A DNA stretch of 59,014 nt, the filler included. It is 3 parts of 3 records of this genome, joined end to end, with 100 filler letters (N's around TTAATTAATTAA, not from the genome) between each part and the next. Parts side by side here need not be neighbours in the genome. Positions count along the whole stretch, not along the records: positions 31,122 to 46,921 come from SRR20825019_1388; 2 more parts are not named here. One strand, 5' to 3'. Of this stretch, positions 1-59,014 are shown piece by piece. A program made the translations under genes and the position numbers. Numbering within the stretch: position 1 is the stretch's first letter; each line of letters opens with the position of its first letter. Below the pieces are notes generated by a model. It was not told the origin of the DNA. It worked only from the letters and a program-made list of their open reading frames with translations, and did no database searches.

Positions 1-534
1 CGGCATCATTTTCAGGTTGCGCATGATCCGGTTGCCGCCATGCGGATGCGCATCGGTCAGTTGGACCACATATTCACGGTCATAGCGGAACGGCTCACGC
101 TTCTGCGGCTCGATGACGATCGCACCATAGGCCCCGTCCGGCTCCTGGAAACCGCTGTGGCTGTGAAACCAGTAGGTGCCGCTCTGGGTGATAGGGAAGC
201 GGTAGGTGAATGTCTCGCCGGGAGCGATGCCGTCATAGCTGATGCCTGGCACGCCGTCCTGCTCGAAGGGCAGGATCAGCCCGTGCCAATGGATCGATGT
301 TGGCTCGCTGAGGTTGTTCGTCACCTTGATGATGACGTCCTCGCCTTGCTGAAAACGCAGGACGGGCCCGGGCGTTGCACCGTTATAGCCGATGCCGGTG
401 CGGGTGAAGGCGCCTGTGTCGACCGTGACCGGGTCGACGGTGAGAGAGTATTCGCCGGCCGTGGCGGCGCCCGAAAGCGATGCCGCCAGACCGGCGCCGA
501 GCAGGAATGCCCGGCGCAACAGTCCGATTGTCAT
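1..534 (-). CDS. copA: CopA-family multicopper oxidase, N-terminal part (runs off window start)
   Basis: Hand-translated minus strand, absent from the ORF track: ATG at 534, Tat-like leader (LLRRAFLLGAG), copper ligand motifs TSIHWHG and GTYWFHSHSG; no stop before position 1. Confidence 0.9.
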   Translation of the reverse strand, partial: MTIGLLRRAFLLGAGLAASLSGAATAGEYSLTVDPVTVDTGAFTRTGIGYNGATPGPVLRFQQGEDVIIKVTNNLSEPTSIHWHGLILPFEQDGVPGISYDGIAPGETFTYRFPITQSGTYWFHSHSGFQEPDGAYGAIVIEPQKREPFRYDREYVVQLTDAHPHGGNRIMRNLKMMP

Positions 535-592
535 GGATGTTTTCCAGTCGAATATATGGTGATCGGCAGCTTTGCGGCTGCGCACGCCTGCG

Positions 593-1150
593 TCAGTGGC
601 TCAGTTTGACCTTGCCGTGCATGCCGGTCTCGTAATGACCCGGGACATTGCAGGCGAATTCGAGCTCGGCATGTTCCGGGAAAGTCCAGATCACCTCTCC
701 CGATTTGCCCGGCTCCAGCAGCACGCTGTTCGCCTCGTCATGCATGCCGTGCCCCATGGAGGCTTGCATGGCTTTCGCGGCCTCGTGATTGATCCGGTCC
801 GGCTCCAGCACGCCATGTTCGACCATCATCATCATTTCCGGACGGTGTGCTTCATGCATCGCGGCTGTCGCAATGTTGAACTCGTGCACGAATTCACCTG
901 CGTTCCGGACAACAAAGCGGATCGTTTCGCCTTCCTTTATGTTCAGCGTTTCCGGCTCGTAGAAATTGTCGTGCATGGTGATTTCGATGGTGCGCGAAAC
1001 CTTGGCGGGATCGCCCGGTTTGCCGATTTTCATATCGTGCATACCGTGGCCGCCGCCATGGGAGCCGGCCGCAAGAGCCGGGCCGGAGGCTAGCAGAGCA
1101 AGCGAAAGGGTGGCGCCGAGGACAGCGCCAAGGATGTTGGAGGAGGACAT
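593..1150 (-). CDS. Periplasmic cupredoxin/plastocyanin-azurin family copper-binding protein (CopI-like)
   Basis: Start trimmed to ATG 1150 (MSSSNILG). Signal peptide, His/Met-rich N-terminus (GSHGGGHGMHDM), HEF motif, C-terminal type-1 Cu site CNVPGHYETGM. Confidence 0.85.
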   Translation of the reverse strand: MSSSNILGAVLGATLSLALLASGPALAAGSHGGGHGMHDMKIGKPGDPAKVSRTIEITMHDNFYEPETLNIKEGETIRFVVRNAGEFVHEFNIATAAMHEAHRPEMMMMVEHGVLEPDRINHEAAKAMQASMGHGMHDEANSVLLEPGKSGEVIWTFPEHAELEFACNVPGHYETGMHGKVKLSH

Positions 1151-1174
1151 GTGTGTTCCTTCACGAACGTGATT

Positions 1175-1228
1175 GGATTTCGAGTTAAGTGGCCCGCGCT
1201 GCTGGCGGGGGCTGATGGGTTGAAATCC
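1175..1228. promoter_or_regulatory. Intergenic stem-loop between the CutF-like ORF and the cupredoxin gene
   Basis: GGATTTC (1175-1181) and GAAATCC (1222-1228) are an inverted repeat enclosing an inner GC stem (GCCCGCGC...GCGGGGGC). It begins 2 nt after the leader ORF stop. Confidence 0.45.
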
Positions 1229-1230
1229 GG

Positions 1231-1572
1231 TCAGGTACGTGGAGGCGGAGTCTCTGCGGCGGGACTGATCCCCCGGAGTTGTGCTCCCGGAGTTCTGAAA
1301 AGGGATAAGCCGGTATGACCGGGAGACACCGATTGCCCGGCCTCCGAAGGATGGAATCCGGTAAGGCAGTGAGTGGCCGTCAAGTCGGCACATGTCGCGA
1401 ACTGCATGTCCAAACAGCCCATGCCCGGGCAGGAGGCGGCACTGACAAAGGTCCCGCCCGCATGATCCACCGCCGCGCTTATGACGGTCTTTTCTGCCGG
1501 CATGCCGTGCCCGAAAGACGGAAGCGCGGTCATCACCAGGATCGTCATTGCTATGAATGCTGTTCGCCACAT
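1231..1572 (-). CDS. CutF/CopL-like exported Cys/His-containing leader protein with C-terminal PPPR motif
   Basis: 113 aa, signal peptide, CPGMGC and CADLTATHC motifs, C-terminus PAAETPPPRT; first gene of the copper operon. Confidence 0.7.
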   Translation of the reverse strand: MWRTAFIAMTILVMTALPSFGHGMPAEKTVISAAVDHAGGTFVSAASCPGMGCLDMQFATCADLTATHCLTGFHPSEAGQSVSPGHTGLSLFRTPGAQLRGISPAAETPPPRT

Positions 1573-1692
1573 GACCGGTTTTGTGAGGCTTCCCCTTGCT
1601 GGAAGGTCAAGCGGTGAATTCTATCCGCTTCATTTTTTCATGCCGCTTGATCGTCAGCGCCCAGCAATTCAACCACCTTTGCTCCGGAGGCA

Positions 1693-2067
1693 TTAATGAA
1701 AGCTCGCCTCGTCCCGGAGGGAGCAGAGATTGCCATCCGGGTCGGTGAAGTTGGCGATGGTACCCCATGAATAGGTCTCGATCTCCAGCGAGACACCCTT
1801 GGCCCGCAGTTCCGCCGCCGCTGTCTCCACATTCTCGACATTGAAGCGCAGTTTGGTCGGGTTTTGCGCGAGGCTTTTCTGTGCGGCTGGGGGCGGGCCT
1901 CCGACCTCGATCATCAGGTAAGCATCGCCGAAGGCGCAGCAGGTGAGATGCGATCCGGGTTCATCTTTCGCATACATCACCGGAAGGCCGAGTGTTCCGG
2001 TGTAGAATTCCACACAACGCTCATAATCAGCGGTGAAAAGGATGATGCCGTGGCGTGTGAAGTCCAT
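1693..2067 (-). CDS. VOC/glyoxalase/bleomycin-resistance family protein
   Basis: Start trimmed to MDFTRHGIIL; FYTGTLGL and FTDPDGN motifs. Confidence 0.85.
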   Translation of the reverse strand: MDFTRHGIILFTADYERCVEFYTGTLGLPVMYAKDEPGSHLTCCAFGDAYLMIEVGGPPPAAQKSLAQNPTKLRFNVENVETAAAELRAKGVSLEIETYSWGTIANFTDPDGNLCSLRDEASFH

Positions 2068-2201
2068 TGTCGTGTCTCTTGCTGCTTGTGGTGATGGACT
2101 ACAGTTTGCCGGGCAAGTCAAATAAGCAAGAAGATTCTTGTTTAAATATATGGGTCATCAATCCGGCGGTATCGCTCATTGTTATCTTTTGAGGAGCTTT
2201 C

Positions 2202-2606
2202 ATGACGAACAAAGAGATCGTTCAGCGTTTCAATCACGCCTGTCTCTCCGGTGGAGACGCGGAGGTTTTCGACGAAATCTTCCATCCGGATTTCGTCAAT
2301 CACACGACGATCCCGGGCATGGGCAGCGGGATAGACAGCATGCGGAACGCGATCTTCAATTTGCTGCATGCCGGGCTTTCGGATATCCGGGTCGAGATTG
2401 ACGATCAACTTGCCGAGGGTGACAAGGTCGCGACGCGGAAACGTATCCTGGCACGTCACACAGGGGTTTTGGCAGGTGTCCCGGCGACCGGACGGGAGGT
2501 CGAGATCAATGTGTACGATATCGTCCGGCTCAAGGACGGCAGGTATATCGAACACTGGGGGCTGAACACGCTGCCTTTGGTCGTGCAGTCCCTCAAAAGC
2601 GGATAG
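2202..2606 (+). CDS. SnoaL-like ester cyclase family protein
   Basis: GAGGAG RBS; AEGDKVATR, HTG..GVPATGREV, DG+YIEHW motifs. Confidence 0.85.
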   Translation: MTNKEIVQRFNHACLSGGDAEVFDEIFHPDFVNHTTIPGMGSGIDSMRNAIFNLLHAGLSDIRVEIDDQLAEGDKVATRKRILARHTGVLAGVPATGREVEINVYDIVRLKDGRYIEHWGLNTLPLVVQSLKSG

Positions 2607-2713
2607 AGCGATCATAAAACAGGAGGCACGGACCTGTTTTCATGCCCCCCAAATCGGTGCGCTGGGGGGAGCGTCGCGGCATCCATAGAGATAGCTCTGG
2701 ACGTCGTTCAGCC

Positions 2714-3754
2714 CTACAGCAGGGCATGGAGGCCGTAGTAAAGGATGAAGGCGTTGACGAAGGCGAGGTAGTAGAGGCCGGTCATGAAATAGGCCTCCAT
2801 CTGTGGCGACTTTGTGGAGAGCACCAGGATGTAACGTGCATCGGTCGGGCCGCGAACGATCAGTACGAACAGGACGGCATTGATCATCAGATGGCCGATG
2901 GCATCGATCAGGCCGAACTCGAAAATTCCAAGTACCAGCAGGGTCTGGAAGGCGAAGGCAATCAAACGGGTCACGACCGAGGCCGCGCCCAGCAAGGTGA
3001 AGATGATCACAAACTCCACGAACCCGGCCAGCAGCATGTAGGTCCCGGGGTCAATTCCCATTAAAATCCCGGGGTGTTTGGCCAGCAGTGGATAGGTCCA
3101 GTCCGGAAAGGCGAATTTCTCGATCGAGAGCCAGAGAAAATTGATCCCGGTGACAGCGTAAAGGGTCACAAAGCCAGATTTTTTCCAGCCAAGTGAGGCG
3201 CTGGCGGTTGCCATGAAGAAATAGGCGACGGCCGGGAAGATGAGGTAGTCGATCAGATGGAAAGCGCCGTAATGGTGCAGTGACAGGGCGTAGAGCAGCA
3301 GGATGCCCGCACCGAGCAACGGCGTGGTCCATCGGCTTAGCGCACAGAGCGCTAGGGCGAGTTGGAACCAGGGCACCCAGCTCTCATGGGCGATTAGCTC
3401 CGGCGCCAGGTAGAAGCGGGCCTCGCCGAAGATGCCCATGGCCCAGGTCGATGCAAAGAACAGACCCGCCGCCCCGCGCATAATCAGGATCGAAAGTCCG
3501 TCGAAGACCTTAAGGCGCTGGTGGAACGTCTCCATGATGCCGCGACGCAGCGCGAGGCGGTCGACCACGAAGAACAGGTACACAAGGACGACCGAGACCA
3601 GGAAGAAAGTTACGAAAGTTGGGCTCAGCACGGCGTCGAGGGGTTTGGGCTGGGCCGAGACGTCGAAGGGCTCGAACCACTTGATATGCGCCGCTGCGGG
3701 CGAAGCGATCGACGTCGCCGCAAGCAGGATAGCGAGGATACGGCCCATCTTCAT
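2714..3754 (-). CDS. Uncharacterised polytopic membrane protein (DoxX-like)
   Basis: Signal peptide then HIKWF; about 9 hydrophobic segments; EKF..P, AGFVEF and DAIGHL motifs. Confidence 0.7.
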   Translation of the reverse strand: MKMGRILAILLAATSIASPAAAHIKWFEPFDVSAQPKPLDAVLSPTFVTFFLVSVVLVYLFFVVDRLALRRGIMETFHQRLKVFDGLSILIMRGAAGLFFASTWAMGIFGEARFYLAPELIAHESWVPWFQLALALCALSRWTTPLLGAGILLLYALSLHHYGAFHLIDYLIFPAVAYFFMATASASLGWKKSGFVTLYAVTGINFLWLSIEKFAFPDWTYPLLAKHPGILMGIDPGTYMLLAGFVEFVIIFTLLGAASVVTRLIAFAFQTLLVLGIFEFGLIDAIGHLMINAVLFVLIVRGPTDARYILVLSTKSPQMEAYFMTGLYYLAFVNAFILYYGLHALL

Positions 3755-3977
3755 TGCGTATCGTCCAGTTTCAGACGGCGCTCGAAAGTGCGTCGCAGAT
3801 CAGTCGATTCCATTTTGCCCTCCACCATGTCCATCTTTGGCCTGTTCTAGTGTCGTCATAGCCATGATTTTTATGCAAGATTTGAGATCGGCATCAAAAG
3901 ATGCAGTGCCATCAGGAAAATCCGGCTTGTAGATCTTGCGCATCCTGCCGGAGACCTCTCAAAGAGGGGTGAAGTGA

Positions 3978-4919
3978 TCACGCGAGGATATTGACCGGGG
4001 CGGCGGTAGGAGGCGCGGCGGAAGTTGTGGCTGCAAGAGCCAATACGGGGCCGGGCAGGGTTGTGAGACCCTGTTCGACCTCCCCGAGGGATTTCTCGAT
4101 ATCATCGACATCCCGGCGCAGGTTCCGGTCTTCCTGCACACGCAATTGGGATTTTGCGCTCTCGAGGATTTTCTTGATCTCCTCCTCGACGCTGCGCACC
4201 AGCTCCTTGAAGGTAGCGTGCGGGTCCGACAGGGAAAAACCGGTTGTCGTTCCGCCGGAGCTATCGGAAGGGACGGGGGAGAAGGGCTCCTCCTCGCGTT
4301 GTTTTTGATCTTCCTCGCGGATTTCCTCGGGCGTTTCCGGTCCCGTCTCTGCTGCGGCCGCGCCTTCGTCAGTTTCGCCAGTGCCGCCGGTTTCCGCCGA
4401 GGGCGCTTCCGGAGATGTTGCTGGTTGAGAAATGGTTTCGCCGCCTGCGGCTTCCGTTGGGGCTGCGTCTGTGGTCTGGGCATCCTGCGATGTGCCTGTA
4501 GACGCAGCCGGGCTCGAGGTGAAACTGCCAGCCGGAGCCTTGCCGCCATTCGCGGCGGCATATTCCTTGACCGCGGCGGCAAGCTCCCGGCTGAGCCGGG
4601 CAGCCTGCCGGGCCATGGCTTTCGGGTCGCCCGATCCCAGCATGCGAAGGGCCTTGAGCTGCTCCTTGATGCGCTGGATTTTCTCCATCGCGGCGGCTTT
4701 GCGTTCGGCGTTCTGGTCGATTTCGGCGGCACTGAGCTGCGCGGAGGCATTACGCGCTTCGGTCAGCTTTTTCGAAATCTCTTCCGCCTTTTCCGGATCG
4801 GTTTTTTGCAATCGGGACAAAAGGGATGTGGCCTGCTCGGCCCGGCTATCCGCAGCGGTGCTTGCGCCGGTAAGCCGGGGCAGGGAAGCGGAATAGGAAC
4901 CTGATAGAGTGCCGACCAT
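3978..4919 (-). CDS. Hypothetical low-complexity coiled-coil protein
   Basis: Long ORF with Ala/Ser/Thr/Glu-rich linker and amphipathic helices; start trimmed to MVGTLSG; no family recognised. Confidence 0.6.
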   Translation of the reverse strand: MVGTLSGSYSASLPRLTGASTAADSRAEQATSLLSRLQKTDPEKAEEISKKLTEARNASAQLSAAEIDQNAERKAAAMEKIQRIKEQLKALRMLGSGDPKAMARQAARLSRELAAAVKEYAAANGGKAPAGSFTSSPAASTGTSQDAQTTDAAPTEAAGGETISQPATSPEAPSAETGGTGETDEGAAAAETGPETPEEIREEDQKQREEEPFSPVPSDSSGGTTTGFSLSDPHATFKELVRSVEEEIKKILESAKSQLRVQEDRNLRRDVDDIEKSLGEVEQGLTTLPGPVLALAATTSAAPPTAAPVNILA

Positions 4920-5050
4920 TGTCTGACTTTCTGTCACGCATGGAAGTGCGATTACGACGGAGGACTGACTGACAGAATACCCGTAAAACATGTGTCAGGC
5001 CACAAATTTACAAACAGAGTGCTAGTCCTTTGGCCGTGTTTCACCGACTG

Positions 5051-5947
5051 TCAGGCGCTGCTTGTGCAGATCTCGCGCACGCATCCACGCAGCCAGCGGT
5101 GGACCGGATCGGCATCCATGCGCGGATGCCAGAACAGCGAAATGGTGAAACCCGGTGGCTCGACCGGCAGAGGGAAGCTGTGCATGCCGACGCGCAGGTT
5201 GCCCGTATAGCGTTCCGGAACCGTGGCGATCAGATCGGACGCGCGGGCGAGGGAGAGCGCTGTCGCGAAGCTGCTGACGATGGTGACGATCCGGCGTTCC
5301 AGTCCAAGCGGCTCCAGCATCTCGTCGATCGGGCTGGTGGCGCGGCTGCGCCGGGCGACAGTGACATGGGCGCCCGCCGCATAATGGGCGGGCGTTACCG
5401 CGCCGTCAGTGAGGGCATGCCCGGCGCGCACGACGCCGATGAAACGGTCCCGGAACAAGGCCTGCATTCGCACTTCCGGCCCCGCCGTCTTGCCCAGCAC
5501 GCCGGTTTCCATATCGACGGTTCCATCGCGCAGCGGGGTGCTGTCCTTGTCGGTTTTCTGTACGAAGCGCAACTGGAGGCCGGGCGCCTCCTGCCTGACT
5601 CGCTCGATCAGGGCGAGCCCGAAATTTTCCACGAAGCCTTCGCGGGTGCGCAGCGTGAAGGTGCGTTCAAGGTTTTCAAGATCCGGCATTTCGGCGGGCT
5701 GCAGAACCGCTTTGGCATCCGCCACCAACTGGCTGACCTGTTGCTGCAGGGCAAGCGCCCGGGGCGTCGGCACCAGACCGCGCCCGGCCCGGACCAATAC
5801 CGGGTCGTTCATACTCTCGCGTAGCCGCGACAAGGCCCGGCTCATGGCTGACGGGCTCAGGTGCAGACGTTCCGCCGCCCGCGCGACGCTGCCTTCGGTA
5901 AGCAGGACATCCAGGGTGAGAAGCAGGTTGAGATCGGGTGTTTGCAT
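5051..5947 (-). CDS. LysR family transcriptional regulator
   Basis: Start MQTPDLNLL; HTH SVARAAERLHLSPSAMSRALSRLR; C-terminal WHPRMDADP; divergent from the MFS gene. Confidence 0.93.
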   Translation of the reverse strand: MQTPDLNLLLTLDVLLTEGSVARAAERLHLSPSAMSRALSRLRESMNDPVLVRAGRGLVPTPRALALQQQVSQLVADAKAVLQPAEMPDLENLERTFTLRTREGFVENFGLALIERVRQEAPGLQLRFVQKTDKDSTPLRDGTVDMETGVLGKTAGPEVRMQALFRDRFIGVVRAGHALTDGAVTPAHYAAGAHVTVARRSRATSPIDEMLEPLGLERRIVTIVSSFATALSLARASDLIATVPERYTGNLRVGMHSFPLPVEPPGFTISLFWHPRMDADPVHRWLRGCVREICTSSA

Positions 5948-6078
5948 GGGGGGAGCATAGCACCGGCGGATTTCTTTGATATGGCGTTGTATGCAGTAAT
6001 TGAATGCAAATGCTGCGTATTTTGCATGTTTGGGCGCGCTCCTAATGTCCGAATGGCTCCAGATCGGGGCTATGGAAG

Positions 6079-7530
6079 ATGGAGGGTGAGTTGAAAGCAA
6101 TCGGTACGGAAAATGATAAAGCGGCGATCGAAGGCGATGTCCAGGCGAGGTCGAGCCGGTGGGCGCTCCTGGGGCTGGCCCTGTCGATGCTGCTGCCGTT
6201 TCTCGGGGTCAGCAGCGCGAATGTGGCCTTGCCGACTTTGATGGAAATTTTCAGCGCTCCGTTCGGTCAGGTGCAGTGGGTGGTTCTCTCCTACTTGCTC
6301 ACGATTACCGTCGTGATCGTCAATGCGGGGCGGCTCGGGGATCTGCTCGGGCACAAGCGGGTGCTGCTTGGCGGCATCGTCCTGTTCACCGCTGCTTCTG
6401 CCCTATGTTCTATGGCGCCGACATTGCCGGTATTGATCGCCGCCCGGGCGGCGCAGGGGCTGGGCGGTGCCGTTCTGATGGCGCTGACGGTGGCGCTCGT
6501 ACGCGGCGCGGTTCCGGAAGAGAAGACCGGAAGTGCCATGGGGCTGCTGGGCAGCATGTCCGCCATCGGCACGGCGCTTGGCCCGTCGCTCGGCGGGTTT
6601 CTGATCGCGGGACCGGGCTGGCGCGGGATCTTTGTTGTAATGGTGCCGCTGGGCATTGTGACCTTTCTGCTGGTGCGCCGTTATCTGCCGGAGGATGGCG
6701 TGCGGGAGAGGGCAAGCCGGAAGGGTTTCGACCTCTGGGGCACCCTGTTTCTCGGACTGACACTGGCGGCTTATGCGCTTGCCCTGACGGCCGGGGGGGA
6801 GCATTTCGACCGGGTGAGGCCGATCCTGATCCTGTCGGCGCTCAGCTGCGGAGGCCTCTTCCTGCTCGTCGAGGCGCGGGCATCCGCACCACTGATCCGA
6901 CTGGCGGCATTCCGTGACGTGGAGCTGAGTGCGGGTCTGATGATGACGGCTCTGGTCTCGACCGTGATGATGGCGACGCTGGTTGTCGGGCCGTTCTATC
7001 TGTCCCAGGGGCTTGGCCTTGAGGAGATGATGGTCGGTGCCGTGATGTCGGTCGGCCCCGGCGTTTCCATCCTGTGCGGCGTTCCCGCCGGCCGCACCGT
7101 GGACAGGCTGGGGGCATCCACCACGGTCACCGTTGGCCTTGCCGTCATGGCCGCCGGAGTGCTGGCCCTGATCGTCCTGCCGCCCATGGCCGGTATGGCC
7201 GGGTATATCGCGGCCATCGCCTTGCTGGCGCCCGGGTATCAGCTGTTTCAGGCCGCCAACAACACATCGGTCATGGCCGGGGTGCCGCAGGATCGGCGCG
7301 GTGTCATTTCCGGCTTGCTCAGCCTGTCGCGCAATCTCGGGTTTATCACCGGCGCTTCCGTGATGGGCGCGGTGTTCGCTTTTGCGTCGGGGAATGCGGC
7401 GCAGTCCGTGCCAAGCCCGGAAGCGGCGGCCACCGGCATGCAGATCAGCTTCATTGTTGCCGAGGCGCTGGTCGCCCTGGCGATTACCTTCTCGATCGGA
7501 AGCCGTCTGCTGTCGAAACGAAATTGGTGA
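6079..7530 (+). CDS. MFS drug:H+ antiporter (DHA2, 14-TMS)
   Basis: NVALPT, GRLGDLLGHKR motif A, ARAAQGLG, GPSLGG motif C. Confidence 0.9.
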   Translation: MEGELKAIGTENDKAAIEGDVQARSSRWALLGLALSMLLPFLGVSSANVALPTLMEIFSAPFGQVQWVVLSYLLTITVVIVNAGRLGDLLGHKRVLLGGIVLFTAASALCSMAPTLPVLIAARAAQGLGGAVLMALTVALVRGAVPEEKTGSAMGLLGSMSAIGTALGPSLGGFLIAGPGWRGIFVVMVPLGIVTFLLVRRYLPEDGVRERASRKGFDLWGTLFLGLTLAAYALALTAGGEHFDRVRPILILSALSCGGLFLLVEARASAPLIRLAAFRDVELSAGLMMTALVSTVMMATLVVGPFYLSQGLGLEEMMVGAVMSVGPGVSILCGVPAGRTVDRLGASTTVTVGLAVMAAGVLALIVLPPMAGMAGYIAAIALLAPGYQLFQAANNTSVMAGVPQDRRGVISGLLSLSRNLGFITGASVMGAVFAFASGNAAQSVPSPEAAATGMQISFIVAEALVALAITFSIGSRLLSKRNW

Positions 7531-7624
7531 TCTGCGGAGAGGCGAGGCAGAATGATCATGCTCTTGCTGTCTGCGAAATACATGCAGGCATGCAAGGCCG
7601 TGTGTCCAAAAGACTGGCTGCCTT

Positions 7625-8473
7625 ATGACTGTTCTGAAGAAACTTACCGGCTTCATCGGCGCGGAAATCGAGGGCCTTGCGCTCTCCGAGACGATCTCCG
7701 GCGCTGATGCGGATTTCCTGAAAAAGAGCCTGGCGGAGCATCAGGTGCTTGTTCTGCGTGGCCAGTTTCTGACGCCGCCACAACAGAAAGCGCTGACCCG
7801 TGTCTTCGGCCCGGCAATGCAGTTGCCCTATGTGGCGCCGCTGGAGGATGATCCCGAAACCATCGCCGTGCTGAAGGAAGCGTCCGAGGCAGGAGGCGGT
7901 GTTTTCGGCGGGGAATGGCATGCTGATTTCAGCTTTCTGGAAAATCCGCCCGCCGGATCGGTTCTGAACGCGGTCGAGATCCCCGATGTCGGCGGCGATA
8001 CGGTCTGGGCCAGCCAGGTGGTTGCCTACCGGTCACTTCCCGCAGCCCTCAAATCCGTGGTGGATGGGCGGAACGCCGTGCATGTCGGCAAGCCCTACGG
8101 CGTCAAACACGCACCGCCATCGGAAACCCGGGCCAATGCCTCGATCCGGATGACCCGGGGCGATCCGGAAGCCGACCGGGAAATTTTCCATCCCGCCGTC
8201 ATCACGGAGCCGATTACCGGCGCGAAAGCACTCTTCCTCAATCCGATCTACACCACCCGTTTCGACGGTATGACTGAGGAGGAGAGCCTGCCGATCCTGC
8301 AGGAGATCTATCGGCACTGCACACGGCCGGACTTTTCCTGCCGGCATAAATGGCAGCCGGGGGATGTGGTGATCTGGGACAACCGGACGACGCTGCATTA
8401 CGCGACGAACGATTATGACGGCCATCGCCGCCTGCTTTACCGCACGACATTTTCGGGTGCCGCGCCGATCTGA
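7625..8473 (+). CDS. TauD/TfdA family Fe(II)/2-oxoglutarate dioxygenase
   Basis: GAEIEG, WHADFSF (HxD), GGDT, WDNRTTLHYA, R-x-x-x-R-T-T motifs. Confidence 0.92.
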   Translation: MTVLKKLTGFIGAEIEGLALSETISGADADFLKKSLAEHQVLVLRGQFLTPPQQKALTRVFGPAMQLPYVAPLEDDPETIAVLKEASEAGGGVFGGEWHADFSFLENPPAGSVLNAVEIPDVGGDTVWASQVVAYRSLPAALKSVVDGRNAVHVGKPYGVKHAPPSETRANASIRMTRGDPEADREIFHPAVITEPITGAKALFLNPIYTTRFDGMTEEESLPILQEIYRHCTRPDFSCRHKWQPGDVVIWDNRTTLHYATNDYDGHRRLLYRTTFSGAAPI

Positions 8474-8620
8474 AATTCCGCTATGTCCCGGATTCCATTT
8501 GAATTTAAGAGATATGCGAGATTTCATCGCTATTTCCCCCGAATAATTTGAGCATTATAGTGTGACCAGTGTTGAGGCCTTTCAGGTCCGGTCGCATGTT
8601 CGCTGGGGAGTGAAACGAGG

Positions 8621-9343
8621 ATGATCGATATCGAGGATTACGGGCTGACGGAGCCCGGAAAACTGAGAGCGGGCATCAATCTCGGAAATGTCTTGCTGGT
8701 GACCGGCAAGACGGAAACGGGTAACCCGTCGGGGGTTTCACCCGCCATCGCGGCGGCGATTGCCCGCAATTTCGGGTTCAGCGTTTCTTACTGCACCTAT
8801 CCTTCGCCGGGCGCGGTGGCCGATGCGGTTGACGGAGACGAGTGGGATATTTGCCTGATCGCCGAAGATCCGAAGCGGGCGGAGACCATCGAGTTTTGTG
8901 GCGCCTATGCCGAGATCGAGGCGACCTATCTGGTGCCCGCCGGCTCGAAACTGGCGAGCATTGAAGAAGTGGACAAGCCGGGCGTGCGGATCGCGGTATC
9001 CGATCGGTCCGCCTACGATCTCTATCTCAGCCGTGCTCTGAAACATGCCGAGCTGAAGCGGGCTCCCGGATTGAAGGCGGCTTTTGAATTGTTCCGGGAT
9101 CAGAAGCTGGATGTCCTGGCGGGCCTGCGTCCGGCTTTACTGGAAAATGCGGCGGAGATGCCTGGCTCGAAGGTGTTGGCCGGGTCTTATACGGCGGTTC
9201 GTCAGGCGGTCGGTGTCAGGCCGGGAAATCCGGCCTTTGCCAAGGCGGTAAAGCGGTTTGTGTCGGAATCCAGATCGAACGGACTGGTCGACGGGTTGAT
9301 CAACGAATTCGGCCAGCGTGGGCGGCTCTCGGTCGCGTCCTGA
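8621..9343 (+). CDS. Family 3 solute-binding-protein domain protein (no signal peptide)
   Basis: GKLRAGINLGN, D.PGVRIAV, SAYDLYLSR motifs; GGGGAG RBS. Confidence 0.8.
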   Translation: MIDIEDYGLTEPGKLRAGINLGNVLLVTGKTETGNPSGVSPAIAAAIARNFGFSVSYCTYPSPGAVADAVDGDEWDICLIAEDPKRAETIEFCGAYAEIEATYLVPAGSKLASIEEVDKPGVRIAVSDRSAYDLYLSRALKHAELKRAPGLKAAFELFRDQKLDVLAGLRPALLENAAEMPGSKVLAGSYTAVRQAVGVRPGNPAFAKAVKRFVSESRSNGLVDGLINEFGQRGRLSVAS

Positions 9344-9429
9344 ATGAAGCAGGACAATCCTGCTCTGGTCTCGAAACCGGCCTTCTGCTAGCGTCTGCTG
9401 CACCGCAACAGCCCAACCGGATCGAGCCC

Positions 9430-10662
9430 ATGTCCGACCTCGAAACCCTTTCCGCCGCCTACAAAAATCTGAAGTCCCGCAACCAGAATATCGACATGAC
9501 CCGGGGTAAACCCTCTGCGGCTCAGCTCGATCTGGCGGCGGCCATGTTCGATCTCGTCAGCAGTGACGATTGCAAGGGTGCGGACGGTACCGATTACCGC
9601 AATTACGGCATCCTCGCCGGGATCCCGGAAGTACGGGCACTTTTCGCGGAGTTGATGGAAACCACCCCGGATCTGGTCATCGCGGGCGGCAATGGAAGTC
9701 TGCAGATGATGTATGACGCGCTTCTGGGGGCGGTCATGTTCGGCGTGCCGGGCGGCGACGGACCCTGGAAAGGCGCGAAGTTTCTTTGTCCGGTGCCGGG
9801 CTATGACCGGCATTTCGCCATTTGTGAGCGGCTTGGTATCGAGATGATCCCGGTCGAGATGCTGGATGACGGGCCGGACATGGATGCGGTCGAGGCACTG
9901 GTCGCCGACGACGCTTCCATCAAGGGCATCTGGTGCGTGCCGAAATATTCCAACCCGACCGGTGCGGTTTATTCGGACCTGACGGTGGACCGGCTGGCGG
10001 CAATGAAATGCGCCGCGCCGGATTTCCGGATCATGTGGGACAATGCCTATGTGGTGCATCACCTGACTGGCGAGATCGCCTCGGTTAAAAATATCCAGAA
10101 GGCGGCTGACGCGGCGGGTAATGCGGACCGTATCCTGACCTTCGTCTCCACCTCCAAGATCAGCCTGGCCGGTGGCGGCGTGGCGGCAATGTCCGCCTCC
10201 AAAACCAACATCGACGATCAGCTGGAGCGGATGTTTTATTCCAGCATCGGCCCGGACAAGATCAACCAGCTCCGCCATGTCCGGTTCTTCAAGGACGCGG
10301 CTGGCGTCGCCGCGCATATGGTCAAGCATGCCGCGATCATCGCGCCGAAATTCACCGTTGTGGAAAAAGCACTCACCGCAGCCTTCGAAGGCACAGATCT
10401 GGCCAGCTGGACCAAGCCCGAGGGCGGTTATTTCGTCAGTGTGGATCTCTCGGACGGTTGCGCGGCTGAAACGGTCAAGCTCTGCGCTGAAGCCGGTGTG
10501 AAGCTTACAGCCTCCGGCGCCTGCTTCCCCTATGGCAAGGACCCGCGCGACCGTAACATTCGCCTAGCTCCGACCATGCCGACATTGGACGAACTGGAAC
10601 GGGCGATGGAAGTCTTCTGCACGACCGCGAAAATGGTGTGTTTGAAAAGCACAGGCAGATAA
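9430..10662 (+). CDS. PLP-dependent class I/II aminotransferase (Rv3722c-like aspartate aminotransferase family)
   Basis: DMTRGKP, GYDRHF, CVPKYSNPTG, WDNAY, STSKI (PLP lysine), NIRLAPT. Confidence 0.9.
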   Translation: MSDLETLSAAYKNLKSRNQNIDMTRGKPSAAQLDLAAAMFDLVSSDDCKGADGTDYRNYGILAGIPEVRALFAELMETTPDLVIAGGNGSLQMMYDALLGAVMFGVPGGDGPWKGAKFLCPVPGYDRHFAICERLGIEMIPVEMLDDGPDMDAVEALVADDASIKGIWCVPKYSNPTGAVYSDLTVDRLAAMKCAAPDFRIMWDNAYVVHHLTGEIASVKNIQKAADAAGNADRILTFVSTSKISLAGGGVAAMSASKTNIDDQLERMFYSSIGPDKINQLRHVRFFKDAAGVAAHMVKHAAIIAPKFTVVEKALTAAFEGTDLASWTKPEGGYFVSVDLSDGCAAETVKLCAEAGVKLTASGACFPYGKDPRDRNIRLAPTMPTLDELERAMEVFCTTAKMVCLKSTGR

Positions 10663-10923
10663 ATTTTAACTTTCTGGCAAGGTTAACAAGGCTCTGTTGG
10701 TTTAGATTTTCGAATAAAGATTGTTCGGTGGATGTTTTTGGCTCTCGCCAGGTGCCCTCCGGGCAAGCGCTTGTGCGGGCTGTGAATATTATGTGAATAT
10801 TAAACGAGATCCTCCGCACTTGCTTTGAACTGGGATTCCTGCTTTGACGGATTGGTTGATCGTGCGGTAAAGTGACGCAGAATCATTGAGTGCAATAGAT
10901 TGATTCGAGCTATTGCAGTTAGC

Positions 10924-10933
10924 GGGGGGGGGG
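10924..10933 (+). repeat. G10 homopolymer at the RBS position of the radical SAM gene
   Basis: AGC-GGGGGGGGGG-CTTG, directly before the TTG codons at 10935 and 10941. Confidence 0.8.
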
Positions 10934-10934
10934 C

Positions 10935-13043
10935 TTGGTTTTGCGCGTATTGATTGTTGCACCCAGATTCATTCAAAATTATGGCCAATACTACGATTTT
11001 CCGCTTGGATTGGCATATATAGCGGCCTCCCTTAAGAAGGCCGGGCATGATGTCTTCGGGCTGAACCTGAACCACAAATTTGGCGATATAGCCGATCTTG
11101 TAGCCGATTGTGTGGCGCATAATAAGATTGAGGTTTGTGCTACCGGTGGCTTGTCGCCATTCCTTTCTAAGGTTTGTGACATTTTCGACGGTGCTCGCCG
11201 CGCAAATCCGCAAATCATCAACATCGCAGGTGGAGGCGTCGTGTCTAGTGACCCGGAAATTGCTCCGGATCTGATGGATATGGATGTCGGGATTGTTGGT
11301 GAGGGTGAATTTTCAATAGTAGATGTGCTTGCCGCATATGAGGCTGGTGAGCCGTTGAGTGCTATTAAGGGGATTGTCTTCCGCGGTGAGGATGGAAAGA
11401 CAGTGAGAACGCCTAATCGACCAGCTGTTATGGATCTTGCTGAGATACCATGGCCCGATTATGACGTGCTTGATGTGAACGAGTATCTGAATTTGCAAGG
11501 GACGCTTGATCACTACATTTCCCAGGGGGACAAGAATCCGAGGCCGCGATTGTTAACTATGATCAGCAGCCGGTCTTGCCCTTTTGCCTGTACATTCTGT
11601 TTTCATCCTGTAGGCAAGGTCTATCGGGAACGTCCGCTGGATGAGTTTTTCGCCGAGCTGAAGTCGCTTATTGAGCGTTACCAGATCACGGCCGTTTCAA
11701 TTTGTGATGAATTATTCTCGCTGCGAAAAGATCGCTTGCTCGAATTTTGTGAGCGGATCAAGCCGATGAATGTAAAGTGGAGCGTTCAGCTTCATGTAAA
11801 TAGTGTCAATGACGAGACCATGCAGGCAATGCATGATTCTGGCTGTACCGTGATTAGCTTCGGTATTGAAAGTATGAGCCAGACAGTGCTTGACAGCATG
11901 CAGAAGAAAGCCAAAAAAGAGAAAATAGAAAGCGCACTAAGTCTTGCGATGCAGTACAAAGTCGGCATTCAGGGGAATGTCATATTTGGTGACTCTGCGG
12001 AAACGCTTGAGACTGCGAACGAGACAATGCAATGGTGGGCGCATAATCAGCGTTATCATGTCGCGTTGAGTCGGCTTCAGGTCTTCCCGGGGAGCCCTGA
12101 CTATATAGTAGCGGTGCGTGATGGTCTCATTGAGGATCGGATAGCTTTTTCAAAGGAACTACCAACACGGTTAAATATCGCGAATATGAACGAGAAGAAT
12201 TTAATTCATTTAACTTCTCAAGCATTCATGCAGCGGCACACGGTCAAGCGGATACCCCGTAAATTTTCAATGCGAGTTAGTAAAGAGCAGATCATCGGTC
12301 GCGATATTGCTTATGATATTGATTGGCAGTGTCCAGACTGCTCATACGATAACGAATATCGAGGATGTGTTTTTGGAAAAGGCCACGAGCAGTTTGTCTA
12401 TCTGCATTGTCAAGATTGCAGAGTTCGGATTGATGTACCAAACATGAAAAGTAATCGTGAAAGGGCATTCATTCCGCTGGATAAGATTCCCGAGGCTCTA
12501 GGCGAAGATGGTAATGTTCAACGCAGTGCATATTTTATTACCCGCCATGCTGCATATGTTGAGCGCAACCTGAAAATGGAAGCCAAATCTGGTAAAGGTA
12601 TGGCAACTATCCTCTCGGTAACAGATGAAGCAACAGGCGCCTTATCAGCGCTTCCCGAAGGGCCAAACGATCTTGGCTATCATCCTCGCGATATATTTAA
12701 TGAAATTCATTCTGATCCGCTTAATCCATTGAAGCACTACAATATGGGGCGCGTCTTCGTTTCCATTAAGGCTTATGGCGCGGCTCTTTTGCATATCGAA
12801 CAGGCGGTTTATTTAGCGCCTAATCACAACGGCTTTAAAGAGCGGTTAGCTGAATTGAGGAAACGGGACGATTTTGCGGAACATGAGATGAAATTCTTCA
12901 TCAGCATGAGTGATGACCCGCCTCCTTACAGAGCGTCTCGCGAAACTGAAATGTATAACCGTAAAAAAGAACCGCCGTTCCCAGTATATAGCCGAGCAGG
13001 CAATCGTAAGAGCGTCGCAGAAACAGAACAGGCCGCATCTTAG
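10935..13043 (+). CDS. Cobalamin-binding radical SAM protein with C-terminal Zn-ribbon and TPR-like repeat
   Basis: PLGLAYIAA B12-binding start, SRSCPFACTFC (CxxxCxxC), FGIES, CPDC...CQDC, TPR-like HYNMGRVF...AVYLAP. Visibly AT-richer than the flanks. True start may be TTG 10941. Confidence 0.88.
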   Translation: MVLRVLIVAPRFIQNYGQYYDFPLGLAYIAASLKKAGHDVFGLNLNHKFGDIADLVADCVAHNKIEVCATGGLSPFLSKVCDIFDGARRANPQIINIAGGGVVSSDPEIAPDLMDMDVGIVGEGEFSIVDVLAAYEAGEPLSAIKGIVFRGEDGKTVRTPNRPAVMDLAEIPWPDYDVLDVNEYLNLQGTLDHYISQGDKNPRPRLLTMISSRSCPFACTFCFHPVGKVYRERPLDEFFAELKSLIERYQITAVSICDELFSLRKDRLLEFCERIKPMNVKWSVQLHVNSVNDETMQAMHDSGCTVISFGIESMSQTVLDSMQKKAKKEKIESALSLAMQYKVGIQGNVIFGDSAETLETANETMQWWAHNQRYHVALSRLQVFPGSPDYIVAVRDGLIEDRIAFSKELPTRLNIANMNEKNLIHLTSQAFMQRHTVKRIPRKFSMRVSKEQIIGRDIAYDIDWQCPDCSYDNEYRGCVFGKGHEQFVYLHCQDCRVRIDVPNMKSNRERAFIPLDKIPEALGEDGNVQRSAYFITRHAAYVERNLKMEAKSGKGMATILSVTDEATGALSALPEGPNDLGYHPRDIFNEIHSDPLNPLKHYNMGRVFVSIKAYGAALLHIEQAVYLAPNHNGFKERLAELRKRDDFAEHEMKFFISMSDDPPPYRASRETEMYNRKKEPPFPVYSRAGNRKSVAETEQAAS

Positions 13044-13129
13044 TCTTTTTCGGCGCGTTCGGTAGGATGGATGCTGAACATGCCTATATCTCGCAGCTCG
13101 GATGGCCGGTGGATGCTACATTCTGACGT

Positions 13130-13443
13130 GAAATCGTCGTTGTTGAAAACGCTCTGACCGCGCTATTTGCAGGAACCGGGTTTGCAACATGAATCAAGCC
13201 CGAGAATGGCTGTTCCGTCAGTGTTGCTCTTGCGAGCTATTGTACGGCTAAATGGTCAGGCTTTGGGCTGAGCGGGTGTGGGGAGGTAAATGCCTCTGGT
13301 GCCGAATCCGCCTATGATAAGGACCCGCGGATCGTAACATTCGCCTTGCTCTACAATGCCAACGGTGGATGAGCAGGAACGGGCTATGGAAGTTTTCTGG
13401 GCGACCGCGAAGTGGTCTGTTTGAAAAAGCAGTTTGATTATAA
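13130..13443 (+). pseudogene. Decayed duplicate of the 3' ~310 bp of the upstream aminotransferase gene
   Basis: Colinear with ~10347-10662, e.g. AAGGACCCGCGGATCGTAACATTCGCCT vs AAGGACCCGCGCGACCGTAACATTCGCCT and GGAACGGGCTATGGAAGT vs GGAACGGGCGATGGAAGT; contains indels and a TGG>TGA change. Confidence 0.85.
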
Positions 13444-13688
13444 CCTGCGATAGGGATGCTCGCGGCCCGAGAATACCCTTTATTTTTGCGCGGTTAGCGT
13501 TTTGTTTACCTGTTTCGCGCATCTTTAGCGTGCAGTTGGTCGATGTTAACTACATCGCTCCACGGCGCCGGTTGCACATACATATTATCATGCCGGCTTA
13601 GATCGCGGTTACAGGCCGGACTGGCCTGCTTTGCCGCTGTGCCGATGGTCTACTTCGAAATGGAGAGACACACTAGGAGGGATTTTTC

Positions 13689-15197
13689 ATGTCATTTTTT
13701 GGTCCTTCTTATCAGGGAAAATCTGCGGGTCGAGCTGAGTCTGAAGCAGTTTGCCGGGCGCTTGATATGTCTCTTGCAACGATCAAGTTTTCGCCCGACG
13801 GAACCATTATCGACGCGAATAAGAACTTTCTGGATGTCATGGGCTATACCCTCGACGAGATTCGCGGGAAGCATCACTGCATCTTCATCGATCCCGAGTT
13901 CAGGGAATCCGCCGAGTACAAAGGGTTCTGGAGCAGTCTCGCCGGCGGCAAATTCATGCAAGCCGAGTACAAGCGGTTTGGTAAAGGCGGCAAGGAAGTC
14001 TGGATTCAGGCTTCTTACAATCCGCTGCTGGACCGTAGCGGGAAAGTGTATCGGGTGATGAAGTTCGCGACGGACGTGACCGCGCGAAAGCTTAGGGACG
14101 CAGACAGAGCAGGGCAGATCGATGCGATCGGCCGATCGCAGGCCACGATCGAGTTCGAGCTTGATGGTACGATCATTACCGCTAACGAGAACTTCCTGAA
14201 TGCGGTGGGTTATTCTCTCGATGAAGTGAAAGGCCAGCACCATCGCATTTTTGTCGACCCGCAGGAGGCTTGTAGTCCTGAATATGCAGAGTTTTGGAAC
14301 AGTCTCAAGGGCGGGAAATTCAGCCAAGCTGAATACCGTCGGATCGATAAGAACGGAAACAACGTCTGGATTCAGGCTTCCTATAACCCGATCATGGATA
14401 TGAACGGGCAGCCTTTCAAGGTCGTCAAATATGCGACGGACGTGACAGATCAGGTGTTGATCCGTCAGCGGAACGAACAGGTCACAAAGGTGGTGAACGA
14501 GCGTATGGACACCATCGGCACCAGAGCTGAAACGGCCCGGATGAAAGTGAGAGCCGTTGCCGGAGCATCCGGTGAGGTGAGTGATGCCGTGAACGGTGTT
14601 GCTTCAGGCTCCGAAGAGCTTGACCAGTCGATTCAGGAGATCGCGAAAAACACCGCGATTTCGAACCAGCAGGTGGACCGTGCTCTTGACGAGATAAATT
14701 CAGCGGATGTCTCCATTACGGAACTCAATACGGCGGCGGACGCGATGGGCGGGATCATCGGTCTGATCCAGGATATTGCATCGCAGATCAATTTGTTGGC
14801 CCTGAACGCGACGATTGAGTCCGCGCGGGCGGGGGAAGCCGGGAAAGGCTTTGCCGTGGTTGCCAACGAAGTGAAGGGACTGGCCAATCAGGTGGCCGAG
14901 GCGACCACGAAAATCTCCGACGAGATCGAAGGCATGCAGACCGTCTCACACTCGGTTGTCGATGTTCTGGCGGTGATCAAAAACTCTATCAGTGAGGTTT
15001 CTCAAAGCGTTGCAGGTGTTGCCGGGGCCGTTGAAGAGCAGGCCGCCGTCACCCGTGAGATTTCCCAGGGCATGCAGACCGTCGCCAGTTCCGTTCGGGA
15101 AATCGACAGCAGCATTGAGGAAATCCGGGAAGCGGTCAGGACAACCGATATCGCGGCGAAGGAAGTCCGGGACGAGATGCAGAAACTGTCCGGGTAA
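13689..15197 (+). CDS. Soluble methyl-accepting chemotaxis protein with two PAS domains
   Basis: Two repeats of DGTII.AN.NFL...GKHH...WIQASYNP; signalling hairpin QINLLALNATIESARAGEAGKGFAVVANEVK; no TM; GGAGG RBS. Confidence 0.95.
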   Translation: MSFFGPSYQGKSAGRAESEAVCRALDMSLATIKFSPDGTIIDANKNFLDVMGYTLDEIRGKHHCIFIDPEFRESAEYKGFWSSLAGGKFMQAEYKRFGKGGKEVWIQASYNPLLDRSGKVYRVMKFATDVTARKLRDADRAGQIDAIGRSQATIEFELDGTIITANENFLNAVGYSLDEVKGQHHRIFVDPQEACSPEYAEFWNSLKGGKFSQAEYRRIDKNGNNVWIQASYNPIMDMNGQPFKVVKYATDVTDQVLIRQRNEQVTKVVNERMDTIGTRAETARMKVRAVAGASGEVSDAVNGVASGSEELDQSIQEIAKNTAISNQQVDRALDEINSADVSITELNTAADAMGGIIGLIQDIASQINLLALNATIESARAGEAGKGFAVVANEVKGLANQVAEATTKISDEIEGMQTVSHSVVDVLAVIKNSISEVSQSVAGVAGAVEEQAAVTREISQGMQTVASSVREIDSSIEEIREAVRTTDIAAKEVRDEMQKLSG

Positions 15198-15209
15198 TCC
15201 GGATAGTTT

Positions 15210-16196
15210 CTACCCGAGCCAATAATCTCCGTAGGTATCCGCCCATTTCTTGAAGTCGGCAAAGCTGCGCTCCGGATTCAGGTCCGGAGACCAGCCGAGT
15301 GCTTCCTTCAGCCGGGCACTGACCAGGAGCTGGCGGTCCACGTCCCCGTGCAGGTTCACCGTCGGCTCTTCGTCCGGTTTGGCGAGACGCCAGGAGAAAT
15401 CCGGATAGCCGCCCGCCAATAATTTGCACCAGTCCGCCGTGCTCCAGGCATCGGAGCAGCTGATGTTGAAAACGTCGTAGGGGCGGCTTTCGCTGTCGAT
15501 CAGGTGGACCAGGGCGTCGGCGATGTCACGGCTGTAGGTCCAGTCCCGCATGTCCCGATAACGCAGGGTGGCCTCGCCGCCCTTGAGCGCGATGAGGGAG
15601 GCCTGCATCTGTGGGCTCAGCGTGTCGCGCAAGCCGCTGTCCACTTCCCAGGGACCGAATACGCCGGAGAGGCGGACACTGAACATGTCCATGTCCCATA
15701 GTTCGGCCAGCCTGCGGATGATGCATTCCGACGCGAACTTCGTCGTTGAATACATGTTGTGCGGCCAGGCCGGCAGGTCTTCCGAGAGCGGTTTGTCGCC
15801 GAAGGCCGTCGTGCCGTAAGCGGCGGTGGAGCCGACATTGATGACCCGCTTGAGGCCGGCGTCCCGTGCGGCTTCCAGAGCGGCGGTGAAGCCCATCAGG
15901 TTGACCTCCAGAATGGAACGCGGTGCATTCGCGTCCCGCTCCGGTCCGGCGGTGATGGCGGCGGCGCAGAACATGCGGTCCACCTTGTTTTCTGTCAGCG
16001 CGGAGAGAATGGCGCCGTCCTTGAGCGCGTCGCCCACCACCTCGATTGCGGTGCCCGGATGCGTGGCGAAGGCGCGCTTCGCGGCGGCCGGGATCGGGCG
16101 GCGGTCGAATACCACAACGGTCTCTCCCTTCGCCAGAAGAGCTTCCGCGATGTTGAGGCCGACAAAGCCCGCGCCACCCAAAATCAGGACCGCCAT
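15210..16196 (-). CDS. NAD-dependent epimerase/dehydratase (extended SDR)
   Basis: GGAGFVG Rossmann motif, YSTTK (YxxxK), RDWTYSRD. Confidence 0.9.
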   Translation of the reverse strand: MAVLILGGAGFVGLNIAEALLAKGETVVVFDRRPIPAAAKRAFATHPGTAIEVVGDALKDGAILSALTENKVDRMFCAAAITAGPERDANAPRSILEVNLMGFTAALEAARDAGLKRVINVGSTAAYGTTAFGDKPLSEDLPAWPHNMYSTTKFASECIIRRLAELWDMDMFSVRLSGVFGPWEVDSGLRDTLSPQMQASLIALKGGEATLRYRDMRDWTYSRDIADALVHLIDSESRPYDVFNISCSDAWSTADWCKLLAGGYPDFSWRLAKPDEEPTVNLHGDVDRQLLVSARLKEALGWSPDLNPERSFADFKKWADTYGDYWLG

Positions 16197-16334
16197 TTAT
16201 CTTTCTCCACTCACCTGTTGATTTACCCGGATGATCCTAATGCGGGCGGCGGGATTGCCAAGAACTTCCAAAGGCATCGCACCCTGCGCGGTGGCGCGTT
16301 AGTCTGACCTGCGAACATTCGGGAGTGAGGAACA

Positions 16335-17234
16335 ATGACGGCATATCCGCGCGATCTTGTGGGCTACGGAGCCAATCCGCCGGATCCGCGCTGGCCCGAC
16401 GGGGCACGGCTGGCGGTGAATTTCGTCGTCAATATCGAGGAAGGGTCGGAATATTCCATCCCGGACGGCGATGGTTTCTCCGAGGCCAGCCTGACGGAAT
16501 CGCCGGACTCACCAACTGGTCCGGGTAGTCGTGATCTTGCCGCGGAATCCATGTTCGAATATGGCAGCCGGGTCGGCTTCTGGCGCGTGTTGCGGCTGTT
16601 TCAGGAACGGCAGATGCCGGCGACCTTCTTTACCTGTGCGCTGGCGGTTGAACGTAATCCGGAACTGGCCGAGGCGATCCGGACGTCCGGCTTTGATATC
16701 TGCTGCCACGGCTGGCGCTGGATCGAGCATTTCAGGCTGTCCCGCGAAGAAGAGCAGGACCATATCCGGCGGGCGGTCGACTCCCTGAAGAGAACTGTCG
16801 GCGAGCGGCCGCTTGGCTGGTATTGCAGGCACGGTCCGGGCGAGGCGACGCGGGAGCTGCTGGTGGAAGAGGGCGGCTTTCTCTATGACAGCGATGCCTA
16901 TAATGACGAGTTGCCCTATTGGGTCGAGGTTGGCGGCAACCAGCATCTCGTCGTGCCTTACTCACTGACCCATAATGATTCGAAATTTTCCCGTGGCTGG
17001 CTCAATACCGGCCAGCAGTTCTTCGAGTTCATCCGGGACGGGTTCGACATGCTCTATGCGGAGGGGGCGACCCAGCCGAAAATGATGTCGATCGGTCTGC
17101 ACACCCGGCTCATCGGTCATCCGGCGCGCGCTGCCGGGCTGGCGCGATTGCTCGACTATATCAAGGGCTTCGATGATGTCTGGGTGACGGGACGGCTGGA
17201 TATTGCCCGGCACTGGCGGGAGCATCATTCGTGA
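16335..17234 (+). CDS. puuE: Allantoinase PuuE / polysaccharide deacetylase family
   Basis: YPRDLVGYG, VNIEEGSE, FEYGSRVGFWR, HGWRW, YDSDAYNDELPYW, KMMSIGLH.RLIGHPAR. Confidence 0.8.
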   Translation: MTAYPRDLVGYGANPPDPRWPDGARLAVNFVVNIEEGSEYSIPDGDGFSEASLTESPDSPTGPGSRDLAAESMFEYGSRVGFWRVLRLFQERQMPATFFTCALAVERNPELAEAIRTSGFDICCHGWRWIEHFRLSREEEQDHIRRAVDSLKRTVGERPLGWYCRHGPGEATRELLVEEGGFLYDSDAYNDELPYWVEVGGNQHLVVPYSLTHNDSKFSRGWLNTGQQFFEFIRDGFDMLYAEGATQPKMMSIGLHTRLIGHPARAAGLARLLDYIKGFDDVWVTGRLDIARHWREHHS

Positions 17235-17323
17235 TGCTTTCGCCAGCCTGACGCCATCCCGTTATTTCTGAGTTGGCTCATTGCGGTTCCGGCACGGGCG
17301 CGCGGAGCCGCTCCACCCCGGGA

Positions 17324-17530
17324 TCAATGAACCTCTTCTTCCCAGTCCCGCCTGCGTATCAGAACCGGCTCGCAGCTTGGCTCTTTTGGCAAGAAGACCC
17401 AAAGACCAACCTCGGGCGAGTGGGGGTCGTCATACCCGTCGGCCTTGCTGATTGTACCGACGCGATCATAGAGCAGCTCATGAATATCGCCGGTATACCG
17501 AGCGGTCCGGTGTTCCATCGTCAGATTCAT
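17324..17530 (-). CDS. Small hypothetical protein (68 aa)
   Basis: Strong GGAGG RBS 5 nt before the ATG on the minus strand; fills the gap between puuE and the mipZ promoter. Confidence 0.6.
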   Translation of the reverse strand: MNLTMEHRTARYTGDIHELLYDRVGTISKADGYDDPHSPEVGLWVFLPKEPSCEPVLIRRRDWEEEVH

Positions 17531-18010
17531 CCTAACCTCCCGTACCTAAAGGGCACATTCAGTTGACGAAAAAGCAGGCGGGAGGTGAAGTCTTCGTTGC
17601 CTTAAAAATATTCAAAAAAAAGAAAATTCATCGCTGGACATAGCTGCAGGCTGCCGTGTGGCTCCATTTTCGTAAAAACGGGTAAAATAGCGCAATAAGC
17701 CATTATTTTTATGCAGAAATATGGTTTTAAGGCACGATAAATGTGCTTTGCATATTTTATGGAGACAAATTGTGTGGCCTCATTTTAGAGGGGCTGTTCA
17801 CGGGGATTCTCACCGGGACGAATGCGTGCCGTGTCTGTTTGCTCTCCTGCTGCCGAATATGTGGGCTACAATGTGAGCAAAATGTGGCTAATAAGGTACT
17901 TCTGAAACATTGGACCACTGATACTGATGTATTCGCCTGTGCGGCTTCGCTCTTTACGCCGCCAGGGACCGGATATAAGAACCGAAGGCATTTGTTCGCG
18001 AGGTACTGAC

Positions 18011-18952
18011 GTGACCGACCCATCTCCGGATACCGGCGCCAAGGCGCGTGCGCCTCTCGGCGCCGACGATCCGGCAACGGTTATTGTTTTCGGCAATGAA
18101 AAGGGTGGCTCCGGTAAATCGACCGGCTCCATGCATGTGACCGTGGCCTTGCTCCGGCTCGGCTTCAAGGTCGGCTCCATTGATCTCGACATGCGGCAAT
18201 GGACATTGACCCGCTATCTCTCGAACCGCGCGGGGACGATGAAGAACGATGGCATTTCGATGCCGATGCCCGTGCATGTGTTTCTTTCCCGCAGTGATAA
18301 GCCGAACCGCAAGGAAGCAGAGGCGGAGGACCGGCAACGGTTCGAGGCTGTTCTGAAGAAGCTGCGCGCCGAGTCAGATTTCGTGGTGATCGATTGCCCG
18401 GGCACGGACACCTATGTCGGCCGGCTCGCGACAGGGTATGCGGACAAGCTGGTCACGCCGCTGAATGACAGCTTCGTCGATCTCGACATGCTGGCCAATG
18501 TCGACGGAAAGACCGGTGAAATCATCAAGCCGAGCGTCTATTCCGAGATGGTCTGGGAAGCCCGCAAGCAGAAAGCAGCCCGCGATGGCGGCACGCTCGA
18601 CTGGATTGTGATGCGTAACCGTCTCTCCAGCCTCGCGGCCCGCAACAAGCAGGAAATGGAACGTGTGGTTGGTCTGCTGGCAAAGCGGATCGGCTTCCGG
18701 GTGGCGCCCGGTTTCAGTGAGCGGGTGATCTTCCGTGAATTGTTTCTGCGCGGCCTGACCATGCTGGATGTTTTCGAGATCGGCGACAGTGGCAAACCGC
18801 AGCTTTCCCACGTTGCCGCCCGCCAGGAAGTACGCGGGTTGCTGAATTCGCTGCAACTGCCGAACCGGGTTCCGACGCCGCATTCCAGTGAGCCGAATGA
18901 CGAGGCCGTCGAGGCGCCGCCGGTCATGGGCGACAAGGGCCACGAAAAGTAA
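18011..18952 (+). CDS. mipZ: Division-plane positioning ATPase MipZ
   Basis: GNEKGGSGKST deviant Walker A, IDCPG, TPLNDSFVD, DWIVMRNR, ERVIFRELF, ARQEVR; GTG start after GAGGT. Confidence 0.92.
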   Translation: MTDPSPDTGAKARAPLGADDPATVIVFGNEKGGSGKSTGSMHVTVALLRLGFKVGSIDLDMRQWTLTRYLSNRAGTMKNDGISMPMPVHVFLSRSDKPNRKEAEAEDRQRFEAVLKKLRAESDFVVIDCPGTDTYVGRLATGYADKLVTPLNDSFVDLDMLANVDGKTGEIIKPSVYSEMVWEARKQKAARDGGTLDWIVMRNRLSSLAARNKQEMERVVGLLAKRIGFRVAPGFSERVIFRELFLRGLTMLDVFEIGDSGKPQLSHVAARQEVRGLLNSLQLPNRVPTPHSSEPNDEAVEAPPVMGDKGHEK

Positions 18953-19013
18953 GGGGCTTGCCCGTTTCCCCGGATTTCATGTTCGGCATTTGCCATAAGA
19001 ATGGAGCGCTTTC

Positions 19014-19418
19014 GTGAGTGTGACCACCGGACTGAATCATCTGGGCCTGTCTGTCCGTGATCTGGATGAGACCACCCGGTTTTTTGTCGACGTGCTCGGT
19101 TGGGAAGAGGTGGCGCGGGACGAAAGCTATCCGCGCAATGCCGTGACGGACGGAACCTTGCGCCTGACGCTTTGGCAGGTTGATCACACGCTGGACGTGG
19201 CCGGTTTCGACCGGCGGGCGAATATCGGTCTGCACCACCTTGCCATCGAAGTGCCGGACGAAGATGTCCTGCATGCCACCGCCGCGCGGGTACGGGACTG
19301 GCCGGGAGTGGAAGTCGAGTTCATGCCGGAATTTATGGGTAAGGGGCCGAGGAAGCACATGATGTTTCGCGAGCCGGGCGGTATTCGCCTGGAGCTGGTC
19401 TGGCCGGGCGCCGCGTAG
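19014..19418 (+). CDS. VOC family protein
   Basis: GLNHLGLSV, GLHHLAI, EPGGIRLE motifs. Confidence 0.88.
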   Translation: MSVTTGLNHLGLSVRDLDETTRFFVDVLGWEEVARDESYPRNAVTDGTLRLTLWQVDHTLDVAGFDRRANIGLHHLAIEVPDEDVLHATAARVRDWPGVEVEFMPEFMGKGPRKHMMFREPGGIRLELVWPGAA

Positions 19419-19433
19419 GCGGTCAATACCGGC

Positions 19434-19919
19434 TCAGCGCCAGCGCGACTCGGCCGCCATCTCGTTCAATGTCAATCCGCTAAGCTCGAAATCCGCAGCC
19501 TGATATTGCCGGCTGCCGATATGATTATAGAATTCGATGGCAACCGAATTGGTTGGCAGGGACTGCCAGACCACCCAGGATCCGCCGCGTGCGATGGTTT
19601 CCGCCGCGACGGCGCCGATCAGCGCGCGTCCGGCACCGGTGCCGCGGGCCCGGTCGTCGACATAGAGGTCGAGCATGTGAATACCCGGTGTGCCGAGGCC
19701 GATATTAAAACTGTTGATGAAGATGGTGTAGCCGATCAGATCTGCATCCCTCTCCGCGACGATACCGTCGAACCGCTTGTGTTCGCCGAAGCCGTACCGG
19801 ATCACATCCGACGCATCGAAGGGGGGCGGCGGCATGCCTTCATGGGCTGACAGGGCGGCAGCCATCTCCGCCACGCGCTCTGCATCCTTTTCCTGAAGTG
19901 CCCTGACCTGGAACTTCAT
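19434..19919 (-). CDS. GNAT family N-acetyltransferase
   Basis: DLYV..RARGTGAGRAL acetyl-CoA motif and N..AIEFY..IG; start trimmed to MKFQVR. Confidence 0.88.
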   Translation of the reverse strand: MKFQVRALQEKDAERVAEMAAALSAHEGMPPPPFDASDVIRYGFGEHKRFDGIVAERDADLIGYTIFINSFNIGLGTPGIHMLDLYVDDRARGTGAGRALIGAVAAETIARGGSWVVWQSLPTNSVAIEFYNHIGSRQYQAADFELSGLTLNEMAAESRWR

Positions 19920-20005
19920 TATGATCTCCCTCATGATGCGGGTTGGAAACCTCGGGCTGTGATGCAACATAATGCTAAAGCCTTGAGGAAAGTGAAGTAG
20001 CGAAG

Positions 20006-20740
20006 ATGACCACGCGAAAAAAGAGTGGTGGGATTGTCAACAAACCGGCGGCCGGGCCGGTTTCGTCCCAATCCGATATCGATGCTTTTGTACGCCGGGT
20101 CCGTACGGCCCCCGCCGCCGTTCCGGCGGGCCGTCCGGGACGGCTTCTGTTCGCGATGGATGCAACGGCCAGCCGGGAGCCTTCCTGGGACCGGGCCTGC
20201 CAGCTTCAGGGAGAGATGTTTTCGGAGACGGATGCCCTTGGTGGCCTCGCCGTACAGCTCGCCTATTATCGTGGTTTTGGTGAATTCAAGGCCAGCGCCT
20301 GGCTGACGGATACGAAAAAGCTGCTGCGCGAGATGACCGGCGTCTTCTGCCTCGGAGGCCAGACCCAGATCGACCGTTTGCTTGGCCATGCCATCGCGGA
20401 GACCGGTAAGGAGAGAGTGCAGGCTTTGGTATTTGTCGGCGATGCCTTTGAAGAGGATATCGATGCTGTCTGTCATCGTGCCGGCGAGCTTGGTGTTCTC
20501 GGGGTTCCGGTCTTCATTTTTCATGAAGGCGGCGATCCGGTCGCGCGGCGGGCTTTCGAGCAGATTGCCCGGCTGACCAAGGGGGCGTGCTGCCCGTTCG
20601 ATGGCAACAGCGCCCAGCAGCTCCGCGATTTGCTGGGAGCTGTCGCGGTTTATGCCGCGGGAGGCCGCAAGGCCCTGCAGGATTTCTCGTCGCGGCGTGG
20701 CGGGGCAGCGCTGCAGCTGACCCATCGTTTCGGTAAATGA
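20006..20740 (+). CDS. VWA domain-containing protein
   Basis: MIDAS-like FAMDATASRE, GGQTQI, VFVGDAFEE. Confidence 0.85.
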   Translation: MTTRKKSGGIVNKPAAGPVSSQSDIDAFVRRVRTAPAAVPAGRPGRLLFAMDATASREPSWDRACQLQGEMFSETDALGGLAVQLAYYRGFGEFKASAWLTDTKKLLREMTGVFCLGGQTQIDRLLGHAIAETGKERVQALVFVGDAFEEDIDAVCHRAGELGVLGVPVFIFHEGGDPVARRAFEQIARLTKGACCPFDGNSAQQLRDLLGAVAVYAAGGRKALQDFSSRRGGAALQLTHRFGK

Positions 20741-20765
20741 CAGCGCCCGGCGGGAGGAGAACCAC

Positions 20766-21482
20766 GTGCAGTTTCTGATACTGGGCGGCAGCCTGTTGGT
20801 CGGGCTCGGTCTGATCGGCTACTGGTTCGTCAATGCGGATCCGGCCAAGATCCGGGCGTCGGCGAAATGGGTCGGCCTCAGTCTGCTTGGCCTTCTGGTC
20901 GTCGCGCTGATTTTCTTCCGGCGTTTCGACTGGTTGATGTATGCGGGCTTGATTGGACTTCCCATGCTCATGCGGGCCGGTGCTCTTTTCCGCCGTTTCC
21001 GGAATGCGGTGAAGATGGCGCGTGGCCCGTCCTCCGGGCAGAGCAGTTCCGTTCGTACCGAGACACTGGACGTCACCCTCGACCATGACAGCGGCGCCAT
21101 GGAAGGCGAGGTGTTGCGCGGCAGATTCCGGGGCGCCAGGCTTTCCGATCTGACATTCGAGGACCTGCTTGAGCTGCTGCGGGATTGCGACCGGAACGAT
21201 CCGCAATCCCTGGCGGTGCTGGAAAGCTATCTCGATTCCCTGCATGGAACTGAGTGGCGGGACCGGGCCGGAGAGGGGGGCGGGCATGCGGAAGCCGCGA
21301 CCGATGGAACCATGTCGCGGGCGCGCGCGTTAGAGATTTTGGGACTGGAAGACAACCCGGAACCGGCCGCGATTCGGGAGGCGCATCGTCGATTGATGAT
21401 GGTCAATCACCCCGACCGGGGCGGGTCCGATTACCTTGCAGCCCAGATCAACGAGGCGAAAGACGTTCTGCTCGGCTCTTGA
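20766..21482 (+). CDS. Membrane-anchored DnaJ-domain protein
   Basis: N-terminal TM helices; C-terminal J-domain ALEILGL...HPDRGGSDYLAAQINEAKDVLL; GGAGGA RBS. Confidence 0.9.
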   Translation: MQFLILGGSLLVGLGLIGYWFVNADPAKIRASAKWVGLSLLGLLVVALIFFRRFDWLMYAGLIGLPMLMRAGALFRRFRNAVKMARGPSSGQSSSVRTETLDVTLDHDSGAMEGEVLRGRFRGARLSDLTFEDLLELLRDCDRNDPQSLAVLESYLDSLHGTEWRDRAGEGGGHAEAATDGTMSRARALEILGLEDNPEPAAIREAHRRLMMVNHPDRGGSDYLAAQINEAKDVLLGS

Positions 21483-21585
21483 GCCAAGCGATCCTTGCGG
21501 TTTTCGCCGGTTATGTGCCAATAACGGAGCCCCTTGCCGGTCGTCATGGCGGGTGGCGACCCAAGCAACGAATCGAGGTTCAGAT

Positions 21586-22455
21586 ATGCCAGTACCAGTT
21601 CGGAAGGCGATCTTTCCGGTTGGGGGGCTTGGTACGCGTTTCCTGCCTGCAACCAAGTCGATGCCGAAGGAAATGCTCCCGGTTGTCGATAAACCGCTCA
21701 TCCAGTACGCCGTCGAGGAAGCCCGTGCCGCCGGGATCGAGGAGTTCATCTTCGTCACTGGCCGGGGAAAATCCGCGATAGAGGATCATTTCGATCACGC
21801 GTTCGAGCTGCAATCCATGCTTGGAGACCGTGGCAAGGAAGAGGCTCTGAAGGTTGTCGAGGCGACGATCCCGCAGCCCGGACAGTTTTCCTACACACGT
21901 CAGCAGGAACCGCTGGGCCTTGGCCACGCCGTCTGGTGTGCCCGGAACTTCGTCGGCATGGAGCCTGTTGCCGTTCTGCTCGCGGACGACCTTATCCTGA
22001 ATGGCAAGGGCTGCCTGAAGCAGATGGTCGACGCCTATAACAGGGTTGGCGGAAACATGGTCGCGGCCATGGAAGTCTCGCGCGAGGAAACCCAGTCCTA
22101 TGGCGTCATTACGCCAGGCGAGGTCAACGACCGCCTGATCGAGGTGCGCGGCCTTGTGGAAAAGCCGAAGCCGGAAGAAGCACCATCGAACTATGCGATT
22201 ATCGGCCGCTACATTCTGCAGCCGAAGGTGTTCGAGGATCTGGCGCGTTTCGAGAAGGGCGCCGGGGGCGAAATCCAGCTGACGGATGCCATGGCGCGGC
22301 AGCTCGGCTTGCAGCCTTTCAACGGTTTCCTGTTTGAAGGCCATCGTTTCGACTGCGGCAACAAGGCCGGGTTCCTCGAAGCGAATATCGCCTATGCTCT
22401 CGACCGTCCGGACATGGCCGATGCCGTCCGGAGCTTTTTGAAGAATTACGCCTGA
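21586..22455 (+). CDS. galU: UTP--glucose-1-phosphate uridylyltransferase
   Basis: VRKAIFPVGGLGTRFLPATKSMPKEMLPVVDKP, GLGHAV, VEKP, GEIQLTD. Confidence 0.97.
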   Translation: MPVPVRKAIFPVGGLGTRFLPATKSMPKEMLPVVDKPLIQYAVEEARAAGIEEFIFVTGRGKSAIEDHFDHAFELQSMLGDRGKEEALKVVEATIPQPGQFSYTRQQEPLGLGHAVWCARNFVGMEPVAVLLADDLILNGKGCLKQMVDAYNRVGGNMVAAMEVSREETQSYGVITPGEVNDRLIEVRGLVEKPKPEEAPSNYAIIGRYILQPKVFEDLARFEKGAGGEIQLTDAMARQLGLQPFNGFLFEGHRFDCGNKAGFLEANIAYALDRPDMADAVRSFLKNYA

Positions 22456-22470
22456 TAACGGAGCGAATTC

Positions 22471-23799
22471 ATGCGTATTGCCATGATCGGTACGGGCTAT
22501 GTTGGCCTGGTATCCGGAGCCTGCTTTTCGGAATTCGGTAACGACGTCGTTTGCGTCGACAAGGACGAGGTGAAAATCTCCCGTCTCGACCGCGGAGAAA
22601 TTCCGATTTTCGAGCCGGGCCTGGATGATCTTGTCGCCAATAATGTGCGGGCCGGGCGGCTGACCTTCACCACGGACCTGACCTCGGCGGTCAGAGACGC
22701 GGACGCGGTGTTCATCGCCGTCGGTACGCCGACACGGCGCGGCGACGGGCATGCGGATCTTTCCTATGTCTATGGCGCGGCGAAAGAGATCGCCGCGGCG
22801 ATGGACGGTTATACCGTTGTTGTCACGAAATCGACGGTTCCTGTCGGCACCGGCCGTGAGGTCGAGCGGATCATTCGCGAGGCCCGGCCGGACGTCGAAT
22901 TCGACGTTTGCTCGAACCCGGAATTCCTGCGCGAAGGGGCTGCGATCACCGACTTCATGCGGCCTGACCGGGTGGTGATTGGCACGGAGAGCGAGCGCGC
23001 CCAGGAAGCGATGCGGGAAATCTACCGCCCGCTCTATCTGATCGAGACGCCGATCGTCTTCACCTCGTTGCAGACCAGCGAGCTGATCAAATACGCGGCG
23101 AACACCTTCCTTGCGACCAAGATCACCTTCATCAATGAAATTGCCGATCTGTGCGAGCAGGTCGGCGCCGATGTGCATGACGTGTCGCGCGGTATTGGTC
23201 TCGATGGCCGGATCGGCCGCAAGTTTCTGCACCCTGGCCCCGGTTACGGCGGCTCCTGCTTCCCGAAGGACACGCTGGCGCTGGTCAAGACTGCGCAGGA
23301 TTACAAGGCGCCGTTGCGGATCGTCGAGACGGTTGTCGACATCAACGACAAGCGCAAGAAGCAGATGGCGGACAAGGTCATTCAGGCCTGTGGCGGTTCC
23401 GTCGCCGGCAAGACCGTTGCAGTCCTTGGCCTGACCTTCAAGCCGAACACGGACGATATGCGGGACAGCCCGAGCCTAGACATTTTGCCGGCCCTGCAGG
23501 CCGCCGGTGCCAAGGTGAAGGCTTACGATCCCGAAGGCATGAAGGAAGCACGTCAGATGCTTCCCGATGTCGAGATGTGCGACAATGCCTATGCGCCGAT
23601 CGATGGAGCCGATGTGGTTGTGCTCATCACCGAGTGGAACGAGTTCCGCGCGCTCGATCTGAAGCGCGTCAAGGGATTGCTCAAGGAGCCGCTGATGGTC
23701 GATCTGCGCAACGTTTATAATCCGGAAGATATGGCCGAGGCCGGCTTCACATATGTCTGCGTTGGACGCAGCACAGTCGATGCGAAGGTGTCGGCATGA
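22471..23799 (+). CDS. ugd: UDP-glucose 6-dehydrogenase
   Basis: [44 protein letters not shown]. Confidence 0.96.
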
Positions 23800-25178
23800 G
23801 TGCGCATCAGTTCCTGCCGACGATCCTCCGGGAATATGACGTTCGCGGTGTTGTCGGCGAGACCCTGAGCACTGACGATGCACGGGCTCTTGGCCGGGCC
23901 TTCGGTACCCGGGTGATCCGCACTGGCGGCGCCAAGGTGTCTGTCGGCCGGGACGGACGGCTGAGCTCGCCGGAGATGGAAGCGGCGGTGGTCGAGGGGC
24001 TGATGGCGGCGGGGATTGCCGTCACCCGGCTCGGCGGCGTTGCCACACCGATGCTCTATTATTCGGTCCATGCCCTCGAGACCGATGGCGGGATCATGAT
24101 CACCGGCTCGCATAACCCGCCAAGCCACAATGGCTTCAAGATGATGCTGGGCAAGGGGCCGTTCTTCGGTGCCGACATCCAGGACCTTGGCCGGATAGCG
24201 GCTGAAGACGATTTTGAAAGCGGAGAGGGATCGGTCGAGGATGTCGAAATCCTTGACGATTATGTCAACCGCCTGCTGCGGGACGTGAGCCTTGGCCGTC
24301 AGTTGAAGATTGTCTGGGATTGCGGAAACGGTGCGGCCGGCCCGTCGGTCAACGAAGTCTGCATGCGGCTGCCTTCGAACCACAAGGTGTTGTTCCCGGA
24401 AGTCGACGGAACCTTCCCGAACCATCACCCGGACCCGACCGTACCCGAGAACCTTGAGGATCTCGTGGCCATGGTGCTGGAGCGCGGTGCCGATCTCGGG
24501 ATTGCCTTCGATGGGGACGGTGACCGTATTGGCGTCATCGACGACAAGGGCCGGGTACTCTGGGGCGATCAGCTTTTGACGGTGTTGGCCGAAGACGTGC
24601 TGAAGGAAAATCCGGGCGCAACCATCATTGCCGATGTAAAGGCAAGTCAGGTGCTGTTCGACAAGATCGCGGAATTCGGCGGCCAGCCCTTGATGTGGCG
24701 GACCGGACATTCCCTGATCAAGACCAAGATGGCGGAGACGGGCGCACCGCTCGCCGGTGAGATGAGCGGTCACATCTTCTTCAAGGACCGCTATTACGGC
24801 TTCGACGATGCGCTCTACGCGGCTGTCCGGCTGATCGAGGGGCTGAGCCACCGGGACGAGCCGCTGTCGGCCATCCGGGATGCACTGCCGCAGGTCATGA
24901 ACACGCCGGAAATGCGCTTCCAATGCGACGACACCCGCAAGTTCGACGTGGTGGTTGAGGTCAAGGACTGGCTCTCCGGTCAGACCGGCATCGAGGTGTC
25001 CGACGCGGACGGGGTTCGGGTCAACACGCCGGATGGTTGGTGGCTGCTGCGCGCCTCGAACACGCAGGACGTGCTGGTGGCCCGTTGCGAGTCCCAGACC
25101 GAGGCGGGTCTGGAACGGCTGAAAGGCCAGCTCAGGGATGCGTTGACGGCTGTTGGCGAGACCCCGCCGGATATCTGA
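23796..25178 (+). CDS. algC: Phosphomannomutase/phosphoglucomutase (AlgC/PgmG type)
   Basis: ITGSHNP phosphoserine loop, FDGDGDR, GEMSGH, RASNT; ATGA overlap with ugd. Confidence 0.93.
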
Positions 25179-25297
25179 GCAGGACCGGAGTCACGGCCAG
25201 AGAAGCCCGCAACTCAATTGCTGGATCGGGAAATGGTCTCAAAGGTAGGTGGCATGGCAGTGAATGCGGTCTCGGCCACGTGCGGGCCCTTCAGGCG

Positions 25298-25777
25298 ATG
25301 AGATCGCTTCCGAGGGTCATAGCTTCTCCATTGCCTGCCGGAAGTCGCCTTCACGAGCGTATCGCGCCATCCGATTTTCTGGATTGTTTCTCGGTCACCT
25401 CGAAGATGCCACCAAGACGGGCGGCTGAGATCATTGTCGATTTCCCCGGATGGGCGCGGGCCTTGCTGCTTGTGCGAAAGGTCCTGACCAGCCCGTTCGG
25501 TTTGTCGGCCGATGGCCCGGACGCTTCCGACAAGATGGGGATGTTCCCCGTGGAAGTGGAAACCAGCTCGGAGCTGATCGCCGGTTTCAACGACCGCCAT
25601 CTTGATTTTCGTATTTCGGTCTTCAGTGCAGAAGACAGGGTGTCATTAGCCACCTGGGTGCATCCGCACAATGTTGGAGGCCGCCTTTATTTAGCGGCCA
25701 TCATGCCGTTTCACGTCCTTGTTGCGCGGAACGCCCTGGCTCGGGTTGCGGGAACAACCGATCCCGCCATTCGATAA
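25298..25777 (+). CDS. DUF2867 family protein
   Basis: DFLDCF, ELIAGFNDRHLDFRISV, HN..GRLYL..I.PFH motifs; start uncertain. Confidence 0.75.
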   Translation: MRSLPRVIASPLPAGSRLHERIAPSDFLDCFSVTSKMPPRRAAEIIVDFPGWARALLLVRKVLTSPFGLSADGPDASDKMGMFPVEVETSSELIAGFNDRHLDFRISVFSAEDRVSLATWVHPHNVGGRLYLAAIMPFHVLVARNALARVAGTTDPAIR

Positions 25778-25976
25778 GGAATTTGGCGCCGGGGCCGGTT
25801 TGCTGAAGGCGACTTCAGGATATCCGCGATTCAGCCTGCGATTATAACGCATAGCCATCCGGCATCTAGCATCCGGCATGTGACGCGGATCGCCTTCCGA
25901 AAATATCTCACCCCGTGACTCTCAAGAGGACACAGGCTTTTTCAGAGTTTATCTCCTCTCTGCCGGCACACCCCCC

Positions 25977-26002
25977 GGAACTTTCTGATCATTCCAAGCG
26001 TT
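25977..26002 (+). promoter_or_regulatory. EcfG/SigT (general stress response) promoter
   Basis: Exact GGAAC-N17-CGTT, 43 nt upstream of the ATG at 26046. Confidence 0.75.
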
Positions 26003-26045
26003 TCTTCTGTATCGCGCAAACAGCGGACCAAACTGGAGAATAAAA

Positions 26046-26120
26046 ATGCATGGGATCATTTATCTTGTCGGTCTTGTCGTCATCGTCATGGCGATCCTGT
26101 CCTTTCTGGGTCTCGGATAA
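26046..26120 (+). CDS. 24-aa single-TM micropeptide MHGIIYLVGLVVIVMAILSFLGLG
   Basis: Hand-translated, below the ORF-track cutoff; GGAG RBS; one hydrophobic helix; first ORF after the EcfG promoter. Confidence 0.75.
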   Translation: MHGIIYLVGLVVIVMAILSFLGLG

Positions 26121-26153
26121 GACCTCTGTAACAATTGTCGGAAGGATAGAGAA

Positions 26154-26741
26154 ATGACAGAACGGACTGAAACACTCACTCAGGCATCAGCTCCTGCTTT
26201 TGCTCATGAGGGACATTATGTCGACTGGTCGTCGATCCTTGCCGGCGCAGTTGTTGCTTCGGGGATCGCGTTTGTGTTCACGACATTCGGTGGCGCCGTC
26301 GGGCTCACACTGTCGTCACCCTATGACGGCGACGGGTCCGCAGTCGCAGCCTTTGTCGCAGTCGGACTGTGGATGTTGTGGACCACCATCTCAAGCTTCA
26401 TGGCCGGTGGCTATATCGCGGGCCGTATGCGGCGGCGCATCGATAAGGCGAGTGCCGATGAGGTCAGTGTTCGTGACGGTATTCACGGCCTGGCAGTGTG
26501 GGGTGCCGCCATTTTGCTCGGCGTTTTCCTTCTGGACCCGGCAGTTCAGGCCAGTGCCTCCGCCGCAAGCGTGGCTGGAGAGGTGACGGGCGAAGCCGCA
26601 AGGAAATACTCGATTATCTCCGCCTTCGTGCTGGCGGCATCGCTGATGATCGCCGGGGCTGCAGCCTATTGGGCCGCCGGTGTTGGCGGACAGCACCGGG
26701 ACGAAGGGCGCGTCTTTGCCCATTTCGGTCGCTGGACCTAG
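26154..26741 (+). CDS. Uncharacterised 4-TM membrane protein
   Basis: VDWSSILAGA, GGYIAGRMR, RDGIHGLAVW, GGQHRD motifs. Confidence 0.8.
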   Translation: MTERTETLTQASAPAFAHEGHYVDWSSILAGAVVASGIAFVFTTFGGAVGLTLSSPYDGDGSAVAAFVAVGLWMLWTTISSFMAGGYIAGRMRRRIDKASADEVSVRDGIHGLAVWGAAILLGVFLLDPAVQASASAASVAGEVTGEAARKYSIISAFVLAASLMIAGAAAYWAAGVGGQHRDEGRVFAHFGRWT

Positions 26742-26753
26742 GAGGGCAAGGAC

Positions 26754-26825
26754 ATGAGAGCAATACTTCTGTGGCTGATTGGCGTTCCGATATGGGTCAT
26801 CATATTGCTGGCGCTGCTGACCTAA
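26754..26825 (+). CDS. 23-aa single-TM micropeptide MRAILLWLIGVPIWVIILLALLT
   Basis: Hand-translated; AGGAGG RBS overlapping the upstream stop; followed by a terminator. Confidence 0.75.
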   Translation: MRAILLWLIGVPIWVIILLALLT

Positions 26826-26839
26826 AAACCTGAACGACA

Positions 26840-26874
26840 CAAAGGCACCGCTCCTGAAAAGAGCGGTGCCTTTG
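26840..26874. terminator. Probable bidirectional intrinsic terminator
   Basis: CAAAGGCACCGCTC-ctgaaaa-GAGCGGTGCCTTTG, a perfect 14-bp stem between convergent genes. Confidence 0.8.
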
Positions 26875-26913
26875 CATGTGGCGTATTGAAGAGTTGTTCG
26901 GGTAGAGGCCCGG

Positions 26914-28191
26914 TTAGTCGCCAGCCGGGATGGTGGCGACTTCGAGGCCTTCGCTGCCCGGAACGGGCACACAGGGCACATGCTTGCGGGCCAGAAGGGC
27001 GCAGGCATTGCGGGCGCCGGCCTCGCTCAGGCCTGTTATGCGGGAGCGGTAGACGGTGCCGTGGTCACGGGTCACGCGCTCAACGGAATCAATCGATCCC
27101 TTCAGCGCTGCTTTCAGATAGGTGCGGGCTGTGCCGATCATCGCTTCGGCGGGACCCTTGCTGGAATAAGCGCCAACCTGGATACCCCAGTCGCGGTCCG
27201 AGCCGCTGGGCGCGGGCTGCAGGGACGCCTCGGTTTGCAGGGTGTCCGTGCCTGCCTGCAGGGCGGCGGTGTCGCTTATGGCTGTCTGTGCAGCGGCAAG
27301 CTGGATCGTGCCTTTATCGTCAAAGGCAGGCCGGGCGACCGGGATCGGTGCGGGCGACCGGTTGCGGGCAATCAACTCCGCCTTTTTGAAGCCACGATTG
27401 AGGAGTGAGATCATGTGCCGGTCACGGGATTTGGCGGTTCGGCCGCCAAACACCACGGCGATCAGATGCCTGCCATTCTGGTGAACGGAGGAGACGAGAT
27501 TGAAGCCGGACGCACGGGTATAGCCTGTCTTGATGCCGTCGGTTCCCGAGTAACGGCCAAGCAGGTTGTTGTGATTACCGTAGGTGCGGCCGTTATAGGT
27601 GAATTTTTTGGTCTGGAAGAAGTGGTAATATTGCGGAAAGTCGCGCTGGATGCGGAGACCGAGCTTGGCCATGTCGCGGGCGGTGCTTTTCTGCCGGCGG
27701 TTGGGCAGGCCGGAGGCATTCCGAAAACTTGTCTTGGTCATACCGAGTTCGCGTGCCCGCTTGGTCATTGCCACGGCGAAATTGACCTCGCTCTTCTCCA
27801 GATGCTCGCCGATAACGGTGGCAACGTCGTTCGCGGAGCGGGTGACCAGCGCCAGGATGGCGTCCTTGACGGTGATACGGTCGCCATACCGCAGGCCGAT
27901 ATTGGTTTGCGGCTGACCGGCCGCACGTTTGGAAACCTTCATTTTGGTTTCCAGCGTGACCTTGCCACGCTCCATGGCGTCGAAAAGCATGTAGAGAGTC
28001 ATGATTTTCGTCAGCGATGCGGGATAATTCCTCGTGTCGGCGTTCTTGGCGTAGAGAACGTCCAGACTGTCCGCATCCATGACGAAAGAGGCATAGCGCG
28101 CCTCGGCGCTGCCAGCTGAAAGCCAGACCATCAGGCCGACGGTAAGGGCGCAGAAAACCTTTAAGGCTCGCCGTGTCGCGCAGTCCGCCAT
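26914..28191 (-). CDS. D-alanyl-D-alanine carboxypeptidase (peptidase S11) with C-terminal SPOR domain
   Basis: PASLTK (SxxK), SAND (SxN), IKTGY (KTG), WGIQVGAY SPOR; start trimmed to ATG 28191 after GGGGAG. Confidence 0.92.
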   Translation of the reverse strand: MADCATRRALKVFCALTVGLMVWLSAGSAEARYASFVMDADSLDVLYAKNADTRNYPASLTKIMTLYMLFDAMERGKVTLETKMKVSKRAAGQPQTNIGLRYGDRITVKDAILALVTRSANDVATVIGEHLEKSEVNFAVAMTKRARELGMTKTSFRNASGLPNRRQKSTARDMAKLGLRIQRDFPQYYHFFQTKKFTYNGRTYGNHNNLLGRYSGTDGIKTGYTRASGFNLVSSVHQNGRHLIAVVFGGRTAKSRDRHMISLLNRGFKKAELIARNRSPAPIPVARPAFDDKGTIQLAAAQTAISDTAALQAGTDTLQTEASLQPAPSGSDRDWGIQVGAYSSKGPAEAMIGTARTYLKAALKGSIDSVERVTRDHGTVYRSRITGLSEAGARNACALLARKHVPCVPVPGSEGLEVATIPAGD

Positions 28192-28407
28192 TTGCTCCCC
28201 CAATCTGCCGCATTGCCAAACCGCAATACGGTTAAGCCCTATCGAAAACCGCTGAAATCTTATGTAAGAGCTTAGCTGTTGTCCATAACTGATTGAAACA
28301 AAATTAAAGATAGAGATCAACCATAGGAGAAAATTACCTGCTCTGGCAGTGATCATGAAGCCCGTATGGTCTCAACCGGCCTCTTGTGCGGGGTGAAAAT
28401 GAAAAAA

Positions 28408-28483
28408 TGCTGCAGTGCACAAAAAATACACTTGACCTTTTCCCTGTAATTCCTATTTTACCGTGTATGTTGCAATGCAGCAT
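28408..28483 (+). promoter_or_regulatory. Phasin promoter with two putative PhaR operator boxes
   Basis: TGCTGCAGTGCACAA (28408-28422) and ATGTTGCAATGCAGCAT (28467-28483) flank a TTGACC -35 (28432-28437). Confidence 0.65.
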
Positions 28484-28599
28484 GAGCCCAGACATATCCT
28501 GTTGAGTATGCGTGTCCAAGGGACATGCCTGCGGCCCGCCGGGGGAACTCCCGAGTTTTATCCCCCGAATTATGTCAACGATGCGCAAGGAGAGTGAAG

Positions 28600-29130
28600 A
28601 TGGTTGCGAAGAAAACCACCGCTACCGCTGCTGCCGGCCAGGTTGAAGACGCGGTTGCAGCCGGCACGGAAACTGTCGAGGCGGCTGTGAAAGCGTCTCA
28701 GGACGTTGCCCAGAAAGGCTATGACCAGGCGGTTGAGCTTATGAAGGAACATGCCGAGAAGGCCCAGAAGGCCCTCTATGGCGGTTATGATGAATATGCG
28801 TCGCTCGGCAAAGCCAATTACGATGCCTACATCACGGCGATGAACACCTGGTCCAAGGGCTTTGAGGCCATCGGCAAAGAGCTCTATGCCTTCGGTCAGG
28901 AAAGCGTTGAGGTCTCCGTCGAAACCGGCAAGACCGTGATGACCTGCAAGACCGTCAACGATCTGATGGAACTGCAGAACGACGTGACCAAGAAAAGCTA
29001 TGACAAGGCCGTCGGGGAAATCACCAAGATTTCCGAGATGTCCGTCAAGACAGCGAACGAAGCGATCAAGCCGATTCAGGCGAGCCTGACCGGCACCTTC
29101 GAAAAACTGTCGAAGCCGATTGCCGCCTAA
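28600..29130 (+). CDS. phaP: Phasin family (PHA granule) protein
   Basis: AAGGAG RBS; helical Ala/Lys/Glu-rich protein with [11 protein letters not shown] phasin_2 motif; usual position upstream of clpS-clpA. Confidence 0.85.
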
Positions 29131-29156
29131 CAGGCTGCTTTCCATAGAACGAGCGG

Positions 29157-29184
29157 AAGCCCGGCTGTTTCAGCCGGGCTTTTT
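29157..29184 (+). terminator. Rho-independent terminator after phasin
   Basis: AAGCCCGGCTG-ttt-CAGCCGGGCTT followed by a T run. Confidence 0.88.
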
Positions 29185-29470
29185 GCTTTCTGCCGACCCG
29201 ATCCCGCCCGGTGAGCAAGAGGGCATGGCGGGAAGGGCTGGTGGAGAGGGTGACGGGGTGTTTTGGCGATCCGTTATCAGTAACGGTTTATCCGATTTAA
29301 CCTTGCAACGGCTTGTGCTCGACACGAAATATCTGTCACCCTGTCCGCATTGGGCACAGTGCCTGGCTGAATTTTCGCCGGGGCTTTCTTCCGGTCCACG
29401 GCGGTTTAATTTAGCTTGTGCAACATGTGAGACCGGCCCGGTGCGGTACGGGAGAGTTACGGTTCTGAAA

Positions 29471-29797
29471 ATGAGTAAAGACGACGACAAGGTCGGTGAC
29501 GGCACCAACACGGGCGTGGTTGTCAAGGCACGCCCCAAAACCAAAAAACCGGCGATGTATAAAGTCATCATGCTGAATGATGATTATACGCCCATGGAGT
29601 TTGTCGTTCACGTTCTGGAAAGATTTTTCTCCAAGAATAGGGACGAGGCGACGACCATAATGATGCATGTCCACCAGCGCGGTGTCGGTATCTGTGGCGT
29701 TTATACCTACGAAGTCGCTGAAACGAAGGTGACCCAGGTGATGGATTTTGCCCGTCAGCACCAGCACCCGTTGCAATGCACTCTGGAAAAGGCTTGA
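29471..29797 (+). CDS. clpS: Clp protease adaptor ClpS
   Basis: [30 protein letters not shown]. Confidence 0.97.
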
Positions 29798-29803
29798 GCA
29801 AAA

Positions 29804-31021
29804 ATGTTGTCTAAAAATCTAGAGGAAAGCCTGCATAGAGCACTCGATCTCGCGAATGAGCGGAGCCATGAATACGCCACGCTCGAGCATTTGCTCTACG
29901 CATTGACGACCGATCAGGACGCCATTGCGGTGATGCGCGCCTGCGACGTCGATGTTGAGCGATTGCGCGGCGATCTTGCTGGCTATATCGACAATGACCT
30001 GATGAACCTGATTGGTGGTCAGGAAGAGGAAGCCAAGCCGACTGCCGGTTTCCAGCGGGTTGTCCAGCGGGCCGTGATCCATGTGCAGTCTTCCGGCCGG
30101 GCCGAGGTCACGGGCGCGAATGTTCTGGTTGCCCTGTTCTCCGAGCGGGAAAGCCATGCCGTCTACTTCCTGCAGGAGCAGGAGATGTCCCGTTTCGATG
30201 CGGTGAATTACATCTCTCACGGTATAGCCAAGGTGCATGGCCAGACGGAGGCCCCCCGGGTCGACGGCGCCGAAGAGGATGCCAAGCAGGATACCGTGAA
30301 CAAGAGTGGCAACGAGGCGCTGGACGCCTATTGCGTGGATCTGAACAAGAAGGCGACGGCGGGCAAGATCGATCCGCTGATCGGCCGGGAGTTCGAGGTC
30401 GAGCGTACCATCCAGATTCTCTGCCGCCGGACCAAGAACAATCCGCTTTATGTCGGTGATCCGGGTGTTGGCAAAACCGCGATCGCGGAAGGTCTCGCCA
30501 AGCGTATCGTCGACGGGCAAGTTCCCGAAGTCTTGCAGAATGCGCAGATTTTCTCGCTCGATATGGGCTCGCTGCTGGCCGGAACCCGGTATCGCGGCGA
30601 TTTCGAGGAGCGGCTGAAGGCCGTCGTTTCCGAGCTTGAGCGTAATCCGGACGCCGTGCTGTTCATCGATGAAATTCATACCGTGATCGGTGCCGGTGCC
30701 ACTTCCGGCGGCGCCATGGATGCGTCGAACCTGCTGAAGCCCGCGCTTCAGTCGGGCGCCCTGCGCTGCATCGGGTCGACCACCTACAAGGAATTCCGGA
30801 CCCATTTCGAGAAGGACCGCGCGCTGGTCCGCCGGTTCCAGAAGATCGACGTGAAAGAGCCGTCCATTGAGGACAGCATCAAGATCCTGAAGGGCCTGAA
30901 GCCTTATTATGAAGAGCATCACAAGGTGCGCTTCACGGCCGAGGCTCTGAAGACGGCTGTTGAGCTCTCCGCGAAATATATCGGCGACCGTAAATTGCCG
31001 GACAAGGCGATCGACGTGATC
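29804..31021 (+). CDS. clpA: ATP-dependent Clp protease ATP-binding subunit ClpA (truncated by contig end)
   Basis: [33 protein letters not shown]; immediately after clpS. Confidence 0.97.
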
Positions 31022-31121
31022 NNNNNNNNNNNNNNNNNNNNNNNNNNNNNNNNNNNNNNNNNNNNTTAATTAATTAANNNNNNNNNNNNNNNNNNNNNNN
31101 NNNNNNNNNNNNNNNNNNNNN
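31022..31121. other. Artificial contig spacer
   Basis: N44-TTAATTAATTAA-N44, giving stops in all six frames. Confidence 0.99.
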
Positions 31122-31150
31122 AGGGTGATGAAGAGTGATGAAGGGTGATG
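31122..31150 (+). repeat. Short tandem repeat (AAGRGTGATG)x~3 at contig start
   Basis: agggtgatg aagagtgatg aagggtgatg. Confidence 0.7.
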
Positions 31151-31230
31151 AGCGCGAGCATCGAGAGCGTTCCCTGTACCAGGCTCTCTGTTATGCTGAA
31201 GGCGAGAAACGGGTAATCGACGGAGCCGAC

Positions 31231-32607
31231 ATGACGCAGAGCGAACAGGCGCAGAAAACAGAACTGCTGGCCGAGTTGGAGGCGACCCGCCAACGGACCT
31301 TTGAACTGGTGGACTCCCTCAGTGATGAGCAGCTTGAGGTGCCCTACCACCTGGGCGTGAACCCGCCACTTTGGGAAATGGGGCACGCGAGCTTTTTCTA
31401 CGAAGTGTTCGTTTTTAACCTTCTGGATGGAACCCCGAGCTACGATCCGTCCATGGATGACCTGTGGGATTCGTTTCACATTGATCATGGAGACCGTTGG
31501 AGTCGCAAACTCTTCCCCGGCCGTGAGCAAACCCTTCAGTATTTCAACACCATCTACGATCGTGTTGCGTCGCGCATCGCACAGCAACCACTGACCGACG
31601 AGGCCCTGTACCTCTATCGCTACGCCATTTATCACCAGCACATGCACATTGAGTCGATGACGTGGTGTCGGCAGACGGTTGCCCTGCCTGCTCCCCCCGG
31701 CATTGTTGGCGCCTTGCCAGAACGTGTGGAGCCTCTGCCCGGCGATGCACTCATCCCCGGCGGTCGCTACCAGATTGGAATGCCGGGCGAGTCTGACTGC
31801 TACGCCACCACCGACTTTGCCTTTGATGGGGAAAAGCCGCGTTTCGAAACCACGGTGGAGCCGTTTGCAATTTCCCGCACCCTTGTTTCCAACCGCGATT
31901 TCCTGGCGTTCGTTGAGGATGATGGCTACCGGCGACCTGAACTCTGGTCTTTCGGAGGACGCAAGTGGTTGAGTACCGAGACCGATACTGCCCTGGTGCA
32001 TGGCAGCTCCCAGCCAATGTTGCGGGAGCCCAGGCATCTACTTTACTGGCGCTGGCACGAGGGCGAATGGCAGGAGCGTGTGTTTGACCGCTGGCAGGCC
32101 CTGAATCTGGATGCGCCTGTCGTCCACGTCAGCTATTGGGAGGCCGAGGCCTATTGCCAGTGGGCCGGCCGCCGCTTGCCAACAGAAGTGGAGTGGGAGG
32201 CTGCGGCACTGGGTAACCGGATTGGCGAGGATTTTCGTCGTTTTCCCTGGGGGAATGAACGCCCAACACCCGACCATGCGGATCTCGACGCCACCCACAT
32301 GGCGCAGCAGCCGGTGTGGGATTATCCGGCGGGTGATAGCCGCTCCGGCTGTCGCCAGATGATCGGCAGTGTCTGGGAATGGACCAGCAGTCAGTTTCTT
32401 CCCTACGACGGATTCAGGGTCGATATGTACCCCTTTATGTCTACCTTGCAGTTCGGTGATCACAAGGTGACCCGGGGTGGTGGGTGTGCGACATCCTCAT
32501 GCCTGATCCGGGGCACTTACAGGCAAGCCTATCTGCCCCTTCGCAACGACGTGTACACCGGGTTTCGCACCTGTGCGCTGTCGGATTCGGCTTCTGGTAC
32601 ACGCTGA
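31231..32607 (+). CDS. ovsA: EgtB/SenA-family non-heme iron selenoxide/sulfoxide synthase (putative ovoselenol synthase OvsA)
   Basis: DinB-like N-terminus with NPPLWEMGH and HQHMH (3-His Fe site); FGE-sulfatase domain (RLPTEVEWE, GSVWEWT, RGG, GFR); start trimmed to ATG 31231 after GGAG. Confidence 0.7.
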   Translation: MTQSEQAQKTELLAELEATRQRTFELVDSLSDEQLEVPYHLGVNPPLWEMGHASFFYEVFVFNLLDGTPSYDPSMDDLWDSFHIDHGDRWSRKLFPGREQTLQYFNTIYDRVASRIAQQPLTDEALYLYRYAIYHQHMHIESMTWCRQTVALPAPPGIVGALPERVEPLPGDALIPGGRYQIGMPGESDCYATTDFAFDGEKPRFETTVEPFAISRTLVSNRDFLAFVEDDGYRRPELWSFGGRKWLSTETDTALVHGSSQPMLREPRHLLYWRWHEGEWQERVFDRWQALNLDAPVVHVSYWEAEAYCQWAGRRLPTEVEWEAAALGNRIGEDFRRFPWGNERPTPDHADLDATHMAQQPVWDYPAGDSRSGCRQMIGSVWEWTSSQFLPYDGFRVDMYPFMSTLQFGDHKVTRGGGCATSSCLIRGTYRQAYLPLRNDVYTGFRTCALSDSASGTR

Positions 32608-32617
32608 GGATCTTGAT

Positions 32618-33361
32618 ATGAATGTCTATGAAACCGACGAACTACTCGGGCAGTACCTGGGGTTCCATTTTGGTGAAAGCCATTTCGGAGTGGGAAATTA
32701 TCCCGCCCGCTGCGCCGGTATCTGCCAGGAGTTGATGGCAGGCCGGGATAAACGACGAGCGCTTGATCTTGGGTGCGCGGTGGGCCGAACCGCCTTTGAG
32801 CTTGGCCGGGTCTTTGACCATGTGGTGGGAGTGGACCTTTCCCGCCGGTTTATCGATGCGGCGACTACCCTGCAGAAGACCGGAGAGATCGATTACTTCC
32901 GCCGCGACGAAGGGGAACTTGGCGAACGCGTAACGGTGAGCCTGAATGCCCTGGGGCTCGACCGGGCGACGGAAAAAGTATCGTTTGCCACCGGCGACGC
33001 CAGCAACCTGGGGCCGGAACATGTGGATTATGACCTGGTCTTCGCGGGCAACCTGATTGACCGTCTTCAGGATCCGGGCGCCTTCCTGGAAAGCATCCAT
33101 AGACGCCTGGCTCTGGGCGGCACTCTGGTGATCAGCTCGCCCTATACCTTGATGGATGAATTCACCCCGATTGCCAACTGGATTGGCGGATACGAACGCA
33201 ATGGCCAGCCCTATACGGTCTATCAGGGTATGAAAGAGATACTCTCGCACCATTTTGAAGAGATACAGCCGCCCAGGGATGTGCCGTTTGTCATCCGGGA
33301 AACCCGCCGTAAATTTCAGCACACCATTGCGGAGCTCAGTGCCTGGCGTCGAACCCGGTGA
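32618..33361 (+). CDS. ovsM: Stand-alone OvoA-C-terminal-type SAM N-methyltransferase (putative OvsM)
   Basis: NVYETDELLGQY..FHFG, RALDLGCAVGR, NLIDRL..P, VPFVIRETRRKFQHT; GAGGA RBS. Confidence 0.75.
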   Translation: MNVYETDELLGQYLGFHFGESHFGVGNYPARCAGICQELMAGRDKRRALDLGCAVGRTAFELGRVFDHVVGVDLSRRFIDAATTLQKTGEIDYFRRDEGELGERVTVSLNALGLDRATEKVSFATGDASNLGPEHVDYDLVFAGNLIDRLQDPGAFLESIHRRLALGGTLVISSPYTLMDEFTPIANWIGGYERNGQPYTVYQGMKEILSHHFEEIQPPRDVPFVIRETRRKFQHTIAELSAWRRTR

Positions 33362-34003
33362 TCAGTCCCGGCGGGTAAAAAATGCTGTCTGGGTAGGGTG
33401 CCCAACGTCGGGTACGTAGTCTCCAATGCCTCCAAATCGCACGTCATAGCCGTTGCGCTCGGCCACACCACGGGCCCAGCGCTGGAACTTGGGCCTGTCC
33501 CATTCGAATTTGTGGTCTTCCTCGCGGAATTCACCCGGCGCCAGGTCGAACAGGGGGTTGTACTCCCGATTTGGCGTGGTCATGAACAGATACCCTGGCC
33601 GGTATTCCCCGAACACCGCGCGTTCCACCCTCGACAGCTGCTCTGGCCGGACATGTTCAATGGTTTCCACCATGGCGGCCGCATCGTAGCCGGTCAGGGC
33701 AGGATTGCTCTCGGCGTAGGAACCGCGGACCAGCCGGATCCTCGGCGTTTCTTCGCACAGGTATTCAGCGAGCACTGCACGGGCCTGCTGAAGAGACACG
33801 CCGGAATCCTCAAGGCCGGTTATGCTCTCGAACTGTGGGTCGGCAAGCATGCGGTAGAGCAGGGAGCCGGAACCGCAACCCAGGTCGAGTACACGCCTTG
33901 CCCCAGTCGACTTCAGGGTACGCAATACGAAATCCAGACGCTCCTCGTGGAGGGAGGTCATCTGGGTCATCATGCTGTTATCCGGAGCCTTGAGTTCGTG
34001 CAT
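33362..34003 (-). CDS. Hen1-type RNA 3'-terminal 2'-O-methyltransferase, catalytic domain only
   Basis: LHEERL, VLDLGCGSG, ETIEH, TTPNREYN, FREEDHKFEW, PTQ motifs; 213 aa, no Hen1 N-terminal domain. Confidence 0.85.
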   Translation of the reverse strand: MHELKAPDNSMMTQMTSLHEERLDFVLRTLKSTGARRVLDLGCGSGSLLYRMLADPQFESITGLEDSGVSLQQARAVLAEYLCEETPRIRLVRGSYAESNPALTGYDAAAMVETIEHVRPEQLSRVERAVFGEYRPGYLFMTTPNREYNPLFDLAPGEFREEDHKFEWDRPKFQRWARGVAERNGYDVRFGGIGDYVPDVGHPTQTAFFTRRD

Positions 34004-35577
34004 CAGGCTTTTGCGTTCTCCGTTGGTGATGGTGCCTGGCCGTCGCGATGCAACACCTGGCTTGCCAGGGCGACGCCGGTTTCGCTCATGGTCAGGTAAG
34101 CCTCGTCCGCACCCGCTTCGCGAATTCGCTCTGCTTCGTCGGCGTACAGGGTATGCGCCACAATATAGCCGGTGAAGCCCTTTTTCCGAAGGTTTCTGGC
34201 GGCGATCAGTTTGCCTTCGATGTCACCCATGGCAAGGATGACGGCTTCAACCGCGGGCATGTGCAGCCCCTGCCAGAAAGAGATGTCCTCCGCGTCACCA
34301 AAGACCACGTTGCGTCCTTCCTTCTGGTGTTTTTCCACCTTTGCCGGGTCGGAGTCAAGCGCCTTGATCAGTGGCTCCTCACGAGCAAGCTGGTCATAGG
34401 CGGCTGAGCCGGTACGGCCCATACCCATCACCAGTAATCTGGTGTTGCCCAGGGAGATCGGTTGTTCGTCGGGGTGGCGCCGCTGGCTCTCAAAGGGAGC
34501 CAGACGGGCACTGAGGCGCTCATAGACCGTGTGGGAAAGCCGGTTCACGGGGGCAGACACCACGAAGGACAGTGCCACGGTGATGGCCAGGGGGACCAGC
34601 CACTCCGGCAGGGCGACACTGGCCACGATAAGGCCAAATTCACTGTAGTTGGTCAGTGACAGGGCGCTCAGGAAACTGCTGTGAGAGCGCAGGCGGAAGG
34701 CCAGCAACAGGAAGAAAAACAGCACCCCTTTCAGGGGCACTACCAGCAGCGCTACGGCTGCAAACAGCAATGCCTCGCTATCCGGCAGGCCGCCAATGCC
34801 GATCTGAAGGAAAAAGCCCACAAGGAACATTTCCTTTACGCTCCAAAGCGATTTGGCCAGTTCCTGGGCGCGTGGATGATTGGCCAGCATGGCGCCAAGC
34901 ACCAGGGCGCCAAGCTCCGAGCTCAGCCCCACTGCTTCAAAACCGAGCCCGCCAAGAACCAGAGCCAGTAGGAGCCCGAGCAGAACCAGCAACTCATCGT
35001 GACCACTAGCATCCAGCAGTTTGAACAGCAGTGGTCTGAGCAGGGGCAGGCCAAAGATGATCAGCGCCCACTGGGAGGGCGTCTGGCCGGCGGCCAGACT
35101 CATCACCACGAGGGCAATCAGATCCTGCATGATCAGGATTCCGATGGCGACACGCCCATGGAAGGCTCTCAGTTCACGCTTTGTTTCCAGCACCTTGGCG
35201 GCCAGCACGGTACTGGAAAAGGAGAGTGCGATGGCGAGCAGAAATGCAGTCTGCCACGTGAGTTCCATCAGCAGGTAGAGGCCGGGGGTAAACACCGCAC
35301 AGGTGATGCCAAAGTGAAGCAGGCTGCCGCCGATGACTTCAGGGCTGATGATGGAACGTAGCTTCAGCTTCAGGCCAACGGTAAACAGCAGCAACAGGAC
35401 GCCCAGGTGGGCGATGTGTTCAAGAACATCGGTAGCTTCAATGGCCAGGTCAGTGGCGGCGGAGAGACCGCTCAGCACAAACCCTGCTGCCAGGTATCCC
35501 ACCAGGGGCGGCAGGCCAATGGCTTTGACCGTCAGGCCGAGGACAAAGGCAAAGGATATCCATAGTGCTTCGGGCAT
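34003..35577 (-). CDS. CPA2 cation:proton antiporter (KefB/KefC-like) with TrkA-N domain
   Basis: LPPLVGYL, LLFTVGLKL, SFSSTV, ILIMQD, SEFGLI, GMGRTG, FGDAED. Confidence 0.92.
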   Translation of the reverse strand: MPEALWISFAFVLGLTVKAIGLPPLVGYLAAGFVLSGLSAATDLAIEATDVLEHIAHLGVLLLLFTVGLKLKLRSIISPEVIGGSLLHFGITCAVFTPGLYLLMELTWQTAFLLAIALSFSSTVLAAKVLETKRELRAFHGRVAIGILIMQDLIALVVMSLAAGQTPSQWALIIFGLPLLRPLLFKLLDASGHDELLVLLGLLLALVLGGLGFEAVGLSSELGALVLGAMLANHPRAQELAKSLWSVKEMFLVGFFLQIGIGGLPDSEALLFAAVALLVVPLKGVLFFFLLLAFRLRSHSSFLSALSLTNYSEFGLIVASVALPEWLVPLAITVALSFVVSAPVNRLSHTVYERLSARLAPFESQRRHPDEQPISLGNTRLLVMGMGRTGSAAYDQLAREEPLIKALDSDPAKVEKHQKEGRNVVFGDAEDISFWQGLHMPAVEAVILAMGDIEGKLIAARNLRKKGFTGYIVAHTLYADEAERIREAGADEAYLTMSETGVALASQVLHRDGQAPSPTENAKA

Positions 35578-35682
35578 GGGTCACTTCACGGTTTAGAAAC
35601 AAGGCTCTGGCAAGGCTACCGTGTTTCCGTCGGGCCGTGTAGTCAAAACTGACTTGTCGTGCCAGTTATCACGCGTTGGCGA

Positions 35683-36630
35683 TCACTTTCCCTGGCCGGT
35701 GGCGGTTGCGACGAACTCGCGGAACAAGCGTGCGGATTCTTCTGGCACCTCGACCATGGGGGCGTGGCCGACGCCTTCCAGAAGCACTTTACGGGCATCT
35801 GGGATTCGCTCGACGAACACATCAGCGTTGCGATAATTGATCACCCGGTCTTCCATACCCCAGACCACCAGAACCGGTGCCTGGATGCGGGTGATGGCAT
35901 TGCGGAAGTCATCCTCGTAACCGGTATCCCGGATGGCATCGAAAATCACTTCGTTGACGTCGCGGTTGGCAATGGCCTTCTCTTCCATGACGTCGTAAAT
36001 GGGCCAGGGCACGAAGGGTTTCTTCTCCAGCGCAAAATCAACCAGGCGTTCAAAGTCGCCCTCCTGGGAGGGGATCAGCGGATTGTCACCGCCCATGACC
36101 AGGCTGACCAACTCGCTGTCGTACTCAAAAATTCCCGCCGGATCAAAGAGGGTGGCGGTGAGGATCTGGTCCGGGTAGGTCGCTGCATAGAGAGCGGTGA
36201 TGGCGCCGCCCATGGAGTTGCCCATCATGTGCGCTCTCTGGACGCCCAGAGCATCGAGAATCCTCGACAGGTGCCTGACCTGATCCTCGAATCGATATCC
36301 CAGGTCCAGCTCCTTGCTGCTGTCACCATGGCCGGGCAGGTCGATGGCGTAAACGTTGAACTCATCCGTCAACTGCCGCGCCAGTCGGGTCCAGTTGTCC
36401 TTGTTGGCGCCAAAGCCATGGACGAGCACGATGGTGTCGCCGTCCACCGGCTCTGCATTGCTCAGGTAGGCAATGGTCATCTCACCAACGGTGATACTGG
36501 ATTCCTCCAGCCCGGCACTGGAGCGTTCCCAGCCAATGGCGTTGTCATACAGAGCCTGGCGGGAACAGGCACTGATCATCAAGGTGATGATCAGTATTGA
36601 GAGGGTCGACAGGACAGATCGTTGAGCCAT
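35683..36630 (-). CDS. Alpha/beta hydrolase (lipase), probable lipoprotein
   Basis: Lipobox ISAC, HGFG, GNSMGG nucleophile elbow, GHAPMVE; start trimmed to MAQRSVL. Confidence 0.9.
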   Translation of the reverse strand: MAQRSVLSTLSILIITLMISACSRQALYDNAIGWERSSAGLEESSITVGEMTIAYLSNAEPVDGDTIVLVHGFGANKDNWTRLARQLTDEFNVYAIDLPGHGDSSKELDLGYRFEDQVRHLSRILDALGVQRAHMMGNSMGGAITALYAATYPDQILTATLFDPAGIFEYDSELVSLVMGGDNPLIPSQEGDFERLVDFALEKKPFVPWPIYDVMEEKAIANRDVNEVIFDAIRDTGYEDDFRNAITRIQAPVLVVWGMEDRVINYRNADVFVERIPDARKVLLEGVGHAPMVEVPEESARLFREFVATATGQGK

Positions 36631-36674
36631 CAGAGCGTTCCTTGCGAAGAGTGGGCAGATTCGGGCCTGCGCTA

Positions 36675-37961
36675 TCAGGTGTTTTCCCTGGCAATCGCGC
36701 GATAGGCAATGTCCTTGCGATAGAAGGCACCGTCCCATGAAATGCGCGCAGCTACCTCGTAGGCGCGCTTCTGTGCCTCCGTGACGGTATTGCCCAGGGC
36801 CGTGGCGCACAGCACTCGTCCACCGTTGGTAGCCACCTGTTCCCCGTTCAAACGGGTACCGGCGTGGAAGACCTTCTCGCCCTCGGTTTCCGATTCTGGC
36901 AGCCCGGATATGACGTCGCCCTTGTTGTAGCTGCCAGGATAGCCGCCCGCAGCCAGCACGATGCCCACGGAAGCGCGCTCGTCCCAGTCTGAACGGCACT
37001 GGTCAAGCTTGCCGTCAATGGCAGCCCCGCAGAGTTCCACCAGATCCGATTTCATCCGCAGCATGATGGGCTGGGTTTCCGGATCGCCAAAGCGGCAGTT
37101 GAATTCAATGACCTTGGGGGTACCTTCGCCATCGATCATCAGGCCGGCGTACAGGAAACCTTTGTAGGGGTGGCCTTCCGCGGCCATGCCGCGCACGGTG
37201 GGATAGATTACTTCGTCCATGATTCGCTTATGGACATCCTGAGTGACCACAGGAGCCGGGGAGTAGGCCCCCATGCCACCGGTATTCGGACCAGTGTCAC
37301 CGTCGCCCACACGCTTATGGTCCTGGGAGGTCGCCATGGGTAATACGTGCTCGCCATCTACCATGACGATAAAGCTGGCTTCTTCGCCATCCAGGAATTC
37401 CTCAACCACGACGCGGTTGCCTGCATCACCAAAGGCGTTACCGGCCAGCATGTCGCGGATGGCGTCTTCCGCCTCCTTCAGCGTCATGGCAACAATCACG
37501 CCTTTGCCCGCAGCCAGGCCATCGGCTTTCACCACGATGGGTGCGCCCTGCTTGCGTACATAATCCAGTGCCTGGTCCACGTCGGTGAAATTGGCGTAGG
37601 CGGCGGTGGGAATGTTCTGGCGATCCAGAAAGTCCTTGGTGAAGGCCTTGGAGCCTTCCAGCTGTGCGGCACCGGCACTGGGGCCGAACACCCGCAAACC
37701 ACGCTCTTCGAACAGGTCTACAATGCCATCAACCAGCGGCGCCTCGGGGCCGACAATGGTCAGTCCCACGTTATTGGCCGCGGCAAAGTCCGCCAGGCCG
37801 TTGAGATCCATCACGTCAATGTTGATGTTTTCCAGGCCTGGCTCGCGGGCGGTGCCGGCGTTGCCGGGGGCAACAAACACCCGGTCAGCGTCCGGTGATT
37901 GAGCGGCTTTCCAGGCCAGTGCGTGTTCGCGTCCGCCGGAGCCTATAACAAGAATATTCAT
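36675..37961 (-). CDS. purD: Phosphoribosylamine--glycine ligase
   Basis: GSGGREHAL, KADGLAAGKGV, GPNTGGMGAY, EFNCRFGDPETQ. Confidence 0.98.
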   Translation of the reverse strand: MNILVIGSGGREHALAWKAAQSPDADRVFVAPGNAGTAREPGLENINIDVMDLNGLADFAAANNVGLTIVGPEAPLVDGIVDLFEERGLRVFGPSAGAAQLEGSKAFTKDFLDRQNIPTAAYANFTDVDQALDYVRKQGAPIVVKADGLAAGKGVIVAMTLKEAEDAIRDMLAGNAFGDAGNRVVVEEFLDGEEASFIVMVDGEHVLPMATSQDHKRVGDGDTGPNTGGMGAYSPAPVVTQDVHKRIMDEVIYPTVRGMAAEGHPYKGFLYAGLMIDGEGTPKVIEFNCRFGDPETQPIMLRMKSDLVELCGAAIDGKLDQCRSDWDERASVGIVLAAGGYPGSYNKGDVISGLPESETEGEKVFHAGTRLNGEQVATNGGRVLCATALGNTVTEAQKRAYEVAARISWDGAFYRKDIAYRAIARENT

Positions 37962-37982
37962 GATCGGTTCCTGTGTGTCGGA

Positions 37983-39563
37983 TTAGTGCCGGAAGTGGCG
38001 CATGCCGGTAAACACCATGGCAATGCCGTGCTGGTTGGCTGCGTCGATCACTTCCTGGTCACGCATGGAGCCGCCGGGCTGGATCACGGCGGTAATGCCG
38101 GCTTCTGCGGCGGCGTCGATACCATCCCGGAAGGGGAAGAACGCATCGGACGCCATCACCGAGCCTTTTACCTCAAGGCCTTCATCGGCGGCTTTGATGC
38201 CGGCAATCCTGGCGCTGTAGACGCGGCTCATCTGGCCGGCTCCCACGCCGATGGTGCGGCCCGCCTTGGCGTAGACAATGGCGTTGGACTTGACGTACTT
38301 GGCCACTTCCCAGGCGAAAAGCAGGTCGTTCAGCTCCTGTTCGGATGGTTCACGCTCGCTGACCACCTTGACGTCTTCCATCGCTACCATGCCCAGGTCA
38401 CGATCCTGAACTAGCAGGCCACCGGTGACGCGTTTGTAGTCCATGGATTTGGCGCGTTCGCCATCGAACTCACCACAGGCAAGCAGGCGTACGTTCTTCT
38501 TGGCGGCGACCAGCTCCACCGCTTCTCGTGCGATGGTCGGGGCAATGATCACTTCCACGAACTGACGGTCGATGATGGCCTTGGCAGTTTCCGCATCGAG
38601 TTCGCGGTTAAAGGCAATGATGCCGCCAAACGCAGAGGTGGGGTCGGTGGCAAAGGCCAGGTCATAGGCCTGGAGGATGTCGGCGCCGATGGCCACACCA
38701 CAGGGGTTGGCGTGCTTGACGATCACGCAGGCGGGATCGGCAAAGGGCTTGACGCATTCCAGCGCGGCATCGGTGTCGGCGACATTGTTGTAGGACAGTT
38801 CCTTACCCTGAAGCTGTTTGGCGGTGGCTATGCAGGCTTCCCTGGGGTTGCGCTCGGTGTAGAAGGCAGCCCGCTGGTGGGGATTTTCTCCGTAGCGCAT
38901 GTCCTGAACCTTCAGGAACTGAGTGTTGAAGGTGCGAGGGAAATCGGCGTTGTCGTTGTCGGCGGTGCGGCCGCCGAGATAGTTGGCGATAGCACCGTCA
39001 TAGCCGGCGGTGTGCTCGAAGGCCTTCACGGCCAGGTCAAAGCGCGTGGTGTAGCTCAGCTCGCCGTCGTTGGCTTCCAGCTCTTTCAGAACACGGCTGT
39101 AATCAGAGGCGTTCACCACAATGGCCACGTCGTTGTGGTTCTTGGCAGCCGCGCGAACCATGGTAGGGCCGCCAATGTCGATGTTCTCAATGGCGGTGGC
39201 AAGGTCGCAGTCCGGTTTGGCGATGGCATTCTCAAATGGGTAGAGGTTTACAATCACCATGTCGATGGGGTTGATGCTGTGCTCTGCCATCACCGCGTCG
39301 TCGACGCTGCGACGACCAAGGATACCGCCGTGGATTTTCGGGTGCAGGGTTTTGACCCGGCCATCCATCATTTCCGGAAAGCCGGTGTAGTCACTGACTT
39401 CGGTGACGGGTACCTGGTTTTCCTGCAGGAGGCGAAAGGTGCCACCGGTAGAAAGCAGTTCGATGCCGCGATCGGTCAGTGCACGGCCGAATTCAACGAT
39501 ACCGGTTTTATCGGACACGCTGATCAGCGCACGACGGACGGGGGTATTAGCCTGATTTGCCAT
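37983..39563 (-). CDS. purH: Bifunctional AICAR transformylase/IMP cyclohydrolase
   Basis: [43 protein letters not shown]. Confidence 0.98.
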
Positions 39564-39648
39564 GAGTCACTTATTTCTGCTGGGTATGAACGAATGAAGG
39601 CCTCGCGAATGGTGTCCGGGAGGCCCTCGTTTCAATCGGGTAGCTGGA

Positions 39649-39966
39649 TTATAGCAGACCGTACTGTTTGAGCTTCTTGCGCAGGGTGCCGCGGTTCAGG
39701 CCAAGCATGGTCGATGCCTTGGTCTGGTTATTGCGGGTGTACTTCATCACCTGCTCGAGCAGCGGGGCCTCTACTTCCGATAACACCAGTTGGTAGACCT
39801 CGGTCACCGGGGCGCCATCGAGTTGGGCAAAATAGTTTTTAAGGGCAACTTCCACGCTGTCGCGCAGGGTAACCGTGTTGCCGCTGCTGTTCACCGTTTG
39901 CAACTGATGAATATCATCGTTGGCAGGTGGGGTCAGGTTGTCTTTAGCCAAAGTCTCAGCGGTCAT
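39649..39966 (-). CDS. fis: DNA-binding protein Fis
   Basis: [30 protein letters not shown]; overlaps the dusB stop. Confidence 0.97.
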
Positions 39967-40961
39967 GCTGCGAATACCTCTCCATTTCGTAAGCCTGCAA
40001 AGTACTGTTGAATACTGTCTTTCTGCGCCATCGCGTCGTCAATGGCGTTGAAGCGTTTTCTGAACTGTTTGTCTTCGTCGTGGGACTGGAGGTACCAGCC
40101 CACGTGTTTCCTGGCAATTCGTACGCCCATGGTCTCGCCGTAAAAGCGGTGCAGGGCGTCCAGGTGTTCGCTTAATACCTGTTCCACCTCATCCACAGGC
40201 GGCTCCGCAAGGTGTTTTCCGGTTTCCAGGAAATGCAGGATTTCCCGGAAAATCCAGGGTCGTCCCTGTGCTCCACGGCCAATAAGCAGCCCGTCAGCAC
40301 CGGTGAACTTCAGTACATGCTGTGCCTGTTCCGGCGAGTTTATGTCGCCGTTGGCAAATACTGGAATGCTCACCCGGGACTTTACGTCGGCGATCGTGTC
40401 GTACTCGGCCTCGCCTTTATAGGCATCGGCGCGGGTACGACCATGAATGGCCAGGGCCTGGATGCCAGCGTCTTCTGCCATGCGGGCGATCAGTGGCGCA
40501 TTCCGATGTTCCCTGTCCCAGCCTGTGCGCATCTTCAGTGTCACCGGGATGTCCACGGCAGCCACGACCGCTTCCAGGATATCCCGTACCAGCGCCTCAT
40601 CTTTCATCAGTGCTGAGCCGGCGGCCTTGTTACACACCTTCTTGGCCGGGCATCCCATGTTGATGTCGATGATCTGGGCACCGAACTCGGCATTCAGCCT
40701 GGCGGCGTTGGCCAGCATCTCAGGGTCGCCGCCGGCGATCTGCACAGAGCGGGGCTCGGGTTCACCTTCATGGTTCATGCGCGTTTGTGACTTGCGCGTA
40801 TGCCACAGTTTGCTGTCCGCAATGACCATCTCGGATACAGCCAGCCCAGCGCCCATTCGCCGGCAGAGCAGGCGAAAAGGCCGGTCTGTTACACCGGCCA
40901 TAGGTGCAACAATCAACGGATTGGGCAGGGTGTACGGCCCGATTTTTGCCGTTGGCAGCAT
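39963..40961 (-). CDS. dusB: tRNA-dihydrouridine synthase B
   Basis: [42 protein letters not shown]. Confidence 0.97.
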
Positions 40962-41049
40962 GATCTGAATCCGTGTAACAGCGGGTTAAGCGAACGTCGG
41001 ATGTGATCGGCTGCTCAATAAGTAACCGATCCTGATCCGAAGGGCGGTA

Positions 41050-41078
41050 ATGATACCGCTGGCAGAGATCCTATTGAA
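41050..41078 (-). promoter_or_regulatory. Putative sigma70 promoter of dusB-fis
   Basis: Minus strand TTCAAT-N17-TATCAT, then a GC-rich discriminator (TACCGCCC), with an AT-rich tract upstream. Confidence 0.55.
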
Positions 41079-41177
41079 GGGGCGAAGCCATGAAAAAATT
41101 GATTATTTTTCGTCCTTTCTGGTTGACTTTCAGTCTATTCGGTGGCCGCCCCCGCTTTCTGTCGAGTGAGGACTTGC

Positions 41178-42434
41178 TTACTCCTGATAGGCGCGGAAGG
41201 CGATATTGTAGTTCACGGCGTCCTTTCCAGGGTCGCGGATGTTGATGACGATCCTGACGGGGGTATCGGTCGGCATCGCCTCAAGATCACGGCCGTCTCC
41301 CGCCAGGTACTCGTCCGGTGTGAACACACTCTGGGCGACCACATCACCATTCAGGTTGGAGAACGTCAGGGCGATGGCGGGGAATGGCTGTTCAAAAGCG
41401 GCCCGGTTGATGATGACGGCATCAACCACCAGTTGGCTGCGGTTTTCCGGATTGGTTCGGACCACCAGTTTGCGGCTCTGGATGGCATCCACATTGATCA
41501 GTGGTTTCAGTTCGCACCCGGCGATTTCGCAGCCCTGTTCATAGAACGGGCGCAGTTCCGGTATGGAAGACAGGCGGTCGAACTGGAACCAGGTGACTTG
41601 CGCCACCAGGACGCCGATCAGTGCCAGGATAATCAGGGTCCATAGGACCGTTCTCACGCGGCCCCTGCCATTGCCTGCCACAGAGACCGGCTCCCTGCGC
41701 AGGTTGCTGTAGGGGGAGCCGGCGATAAGAGGTTCGTTGTCGGTTACCGGCCCGGCATCATAGTCGAAGGACGACGATTGGGGTTCATCGACGTAGAAGC
41801 CATCGGCGTTGTCCACCGGTTCCAGGCTCAGGTCTTCGGGTTCCCGTGGTGTTGCTTCGGGCTCACCCCAGACCTGTTCATCAAATGGCTCGTTCTCGAG
41901 TGGTTCTGATTCCGGTTGCTCGAATTTCGCAGGTTCTTCTTCTGGCGGCTCGGGTTCAACAGGGGCAGGCTTGGTCTTGCGCCTGGTGTCGTCTTCTTCG
42001 GACAACATCGCCTCGGCCCAGCTTTCATCGATTTTTTCGTTGGTTACGTCGTCGCTGTCGGTCTCGAACGTGCCACCGCTGCGCTCGTCGACAGTGCGAA
42101 AGCTGTCGCTCAACTCGTCGTCGGAGAAGGTCAGCCGGGTACCAGCGTATGGGCCCTCGGCAGCATCTTCCTCAGGGTTGTCCGCAAAAATCAGGTCATC
42201 ATCCGAGGTGAACCCTGGATCTGCCGGAGCATCCTGCTGTTCCGGTGCGGACGGGCCGCTCTTTGGGCTGGATATGCCTGAAGCGCCCTCGTTTATCCGG
42301 TGTTCGACGGCATTGAACACCGCCATGCAGTTGCCGCAACGCACTTTTCCGCTGGCTACGCTCAGCTGTGCGTCGGTGACCCGGAACCGGGTTTCACATT
42401 TTGGGCATCGTGTCTGCAGGCTGCTCTGGGTCAT
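41178..42434 (-). CDS. Zinc-ribbon and DUF3426 domain membrane protein
   Basis: TRCPKCETRFRV...VRCGNC, acidic linker, one TM, CEIAGC; usual position between prmA and dusB. Confidence 0.9.
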   Translation of the reverse strand: MTQSSLQTRCPKCETRFRVTDAQLSVASGKVRCGNCMAVFNAVEHRINEGASGISSPKSGPSAPEQQDAPADPGFTSDDDLIFADNPEEDAAEGPYAGTRLTFSDDELSDSFRTVDERSGGTFETDSDDVTNEKIDESWAEAMLSEEDDTRRKTKPAPVEPEPPEEEPAKFEQPESEPLENEPFDEQVWGEPEATPREPEDLSLEPVDNADGFYVDEPQSSSFDYDAGPVTDNEPLIAGSPYSNLRREPVSVAGNGRGRVRTVLWTLIILALIGVLVAQVTWFQFDRLSSIPELRPFYEQGCEIAGCELKPLINVDAIQSRKLVVRTNPENRSQLVVDAVIINRAAFEQPFPAIALTFSNLNGDVVAQSVFTPDEYLAGDGRDLEAMPTDTPVRIVINIRDPGKDAVNYNIAFRAYQE

Positions 42435-42496
42435 GCTTCTTTCCTGTAGGCGGCATCGCTACGAGTCACGGAGTTTAGTTGGTTCGGCAGAATTCG

Positions 42497-43393
42497 TCAC
42501 CTGTCGTTGCGCCGTCCTGTGAGCCGTATCCACTCCTCGCGTTGTTCCGGCTCGTCCATGATGAACCAGGGCTCGTAGGCCTCCATGACCTCCCGGGCCT
42601 GGTTGGACAGTATGCCGGATAACACAATATCACCGCCTGGTTTTACCTTTGCTGCCAATCTGGGTGCCAGGCCAATCAATGGCTGGGCCAGTATGTTGGC
42701 CAGCATGATGTCCGCCATGGTATCGGGTTCATCCCCGGGCAGGAACAGGTCTAGCCGGTCTTCTTCGACCTTGTTGCGGCGAGCATTTTCCCGGCTGGCT
42801 TCCAGTGCCTGGGGGTCTGTGTCGACTCCGATAACGTGGTCAGTGCCCAGTAATAGGGCTGCAAGACCCAGTATGCCGGAGCCGCAACCATAGTCGATCA
42901 CTTGCCGTGAGGTCACGTCCTGACCATCAAGCCATTCCAGGCATAGAGCCGTGGTGGGGTGGGTTCCGGTGCCAAAGGCCAGGCCGGGATCCAGCAGCAG
43001 GTTGGCGGCGTGGGGATCTGGAGCGTCGTGCCAGCTGGGCACGATCCATAGCCGGTCACCGAAGCGCAGTGGCTTGAAGTCATCCATCCATTCGCGTTCC
43101 CAGTCCTTGTCTTCCACCAGGGTAACGTCGATGTCGGGTAATGATTGTTGTGTCTGCTGGTGCCAGGCATCCTTAACGGCGGCGCAGAGCTCTTCAATAT
43201 CGCGATCGGACCCGAACAGGCCGGTGACACTGGTCTGGTGCCAGAGCGGCGTTGTACCCGGGTCGGGCTCGTACAGGGGCTGGTCTGCGGCATCTTCCAT
43301 GGAGACGGCTTCTGCGCCCATCTCCATGAGCAGATCCTCAAGCTGGTCCGCGTTATCCGGATCAGCTGGGATCTGTAGTTGTATCCAGGGCAT
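42497..43393 (-). CDS. prmA: Ribosomal protein L11 methyltransferase
   Basis: LDPGLAFGTGTHPTT, DYGCGSGIL, ANILA, LSGIL. Confidence 0.97.
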   Translation of the reverse strand: MPWIQLQIPADPDNADQLEDLLMEMGAEAVSMEDAADQPLYEPDPGTTPLWHQTSVTGLFGSDRDIEELCAAVKDAWHQQTQQSLPDIDVTLVEDKDWEREWMDDFKPLRFGDRLWIVPSWHDAPDPHAANLLLDPGLAFGTGTHPTTALCLEWLDGQDVTSRQVIDYGCGSGILGLAALLLGTDHVIGVDTDPQALEASRENARRNKVEEDRLDLFLPGDEPDTMADIMLANILAQPLIGLAPRLAAKVKPGGDIVLSGILSNQAREVMEAYEPWFIMDEPEQREEWIRLTGRRNDR

Positions 43394-43431
43394 GTGGGTG
43401 TCCTGTTTGGTAGACGAATCGACTGATCGGG

Positions 43432-44778
43432 TCAGTCCCGAATCAGTTTTTCCAGATAATGGATGGTGAAGTCTACCTGTTTAAAGCCGCCATCGCGTAC
43501 CAGTTTTCTGTGCAGTGCCTGGTTCGTCTTGATGCCCTCGACCACCAGTTCATCCAGCGCATTCTTCATGCGGCGGCGGGCAATTTCCCGATCGTCTCCC
43601 CAGGTGATCAGCTTGGCGACCATGGAGTCGTAGAATGGAGGTACGGTGTAGCCGCTGTACAGGTGAGAGTCTACCCGTACACCGTTACCGCCAGGCGCAT
43701 GGAAGTGCTTGACCTTGCCCGGGCTGGGTACAAAGGTTTGCGGGTCTTCGGCGTTGATACGGCATTCCAGCGCGTGGCCGGAAATCTTGATCTCGTCCTG
43801 GGTGTATTGCAGGGGCAGGCCACTGGCAATGCGCAGCTGCTCGCGAACGATATCGACACCGGTCACCATCTCTGACACCGGATGCTCCACCTGTACCCGC
43901 GTGTTCATCTCGATAAAGTAGAAGGCGCCGTCCTGGTACAGGAACTCGAACGTACCTGCACCCACGTAGCCAATCTCCTTGCAGGCGTCGACACAGGCTT
44001 TCAGGGTCTTCTCACGCGCTTCCGGATCGATATTCGGCGCCGGGGCTTCTTCGATGACTTTCTGGTGCCTGCGTTGCATGGAGCAGTCACGGTCGCCAAG
44101 GTGGATGACGTTGCCGTGGGTGTCCGCCAGTACCTGCACTTCGACGTGGCGGGGGCGTTCCAGATATTTTTCGAGATAAACCGTAGCATCCCCGAAAGAG
44201 TTCTTGGCTTCCGACTGTGTGACCTGCACGCTCTTCAGCAGGGCCGCTTCGGAATGCACCACCTGCATGCCGCGGCCACCACCGCCAGAGGCGGCTTTGA
44301 TAATGACCGGATAGCCAATTCTACGGGCAACTTCCAGGGTGCGATTGTCGTCGTCCGTCAACGGGCCATCGGAGCCGGGCACGGTAGGGACGCCCGCTGC
44401 AATCATTGAGTTGATGGCGGAGACTTTGTTGCCCATCAGGCGAATGGTATCGGCTCTGGGGCCGATAAAGCGGAAGCCGCTTTTCTCAACCTGTTCAGCG
44501 AAATCCGCGTTTTCGGCGAGGAAGCCGTAACCGGGATGGATGCCGACGGAATCTGTCACTTCAGCCGCACTGATAATAGTCGGGATGTTCAGGTAACTGT
44601 CCGCAGCACTGTTGGGGCCGATACAGACCGACTCGTCCGCCAGGCGAACATGCATGAGGTCGCGGTCGATCTGGGAGTGGACAGCCACGGTTTTGATGCC
44701 CAGCTCCTTGCAGGCGCGCAGGATGCGCAGGGCAATTTCGCCGCGATTTGCGATCAGGACTTTTTCTAACATAGCCAT
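43432..44778 (-). CDS. accC: Acetyl-CoA carboxylase biotin carboxylase subunit
   Basis: [35 protein letters not shown]. Confidence 0.98.
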
Positions 44779-44794
44779 GAGAGTATCACCGGGT

Positions 44795-45253
44795 TCAGGA
44801 AATGATGATCATCGGCTGGTCGAACTCGACCGGCTGACCGTTCTCCACCAGGATCTCGGCGATGGTGCCGCTCTTGTCTGCCTCGATCTGGTTCATCATC
44901 TTCATGGCTTCGACGATGCACACCACGTCGCCGGCTTTCACTGATTGCCCGACTTCCACAAACGCTTTCGCGGTGGGTGAGGGCGAGCGGTAGAAGGTGC
45001 CGACCATTGGCGACTTCACCGCATGGCCGGAAGGCTCTGCCGGCTTTGCGGGCTCGTCGGCGGCTGGCGCGGACGGCTGCGGTGAGGCGGGCTGGGGTGC
45101 TGGTGACGGATAGTGTGCCATATACTGTGGCGCAGCCAGTTGTTCACGACGCCGGGAGATGCGAACAGAATCATCACCCTCGTGAATCTCCAGCTCCTCG
45201 ACGTCGGATTCCTCCAGCAGTTCGATAAGTTTCTTGATCTTGCGAATGTCCAT
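44795..45253 (-). CDS. accB: Acetyl-CoA carboxylase biotin carboxyl carrier protein
   Basis: [27 protein letters not shown] biotin lysine. Confidence 0.98.
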
Positions 45254-45281
45254 AGTCAGTCCGATCCCGTTTTAATCAGTT

Positions 45282-45722
45282 CTATCGATGAATTCGTTGC
45301 AGGGCGGCTTCGAGTGCAAGGTCGTACCCCAGGCTGCCCAGCCCGCAGATAACGCCATCGGCGATATCAGAAAAGTATGAGTGATGACGGAATGCTTCCC
45401 GCGCATGCACGTTGGAAAGATGGACCTCAATAAACGGTATGCCCGAGGCCAACATGGCGTCCCGCAGTGCAACACTGGTGTGGGTGAACGCCGCCGGGTT
45501 GAAGATGATGAAATCAACCCCTTCTGATCTGGCTTCATGTATCCGCTCAATCAGTTCATATTCCGCGTTTGACTGTAAATGTAGCAGGTGATGGCCATCT
45601 TCGGCGGCTTTCCGGTGCAAACGGTCGTCAATGTCCGCCAACGACTCGTGGCCATACACCTCCGGCTCGCGGGTTCCCAGCATGTTCAGGTTGGGGCCAT
45701 GAAGTACGAGTATGGTCGACAT
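45282..45722 (-). CDS. aroQ: Type II 3-dehydroquinate dehydratase
   Basis: [38 protein letters not shown]. Confidence 0.97.
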
Positions 45723-45832
45723 GATTTCGTCTGCCTTGCTGACTTTTTTACAGGATCGCCGAATTTAGCGACATTTTCCCACAATGGTGCGTTCTTGAAG
45801 TCTTCAGATCAACACTTTTTGACAATCGGGTG

Positions 45833-45874
45833 TGTGTCGAAAAGTATCTTATCTCTGTGTCGAAAAGAATCTTA
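45833..45874. repeat. 19-bp direct repeat upstream of aroQ-accB-accC
   Basis: TGTGTCGAAAAGTATCTTA (45833-45851) and TGTGTCGAAAAGAATCTTA (45856-45874), one mismatch. Confidence 0.8.
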
Positions 45875-45957
45875 CCCACGCACAAGCAATCTTTGTCGTT
45901 TGCACGGTCATTGTCGTGAAGGGGGATCAGGAGTTCTATAAGACGTTGGTTTCATAG

Positions 45958-45986
45958 AACGGCCCCGAGAGCGGGGCGGGGCCGTT
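45958..45986 (-). terminator. Hairpin downstream of the diguanylate cyclase gene
   Basis: AACGGCCCCG...CGGGGCCGTT, a 10-bp stem. Confidence 0.6.
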
Positions 45987-46017
45987 GCTGGGGAGAGCCC
46001 GCCAGTGGCGTTTGGGC

Positions 46018-46921
46018 TCAGTCGCCGGCGGCGGTCACGCAGTTGCGGCCCTGGGCCTTGGACCGGTAAAGAGCCTTGTCCGCCCGTTCGCAGAGAGCCT
46101 GGGAGGTATCACCCTTCCAGGCGGCAACGCCGCAACTGAAGGTGACATTAAACTCCCGGTCGCCAGCCGGTTGCAGCAGCTCCGAGAAACGCTCGCGGAT
46201 TTCGTTCAGCACATTGCGGGCATCGCTCTCGCGGGTGTCCGGCAGAATAATGGCAAATTCCTCGCCACCGTATCGGCCAATGTGGTCGGTCTTGCGCAAG
46301 CGCTGTTTCAGGAACATGGACAAACTTCGCAGCACGCGGTCGCCAATGGGATGGCCAAACGTGTCATTCACCTTCTTGAAGTAGTCGATGTCGATCATTG
46401 CAAAGCACAGTTGCTGGTCTTTCTGCCGCGCCCGCACGATCTCCTGATCGAGCAGGTGCAGGGTATGAGTGTGATTGAACAGGCCGGTGAGGCTGTCGCG
46501 GATCATCAGCGCCAGCAGTGACCGGGCGCGGCGGCCCCGATTGTGTATGGTGGAGATCAGGTGTTTCGGGTCAATCGGCTTGGTCAGGAAGTCATCGCCC
46601 CCCAGGCTCATGGCATGCAGCTGTTTGGAAACGTCTTCTTCGGCGGATAGGTAGATGATTGGCACGCTATGAAAACGGTCCTGCTGGCGGATTACCCGCG
46701 CGATTTCCATGCCGGTGCAGCCGGGCATGTACATGTCCAGAATGATGATCTCCGGCGAGAACGACTCCAATGCATGAATGATTTCCATCGGATCGGTGAT
46801 GATGTGGGCATTCATGCCCGCTTTTTTCAGAACCGTTTCCATGAACTTGGCCTGAGCGCGGGAGTCATCCAGCACCAGCACTTTGTAGGGCTCAACGGTA
46901 TTGCCGTGGGTGTAGGTCTCG
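46018..46921 (-). CDS. Response-regulator diguanylate cyclase (REC-GGDEF), 5' end beyond the contig break
   Basis: LVLDDS..ILDMYMP..DDFLTKP receiver; DSLTGLFN, DIDYFKKVND, RKTD I-site, RYGGEEF. Confidence 0.93.
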
Positions 46922-47021
46922 NNNNNNNNNNNNNNNNNNNNNNNNNNNNNNNNNNNNNNNNNNNNTTAATTAATTAANNNNNNNNNNNNNNNNNNNNNNN
47001 NNNNNNNNNNNNNNNNNNNNN
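46922..47021. other. Artificial contig spacer
   Basis: N44-TTAATTAATTAA-N44. Confidence 0.99.
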
Positions 47022-47025
47022 AACC

Positions 47026-47046
47026 AATAAATTCATTCATTCATTC
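47026..47046 (+). repeat. AATAAA followed by (TTCA)n tail; possible 3' end of a non-LTR retrotransposon
   Basis: accAATAAAttcattcattcattc at the very start of the eukaryotic contig. Confidence 0.4.
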
Positions 47047-47368
47047 CGGCGTCCGTCGGACTGACTCCCGGCTCGCATTCAGACCGTGAGCGGAGAAGCC
47101 CGACGGCGCGCCGGCGGTCGCCCGCGCGCCCCGCCGGCCGGCCCCGGTGCCAGCGCGACCCCTGGGCGGGGCGGCGGGCCGCCGGGCTCGGCCCGCGCGG
47201 TCCGTGACTCCGAGTGAGCGAGGCGGGGCCGGGCTCGACCCATCCGGCCGGTAGTGCGGCCCACCGGCTCCCCGGCCTCCTAGCCGTTCAGTGATTACTT
47301 TCCACGAGGTCTGAGACAGATATGCACATATCTATAACTCTCATTCCAAGAAGCCTGTTCACTAGACA

Positions 47369-49270
47369 ATGGCTGAAGAGGAGCTGGGCGAGCTGGCGGC
47401 GGCGGGAGAAGTTGACTCCCACCAGCATAGCGAGTGTTTGCTGAGCGCGCGGAAGCTGTGTCTATCTGTGGGAAAAACGCTTGTCCTTCACTCGGCCTCC
47501 CTTGTCCTGCTCACGGGCCGCTGTTATGGCCTCATTGGACCAAACGGGGCCGGCAAGACGACTCTCCTGCGCTGGCTGCGGTCCCATTTGTGCAGTCACC
47601 GCTCAGACTTGCACGTTCGTTACGTTGGCCAGACAGATGCCGAGCTGGAGCAAGCGCCGCATGGCCAGTCGGTCCTGGAGTATGTTGTTGCGGGCCACCC
47701 GGGCCGCGCGGCACGGGAACGAGAACTAGCGCTGCTTGAAGGGCAACCTGTACTCAGTGCTGACGACGCTGTTCGGTTGGGGAAGCTCCTGGTGATGATG
47801 GAGGAAGACGACACGGAGGAACGGGGCCGGGAGGCGCTGACTGCCCTGGGCTTCTGTGAGCTTGGCGCCTTGGTAGCGACACTCTCGGGTGGCTGGCGTG
47901 GCCGCCTGGAGCTGGCGCGTGCGATAGTGTCGCAACCAGACGTGCTTCTGCTAGATGAGCCTACGAACCACCTCGATCTCGAGGCGGTGTTGATACTGGG
48001 CGGCCTCATTCGCGATCTGACAGCGTTTGCGTGCGTGATCGTTGTATCCCACGACTCGGCTTTCCTGGACTACGTAAGCACGGATATTGCCTGTGTGAAC
48101 AAACAGACTGTGCAGCAGGTGCCGGGCGACTATGCCAATTTTGAAGAAAAGGCACACCAGTATCGGTCATATCACGAACAGCTCTGGGACAAGCGCGGCG
48201 GGGCGGAGGAGAAACTTGTTCGGAGCGTGGAGCAGCAGAAGGCCCGCGCACGCCGAGCGGGCGACGAGAAAGCACTTAAGAACGCTGGGGCCAGGCTTAG
48301 GAAGGTGGATCGAGTAGGGATGTACCGTGAGGACGGGAAGAAATTCAAACTGTTTAGTCTCTCCAAAATGAGCGTGGAGTCCTCGCGTCTTCCCTTGCAT
48401 GCGGAGCCCGTGCGGATGGATGGCCGCTTGACGTTCCGGCTACCGGAGGAGTGCGACTTGAGCGAAGGCGGCGGGTCTGGGGTGAGCAGCAGTGCCACGT
48501 TGGTGACTCTTAGTGGCGTCGTGGTGGGATACAATGATAAGCCAGTCTTGTCAGTTGGGGATGAGGTGGTGCAATCCGGAGACCGCATTGCCCTAATGGG
48601 AGTCAATGGCTCCGGCAAGACCACGATGCTTCGAGCGATTTTGGGGGTGAACGGGGTGATGTCGGGCACGATACATAGGGGATGCACGCGGATAGGAATG
48701 GTGGATCAACACGTCCTTGCATCCTTGTCCGTCCACGTCAACGACACCCCGCTTGAGCTGCTTCAAGCCCGCTTCCCTTCCATCTTCAAGACGGAGACGG
48801 ACACCCGCCGTCACCTTGGTCGATTTGGGCTCGGTGGGGCGGCGGCCCTGACCCCCATCGGTGATTTGTCCGGTGGGCTGCGTGTGAGACTGATTCTGGC
48901 TGATGTGTTCGCACAACCGCCCGATCTGCTCCTGCTCGATGAGCCGACTAACCACCTGGACGGAGAGTCCATCATTGCTCTCGGCAATGCGTTGCGCCGC
49001 TATAGTGGGGCTGTGATGGCAGTCAGTCACAACCTTGCTTTCTTGCTAGACATTTTCCGTGACTTATGGGTGTGTAAGGACGGTAATGTCACCGCATTCA
49101 GAGGTTGCAACAGGGAGGGTAACACTCTAGCGGATCACGTCGAAAGGTACGCCCTTCCTGTTGTCCGCCCGGAAGACAAGCAGGTGTTTAAGTCCATGCT
49201 TCGCACCCGCGCAGCAAGGTCTGCCATCGTTGCCCAGCAACCAAGCCATATGACTACACTGATAGTGTAG
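47369..49270 (+). CDS. Eukaryotic ABC-F family ATPase (GCN20/ABCF-like), single exon
   Basis: Two ABC domains (GPNGAGKTT, LSGGW, DEPTNHLD; GVNGSGKTT, LSGG, DEPTNHLD), linker helix, no TM segments. Confidence 0.88.
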   Translation: MAEEELGELAAAGEVDSHQHSECLLSARKLCLSVGKTLVLHSASLVLLTGRCYGLIGPNGAGKTTLLRWLRSHLCSHRSDLHVRYVGQTDAELEQAPHGQSVLEYVVAGHPGRAARERELALLEGQPVLSADDAVRLGKLLVMMEEDDTEERGREALTALGFCELGALVATLSGGWRGRLELARAIVSQPDVLLLDEPTNHLDLEAVLILGGLIRDLTAFACVIVVSHDSAFLDYVSTDIACVNKQTVQQVPGDYANFEEKAHQYRSYHEQLWDKRGGAEEKLVRSVEQQKARARRAGDEKALKNAGARLRKVDRVGMYREDGKKFKLFSLSKMSVESSRLPLHAEPVRMDGRLTFRLPEECDLSEGGGSGVSSSATLVTLSGVVVGYNDKPVLSVGDEVVQSGDRIALMGVNGSGKTTMLRAILGVNGVMSGTIHRGCTRIGMVDQHVLASLSVHVNDTPLELLQARFPSIFKTETDTRRHLGRFGLGGAAALTPIGDLSGGLRVRLILADVFAQPPDLLLLDEPTNHLDGESIIALGNALRRYSGAVMAVSHNLAFLLDIFRDLWVCKDGNVTAFRGCNREGNTLADHVERYALPVVRPEDKQVFKSMLRTRAARSAIVAQQPSHMTTLIV

Positions 49271-50519
49271 TTGTTCATTCTGTTCTGAATATGAACTGCG
49301 GACGCAGACACTCCCACACCAGGGAATATATCGAGGTGCGCATCAGCGTCGCGCTTGTAGGCATGCTAATGCGTATATATCCTCACTGCGATCCGTTGAC
49401 AGATATGTACACATTGGTACGCCTGGCAATCAAAGGAATTATTAAAGCCTTTTGAAGTCCTGCATCCCCCTTCAGATCAATCTTGAAATTAACTGTTAAT
49501 GTGAAGCTCAAAATTGAGATGGGTCGAATGAACTCTTCATGCTGTTAACAATGCATGGATCCAGCATCTTAGGACGAGAGTTATACAACAGGTTATAGAA
49601 AGGGTGCCAGAATCACCACGCACGGCTCTTGAGGATTGGCCTCCAAGGTGTGGACCGGCATTGAAATGGATACAGGGAAGGGTGTACCGCGTACAAAGAC
49701 CGCGGCCATTCGTGATGCAATTAAGGGGTACAGCAACACTTGGTGTCACACTTGGAAAGAAGTGGGTTTTGTTGATCACTTCATGATCCCTGCTTCTTGA
49801 GTGACATGGAATGAAGCTCCACTGGAGCAATAGGTCAGCCTAAGCCTATGTACATATGCTAATTAGGGACGGGCGTTGTCACATGCCCACACATAATTAT
49901 CTTCATATCAATTGATGATATCTGAAGATCAGAAGATTTCAGTTTCTCGGTGAATTTATTCAGTAATTAGCAGTTGTACCTCGGAACCGCTACGCCAAAC
50001 CGTTCCGCTACGCGCGTCAGCTGACGACATTGTGACCACGGATCGCCGACCTTTGCCGGCGCTGGGGGCCCCGGCGGCCGGCCGCCGCACGGGGCACTGC
50101 GGCACTCAACGGCCTGAGCGGGCTACGGGGCCACGCCCCACCGGGGCGCGCCCCACGGCCCCGCCCCGGCCGGCCCGACCGTGCAGGCAGGGAGGCGACC
50201 GGCGCCCTGAGCCTCGCCGGCCGCCGCCCGCGGAACTGACGAGGCCGCGGTCTCCGGGACCGGACTGATGTCACCATGCAAACTCGCCCTCGGTCAGGAA
50301 AGCCCAGCGTCAGTTCCGGTTCCCGCGGCGGTCGCACCCCCCCTCAGCCCAACCTGAGCGACCCGAGCCCGGCTTGCGGTGCGCAATATCCGCAGCGCAA
50401 CGGCCGCCTGAGCTGGCCGGGCGACCCGACGCGTCACGGTCGTTCGGCTGTCCGGGTAGTGCATGCCATAAGTATTGGTCGGGCGAGGTATATGCCTCCA
50501 GTTCAGTGCTGCCAAGGTT

Positions 50520-52568
50520 ATGTCCACAGCCGTGCCAGAGACTAAGCCACTGTTGGCAGCCAAGGCCGGCGGACTGGGCGAGTTTTCTTGGTCAAATCTT
50601 CGATACGACGTGAAAAACAGGAGTGGCAGCCAGGGAGGACGACTGACTCTCCTTGATGGGACGGTTACGGGGTCCGTCCGAGGGGGTGAGGTTGGTGCGA
50701 CTGCCGTGTGATGCCGTCTCTGGGCCTGACCTTGATGTAGGTGCTGGGGATTTTTGGGCCCAGCGGTAGCTCAAAGACTACACTGCTTTCTGTGTTGAGC
50801 GGTCTGTGGCGATCCAATCAGGGCACCCGGGCTCGTTTGCAAGGAAGAATTGAGGCGGACGGAACGCCCTTGCGCCACGCGCTCCATCACCTTAATGGCG
50901 TGTACGTGATGCAGGTAGGGGACTGGGTCGTGGCTGCATGCAGTAGATACTGACGTTAGGTATAGGATACACACCTGAACCCACATCTCACTGTCCGCGA
51001 GACTATAGAGTTTGCGAGCCGCCTCCGCATGCAGGGCAGCGGCCGCGCCAAGGCTGTGCAAGAACTCCTTAAGATGTTTAACCTCGAGGGTGTCGCGAAG
51101 TCGCTTTGCTCCAAGCTGTCTGGTGGAGAGAAGAAGCGGGTTTACATCGCAAGCCATCTAGTCCACAGCCCTGACTTGGTGATCCTTGACGGTATGCCCT
51201 TGCAAACCTGCTCCTATATATGTTGAACTCAACTCGGAACGTGTTTGTAGAGCCGACAACAGGCTTGGATACGGAGAACGCGGCGACGTTACTGAAGTGC
51301 TTGAGGCGGATGGCGGACGCACGGAAGGCCGCCATCATCGTCACACTCCATCAGCCGTCTTGCCTACTCACCGCTAACCTGTCCAAGGCGATGGTCATGG
51401 CTGAAGGCGGAATGGTGTACTACGGCGATTTGCAGGGAATCGATCGCTTCCTGGGCGATGCGGGATTCCCAGTCCCGCCACTGTGGCTGGGTCTTGACTA
51501 TTTAATGCACGTAATCGTATCGGGCCCACCCAATGGTAAGCCGTCGGTTAGGCCCCTTACGTATCCTGCTCACGGTGTGTCTCAATAGGCCTTGAGGACA
51601 GTAATGGGTCCCTATCAGAGGACGGAAGCTGCCGGGGGCGGCATGAGACAGTTGAGAAGCTGAAGGCGCTTTGTGCCAAATCCATTGGCGATGTCACCTT
51701 GGACTCACCGAAGGGCGGAGGGGGGAGCGAGGTGTCCACAAGATCCGTGCGCGGTGCTCAATACGAGGTTGGCGTCTTGCAGCAAATCATGGTTCTGGGG
51801 CATATATCACTTCTAGGCATTGTACGGGACGGGTCGAGCAATTTTGTGCCTCTCGTCGCATCTAATGTCATCTTTGGGGTGGTGGCCGCAACCCTGTGGT
51901 CCGATTTGAGCAACACAAGATTCAACTACAGTATCACGATGGCATTGTTGTTGATGATTCTCAATGCAGGACTCCAGGCTGCGGCTTTGGGAGTGGAGTC
52001 TGCGCACAGCTCATTCGCCAGATTTGCGATGGAACGCGACGCCCGCCTATATCGAACAAGCTCGTGGCTGATTGCACACACGTTGACAAACCTTCCGTTG
52101 GTGATATTTAGCCAGGCGGTGTTTATTGGGATATCATATCACTACCTCAAACTGAGGGAGTCAGCAGATGCCTTTGCGTATCTCTTCGGTCTTCTCATCA
52201 TGTTCTTCCTGCTTTTATCCACCATCGCCAAGACCATCGGTGTCTTGTCGCCAAGTGCTTCGATGGGTTTTGCAGTCATCAATACACTGCAGTCTCTATG
52301 GATCATGTTTTGTGGCGCCTTCGTGACATACCCAGACATCCCACTCTTCTGGCGCTGGGCCTACTGGTCATCTCCATACAGCTACGCTCTCTCTGGGGCA
52401 TTGGTCAACAACTTTCGGGGGAGTACAGAGGGCTGGGCGCACATCCACTTCATGGGTGTTCAGATTGAGAACAGGATCACCCACCTCGTAATATTGGGAA
52501 CCGGGCTTGGAATCATGACTCTCGCTCTATACAGCTCGCTGCGCTGGAAGAAGTTGAAATACCGATGA
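50520..52568 (+). CDS. ABC-G half transporter, 5 exons
   Basis: Exons 50520-50690, 50741-50914, 50966-51191, 51251-51535, 51589-52568. The GT-AG introns of 50, 51, 59 and 53 nt splice in frame to give GPSGSSKTT, YVMQDT..LTVRET, LSGGEKKRV, LDEPTTGLD, TLHQPS and a C-terminal TMD. Confidence 0.88.
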
Positions 52569-53823
52569 TGAGATCTGCAAATTGCCTAAGCCAATCCATC
52601 CTGGGTCTGGCGGACATATAACATGATGCGGCGCAGCAAAACGTTTGCTTCATCGTCATGTGCGTCGGGAGGTGGTATGCTGCCGTGCGGGGCCGTGCCA
52701 GCTGTATTTGGACTGAAGCCGGATGGTCGGATTGACACTTACTCGCAGTGAACTAAGGCATTTCGATACTAAAGTTGGTTCAGTCCCCACCAGATTCATC
52801 ATTGGTTCGTTGGGTACGCGGGAGTCGGCCGCCCGGGCCCCGCGCCCGCCGGCGCGGCCTGGCCAGGGGGTCGCCGCGTCCGGCGGACGACCTACCGCCC
52901 TGGCTGACGGCCAGCCCCAGGCCGGCGTCGGGGTCGGCTCCCTCCGCACTTTGAAGTTCCGTTCGGGTGGTCCGGCGCCCGGCCCGGGGCGCCGTCCTGG
53001 CCCGTTTGTTTGTTTTCCGCCGGCGAGCCCCCGACCGGCGGCTCGAGGCTGACTCCGAACCGCCAAGGCGCCTCGCCGGACCGGACTAGTGAGTCAGTCC
53101 GGGCCTCACCTGGGTCGGTGCGGTCAGTCATCGCTGTCAGTGAGCCGGCGTAGGAGTCACGTCGCCGGACCGTGCGTGGACGACGGAGGAAGCTGTGCCG
53201 CGGGTGAATCATGCCTCAATCATCCTGTCAGTCGGGGATGGTGCCAGCGGGTGCCCGGCCAGTCCGTGAGTGACACCGTGATACTGTGGGTGCGACTGGT
53301 GACTCTCCGCTCCCCAAGTGGTGCGTCGTGCGTCTCGGATCCGGGCCGGGGTCCTTGGGTGGCTCGGGTGGAGCCGGCACCCCCCCCGCCGGCCCCGGCG
53401 CCCTCCCATGGGCACCGCATGGGAACCTCAGAATAATGAATCAATAGACGCCTAACTAATGCAACTCCAAGCTCTCCCCGCCTGGTGCTGGTAGGACAGT
53501 GACGGTGAGACACCCCGGGCGTTGGGCCGAATGAATAACACTGAACACTCACTGCAGCACCAGAAAAACAACAGCTTATTCAGAGTAGATCGATCCCTCT
53601 GATGGTGTCAGTGTGCTCTCTCTAGCGAGTACGAAAAGACATAGAACGTGGTTCATGCTTTATGACGCGGTGTTATCCATATGCGACCTAGCAGTCACGC
53701 ACGCAAATGCAGACCGGTGGTGGTTTCATTCCAATCAATTCTCTCTCTCTCGCTCAGCGGTCGCAGCCAGCCAAGCCCTTCTCCAACCGGGCCGGCTCTC
53801 CTCCATTGGCCGGGATGTTTCCA

Positions 53824-54309
53824 CTACTGTATCTTGGGTCGTTGCACGTCTGCCGCAATCTGCTCTTTCTTCTTCTTCAGGTTGTCCACCTCAACCGCCT
53901 GCCCAATCACAGATGTCGTGAGCGTCACCACTATCACATACACCTCGAATACCATCGACATCAGAGTCAGCCCGGCCCCCAGAGCCTTTGACTCCAGCTC
54001 TAACGCCCCTGCCTGGAGCAGGTACGCGAAGACGGTTGCGATGGCAGATGTAAGGTCGGTCACTGCGCCGAAGAGAGACCGACAAGAACCTTCACTGATG
54101 AAGGCTGTCACCGAGTTGACTACGGCGGATATGAGTAGCGTCGCGGCAGCACAGTAGCATATGTTGATGGAAACGTAGTGCAGGGTCACGAGGTTGAGTC
54201 CGAGGAGGATTGCCCCACTCAGAGAGAGGGCCCGGCACAGCGCTCTGACGTCTCTCTTCCGCAGGGAGGGGCTGCCAGCCGTGGTTGATGGGTTCGACGG
54301 GTTGACCAT
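53824..54309 (-). CDS. Hypothetical ~4-TM membrane protein
   Basis: ATG 54309 (MVNPSNP); four hydrophobic segments and a Lys-rich tail; GC-rich tract upstream. Confidence 0.6.
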   Translation of the reverse strand: MVNPSNPSTTAGSPSLRKRDVRALCRALSLSGAILLGLNLVTLHYVSINICYCAAATLLISAVVNSVTAFISEGSCRSLFGAVTDLTSAIATVFAYLLQAGALELESKALGAGLTLMSMVFEVYVIVVTLTTSVIGQAVEVDNLKKKKEQIAADVQRPKIQ

Positions 54310-55634
54310 GCTTTGTCCGGACAGACCTGCTGTCCCTGCTCCTCTGACCAACGCCGTTACATCAAGGGTTCGGCTCTGCTAGGCTAGGCCGGTGGCCGGC
54401 GGTACAGCGAGGTCGGCCTGCCCACTTGCCACGCCAGGAGTCGTGCCCGTGAAACTTCATCGGATCCCTGCTATCCGGCTAGCAGTCCGTCGGTGGCTTC
54501 GCGGTTATGGTTGGTTCAGTCTCAGGCACGCCCCGGCGGCGCCCCGGGGCGGCCTCAGTGGGCCGTGGACCGGGGCCCGCGCCCCGTTGACTCCGAGTCC
54601 AGTCGCGGGGCCGGGGCGTCGGGGGCCGGGGGGGAGGCGGGGTTAGGCCGGGCGGCCGCGCGGACGGGGCGGCCCACTCAGCGGCGCCCCGCCGACGAGC
54701 GAGGCGCTCAGGAGCGCCAAGCAGTGCCAACCCCCGGCCGGGGGGGCCACGCCGGGATCCGGCGCCCGGGGCCCCCGCGCGGAACCGAGGGAAACTGAAA
54801 GTTCAGTCCGTCAGGTTTTTTGAATTAGTTCAGGTTTACCAGTACGGTAACTTGATGCCGGAGGCGCACTCCCGCGGTCCGGCGCGGCCTCGTCGTGGGG
54901 GGTCCCGTCAGTCGCGGGTCCAGCCGGCCGCGCCGGCGCCCCGCCGGCGGCTGGGCCGCGGCCCGGCCGGCGCCGGCCGGGCCCCCGCCGATGGCGTGGT
55001 CCTGCCAGTGGGTCTCGGGGGTCACACGTGTCCGACGCGGTCCCGGCTCTGCGGCGTTCGAAGCCGGTGCCGGCCTGGTCCTCCTCTCGGTGGCGCGGCT
55101 CCTGGCGCTATTGCCCTGTCGTTGGCGTCGGCGGAAGGTCGAGGTCGGAGCGGTAGTCCCGTGGCGGCGGCGGCGGACTCGTCTTCACGGTAATGACGGC
55201 GCAGTCGGTGCGTTCGGGTTGCACGGGTCGGTGTCCTTGTCGGCGTCTCGAGCGTGGCGAGGTTCACAGGGTCGTCACGAGGGACGACGGAAGCGCCAAG
55301 GAATCGGGTTGTGAGTTGTCGGGCGCGTGGAAACGCGGTTCCAAAGGGGATAAAATTTCGTACCTGATTTCCGATCAGTCTCGCGTACTGGACGCGATGC
55401 AGTGAGTTCACGAGGTGACGATGCAACCGCAGTGAGTTTCACGGGATCTGGAGTAGACTGGAAGTGCGTCTCTATGTATTTGCACTTTCGAGCTTACTCC
55501 TGTGGCTTCGGACTATGGAATACTTAGATGTTAGTGCTAAGGCAGGCTTACTCGCTAGAATTGTCTTGGCAATGTTTGTGGATACTTCTCCGTTTCTTCT
55601 TTTCATGGGCACCTTAGGATTCTCGTTTGCATTT

Positions 55635-55674
55635 GCTTGCTGGATCCTTATGTCGCTTGCTGGATCCTTATGTC
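55635..55674 (+). repeat. Perfect 20-bp tandem duplication
   Basis: GCTTGCTGGATCCTTATGTC x2. Confidence 0.95.
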
Positions 55675-56131
55675 GGATGTGCTCTGCAAATCAGGAGACG
55701 AAGGCACTGTGTCCATACCACTTTTGAGAGAGTAATATGACAATGTTCCGCTTCGCAGTCCTTGGAGACATTGACTATGGTGAAATTCATGGTGTGTATG
55801 ACTCTAACCGCGGGAGACACCTTTTCTTTGCTGATGTGATATATGTGACATTCGAATGTAGACCAGGGCTGGCTTGCGCAGGTCATGTTTGTTTTGTTTG
55901 GAATCTTTGTTGTGGTGAGTGCCATGCATAGACCAGCGGTCTGTATGCTCGCATTTTAACGCGGTACTGTCTGTCAGCTATTGGCAGTGAACTACTCGAT
56001 TGCAAATATGAGGTGTGACAATTCTGTGTGGACAGTGCTCCACTTGCTGCACTACGTGGTTACCTCTATTGACCCGTCAAAACAGCAACGGCTATACACG
56101 CATTGTAGAGGAGGCAACGACCAACATTCGT

Positions 56132-56269
56132 CTCCATCGATGCAAACTGACTAACGACAAGTTGGTCTATAATCAGGCAACTACAGCCAAGACCTTAGAT
56201 CTCCATCGATGCACTCTGACTGACGACAAGTTGGTTTATAATCAGGCGACTACAGCCAAGACCTTAGAA
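56132..56269 (+). repeat. 69-bp imperfect in-frame tandem duplication
   Basis: Encodes LHRCKLTNDKLVYNQATTAKTLD / LHRCTLTDDKLVYNQATTAKTLE. Confidence 0.92.
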
Positions 56270-57979
56270 GCGGAGTCGGGACCTAGATGGAAACGGGTCT
56301 TGACCCTTGATATTCGGAAGAAAGCCGACGATGAGCTATCCACGATCAAGGAGGACGTGCATAAACTACTCAAGTTGCAGCGGTCAATGGAGAATCGCCT
56401 GGAAGCCCATATGCGAAATGCATCCATGCACACTGGCTAGGCGGGCGCATGGCGTCCATAGGCCGGCAGGAACGCCCGCTCTTGTAGGTCATATGGGGAG
56501 GGAGTGAGTCACTGTAATCATACCGCGGGTGGATCGCTGGCTAGCGCCGCGTTGGATGATGAGAGCATCACATGGCTGACTCATTGCTGCTCCGCGCCGC
56601 CCTTCCTTAGTATTCCGTGCCTTTTCGCGATATTGTATTTGGGTAAGGTGGTTTGATTCTTCTATGTGGCCGTGTCGCGCTGAGGCGGTTCTGCGCAGCG
56701 CAGGTCCGAGGCATCAGGCTTGATGGGCCCGCTGGGACTCCCCTCAGTGAGGGCTCCTCCGATCGGAGTCTGTCCGGCGGGCCACTCACTGACTTCTTTC
56801 GCTGTTAAGAGATTTATCGTAAATTGTAGACCGGACTGGAGGAATTCTGGAATTGGCCGTGCTCATCTCCTCTACTAGACTGCAATCATGCCGACTCACC
56901 GCCGCCCCGATCCGTAGCCGTCGACAGTGTTCACTCGGAAGCCTCTAGGCTCCCTCGGCGGCGGCACGTGACCGGACCGTGGGCGGATGCCGGATGACTG
57001 TTCACGGCCGCGCGCTCCGGGTGACCGGTGGTGTTGGCTTGGCCCGCCGACCGGGCTAACAAAGCACCGACACGGCCATTGATTGCTGCGTCAATCCCTG
57101 CAGCGAGATACCCAGGCCGTGCTCGACTCTGAGGGCCCCGGACTGAGCGCCGGTGCCGTGCCCCCCGAGCGGTGCGAACTTCCGGGGCGGCGCTCACTCA
57201 ACGCGGCCGATGAGGCCGGCCGGGACCCGCCGGCGCCGGGACCGGCCAGCCCGGGGGGCCGGAGTTGGGTGCCTGACGCGGCGGCGGCGGCGGCCGAGGG
57301 GCAGTGACGGTGCCGGCCCGGCTCCGGGTGCCCGGGCCCCGCCGGCCGACTCAGAGTAAGGCATGGGGCTGCCTGAGGCGGCAAGGGAGCGGCGGTGCCG
57401 CCCTCAGTCGGCCGCGGGCCCTCTCAGCGGCTACGGACCGGCTCAGCAGTGGGCCTGGCTGCAGGCCGGGGCAACAACCGTGGAACTGCCGCCCTCGGCC
57501 CCCGCCGCGGATGACTGACACGGACCACCGCGCGGTGCCCCCCGCCGGCCCGTAAAGCCCGCGGGGCCCCCGACCACAGTGGTACCTGTCACTCCCGCCG
57601 CCCGAGCCAGCCTCTCGGCGCACTTCACCTCTCGCTAGCTGATGATGGCGGCGCCGTGCCGCCGGTCAGTAAGTTGGCAGGGCCGGCCAGTCCTGCGCCG
57701 CTTTCGACGGGTGGGCCCCGCCGTCGGTGGCAATGCCGGGCCGGTGAAACGCTGCGGGCCCGTTGCCAGCATGGCTCTGCCAGACATGGCAATGGTGGCG
57801 AGTCGCAGTCCTGACGGCACCTCAGTCCAAGCCACCCCGGTCCGTACAGTGACGTTCATTAGGGGAGGCCACGTCCCGGCCCCCTTACCATCGCGTCAGT
57901 ATTAATACTCTGACCGCCAATCCGTTAACAAATCCATGAACAATTATCCTAACAAGTTCCACTGCGGATCTAAGGAAGA

Positions 57980-58480
57980 ATGCTGAGCCCTAAGTTTGTG
58001 CTTCTATTGTCACTCCTGGTATGCCTAGCCTCTTCGGCCCTGGCGAACCCTGAGCCTGTTCCCAACAACAAGCTGCGAGGCGCAGTTGAGGGCGACTGGC
58101 CAGACGACGATCACGATCACGATTGGCCGGATCACAACGATGATCCTGGACCAGCACCAGGACTCCTGATTGCTTTACCCTTTCTGTGCATTTGTGCTCC
58201 GTGTATTTTGGTCTGCGTCATCCCGCTAATTGTGTTGATTCTCTTCTTGGGAGTTATTATTTTAGTCACGATTTTTGGGGTTCTCACAGGTGGCGGCATC
58301 CTCCTTACTTGCGGTGGATTTATCATTGTGGTTGTCTTGGTCACTTGCATGATTAACAAGAAAAAGGAAGGGAATGCCGTGAACAACAACCGCACCCCCC
58401 TGATGGCTGGGCAGTATGCCCCGGGCCCCGGGTACGCGCCTGTGGGCGAAGAGAGCGTTCAACCAGCCCCCCACAACTAA
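57980..58480 (+). CDS. Hypothetical membrane protein with signal peptide, Asp/His-rich repeat and Cys-rich hydrophobic region
   Basis: MLSPKFVLLLSLLVCLASSALA signal, DWPDDDHDHDWPDHNDD, long hydrophobic stretch, KKKE stop-transfer, YAP repeats. Confidence 0.7.
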   Translation: MLSPKFVLLLSLLVCLASSALANPEPVPNNKLRGAVEGDWPDDDHDHDWPDHNDDPGPAPGLLIALPFLCICAPCILVCVIPLIVLILFLGVIILVTIFGVLTGGGILLTCGGFIIVVVLVTCMINKKKEGNAVNNNRTPLMAGQYAPGPGYAPVGEESVQPAPHN

Positions 58481-59014
58481 AAATGCCCTTACGAACCATC
58501 CGGGGGGCATCCTCACTGCCGCGGGGTTCTGATTGGTGCAATATGTCCAAAGGCCAGTAATTAAACTATACGTAACGTATTGCATATTCAGCTTGTTGAA
58601 TAGCTTCAGCCAACTGTGCGTTTACCGGCACGAGCAAGCCTGATCTTTGCTCGAACATTTCACCCCCCCATACAGCCCTCGACTTGATATAGTATCGTCA
58701 AAGTCATGCTGTTCAGCAGTCCTTGTTGAGGTCAGCACACTCATCGGGATCGATGAGATACGAAACCCTGTCTTGGCAGCGAATTCCTCTTCAGGGTAGC
58801 GTGATTGATTGGATAAGCGAATAAGAATAAGAATGATCAATGTTAGTCGCGGTTTAACGAGTTAGTCTCCGAATTCCGAGTTCAACCTGCGCGCCACCCA
58901 GTCGCCAGTGTTCACACAAGCACGCCCGCCCGCGAAGCAACTGTTCCCGCTGCCTTCCTATATCGTAGTGTGCCGCCCGGGCTACCCGGCGCCCCCCCCC
59001 CCCCCCCCCCCCCC

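What the first reader, a model, noticed from the sequence alone, without database searches (positions are those of the whole stretch)
33362..35577. Orphan minimal Hen1 RNA methyltransferase translationally coupled to a K+-type antiporter, with no Pnkp
Seen: a 213-aa protein keeps the Hen1 SAM-binding and metal-binding motifs (DLGCG, ExxEH, TPNxEYN, DHKFEW) but lacks the N-terminal domain. Its ATG overlaps the CPA2 stop (TGATG), and no pnkp or ligase gene is nearby. Known: characterised bacterial Hen1 works in a Pnkp-Hen1 RNA-repair complex that needs that N-terminal domain, whereas animal Hen1 is catalytic-domain-only and protects small-RNA 3' ends. Inference: a repair-independent bacterial RNA 3'-end methylation activity with unknown substrates; one of the best candidates here for an undescribed system.
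Basis: partly seen in the sequence, partly recalled or inferred. Interest (0 to 1): 0.72.

Follow-up and report, generated by a model that had tools for sequence, protein, structure and literature searches.

The report
Stand-alone bacterial Hen1 RNA methyltransferase
A Marinobacter genome carries a short, intact copy of the enzyme that caps RNA 3' ends with a methyl group, without the RNA-repair partner it normally works with in bacteria, so its target RNA is an open question.

Summary
ORF 33362-34003 (-) encodes a 213-aa protein that is only the catalytic half of bacterial Hen1 (TIGR04074 positions 254-462, E 2.5e-61). Its SAM motif and four metal ligands are intact, and its model matches the Hen1 crystal structures (TM 0.90). 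Its ATG overlaps the stop of a CPA2 antiporter gene.

It is not a recent truncation. It belongs to a separate methyltransferase-only branch (36 of 132 tree rows, support 98) and is under purifying selection (dN/dS 0.04-0.09). Pnkp, the Hen1 N-terminal domain, Piwi and RtcB were not found in the closest complete genome (a proxy, 99.2% identical). Pnkp was found in 0 of 81 sampled genomes of the genus, while a control genome scored 1380 bits.

The CPA2 link is local. The transporter is in 73 of 81 genus genomes and Hen1 in 27. None of 36 loci outside the Marinobacter synteny group has it nearby.

Most likely this is a Pnkp-independent RNA 3'-terminal 2'-O-methyltransferase with an unknown substrate. 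It is a new variant of a known kind and of moderate interest.

The parts
33362..34003 (-). Short (213-aa) Hen1-type RNA 3'-terminal ribose 2'-O-methyltransferase, catalytic domain only
   Evidence: ORF. TIGR04074 matches profile positions 254-462 of 462, E 2.5e-61. PDB sequence hits: 3jwh E 4.5e-45, 3jwg 2.4e-42, human 5wy0 1.3e-30. AlphaFold model pLDDT 95.4; Foldseek top hits 3jwg and 3jwh with TM 0.90-0.91 normalised to the target. SAM motif and E113/E116/H117/H164 are invariant in 36 short-branch sequences.
34003..35577 (-). CPA2-family monovalent cation:proton antiporter with a C-terminal TrkA_N (RCK) domain. It is the upstream neighbour in the same operon-like arrangement, and probably not functionally tied to Hen1.
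   Evidence: Pfam Na_H_Exchanger 1.7e-33 and TrkA_N 1.8e-19. NCBIfam KefC/KefB/YbaL-like hits are far below their cut-offs. An orthologue is present in 73 of 81 sampled genomes of the genus.
34001..34005 (-). One-base overlap of the CPA2 stop codon and the Hen1 start codon (TGATG)
   Evidence: Read directly. The same -1 overlap occurs in 18 of 30 related loci with CPA2 upstream, and an 8-base overlap in 7 more.

Best explanation
The 213-aa protein is an active, stand-alone member of the Hen1 methyltransferase family. Like the excised C-terminal domain of Clostridium thermocellum Hen1 and like animal HENMT1, it should bind SAM through the DLGCG motif and an acidic residue (E65). It should hold a divalent metal (Mn2+ or Mg2+) with E113, E116, H117 and H164. 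The metal would bind the 2',3'-diol of the last ribose of a single-stranded RNA, and the enzyme would transfer the methyl group to the 2'-OH.

It works without Pnkp and without any ligase-activating N-terminal domain, so it does not mark a repair junction. It probably caps free 3' ends of some cellular (or invading) RNAs, which would make them resistant to 3' exonucleases, tailing or attack through the 2'-OH.

It belongs to an old methyltransferase-only branch, scattered patchily (probably by horizontal transfer) through Gammaproteobacteria and beyond, with no fixed partner gene. In one Marinobacter lineage it was placed directly behind a core CPA2 antiporter gene and is probably co-translated with it. 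That is a matter of expression, not of shared function.

Shown here: family, fold, active-site conservation, branch structure, absence of the repair partners, and the genus-limited CPA2 synteny. Inferred: catalytic activity, RNA as the substrate, and the physiological role.
For: - Family and fold: TIGR04074 C-terminal half, E 2.5e-61. PDB Hen1 methyltransferase domains at E 4.5e-45 to 6.4e-42, then human HENMT1 at 1.3e-30 and plant HEN1 at 1.2e-24; the best non-Hen1 chain is at 6.7e-4. The model has pLDDT 95.4. The ten best Foldseek hits are all Hen1/HEN1 (E 8e-23 to 2.5e-17), and the next family is at 4.5e-11.
- Active site: 19 columns are invariant in 36 short-branch sequences with 36-56% identity to the query, among them G42 C43 G44 G46, E113 E116 H117, H164 F166 E167 W168. 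The four metal ligands align with human E132/E135/H136/H181 as named in PMC10781085 (passages read).
- Selection: dN/dS is 0.036-0.092 in 11 informative pairwise comparisons of 12.
- Not a truncation: a branch with SH-aLRT 98 separates 36 rows (35 short, 1 with an N-terminal extension but no Hen1_L) from 96 rows, 77 of which are long or carry Hen1_L.
- No partners in the proxy genome: best Pnkp hit 80 bits against a cut-off of 750, phosphoesterase part only. Hen1 profile positions 1-249 matched nowhere. No Hen1_L and no Piwi. No RtcB or PNKP_ligase in 5 of 5 Hen1-positive genomes of the genus (nothing rang in the PNKP_ligase controls, but TIGR04075, which contains the ligase domain, worked on the control G365).
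- Genus and class samples: Pnkp in 0 of 81 genomes of the genus and in 0 of 4 other gammaproteobacterial genomes with short Hen1. The one genome with full-length Hen1 (G365) has Pnkp at 1379.8 bits six bases downstream, and Hen1_L at 346 bits.
- In a sample of 400 genomes of the class, 6 carry the short type and 1 the full-length type.
Against: - No activity or substrate was tested.
- The whole-genome absences come from a proxy strain and from species representatives, not from the window's own genome.
- Hen1's nearest relatives outside the family are small-molecule O-methyltransferases such as UbiG (PMC1397878, passages read; UbiG is the second NCBIfam hit). A non-RNA diol substrate is therefore not excluded.
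- Motif II has E where most relatives have D.
- No conserved neighbour points to RNA. Contexts are mixed: ArfB-like in 6 loci, helicases in 4, Macro in 3, otherwise metabolic genes.
- The gene is patchy (27 of 81 in the genus), so it is dispensable.
- The tree is a quick LG+G4 search with no bootstrap and no root. Eight short and 10 mid-length rows fall among the long ones and were not examined.
Confidence: 0.6

Rival explanations
1. The enzyme keeps the Hen1 active site but methylates a small molecule with a ribose cis-diol (a nucleotide, NAD or ADP-ribose derivative, or a signalling nucleotide) rather than an RNA end.
For: Hen1's closest outside relatives are small-molecule O-methyltransferases: UbiG is the second NCBIfam hit at 1.6e-8, and PMC1397878 argues for descent from a UbiG-like enzyme (passages read). 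Some neighbours handle nucleotides or ADP-ribose: Macro domain in L061, L062 and L066; NUDIX in L069 and in the Comamonas plasmid; a nucleoside monophosphate kinase there too. No RNA-binding accessory domain is present.
Against: All 19 invariant positions of the short branch are also conserved in the two crystallised bacterial Hen1 domains. Of the positions I read in the human enzyme's alignment (the SAM motif, the four metal ligands, TPN and DHKFEW), all are conserved there too. That argues for the same substrate. The isolated Hen1 methyltransferase domain and animal Hen1 act on single-stranded RNA without accessory domains (PMC6158503, passages read; bacterial data recalled from Jain and Shuman 2010, not held).
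Confidence: 0.2
2. It is still an RNA-repair component, working with an unlinked or unrecognised end-healing and sealing enzyme instead of Pnkp.
For: Variant repair complexes exist in which Hen1 partners with separate proteins (Pnkp1-Rnl-Hen1, PMC4411300, passages read). In a few genomes short Hen1 lies next to defence-type genes: PDC-S41 helicase at 887.7 bits overlapping its start in L168, Mrr plus PIN in L167, and GajB-like helicases in L062 and L080.
Against: The domain that contacts and activates the ligase is absent from the protein and from the proxy genome. No Pnkp, PNKP_ligase or RtcB was found in the genomes searched. No ligase or kinase recurs next to short Hen1 in the loci scanned (36; 4 of 5; L085 and L091). 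Other RNA ligase families (Rnl1/Rnl2-type, LigT) were not searched.
Confidence: 0.1
3. Hen1 and the CPA2 antiporter form a functional two-gene module, for example salt or K+ stress adaptation in which the methyltransferase acts on or with the transporter.
For: Stop and start overlap in the window, and by 1 or 8 bases in 25 of 30 related loci with CPA2 upstream. The two genes are adjacent in 24 of 27 Hen1-positive genus genomes, in both orders. Many close homologues come from organisms whose names suggest saline habitats (my reading of the names, not tested).
Against: CPA2 is present in 48 of 54 Hen1-negative genus genomes. Hen1 is present without CPA2 in 2 genomes and 475 kb away from it in 1. 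None of 36 loci outside the synteny group has a CPA2 homologue within the locus or a Na_H_Exchanger among 131 flanking ORFs. Nor do 4 further genomes or a plasmid.
Confidence: 0.05
4. It is a decaying remnant of a full-length hen1 with no function.
For: It lacks half of the classical protein and is patchy in the genus (27 of 81).
Against: dN/dS is 0.04-0.09. The catalytic residues are invariant across a deep branch. All 27 genus copies are open frames of 205-293 aa with no stop. The branch is separated from the long forms with support 98.
Confidence: 0.02

Closest known systems
C-terminal methyltransferase domain of bacterial Hen1 (Clostridium thermocellum, Anabaena variabilis; PDB 3jwg, 3jwh, 3jwi, 3jwj) of the Pnkp-Hen1 RNA repair system
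   Same: Same fold (TM 0.88-0.91 normalised to the target, 39-41% identity). Same SAM motif, same four metal ligands, and the same TPNxEYN and DHxFEW motifs. Expected to share the chemistry: metal-dependent 2'-O-methylation of the 3'-terminal ribose.
   Different: No N-terminal Hen1_L domain and no Pnkp in the genome searched. It lies on a separate branch of the tree. It therefore cannot activate a ligase or mark a repair junction in the known way.
Animal HENMT1 / Hen1 (human 4xcx, 5wy0), the piRNA 3'-end methyltransferase
   Same: The catalytic domain stands without RNA-measuring domains, as in the enzymes that PMC6158503 reports acting on single-stranded RNA in vitro (passages read). Sequence match E 1.3e-30 and TM 0.76-0.81. 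The metal ligands align.
   Different: No C-terminal extension of the kind said to mediate PIWI contact: the protein ends 2 residues after the domain. No Piwi-domain gene was found in the proxy genome. It is closer in sequence to bacterial Hen1 than to the animal enzymes.
Pnkp1-Rnl-Hen1 complex of Capnocytophaga gingivalis (PDB 4xrp; PMC4411300)
   Same: Shows that Hen1 can work with partners other than classical Pnkp.
   Different: That Hen1 is 436 aa with an N-terminal domain and matches the query only weakly (E 9.9e-12). No such partners were found here.

Membership tests
Hen1/HEN1 RNA 3'-terminal 2'-O-methyltransferase catalytic domain | Rossmann-fold SAM-binding motif I (xDLGCGxG) and an acidic residue at the end of strand 2 | tested here: met
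   VLDLGCGSG at 38-46. G42, C43, G44 and G46 are invariant in 36 short-branch sequences. Position 65 is E where most have D.
Hen1/HEN1 RNA 3'-terminal 2'-O-methyltransferase catalytic domain | Four metal ligands (Glu, Glu, His in ExxEH; His in DHxFEW), as in human E132/E135/H136/H181 and plant E796/E799/H800/H860 | tested here: met
   E113, E116, H117 and H164 are invariant in the short branch and align to the human and bacterial motifs. The ligand list is from PMC10781085 (passages read).
Hen1/HEN1 RNA 3'-terminal 2'-O-methyltransferase catalytic domain | Hen1-type fold, with the two short metal-binding helices added to the methyltransferase core | tested here: met
   Model pLDDT 95.4. The ten best PDB matches are all Hen1/HEN1, with TM up to 0.91. 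The two helices were not inspected individually.
Hen1/HEN1 RNA 3'-terminal 2'-O-methyltransferase catalytic domain | Methyl transfer to the 2'-OH of the 3'-terminal nucleoside of RNA | not testable with these tools
   Needs an enzyme assay.
Bacterial Hen1 of the Pnkp-Hen1 repair system (NCBIfam TIGR04074 equivalog) | Full-length match over the curated cut-off (340 bits) | tested here: not met
   207.6 bits, profile positions 254-462 only.
Bacterial Hen1 of the Pnkp-Hen1 repair system (NCBIfam TIGR04074 equivalog) | N-terminal ligase-activating domain (Pfam Hen1_L, PF12623) | tested here: not met
   Absent from the protein, from the window and from the proxy genome. The model works on control genome G365 at 346 bits.
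Bacterial Hen1 of the Pnkp-Hen1 repair system (NCBIfam TIGR04074 equivalog) | A pnkp gene next to it or elsewhere in the genome | tested here: not met
   Best Pnkp hit in the proxy genome is 80 bits against a cut-off of 750. Pnkp was found in 0 of 81 genus genomes at E<=1e-30. Control G365 scores 1379.8 bits. The window's own genome is not held.
Animal-type HENMT1 (PIWI-linked) | A Piwi/Argonaute partner and a C-terminal extension beyond the methyltransferase domain | tested here: not met
   No Piwi domain in the proxy genome, while the control rings in 2 known genomes. The protein ends at residue 213, 2 residues after the aligned domain.
MADS defence system, Mad2 methyltransferase (PADLOC PDLC04134) | Full-length match to the Mad2 model together with the other mad genes nearby | tested here: not met
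   Only 36.4 bits over profile positions 275-444 of 492, which is generic methyltransferase likeness. The neighbours are CPA2 and thiohistidine-type genes.

The most novel reading that the evidence does not exclude
Bacteria have a Pnkp- and Argonaute-independent pathway in which a minimal Hen1 2'-O-methylates the free 3' ends of particular cellular RNAs (small RNAs, tRNA fragments or rRNA ends). The methyl group would act as a protective or regulatory mark, perhaps under stress. The methyltransferase-only branch, rather than the repair-linked form, may then be the lineage from which eukaryotic small-RNA HEN1 enzymes arose.
Probability: 0.3. Interest if true: 0.75.

Novelty: new variant of a known kind. 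Interest (0 to 1): 0.5.

Why it matters
In bacteria, 3'-terminal 2'-O-methylation of RNA is known only as the 'immunising' step of Pnkp-Hen1 repair. In eukaryotes it stabilises small silencing RNAs.

A conserved, selected, partner-less Hen1 in free-living marine bacteria implies a third use of this chemistry, and nobody has looked for its substrates. The question is directly testable in culturable strains that carry the gene (Marinobacter salarius, M. algicola DG893) with periodate-based 3'-end sequencing.

In the class sample, the short form was found more often than the textbook form (6 versus 1 of 400 genomes). Annotation that transfers 'RNA repair' to such genes would therefore be misleading.

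Tried and rejected
- **Expression and co-transcription.** Eight RNA-Seq runs hold about 79% of the sampled words. Four were laid. All are assembled contigs of 0.65-18.8 kb that cover the stretch, and one contig bridges 32712-34851. The tool states that contigs cannot show transcription, strand or ends, and DNA may be present, so this gives no evidence either way.
- **Promoter and terminator scan of 32400-36200.** It found 2 promoter-like and 5 terminator-like sites, against 1.1 and 3.4 expected from shuffles. Nothing usable.
- **Metagenome scan for more short-branch contexts.** An 11-row alignment gave 80 loci, of which I took the 37 best (L085-L121). I classed them by ORF length: most are about 460-500 aa. 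Two ~850-aa downstream ORFs that I scanned (L086, L118) are Pnkp. Only L085 and L091 are truly short, and their neighbours are unrelated to each other (PAS histidine kinase; DUF2855 and a glutamate-synthase-like protein). L089 is a frameshifted long form. L100 and L106 are cut by the contig end.
- **Conserved partner gene.** All-against-all clustering of 2,607 ORFs from 80 loci found no cluster shared by the loci outside the Marinobacter synteny group, except Hen1 itself and its antisense shadow.
- **Defence-system membership.** PADLOC gives only a weak generic Mad2 hit. Phages hold 2 distant hits at 25% identity. Of 23 plasmid hits, 15 were listed: 11 are annotated as Hen1 (two of those rows also list Pnkp), 3 have no annotated feature, and one (Comamonas sp. 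C11) is a 229-aa 'methyltransferase domain-containing protein'.
- **Earlier notes of this scan.** Nothing on this sequence. The word search returned only Pnkp-linked or phage cases.
- **Literature.** Six successful searches listed no paper on a stand-alone bacterial Hen1, and 'Hen1' with 'Marinobacter' gave 0 papers. The key bacterial Hen1 papers (Jain and Shuman 2010, 2011) and Burroughs and Aravind 2016 are not held. Statements about them are recalled, and they may discuss short forms.
- **Not done.**
  - Placing eukaryotic HEN1 in the tree (no eukaryotic sequences were in hand).
  - Searches for Rnl1/Rnl2-type ligases, LigT, RtcA or Tpt1.
  - A complex prediction (no binding claim is made).
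  - A scan of the neighbours of L169.
Full report
**What is there**

One search lists two minus-strand ORFs: 33362-34003 (213 aa) and 34003-35577 (524 aa). One search shows that the stop of the second and the ATG of the first share one base (TGATG).

The 524-aa protein has a Na_H_Exchanger membrane domain and a C-terminal TrkA_N domain. It is a CPA2 antiporter of the Kef/YbaL kind, far below every equivalog cut-off.

The 213-aa protein matches NCBIfam TIGR04074 (bacterial Hen1) at E 2.5e-61, but only over profile positions 254-462 of 462. Its 207.6 bits fall below the 340-bit cut-off. Pfam sees only generic methyltransferase domains and no Hen1_L.

**Whose DNA it is**

No genome is held for the window. 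A scan of species-representative genomes found the same protein (100% amino-acid identity) in Marinobacter salarius R9SW1 (L001). The window is 99.19% identical to that record over 8,879 bases, with 68 mismatches and four single-base gaps. It is therefore a sister strain. All whole-genome statements below rest on R9SW1 (handle G001) and on other species representatives, not on the window's own genome.

**Is it a real Hen1 catalytic domain?**

- Sequence: the best solved relatives are the methyltransferase domains of Anabaena and Clostridium thermocellum Hen1 (E 4.5e-45 to 6.4e-42). Next come human HENMT1 (1.3e-30) and Arabidopsis HEN1 (1.2e-24). The next family, UbiG, is at 6.7e-4.
- Structure: an AlphaFold model built on 36 relatives has mean pLDDT 95.4. 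Its ten best PDB matches are all Hen1/HEN1 (Foldseek E 8e-23 to 2.5e-17; TM up to 0.91 normalised to the target), and the next family is at 4.5e-11.
- Active site: in an alignment of 36 short relatives with 36-56% identity to the query, 19 columns are invariant. They include G42 C43 G44 G46 (SAM motif I), E113 E116 H117 and H164 F166 E167 W168. These four acidic and histidine residues align with the metal ligands of human HENMT1, E132/E135/H136/H181, as named in PMC10781085 (passages read). The acidic residue of motif II is E65 where most relatives have D, a conservative change.
- Selection: pairwise dN/dS against 12 Marinobacter orthologues is 0.036-0.092 in the 11 informative pairs. The R9SW1 pair has two synonymous differences and no replacement.

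The gene therefore encodes a selected, catalytically intact enzyme.

**Is it a truncated or split classical hen1?**

I searched 1.84 billion cluster representatives. 2,808 proteins matched at E<=1e-3 and 224 at E<=1e-30. The best 150 mix proteins of about 200-260 aa with classical ones of about 450-500 aa, and the nearest long form has 49% identity.

I dropped 19 of the 150 that covered less than query residues 25-200 and built a tree of the remaining 131 plus the query (IQ-TREE quick search, LG+G4, SH-aLRT only, unrooted). One branch with support 98 separates two groups:
- 36 rows that include the query: 35 short, and 1 with an N-terminal extension but no Hen1_L.
- 96 rows, 77 of which are long or carry Hen1_L by Pfam.

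Eight short and 10 mid-length rows, plus one odd Cas1-fragment fusion, fall among the long forms. I took them for fragments or truncated gene calls but did not examine them. Several mid-length proteins do start inside Hen1_L. The short form is thus an old lineage, not a recent deletion.

**Partners**

In the proxy genome:
- The Pnkp model finds only two phosphoesterase-like pieces (best 80.4 bits, cut-off 750).
- The Hen1 model matches nothing at profile positions 1-249.
- Hen1_L and Piwi find nothing.

RtcB and PNKP_ligase find nothing in five Hen1-positive genomes of the genus. The RtcB control rang in 10 of 14 known genomes. The PNKP_ligase control rang nowhere, so that result alone is weak.

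Within the window, tblastn with two Pnkp proteins and a Hen1 N-terminal domain gave nothing better than E 0.37.

Across samples:
- In 81 sampled genomes of the genus, 27 have a Hen1 match. Every match covers only profile positions ~250-462, in open frames of 205-293 aa. None of the 81 has Pnkp at E<=1e-30.
- In 400 scored genomes of the class (401 sampled; one could not be scored), 8 have a match: one full length (G365, 677 bits), one N-terminal fragment at a contig end, and six of the short type.
- The method detects the classical system. In G365 Pnkp scores 1379.8 bits and starts six bases after Hen1, and Hen1_L scores 346 bits. Four other short-type genomes lack Pnkp, and four lack Hen1_L.

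**The CPA2 coupling**

Of the 80 related loci from species genomes, 44 share other flanking genes with the window (the Marinobacter synteny group). Among these 44:
- 30 have CPA2 directly upstream on the same strand.
- 5 have it directly downstream (order Hen1 then CPA2).
- 9 have no CPA2 in the locus.

Among the 30 with CPA2 upstream, the stop/start overlap is 1 base in 18 and 8 bases in 7. The others are -37 or -4 (depending on the start codon), +9, +46 and +46. One locus (L001) is not scorable because of a single-base gap in the record.

The other 36 loci come from, among others, Marinimicrobium, Saccharospirillum, Alcanivorax, Thiohalophilus, Wenzhouxiangella, Thioalkalivibrio and a Desulfobacteraceae MAG. 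None has a CPA2 homologue (tblastn E<=1e-10) or a Na_H_Exchanger domain among 131 flanking ORFs.

In the genus sample the CPA2 orthologue (73-99% identity) is in 73 of 81 genomes. Crossing:
- 25 of 27 Hen1-positive genomes have CPA2, and 24 have it adjacent (21 as CPA2 then Hen1, 3 as Hen1 then CPA2).
- One has it 475 kb away, and two lack it.
- 48 of 54 Hen1-negative genomes keep CPA2.

The transporter is a core gene, and an accessory methyltransferase sits beside it in one lineage. The overlap probably means co-expression in this strain. It does not argue for a shared function.

**Other contexts**

Outside the synteny group the neighbours vary by lineage:
- a convergent ArfB-like RF-1 protein in six loci (Alcanivoracaceae, Alcanivorax and one Gammaproteobacteria MAG);
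- a Macro-domain protein upstream in three;
- a UvrD-like helicase immediately upstream in two;
- isocitrate/isopropylmalate dehydrogenase, phosphoglucose isomerase, or hydrolase plus PrmB-like plus AroC sets in others;
- an RNase_H_2-superfamily protein and a DEAD-box helicase in the Desulfobacteraceae MAG.

Four further genomes gave:
- a PDC-S41 candidate-defence helicase (887.7 bits) overlapping the start of short Hen1;
- a PIN protein plus an Mrr-type restriction enzyme;
- RidA plus AcrB;
- one 425-aa ORF joining the Hen1 domain to DUF1499.

On a Comamonas plasmid, the annotated 229-aa homologue lies between a TraR/DksA zinc-finger gene and cfa and prfC. SulP and a universal stress protein lie upstream, a pair that also follows short Hen1 in L057.

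Nucleic-acid and stress themes recur, but nothing is conserved across the branch. All-against-all clustering of 2,607 flanking ORFs found no shared cluster.

**How it most likely works**

Established for the family:
- The four ligands hold a divalent metal that binds the 2' and 3' hydroxyls of the terminal ribose, and SAM donates the methyl group to O2' (PMC10781085, passages read).
- Animal Hen1, which lacks RNA-measuring domains, methylates 20-40-nt single-stranded RNAs promiscuously in vitro (PMC6158503, passages read).
- The excised C-terminal domain of C. thermocellum Hen1 is recalled to be active on its own with Mn2+ (Jain and Shuman 2010, not held).

Every catalytic feature is kept here. 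I therefore infer a Pnkp-independent RNA 3'-terminal 2'-O-methyltransferase that caps free 3' ends (confidence about 0.6). The substrate and the role are unknown. Protection from 3' exonucleases or tailing is the obvious candidate effect.

The main rival is a ribose-diol small molecule (0.2), given the family's kinship with UbiG-type enzymes (PMC1397878) and the occasional Macro and NUDIX neighbours. An unlinked repair partner (0.1), a true CPA2 module (0.05) and a dead remnant (0.02) are less likely, for the reasons given above.

**Novelty**

[quoted passage not shown] Six literature searches found no study of a stand-alone bacterial Hen1. The 2006 survey (PMC1397878) knew only six bacterial sequences. 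Three key papers could not be read and might mention short forms.

I rate this a new variant of a known kind. The chemistry and fold are known, but the partner-less bacterial lineage and its biological use are not described. Interest is moderate (0.5): a clear, testable open question about bacterial RNA 3'-end modification, without a surprising mechanism and without the 'system' that the CPA2 coupling suggested.

Noticed in passing
window 31135-33361 (+): Two overlapping plus-strand genes. One is a SenA/EgtB-like sulfoxide synthase (NCBIfam SenA 421.8 bits against a cut-off of 420; EgtB 277.5; DinB_2 plus FGE-sulfatase). The other is an OvoA C-terminal-type 4-mercaptohistidine N1-methyltransferase (298.6 bits against a cut-off of 170). 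Together they look like a split thio- or seleno-histidine pathway. The pair is convergent with short Hen1: the two stop codons abut at 33361/33362. It is the most conserved neighbour in the synteny group (SenA-like matched in all 44 loci, the methyltransferase in 35).
   Followed up: partly
window 31022-31065, 31078-31121, 46922-46965, 46978-47021: Four 44-base runs of N (masked stretches). The first pair interrupts the clpA-like ORF, which reads as a run of X.
   Followed up: no
L001 (M. salarius R9SW1) against window 37943, 36856, 36061, 34363: The published R9SW1 record lacks one base at each of four places relative to the window, inside the purD region (2), the hydrolase and the CPA2 gene. 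This breaks those frames in the record. They may be sequencing errors or real frameshifts; Hen1 is intact in both.
   Followed up: partly
protein P0172 (362 aa, metagenome cluster representative): The N-terminal ~100 residues match the start of Cas1 (PF01867, E 3.7e-18) and are followed by a Hen1 methyltransferase domain that groups with long Hen1 forms. It may be a chimeric gene call or a real fusion.
   Followed up: no
L165 4768-6045 (+): In one gammaproteobacterial genome the short-type Hen1 domain and a DUF1499 domain (E 8.3e-32) lie in a single 425-aa open frame.
   Followed up: no
L168 4818-7500 (-): A full-length PDC-S41 candidate phage-defence helicase (PADLOC 887.7 bits; Pfam SLFN-g3_helicase) overlaps the start of a short Hen1 by 20 bases. 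In L167 short Hen1 sits beside a PIN protein and an Mrr-type restriction enzyme.
   Followed up: partly
L170 (Comamonas sp. C11 plasmid NZ_CP101744.1) 2609-13460; L057 286-3937: On the plasmid, SulP, a universal stress protein, TraR/DksA, short Hen1, cfa, prfC, a diguanylate cyclase, an NMP kinase and NUDIX all lie on one strand. The SulP plus Usp pair also follows short Hen1 in a Porticoccus MAG. This hints at a stress-gene setting.
   Followed up: no
loci L034-L080 (record titles): Many of the closest non-Marinobacter homologues (60-71% identity) come from taxa whose names suggest saline or soda-lake habitats (Marinimicrobium, Saccharospirillum, Thiohalophilus, Thiohalomonas, Thioalkalivibrio, Wenzhouxiangella), plus one Desulfobacteraceae MAG at 63%. 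This suggests horizontal spread within such habitats. It is my reading of the names only.
   Followed up: no
window 35683-36999 (-): The 438-aa alpha/beta-hydrolase ORF overlaps the end of purD. The Pfam domain starts near residue 189, and an internal Met is followed by a hydrophobic stretch ending in Cys, so the true start is probably internal and the protein may be a lipoprotein.
   Followed up: no
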